Source: Candidatus Woesearchaeota archaeon (GTDB lineage Archaea > Nanobdellota > Nanobdellia > SCGC-AAA011-G17 > JAFCDX01). Taken from it: 6,733 bases of DNA. Position numbers and translations under genes: made by a program. The notes below the pieces were generated by a model that saw only the letters and a program-made list of their open reading frames with translations, searched no databases and had not been told where the DNA came from. Every line of letters starts with the position of its first letter. The stretch's first letter is position 1. Below, piece after piece: positions 1 through 6,733 of this stretch. Where the stretch lies: NCBI GenBank assembly GCA_964497015.1, contig CAZCBT010000035.1:1-6733 (forward strand). Direction: 5' to 3'.

Positions 1-159
1 TCTTATACTGAATTAAGAGGAAAAGACTTATTTATAAATATTGCAGAATTAAGTCTATTAAGTTACTTTGCGATCTACTGGTTAATTGAATTTAAAAGGA
101 GATGTTTCATTAAGGCCATTTCAAATTTGGGCTTACCTTTCCTAAAGCAATCTCTTTAA
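1..159 (+). CDS. Possible 3' end of a CDS that starts upstream of the window (52 codons open from base 1 to TAA at 157-159). The hydrophobic tail is SYTELRGKDLFINIAELSLLSYFAIYWLIEF...
   Basis: I translated frame 1 by hand. It is open from the window edge and contains a TM-like stretch. It would overlap the convergent ORF 110..457 by 50 nt, which argues against both being real as drawn. It is not in the supplied ORF track. Confidence 0.2.
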   Translation, partial: SYTELRGKDLFINIAELSLLSYFAIYWLIEFKRRCFIKAISNLGLPFLKQSL

Positions 160-457
160 TTAATTCGGAAAAACGTCTAAATCTCCAATAATGTAAGACT
201 TCTCCAATTAAAAGCAACCCCAATAAAAAGATGGAAAAATAAAGAAAAGATTTCCAGTCTTTTAAACCAAAAAGTTTGGTATATGTAACAAAACCCATTA
301 TAATCAAAGATAAAAAGGAAAAATAAAATTTGGTTTCAAATTTTTCATATTGAATAAGATATAATTTTTTCAATTTTAAAATTTCCCTCTGTTTTTCATC
401 TAATTCATTAGCCATATTATAAAAAGATTGTTGTATTTTATTTAAAATTTTGGACAC
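110..457 (-). CDS. Small hypothetical membrane protein with two predicted TM helices (FYFSFLSLIIMGFVTY and LYFSIFLLGLLLIGEVL)
   Basis: The track ORF begins at a GTG (cac at 455-457). The internal ATG at 413-415 (MANELDEK..., 101 aa) is the more likely start, because the TATA box at 439..446 sits about 27 nt upstream of it. There is an amphipathic N-terminal helix followed by two hydrophobic segments. Confidence 0.6.
   Translation of the reverse strand: MSKILNKIQQSFYNMANELDEKQREILKLKKLYLIQYEKFETKFYFSFLSLIIMGFVTYTKLFGLKDWKSFLYFSIFLLGLLLIGEVLHYWRFRRFSELIKEIALGKVSPNLKWP
439..446 (-). promoter_or_regulatory. TATA box (TTTAAATA on the minus strand) about 27 nt upstream of the ATG at 415
   Basis: The plus strand reads tatttaaa at 439-446. 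The same octamer at the same spacing recurs upstream of the ORFs starting at 2070 and 4087. Confidence 0.45.
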
Positions 458-557
458 TTTTTCAAACGAAAATCGGTTGTGACTAAAACATTCACGACTT
501 CGCTTTATGTTTCTTGTACGAACTTGTGGTGAAATATGATAAAAAATTTTTGTTAAA

Positions 558-574
558 GATTAAAAGTTTTTAGC
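558..574 (+). repeat. Copy 1 of the 17-nt direct repeat GATTAAAAGTTTTTAGC
   Basis: Exact match to 968..984. The degenerate copy at 605..621 matches 14 of 17. It lies in the intergenic region upstream of ORF 660..962, with T5 runs around it. Confidence 0.7.
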
Positions 575-604
575 GTTTTAAGTGGGCTCAAAGTTTTAAT
601 TTTT

Positions 605-621
605 GATTAAAAATTTTAATC
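605..621 (+). repeat. Degenerate copy (GATTAAAAATTTTAATC, 14/17) of the 17-nt repeat
   Basis: Aligned by eye to 558..574 and 968..984. It shares the TTTTGATTAAAA left flank with the 968 copy. Confidence 0.4.
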
Positions 622-659
622 ACGGAAAACTTTTTATTTTTCTAATTTTTTGAAGTTTT

Positions 660-962
660 ATGTTTAGATCTAAGAAATTTAAAGAAGCAGTTATAGAAGA
701 ACAAATTGCTACCATGCTAAACATCTATTTTGAAAGAATCGAAAAAGTTAGAAAAGAGATTCAAAAGATAATCCAAGAATTTAAATCTAAAAAAATTTCT
801 TATGCAGACGCTAAGAAACTTCTCCAAAATTACATGAAAGAATTGCTAAAAATAAAATCAGATCTTAAAAAACAAAAGCCCAAGAATCCAGACTTAAAAG
901 CGCAAAAAGAAAGCCTGATAGCGAAGGTAAACGAGCTTGTAAAAATAATCGAGAAGTTTTGA
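660..962 (+). CDS. Hypothetical Lys/Glu-rich helical (coiled-coil-like) protein, 100 aa
   Basis: ATG start at 660, with the T/A-rich TATA-like element TTTTTATTTT at 631-640 about 25 nt upstream. The TGA stop is followed by two T5 runs. The composition is strongly charged and heptad-like, with no recognisable motif. Confidence 0.55.
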   Translation: MFRSKKFKEAVIEEQIATMLNIYFERIEKVRKEIQKIIQEFKSKKISYADAKKLLQNYMKELLKIKSDLKKQKPKNPDLKAQKESLIAKVNELVKIIEKF

Positions 963-967
963 TTTTT

Positions 968-984
968 GATTAAAAGTTTTTAGC
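968..984 (+). repeat. Copy 2 of the 17-nt direct repeat GATTAAAAGTTTTTAGC. It overlaps a T-run terminator-like tract between convergent genes.
   Basis: Exact match to 558..574. It sits in the 23-nt gap between the stop of ORF 660..962 and the stop of ORF 986..1633. The tract TTTTTGATTAAAAGTTTTT contains two T5 runs of the kind used as archaeal termination signals. Confidence 0.7.
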
Positions 985-985
985 A

Positions 986-1633
986 TTAATGAAATTTTTT
1001 GCTTCCAAATCCACTCTTAAGGCTAGGGTCCACATAAGCTCTAACTCTTTTAATTGCATTTTCTACTAAGGGGTCTCCTTTTCCACAACCATGGGCATAT
1101 TCTTTTTTAAATGGAAAATCCCTCCAAAATTCTAACAATTCAATTTTTCCACCCGCTGTTTTGATAGCACCCATTATATATCGGATATCTGGAACCTGTG
1201 GAGCATTTACATAACCAAAATTTGGTCTTTCGAAAAGGTTATCAAAATCTATTTCCTTACCAAAATTGTCATAAATATGCACCTTTTTAGCATGTTTTTT
1301 TAATTCTTCACCCCTCAGATATATTTGCAATAAAAGATGTAAATGTGCTTCTTCGTTAAGATATTCTTTGGTATTGCTATTTCTCCTAAAACACGCAAAT
1401 CCAAAATTTTCCATCAATTTTGTTAGTAATTCTCCTTTTTTATAAGGGCGATAATATAAATGGAATTCGTCACTCCAAGATGGGGCCTCGGATAAATCAA
1501 GATTTAACGGATTTGGTGTCTCGCTTATTCTTAGATAAGCCTCTATGGTGGTGGGTTTTAAGCGCTCTATTTCCGCTATAATTTTTGGCCATGAAAGTAG
1601 TATCATTTTCACCACTTTTAAGTAGAATATCAT
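986..1633 (-). CDS. Hypothetical protein, 215 aa (206 aa if it starts at the second ATG, 1606). No family recognised.
   Basis: Long ORF with ordinary globular composition (W, H, C, P and G are all present, and it is not low complexity). It lies 14 nt downstream of ORF 1648..2070 on the same strand. His/Cys-containing patches (EEAHLHLL, YAHGCGKGDP) hint at an enzyme, but I cannot assign it. Confidence 0.75.
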   Translation of the reverse strand: MIFYLKVVKMILLSWPKIIAEIERLKPTTIEAYLRISETPNPLNLDLSEAPSWSDEFHLYYRPYKKGELLTKLMENFGFACFRRNSNTKEYLNEEAHLHLLLQIYLRGEELKKHAKKVHIYDNFGKEIDFDNLFERPNFGYVNAPQVPDIRYIMGAIKTAGGKIELLEFWRDFPFKKEYAHGCGKGDPLVENAIKRVRAYVDPSLKSGFGSKKFH

Positions 1634-1647
1634 TTATAAAGTTTTCG

Positions 1648-2070
1648 TTATACAAACTTCAAGATTTCCTCACCTACAACAACTGCTGGCAAAATTTCTT
1701 CTTCTATAACTTTTATTACAGTGTTTATATCTCCTTTATCAAAAGCTGTCTGGAGTCTTCCAAAAGCACCCCCCAGATAATAAATCACATTAGATATGTT
1801 GTAGCCCATATCTTCTCTTGAAAACAATCTCGAAAGTCTTACTATTTCGCTTCTTATCTTTTCTATATGGACACGAACAGCTTCGCGGTTTTTATATACA
1901 GCCAAAATAGAACTCGCGCTTGATTCGATAGTTTTCAAATGCTCTCTAATCTCTCTAACATTTAATCTTTTATTTATCAACAATTCCCTGGTTTGATCGC
2001 TAGCTTCTTTTATTGTTTTCTTATTTAAGATTCTTGATTGGACTTTTCCTATTAATTCTTCGCTTACCAT
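1648..2070 (-). CDS. Hypothetical all-helical protein, 140 aa, the first gene of a two-gene unit
   Basis: ATG at 2068-2070 with TTATTTAAAT (minus strand, 2091-2102) about 27 nt upstream. Helix-favouring composition. No family recognised. Confidence 0.75.
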   Translation of the reverse strand: MVSEELIGKVQSRILNKKTIKEASDQTRELLINKRLNVREIREHLKTIESSASSILAVYKNREAVRVHIEKIRSEIVRLSRLFSREDMGYNISNVIYYLGGAFGRLQTAFDKGDINTVIKVIEEEILPAVVVGEEILKFV

Positions 2071-2144
2071 TGTGTTTTTATAAGTCTCTAAAATTTAAAT
2101 AATTTTCCAAAAGTTTTAAATCCTAGCATATCCTTAAATCTCAT
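2071..2144. promoter_or_regulatory. 74-nt divergent promoter region with two opposed TATA boxes
   Basis: TTTTAAAT at 2114-2121 is about 27 nt upstream of the plus-strand ATG at 2145. TTATTTAAAT (reverse complement of 2091-2102) is about 27 nt upstream of the minus-strand ATG at 2070. Both spacings imply leaderless mRNAs. Confidence 0.5.
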
Positions 2145-2786
2145 ATGGTATTTTGGTTTTTTAGAAAGAAGCCGCAATTAAAGGTTGAACATCTGCATAA
2201 AAATCTACAGCATTCTTTTTCTAACCTTAAAAAAGACATCTCTACAATAAGCAAGTGGATTGAACATTTCAAAGAAAGGCACGAAAAACATGAGGAAAAT
2301 TTTGGGTATGTCATAAGGAAGATCTCTGATCTTGAAGAGAAATACCAAAAAATACTCGAAAAGCTTGAGGAATTGGGCATTTCTGATGAAAAATCTGGCG
2401 TTCAAATGGGCGTTCAAAGCGTTCAATCGTTCATGAACGTTCAATCGCTCGAAAAAATAAGCCCTATAACCTTAAAATTTGAAGGGTCTGAGCGTTCAAA
2501 TGTGTTCATGAACGTTCAATCGTTCATGAACGTTCAATCGCTCGAAAAATTAACTCCTGCACAAAAAAATTTGGTTGCTTTACTACTTTATGCCCCACAA
2601 CCAATGTCCTATGAGGAAATTTCTAAAAAACTAGGGCTCAGTGTGATCACAGTAAGGCGTCATATTAATGACATCAAAAGGATAGGATTCAAGATAAATG
2701 AAAAAGTTAGTGTTAGGAATAGAAAAAAATTATTCTACTTTGACGAAAAAATCAAAAAGGCCATTCTAAAAGTTAGAAGAAAGTAG
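2145..2786 (+). CDS. Putative DNA-binding protein, 213 aa. It has an N-terminal charged helical region, an internal repeat linker (VQSFMNVQSLEK twice) and a C-terminal (winged) helix-turn-helix.
   Basis: The C-terminal segment LTPAQKNLVALLLYAPQPMSYEEISKKLGLSVITVRRHINDIKRIGFKI fits the usual HTH pattern (ligand-name-like helix, then S-x-x-TV-x-RHI recognition helix, then a G-hydrophobic wing). The ORF stays open through the repeat block. Confidence 0.8.
   Translation: MVFWFFRKKPQLKVEHLHKNLQHSFSNLKKDISTISKWIEHFKERHEKHEENFGYVIRKISDLEEKYQKILEKLEELGISDEKSGVQMGVQSVQSFMNVQSLEKISPITLKFEGSERSNVFMNVQSFMNVQSLEKLTPAQKNLVALLLYAPQPMSYEEISKKLGLSVITVRRHINDIKRIGFKINEKVSVRNRKKLFYFDEKIKKAILKVRRK
2398..2549 (+). 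repeat. Intragenic duplicated block made of phased GTTCA half-sites. Block A is 2398..2456 and block B is 2492..2549.
   Basis: An exact 37-nt repeat, CGTTCAATCGTTCATGAACGTTCAATCGCTCGAAAAA, occurs at 2420..2456 and 2513..2549. An exact 11-mer, GCGTTCAAATG, occurs at 2398..2408 and 2492..2502. GTTCA starts at 2400, 2412, 2421, 2429 and 2439 in block A, and at 2494, 2504, 2514, 2522 and 2532 in block B. GTTCATGAAC palindromes lie at 2429-2438, 2504-2513 and 2522-2531. Confidence 0.9.
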
Positions 2787-2804
2787 GTATAAATCTAAAA
2801 GGTG

Positions 2805-2822
2805 AGGATTATTAACAATCCT
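2805..2822 (+). other. Short hairpin (AGGATT / loop ATTAAC / AATCCT) 19 nt downstream of the HTH gene stop
   Basis: A 6-bp perfect stem read directly from the sequence. It is weak on its own in AT-rich DNA, and archaeal termination does not require hairpins. Confidence 0.2.
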
Positions 2823-3205
2823 ATGAGCAATAAATTGAAAGACACAAAGCTTGATTGGAACATAATCTAGGATTAAAAGCCATTTCGATGATAACTAAAA
2901 TTTACTTATAATCTAAAAATGTAAGAGATAAAGATCTAGACAATAATTCGCAGTAGTCTTGATTTTAAATTTGGACCAAAAGTTTGTATCTGATTTCGCA
3001 TAAAATTTTAAGGTAAGTGTATATGATTCGCAATATAATTTATCCAGTTCCAGCATGAAAGTTCGTATTGGCCAAGAGCCCTTCAAATTCATATAAATAC
3101 AAAAAATCTGATACTCATAAGCTCAAAAAGAAGAAAAAGTCAAAACCAAATAATAAATTAGAAGACCCAACCTTCTTTCATATAAATTGGTTTTTATTTA
3201 TTAAA

Positions 3206-3239
3206 ATCAAGAATCTAAAAGTAAAGGGTAATTCTTGAT
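3206..3239. repeat. Inverted repeat with a 9-bp stem (ATCAAGAAT ... ATTCTTGAT) and a 16-nt loop, inside the long non-coding region
   Basis: The arms at 3206-3214 and 3231-3239 are perfect reverse complements. The loop contains one copy of the recurring AATCTAAAA 9-mer. Confidence 0.6.
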
Positions 3240-3525
3240 CTAAATTCGTTTAAATTTTAAAAACTTAGAGAAAATCTAATTCGTATAATTCGAAATTCTG
3301 TTAAAAAACAAGGCTACACTTTTATCCCCGAGGTTTGATTATAAAAATTTAAAATTAAGGTATAGGCACTACAAAATTCATAAGAATTCTTAAGTTTTTG
3401 TTACTTCTGGTTAAAATTCTTACTACAACTATTGAGGGATGTCCAAATACAGTATACATTTTATTTTATACATATCATAAGCTAAAAATATATATAAACA
3501 ACATCACCGTAGGAAAAGCTGTAAA

Positions 3526-3642
3526 ATGCTTAAAAAGGAGTTAAACATTCTCAAAACCATGAAAGAAAAGAAATGTTCCTGGGAAGAAGCCTTTAAGAAA
3601 GAAAATGAGAAAAGAACCCTAAAAGAATTCTTTAATAATTAA
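3526..3642 (+). CDS. Candidate small protein, 38 aa (MLKKELNILKTMKEKKCSWEEAFKKENEKRTLKEFFNN)
   Basis: ATG at 3526 and TAA at 3640-3642. A TATATATA-type element at 3489-3496 lies about 33 nt upstream. It converges on ORF 3653..4087 with a 10-nt gap. It is short and Lys/Glu-rich, so it may be spurious. Confidence 0.3.
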   Translation: MLKKELNILKTMKEKKCSWEEAFKKENEKRTLKEFFNN

Positions 3643-3652
3643 TTTCTCTTAA

Positions 3653-4087
3653 TTAGCCAATATAGTCCTTCTTTCCTTGTGCTGGTTGAGAAACAACCAC
3701 GGGTAAGCGTATGTGTGGTGGTAAATTGAGATCCTGGGAAAGTATTAGTGCTTTAATATTGCATCTTGTCAAAATTGCTGTAAAAAGCCTTTCCATTAGT
3801 TTTCTATCAAGTGTCTTTTTAGATTTCCAATTGTTAAAAATTTCCTTCATTTTCTTATCATCTTCAAGATAATAAATATACCCGCCCAATTGTAAATTTG
3901 CGACACCTGGCTCGTAATCGACAGTAAAGTTAAAGTTTATTTTCAGAACATTCTGCTCTTTACCAACATTTATCCTATCTTCTTCAATATCAGAAATTTC
4001 TAAATTGCTTTTTATATTAAGCTTGTCAAAACTCTCTTTTTTCCTTTCAGCAGATATTTTTGTGATTGCAAACCCTACGATTGGCAT
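3653..4087 (-). CDS. Hypothetical protein, 144 aa, with a pattern-level resemblance to the SecB-like chaperone fold
   Basis: It has a clean ATG and its own TATA box. The order of segments (FAITKISAER..., then the beta-like VLKINFNFTVDY, then LQLGGYIYYLED, then helix LMERLFTAILTRCNIKALILSQDLNLPPHIRLP) parallels the E. coli SecB layout as I recall it. I could not run a search. Confidence 0.75.
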   Translation of the reverse strand: MPIVGFAITKISAERKKESFDKLNIKSNLEISDIEEDRINVGKEQNVLKINFNFTVDYEPGVANLQLGGYIYYLEDDKKMKEIFNNWKSKKTLDRKLMERLFTAILTRCNIKALILSQDLNLPPHIRLPVVVSQPAQGKKDYIG

Positions 4088-4108
4088 TTTTTTAACAATT
4101 CTAAGAGC

Positions 4109-4116
4109 TATTTAAA
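4109..4116 (-). promoter_or_regulatory. TATA box (TTTAAATA on the minus strand) about 25 nt upstream of the ATG at 4087
   Basis: The plus strand reads tatttaaa at 4109-4116, inside the 39-nt gap after the argS stop. Confidence 0.45.
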
Positions 4117-4126
4117 TGTTATGGTT

Positions 4127-5788
4127 TTACATCCTTTCCAAAGTTTTTATGCCAAGCAATAGCAAGGCGTTTTTAATTGTGTATCTAAATGCTTCTACTA
4201 ATGCTAATCTTGCAGCCATTTCTTGCTTGTTTTCTACTATACATCTGCATACCTGATAAAATTCATTAAACTTCTTAGCAAGTTCATAAGCGTAATTAGC
4301 AACTATGCTGGGCTTTAAATGCGAGGCTGCTTCTTTGACTATGCTAGGAAAATTGTAAATCTCTTTGATTAATTCTTTTTCCGCTTCGGAGTTAAGGTAA
4401 TTAAAATCCGCTCTAGTTCTTAATTTTGGTGCCTTTTTGATAATGGAAGAAGCTCTTGCATATGAGTAAAGCAGGTAGGGAGCTGCATCACCTTCATAGC
4501 TTAAAGCTTGTTTCCAGTCAAAGATAACATTTTTCTCTGGGGAGACTTTAAGGATTGCATATTTTACAGAAGCGTAAGCAAGTGTTTTGATGGCTTTTTT
4601 GCTATAATTTCCTCTCTTTTTGAATTCTTGGTTAGCTTTTTCAATAGCCTGCTTCATGAAATCTTGCAACAATACAAGATTGCCTTCTCTTGTTGACATC
4701 TTCCCTGTTTTAAGCAAGACATGTGAATAAAAAACAGCTCTCGGAGCATGGTAGTTAAGTAAGCTTAAAGCGGAAGCGATTTGCTGGAAGTAAAGTTTGT
4801 GATCTTCGCCAAGAACAACCATGTTTTCTTTTGCTTTTTCAAGTTTTTCAATAGTATAAGCAATATCTCTTAATGAATACAAAGACGTGCCGTCTGCTCT
4901 TGTAAGTACAAGTACCGGGTCCTTCATATCAAGCCTGAAATCTCTTAAATCAAGAACATACCTGCCATGACTGTCGATAGTTAATTTGTTTGTTTTTTCA
5001 AGTTGTTTAAGAATTTCTTTTGTTTTCCTTGCCCAAAGATATTTAGATTCGTAGTCAAAATGATCATATCTTATGCTAAGTTCCGAAAGAATTTTCAGCT
5101 GGCCTTTTAAGCAGATGTCCACTATTTTCTTGAATTGCCCCTTAACTTTTTTATCGCCTTGCTCAAGCTTGTAAAGCAAGTCAAAAATTTCCTTTTCTAT
5201 TTGTGGTGTTAGATTTTTATTAATCTCTATATAATATTCAAGCATCTTTTCAAATGATAGCTGCTTCTTGTTTTTACAAGCATAAACAAGCATTGCTATC
5301 TGCTTGCCAACATCATTAACAAAATAATGAACATCTACACTGTAGTTAACAAATCTTAACAATCTTGCAAGAGAATCACCAATTAAAGCATTCCTTGCTC
5401 TGCCAACATGAGGAGGAGCATTTGGGTTAATGCTTGTATGTTCTATTAGAAGCTTTTTCTTCTTGCCAATATTAATGCTGCCGTATTTTTCTTTTTGTTT
5501 TAAAACAGAAGAAATAACATTCTTGGCAAATTCTGTAGGATTGATAAAAAAATTGATATAAGCAAAATTTGCTTCTATTTTTGATATTAATTTTGGTGCA
5601 ATTTTTTGTAGTTTTTTGGCATAGAGTTTTGCTATTTCTTCTGGTGGCTTTTTGAGTTTTGGTGCAAGTTGATAACAAGGAAATGCATAATCGCCAAGTT
5701 CCTTGTTTGGAGGTACTTCGAGTTTTATTTCAACATCTTTTGGAAGAACTTTTTTGAGCAAATTCTTAATAGAATTTTCTATGTGCAT
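4127..5788 (-). CDS. argS: Arginyl-tRNA synthetase (class I aaRS), 553 aa
   Basis: The HIGH-region motif HTSINPNAPPHVGRARN covers residues 117-133. The ArgRS-type KMSKS equivalent KMSTREG is at residues 363-369 (KMSTR codons at 4688..4702). The C-terminal anticodon-binding-domain ending ...LLLGIKTLERM is typical of ArgRS. Confidence 0.95.
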   Translation of the reverse strand: MHIENSIKNLLKKVLPKDVEIKLEVPPNKELGDYAFPCYQLAPKLKKPPEEIAKLYAKKLQKIAPKLISKIEANFAYINFFINPTEFAKNVISSVLKQKEKYGSINIGKKKKLLIEHTSINPNAPPHVGRARNALIGDSLARLLRFVNYSVDVHYFVNDVGKQIAMLVYACKNKKQLSFEKMLEYYIEINKNLTPQIEKEIFDLLYKLEQGDKKVKGQFKKIVDICLKGQLKILSELSIRYDHFDYESKYLWARKTKEILKQLEKTNKLTIDSHGRYVLDLRDFRLDMKDPVLVLTRADGTSLYSLRDIAYTIEKLEKAKENMVVLGEDHKLYFQQIASALSLLNYHAPRAVFYSHVLLKTGKMSTREGNLVLLQDFMKQAIEKANQEFKKRGNYSKKAIKTLAYASVKYAILKVSPEKNVIFDWKQALSYEGDAAPYLLYSYARASSIIKKAPKLRTRADFNYLNSEAEKELIKEIYNFPSIVKEAASHLKPSIVANYAYELAKKFNEFYQVCRCIVENKQEMAARLALVEAFRYTIKNALLLLGIKTLERM

Positions 5789-5790
5789 AT

Positions 5791-6321
5791 TTATTGTTTT
5801 TTAGTTTGGTTAATAAAATTTTCCATTATCTTGTTAAATAAGCAAATAAATGTTTCATTATCAATATTAATACCTGCCTCTATTAGCACCCTTGCCAGTT
5901 CTTGGGCAAGAATATTTTCATCGTTAACAGGAACAAAATTAAACAAATTTTTAAGTGTAATATCACAAAGAAATCCGTTGTTTAGCTTTACAACACATTC
6001 TCTAAATTCAGCATCGTATACTTTTTTTAAGTTAAGATCAACATAACATTCATTAAAAAATCTTTGCTTTTCCTGTTTGAAATCATGGTTTAGGAGTTCT
6101 ATTTTTAACAACTCTAAAAATACTTCTTTGTAGGAATGTTTTTTTATGAAATCTTCAACATCAGAAATTGTGTTTACTAAAGAAAGGTTGTAAATCTTTT
6201 TAGGCATATAGATTTTTCCAAGATATTTTAGCACTTTTTGTTTAACATTCTTGCCATGGCGTTTTGTTTCAACAAGATATGCGTATTCGTTATTTTTTAT
6301 TTTTTTAACCCTAATAAACAT
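5791..6321 (-). CDS. Hypothetical protein, 176 aa. The basic N-terminal segment is MFIRVKKIKNNEYAYLVETKRHGKNVKQKVLKYLGK.
   Basis: Its ATG is 1 nt after the lon stop, and its stop is 2 nt before the argS ATG, so it is almost certainly co-transcribed. The N-terminal motif resembles, from memory, the N-termini of IS1634-type transposases. No catalytic domain follows. Confidence 0.8.
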   Translation of the reverse strand: MFIRVKKIKNNEYAYLVETKRHGKNVKQKVLKYLGKIYMPKKIYNLSLVNTISDVEDFIKKHSYKEVFLELLKIELLNHDFKQEKQRFFNECYVDLNLKKVYDAEFRECVVKLNNGFLCDITLKNLFNFVPVNDENILAQELARVLIEAGINIDNETFICLFNKIMENFINQTKKQ

Positions 6322-6322
6322 T

Positions 6323-6733
6323 TTATTTTGTAAGTTTTCTAAGCAATTTTTCTTTTCCTTTCCAAATTAATGCCTCTTTTAGCACTTCTTGGATCGTTGA
6401 AACAGGGATTATCCTTATGTTTTTCAGTTTTTGTTTTGGAAGCATTACATCCTTCTCATTTGCTTTTGGAATTATTATGCGCTTTATTCCTGCTTCTATG
6501 GCTGCTTCTATTTTAGCACTTACCCCACCAACAGCAAGAACTTCGCCTCTAATTGACAACGAGCCAGTTAAAGCTGTGTCTTGCCTTACAGGAATCTTTT
6601 TTAATGCAGATATTATTGCTGTTGCTACCGCTATACTGGCAGAGTCTCCTTCAACACCCTCTAAAGCAGTGCCCAGAAATTGCACGTAGATGTCGTATTT
6701 TTCTTTTATATCTTCACCAAAGTATTTCATTAT
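6323..6733 (-). CDS. lon: Lon protease C-terminal proteolytic domain (archaeal LonB-like). The 5' end is truncated by the window edge.
   Basis: [20 protein letters not shown] carries the catalytic Ser, and [27 protein letters not shown] carries the catalytic Lys, giving the Ser-Lys dyad context of Lon. GDSAS rather than GPSAG is the archaeal LonB form. The frame stays open to base 6733. Confidence 0.9.

Follow-up and report, generated by a model that had tools for sequence, protein, structure and literature searches.

A GTTCA half-site array conserved as DNA in the linker-coding region of a DPANN winged-helix gene, a candidate intragenic auto-operator

An array of GTTCA half-sites, some of them paired as the 12-bp palindrome CGTTCATGAACG, forms a DNA-level cis-element at positions 2398-2549 of the window (the whole 6733-nt stretch of DNA analysed here), within the DNA coding for the disordered interdomain linker of a winged-helix protein. 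Comparison of orthologues places the constraint on this array on the nucleotides and not on the peptide. We somewhat favour reading the region as an intragenic array of candidate binding sites for the winged-helix protein that the gene itself encodes, which would act as an auto-operator; we infer the identity of the binder, the repression and the looping from the features described below.

The host gene (2145..2786, + strand) was taken from the open reading frame list and characterized with Pfam (HTH_11), AlphaFold, Foldseek and 120 homologues. Its 213-aa product starts with a hydrophobic and basic motif (MVFWFFRKK). Residues 12-76 form a long helix, residues 83-131 a disordered linker, and residues 138-212 a C-terminal winged helix-turn-helix (wHTH). 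The preliminary description had placed the array inside the gene of an HTH protein, and the HTH_11 match over residues 140-185 (3e-9, 37 bits against a cut-off of 25), which lies above the curated threshold, agrees with this. AlphaFold assigned pLDDT values above 90 to the long helix and the wHTH and below 50 to linker residues 83-107 and 109-131, and the N-terminal nine-residue motif was modeled at low confidence. The three-helix bundle (138-149, 156-163, and 167-180) and the beta-hairpin wing (185-188 and 195-198) that define the wHTH fold are both present in the model with pLDDT above 95. Foldseek identified a MarR/ArsR-type winged helix, with MepR, NolR, SmtB, and MarR as the best matches (E ~1e-3) and nothing beyond a generic winged helix, and a PDB sequence search with the protein gave marginal matches only, to a designed coiled coil and to GerE. 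The winged-helix domain (2556..2780, + strand), delimited by Pfam, AlphaFold, and Foldseek, carries its recognition helix at residues 167-180 (VITVRRHINDIKRI). RRH-ND is invariant across the protein family, and the N-terminal MxFWFF-KKK motif is conserved. The protein is predicted to bind double-stranded DNA in a sequence-specific manner. A putative BRE/TATA element (AAAAGTTTTAAAT, 2109..2121, + strand) is located 24-36 nt 5' of the ATG and was assigned by its position and its similarity to AAAGTTTAATAA, which is conserved in orthologues at the matching place. The family comprises 706 cluster representatives at E <1e-3, and its source organisms are uncultivated and without genetics.

The array consists of two blocks. 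Block A (2398..2456, + strand) contains five GTTCA, starting at 2400, 2412, 2421, 2429, and 2439 (spacings 12, 9, 8, and 10), one inverted TGAAC, and a 12-bp palindrome (CGTTCATGAACG) at 2428-2439, and it has nucleotide-conserved counterparts in the orthologous arrays. Block B (2492..2549, + strand) contains five GTTCA, starting at 2494, 2504, 2514, 2522, and 2532 (spacings 10, 10, 8, and 10), two inverted TGAAC, and palindromes at 2504-2513 (GTTCATGAAC) and 2521-2532 (CGTTCATGAACG). The shorter palindrome GTTCATGAAC occurs three times (2429, 2504, and 2522), and the copies at 2429 and 2522 are extended to CGTTCATGAACG. The blocks share an exact 37-mer at 2420 and 2513 (offset 93) and the exact 11-mer GCGTTCAAATG at 2398 and 2492 (offset 94), and TRF resolved the repeats into an 8-nt unit (CGTTCAAT) and an 18-nt unit. 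The GTTCA counts, spacings, palindromes, 37-mer, and 11-mer listed in the preliminary description were all recovered, together with the change of frame that it had read from the two offsets: by frame arithmetic and codon listing in the open reading frame 2145..2786, the 11-mer is translated as G-V-Q-M at 2397-2408 and as E-R-S-N at 2490-2501. Ten of the 11 + strand GTTCA copies in the window lie within 2400-2536, the sole other copy being at 4282. Base composition predicts ~6.9 copies per strand per window and ~0.16 per 152 nt against the 10 observed, and a chance origin of the cluster is excluded (Poisson estimate ~1e-15). The array coincides with the DNA coding for the predicted disordered linker (2391..2537, + strand). 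It is identical in four independent assemblies, and the two-block layout is common to the window and its closest relatives (L005 and L006). Two further candidates were rejected, namely TTGAACATTTCAA at 2259-2271 (coding for WIEHFK) as another in-gene site, since relatives show no DNA-level conservation there and mostly use TTT for Phe, and a T-loop or tRNA-like reading of GTTCAAAT, which has neither a closing stem nor an Rfam signal.

The nucleotide-level constraint was identified in 32 orthologues from DPANN archaea with ~40% protein identity. Where the amino acid is the same, the codon is also the same in 88.6% of cases in the linker, with lower values for the N-terminal part (59%) and the HTH (51%) (pairs below 45% identity). 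Linker Arg is CGT in 22 of 22 cases, while the HTH Arg-Arg pair is AGA or AGG in 47 of 48; linker Phe is TTC in 36 of 38 and mostly TTT elsewhere; linker Asn is AAC in 21 of 22, while the conserved HTH Asn column is AAT in 83%. Linker Val is GTT throughout (23/23), and linker Ser is TCA in 23/24 and TCG in 15/18. The codons CGT, TCG, TTC, and AAC are otherwise rare. All three frames are used to read GTTCA in 28 of 29 genes, and GTTCATGAACGTTCA, for instance, can be read as V-H-E-R-S or, in another frame, as (F)M-N-V-Q. The repeat unit depends on the lineage (GTTCAATC, GTTCAAAC, GTTCAACC, GTTCGAAC, or GTTCACACAT), with the spacer homogenized within each genome, and in sub-lineages the spacer and the peptide change together with GTTCA retained, giving linker variants such as VQSF, VQTF, VQPF, VRTF, and MFTHV. 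The preliminary description had held that the nucleotide string is conserved over the peptide, and the alignment bears this out, as synonymous sites are frozen and the DNA motif persists where the peptide changes, the opposite of a peptide kept by synonymous change with scrambled GTTCA strings; the number of repeat units, about which it had asked, differs between lineages. Conservation at the peptide level is ruled out by the fixed rare codons, the use of three frames, and the predicted disorder of the linker. The conserved-looking peptide (ERS, VHERS, or SFMNVQS) arises from a single DNA word translated in three frames. A linker that tolerates almost any sequence leaves the DNA element free to dictate codons, and the linker amino-acid sequence is most likely to be largely a by-product of that element. 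A coding sequence dictated in this way, with a 'conserved peptide motif' that is an artefact of DNA-level selection, calls for caution in motif-based annotation of disordered linkers.

Within the scanned flanks (3-10 kb per side of the gene), the array is confined to the gene and its own upstream region. CGTTCA reaches a density of 13.6/kb in the gene against 0.17/kb in 347 kb of flanks, a 78-fold enrichment. At locus L025, the non-coding DNA that precedes the TATA box contains a run of four CGTTCA spaced exactly 10 nt apart. At least two pentamers are found in 5 of 27 upstream regions compared with 2.3% of background windows (P=3e-4), and at least three in 3 of 27 compared with 0.15% (P=9e-6). 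No GTTCA cluster is present upstream of the promoter in the window itself or in 22 of the 27 own-family loci. The site word is tied specifically to the gene and its promoter region, and a genome-wide regulon, or a different protein, may share it. A literature search for the DNA words returned unrelated primers and similar strings only, and a gapped pattern of three CGTTCA gave more than 120 apparently chance matches in viral contigs, the pattern being too loose.

A sister lineage, which alone accounts for >592 metagenome loci, holds positional orthologues with the same synteny and a different recognition helix, STIRGQINNIKQK, at the positions aligned with the helix of the window's protein. The linker word of these genes is AAACAGCTGTTT/GTCCAAACA, and their linker unit GCT-GTY-CAA-ACA, which contains the palindrome AAACAGCTGTTT, is read in two frames in 22 of 68 genes, with Gln encoded by CAA in 191 of 191 cases. 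Of the 150 occurrences of the word outside the gene, 121 fall in the 500 nt preceding it and 2 lie downstream. The sub-type of the upstream sites tracks the sub-type of the linker (16/19 versus 3/13; Fisher P=9e-4, uncorrected for relatedness). Between the lineages, a change of word accompanies the change of recognition helix: VTVRRHINDIKR goes with GTTCA/CGTTCATGAACG and STIRGQINNIKQK with GTCCAAACA/AAACAGCTGTTT, in a comparison of two lineages only, uncorrected for phylogeny. The pattern of promoter plus linker sites is clear mainly in the sister lineage. The pairing of CGTTCATGAACG and AAACAGCTGTTT with two recognition-helix variants provides specificity predictions for an uncharacterized and widespread DPANN family.

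Three roles had been put forward in the preliminary description, and the intragenic auto-operator fits best because the same lineage-specific word stands in the gene's own non-coding upstream region. The iteron-like origin of an integrated replicon is not supported, given the conserved chromosomal synteny, the near-absence of the family from viral contigs, and the clade-specific occurrence of the AT-rich tract; nor is a present-day slippage hotspot, given the identity of the array in the four assemblies, though past homogenization is evident. As an auto-operator, the array would probably be bound by the gene's own product, a dimer formed via the N-terminal coiled coil, whose flexible linker of ~50 residues would allow the two winged-helix domains to reach palindromic or adjacent sites. 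Several dimers may cover the array (70-150 bp), which lies ~250-400 bp 3' of the promoter, and exert negative feedback by blocking RNA polymerase or by looping to upstream sites where these are present. Counting against this role, the window and most loci of its family lack a GTTCA cluster upstream of the promoter, the 8- and 10-nt spacings and the 6-bp distance between the half-site centres of a palindrome are not what classical winged-helix dimers usually show, and simple autoregulation would need fewer than 7-15 sites.

Both lineages retain the gene in a chromosomal neighbourhood with LonB, ArgRS, PRC, and Orc1. In 17 of the 21 loci with enough flank, orc1/cdc6 and polD-DP1 are found 4.7-7.9 kb away; in the sister lineage this distance is ~3 kb. 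A search of 2.9 million viral contigs found one weak partial match to the family; synteny and this near-absence rule out an integrated virus or plasmid. A convergent paralogous HTH gene (F1) lies 3' of the gene in 25 of 32 loci, less than 100 nt away in about half of these. The window's clade has no F1, and a non-coding tract of 866 nt (2787..3652, no strand assigned; 27% G+C) specific to this clade stands in its place. A tblastn search with F1 proteins gave no convincing match to a remnant in 2787-3652 (best E 0.05), and an Rfam 15 covariance-model scan of the whole window found no match at E up to 1. The AT-rich tract is outside the conserved context of the array. The array has been kept, and duplicated into two blocks, in the clade without F1; its persistence there means that F1 is not the required binder. 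The neighbourhood includes several small, conserved HTH-like genes, no ParA-like or other conserved partner gene was found beside the locus, and the GTTCA word is absent from the AT-rich region upstream of orc1, the likely origin.

F1 of the other loci carries an ORB-like element within its own linker-coding DNA. ORB and mini-ORB elements are bound by Orc1/Cdc6, and in Pyrococcus the dp1 coding sequence contains a cluster of them (PMC1904270); the ORB core is a TTCC...GAA dyad, often followed by a G-string (PMC1904270, PMC4010727). The GTTCA array resembles them as a set of putatively protein-binding repeats in coding DNA near orc1/cdc6. However, it has neither the dyad nor the G-string, and its word differs from one lineage to the other with no matching change in Orc1 or in the ORB-like element of F1, so the array is not an ORB; the ORB-type sequence TCCAnnGGAAA is absent from the array and from the whole source contig. 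There is a slim chance that, in DPANN of the Nanoarchaeota/Woesearchaeota type, this origin-proximal gene pair carries cis-elements in its linker-coding DNA (an own-product array in one gene and an Orc1/Cdc6-type ORB in the convergent paralogue) that together form a chromosome-organizing or replication-control module. Such a module could be, for example, a membrane tether or a centromere analogue in organisms without a recognized segregation system, and the linker protein sequences of both genes would be by-products of DNA function. The position near orc1/cdc6 and the paralogue-embedded ORB-like element may help to locate and understand origins and chromosome organization in reduced archaea.

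We consider it unlikely that, instead of a transcriptional operator, the array provides a structural, centromere- or iteron-like nucleoprotein platform close to the replication origin, with the protein, perhaps membrane-targeted by its N-terminal motif, coating the array and tethering or organizing the origin-proximal chromosome or modulating initiation. The proximity to orc1/cdc6 and polD-DP1, the ORB-like element of F1, the many contiguous sites in mixed orientation, as in plasmid centromeres and iterons, the restriction of the word to this locus within the scanned flanks, the conserved MxFWFF-KKK motif, and the precedent of lambda origin iterons in the middle of gene O (PMC7466680) would all suit such a platform. 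On the other hand, the word is missing from the likely origin, no partner gene stands alongside, the promoter-proximal copies fit regulation better, and membrane targeting is suggested solely by nine residues modeled at low confidence. Binding of the array by another protein, such as F1, the 88-aa F4 protein, or a global regulator, is a little less probable still. The gene's own product is a putative binder, and the small HTH-like genes conserved nearby could supply others; yet the word switches together with the recognition helix of the host protein between the two lineages, the array persists where F1 is absent, and the sites are confined to the gene and its own upstream region.

Action of the element in mRNA, as repeated GUUCA or palindrome hairpins that would be targeted by an RNA-binding protein or control translation or stability, appears improbable. 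Short motifs with 3-nt spacers do resemble the targets of oligomeric RNA-binding proteins, and folding exceeds that of shuffled sequences (2385-2560, z = -4.7; AR20 orthologue, z = -3.0), but this signal follows trivially from the palindromes and is not discriminating. Moreover, the words also occur in both orientations upstream of the TATA box, outside the mRNA, perfect 12-bp palindromes are typical of dimer recognition of double-stranded DNA, and no Rfam match was found. We give the least credence to a functionless element, in which slippage and gene conversion keep the repeats alike or a peptide repeat is selected with incidental codons, and to its variant, a contingency locus in which changes by 8-nt units switch the gene off. 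The homogenization of units within genomes, the unit length of 8 nt, which is not a multiple of 3, and the variable unit number would fit such processes. Homogenization within a genome, however, cannot hold one pentamer across lineages at ~40% protein identity. Codon identity is 89% in the linker against 51-59% elsewhere, the rare codons and the three-frame use rule out selection on the peptide, and the peptide is predicted to be disordered. As for a contingency locus, the frame is intact in 29 of 29 full-length genes analysed, the four assemblies agree, and 14 near-identical relatives (P0003-P0016) all encode 197 aa; frame-shifting differences in copy number among near-identical genomes were not found.

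The favoured auto-operator reading has partial parallels in known systems. Lac O2 in lacZ and gal OI in galE are auxiliary intragenic operators that loop to promoter operators. The likeness lies in one operator word placed near the promoter and several hundred bp downstream in coding DNA, an arrangement seen clearly in the sister lineage and in part of the window's family; in contrast to the array, with its 7-15 sites in the family, each of these operators is a single site within a structural gene of the operon that it controls, lies outside the repressor's own gene, and dictates no conserved peptide. ParS sites occur inside spo0J/parB of Bacillus subtilis, and centromere arrays are formed by omega-protein heptads and ParR iterons. 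These resemble the array in having short contiguous direct and inverted sites, origin-proximal and within the binder's gene (here a putative binder), but the window's protein has no ParB, ribbon-helix-helix, or ParR fold and no conserved partner ATPase gene near its locus, and spreading or segregation could be proposed only by analogy.

Phage lambda carries its origin iterons in the middle of gene O, where added sites add residues and DNA binding is unaffected (PMC7466680). Lambda O is the replication initiator of a mobile replicon, whereas the window's gene is chromosomal, has conserved synteny, belongs to no mobile or integrated replicon, and encodes no initiator domain. In lambda, an AT-rich unwinding region comes after the iterons and still lies within the gene, whereas the AT-rich tract of the window follows the gene and is clade-specific; F1 follows in the 25 of 32 loci, and an adjacent AT-rich unwinding region is not conserved. 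The sites also differ in length, 5-12 bp in the window and 19 bp in lambda. What the two share are repeated, partly palindromic sites for a DNA-binding protein (putative in the window) in the middle of its own coding sequence, here in the linker that joins the coiled coil to the wHTH; the window's sites fill the linker-coding DNA, and duplication of the block has lengthened the linker.

The HTH open reading frame of 213 codons (2145..2786, plus strand) contains GTTCA on the plus strand at 2400, 2412, 2421, 2429 and 2439 in block A (2398..2456) and at 2494, 2504, 2514, 2522 and 2532 in block B (2492..2549). These ten pentamers lie within 152 nt, against about 0.16 expected from base composition, and the whole 6733 nt holds a single extra plus-strand copy. 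The palindrome GTTCATGAAC is present three times (2429, 2504 and 2522), two of the three copies being extended to CGTTCATGAACG. The two blocks share a 37-mer at an offset of 93 and an 11-mer at an offset of 94, and this difference of one nucleotide puts the 11-mer in different frames, its translation being G-V-Q-M in block A but E-R-S-N in block B. Re-scanning the sequence reproduced the preliminary description of the array (positions, palindromes, 37-mer and 11-mer frames) in every element.

The encoded protein carries an HTH_11 domain at residues 140-185 (37 bits against a Pfam cut-off of 25). The AlphaFold model of the 213-aa protein, built from 55 homologues, comprises one long helix (residues 12-76) and a winged helix (138-212), each with pLDDT > 90, and a predicted disordered segment at residues 83-131 with pLDDT < 50. 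The DNA coding for this segment (2391-2537) coincides with the array. Foldseek matches were generic winged helices of the MarR/ArsR/SmtB type, with none more specific. A word-index search returned 120 homologues (33-65% identical) whose source records call them Nanoarchaeota or Woesearchaeota proteins, all with a 'ERSIVHERVQSFNRSNQSFMNVQS'-like linker, and an exhaustive profile search gave 706 cluster representatives of the family. No description of the HTH family or the GTTCA motif was found in the literature. The protein begins with M-x-F-W-[FIL]-F and then K/R-K-K (residues 1-9, window 2145-2171), a motif kept in this lineage and in a more distant sister lineage; it resembles short membrane-targeting sequences, and the confidence of its model is low (pLDDT 53).

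The query used to fetch orthologous loci covered the C-terminal domain alone (pattern derived from VTVRRHIND), so the linker was free of search bias; five additional variants were obtained via exact protein look-up. The linker DNA is near-identical between orthologous genomes of 26-40% G+C, and its consensus, GAA CGT TCA ATC GTT CAT GAA CGC GTT CAA TCG TTC AAT CGT TCA AAT CAA TCG TTC ATG AAC GTT CAA TCG, is a degenerate (CGTTCAAT)n array. Linker Arg is CGT (22/22), while the HTH Arg-Arg pair uses AGA/AGG (47/48); linker Phe is TTC (36/38) and elsewhere mostly TTT (62-94% at conserved Phe columns). Linker Asn is AAC (21/22), against 83% AAT at the conserved HTH Asn column (77% over the whole gene), linker Val is GTT (23/23) and mixed elsewhere in the gene, and linker Ser is TCA (23/24) and TCG (15/18), the conserved N-terminal Ser columns being mostly TCT. 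Where two proteins share less than 45% identity, their identical residues use the same codon in 88.6% of cases in the linker, compared with 59% in the N-terminal part and 51% in the HTH. In 28 of the 29 full-length genes, all three frames are used to read GTTCA; GTTCATGAACGTTCA, for example, is translated as V-H-E-R-S and, in a second frame, as (F)M-N-V-Q. Successive GTTCA copies are most often spaced by 8 nt (52 cases) or 10 nt (42 cases). The peptide variants retain the pentamer, with the spacer altered jointly across all units of a genome, as in GTTCAAAC (VQTF), GTTCAACC (VQPF), GTTCGAAC (VRTF) and GTTCACACAT (MFTHV), which shows that the units evolve in concert within genomes. Judged from these alignments, the linker-coding DNA is constrained at the nucleotide level. 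The selection on DNA suggested by the preliminary description is supported: the pentamer is retained where the peptide differs, the outcome of an orthologue alignment that it had named as supporting.

In flanks scanned over 3-10 kb per side of the gene, CGTTCA occurs at 0.17 per kb (347 kb), close to the base-composition prediction, against 13.6 per kb in the gene. The sole other cluster in these flanks is found in the fetched locus L025, where the non-coding DNA immediately preceding the TATA-like element of the HTH gene contains four CGTTCA with exact 10-nt spacing. L007, L008, L019 and L021 have GTTCA/TGAAC clusters at the corresponding position. At least two pentamers occur in 5/27 upstream regions versus 2.3% of the background windows (n = 4082; P=3e-4), and at least three in 3/27 versus 0.15% (P=9e-6). 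Few loci of the window's own family have upstream sites, and no such cluster lies upstream of the gene in the window. Since the scan spans just 3-10 kb per side, a wider, genome-wide GTTCA regulon may extend beyond it. A few viral contigs (L103, L108 and L110) carry tandem arrays that fit a gapped 3xCGTTCA pattern four to six times and are probably unrelated repeats.

The sister lineage, recovered by profile search, has the same architecture with the recognition helix KSTIRGQINNIKQK and xVQT/SKQL linker repeats; 80 of its more than 592 loci were sampled in a metagenome scan with the C-terminal-domain-only query. Its HTH genes are positional orthologues, followed by the convergent paralogue, the conserved genes F4 and F2, the PRC-barrel gene and Orc1. 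The HTH domains of both lineages align gap-free (hhalign, 98.5% probability), with four positional differences between the recognition helices. The sister linker DNA is built from a 12-nt unit, GCT GTY CAA ACA, with the perfect palindrome AAACAGCTGTTT. Linker Gln is CAA in 191/191 cases (63% elsewhere), Thr is ACA in 91% (55% elsewhere) and Val is GTC in 49% (6% elsewhere), and VQTAVQT and SKQLSKQ are one string in two frames in 22/68 genes. Of 150 occurrences of the sister word outside the gene, 121 are found in the 500 nt that precede the ATG and 2 on the downstream side; the upstream 320 nt account for 9% of the flanking sequence. These upstream copies are non-coding perfect palindromes located before a TATA-like element. 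The linker carries AACAGCTGTT in 16/19 cases with upstream AACAGCTGTT versus 3/13 with upstream TGTTTGGAC (Fisher P 9e-4, uncorrected for relatedness), and the covariation of word and recognition helix comprises two lineages plus non-independent sub-lineages.

The array word is thus distributed in a specific manner: it is palindromic, frozen in the DNA of a disordered linker, recurrent in the untranscribed upstream DNA of its own gene, missing from the rest of the scanned neighbourhood, and replaced exactly where the recognition helix changes. These properties suggest the encoded winged-helix protein as the binder, which would make the array an intragenic auto-operator. Of the roles offered in the preliminary description this one fits best, and on balance we consider it probable. 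Several coiled-coil dimers could occupy 70-150 bp mid-gene, and would either block elongation or loop to the upstream sites; binder identity, sign of regulation and looping are what we infer here. Binding by a protein other than the gene's own product is unlikely. The convergent paralogue F1 is disfavoured as the binder because the array persists, duplicated as two blocks, in the window's clade, where F1 is missing.

An origin-proximal structural platform is an unlikely alternative. In its favour are a distance of 4.7-7.9 kb from orc1/cdc6 and polD-DP1 in 17/21 loci, the large number of sites and a possible role of the N-terminal MxFWFF-KKK motif in membrane targeting. Against it, the AT-rich orc1-upstream region contains no copy of the word, and there is no conserved gene for a partner ATPase. 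An action as an mRNA element would agree with fold z-scores of -4.7 and -3.0, but the palindromes explain these scores and the transcript does not include the upstream copies, making this role very improbable. Neutral homogenisation, peptide selection or phase variation is the least credible, given an identical array in four independent assemblies and 29/29 full-length genes analysed in frame; the same observations speak against the slippage hotspot proposed earlier. The iteron-like origin of an integrated replicon, also proposed, finds no support: the gene keeps its syntenic neighbours LonB, ArgRS and Orc1, and viral contigs are essentially free of the family.

Among known systems, lac O2 and gal OI are auxiliary intragenic operators, each a single site outside the regulator's own gene. 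They share with the array an arrangement in which a site at the promoter is accompanied by one further downstream, but the array is multi-site and lies in the gene of its probable binder. The closest formal analogue is the lambdoid origin, in which the iterons for protein O sit in the middle of gene O and added iterons lengthen O by residues (PMC7466680). In contrast, the GTTCA locus is chromosomal, its protein has no initiator domain, no AT-rich partner region is conserved beside the array, and the sites are much shorter. ORB/mini-ORB clusters within Pyrococcus dp1 are archaeal protein-binding repeats in coding DNA near an origin (PMC1904270); the GTTCA array does not fit the ORB definition.

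Several other elements were observed in the neighbourhood, whose conserved order is HTH, F1, F2, [ArgRS], F4 (88 aa), LonB and PRC barrel. In most relatives F1 (~200 aa; coiled coil, linker and HTH) follows the HTH gene. Its linker S-T-G-N-x-G-V is encoded by frozen DNA, AGTTCCAnnGGAAAT-nnn-GGGGT (e.g. L021:2975-3000 and L011:2955-2980, both minus strand; loci L007-L030 and L156-L235), with the Ser codon TCC, which accounts for just 1% of Ser codons in the adjoining HTH gene. This element fits the archaeal ORB pattern (TTCC...GAA dyad plus G-string) in 24/25 F1 genes of the window's family and 47/53 sister-lineage loci, and L008, L009, L013 and L019 have a similar TTCCAnnGGAAATAAAGG 70-90 nt ahead of orc1. 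The F1 element is probably a site for Orc1/Cdc6 within coding sequence. After the PRC barrel come 500-950 nt of extremely AT-rich intergenic DNA (L009:15895-16722, L015:14822-15573, L022:7222-8071 and equivalents), the likely replication origin, and then orc1/cdc6 and polD-DP1.

In the window, F1 is replaced by an 866-nt non-coding tract (2787-3652), as F1 is absent from the window's clade, including L005 and L006; the tract holds no F1 remnant by tblastn and no Rfam match, and is followed by F2 (144 aa, 3653-4087). Its last ~100 nt (~3530-3635), where the source contig has a 38-aa ORF called, are 72-77% identical to the equivalent L005 and L006 tracts. A second conserved motif, (GTAtACTTAAtT-n-)AAAAAGTGAGRGTT, occurs on the plus strand in 1-5 copies in most loci of both lineages (65/73 in the sister lineage) and is therefore independent of the array word. 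It overlaps the HTH gene stop codon in about one-third of loci and repeats up to the convergent paralogue. Copies lie at 10279, 10362 and 10437 (plus strand) in L015, and degenerate ones (AATCTAAAAGGTGAGGATTATT and others) at 2792-2813, ~2917-2937 and 3212-3233 (plus strand) in the window. A phage-integrase-family gene is located ~1.3 kb upstream of the HTH gene in one relative (L153:772-1728, minus strand, GCA_030649875.1), and neighbour clustering found this family in 9 loci, a median of ~1.3 kb upstream of the HTH gene. Imperfect direct and inverted copies of AAGTTTTRATTTTTGATTAAAARTTTTTAGC at window 544-645 and 954-1008 flank a 100-aa coiled-coil ORF (660..962) and may be shared promoter or terminator elements.
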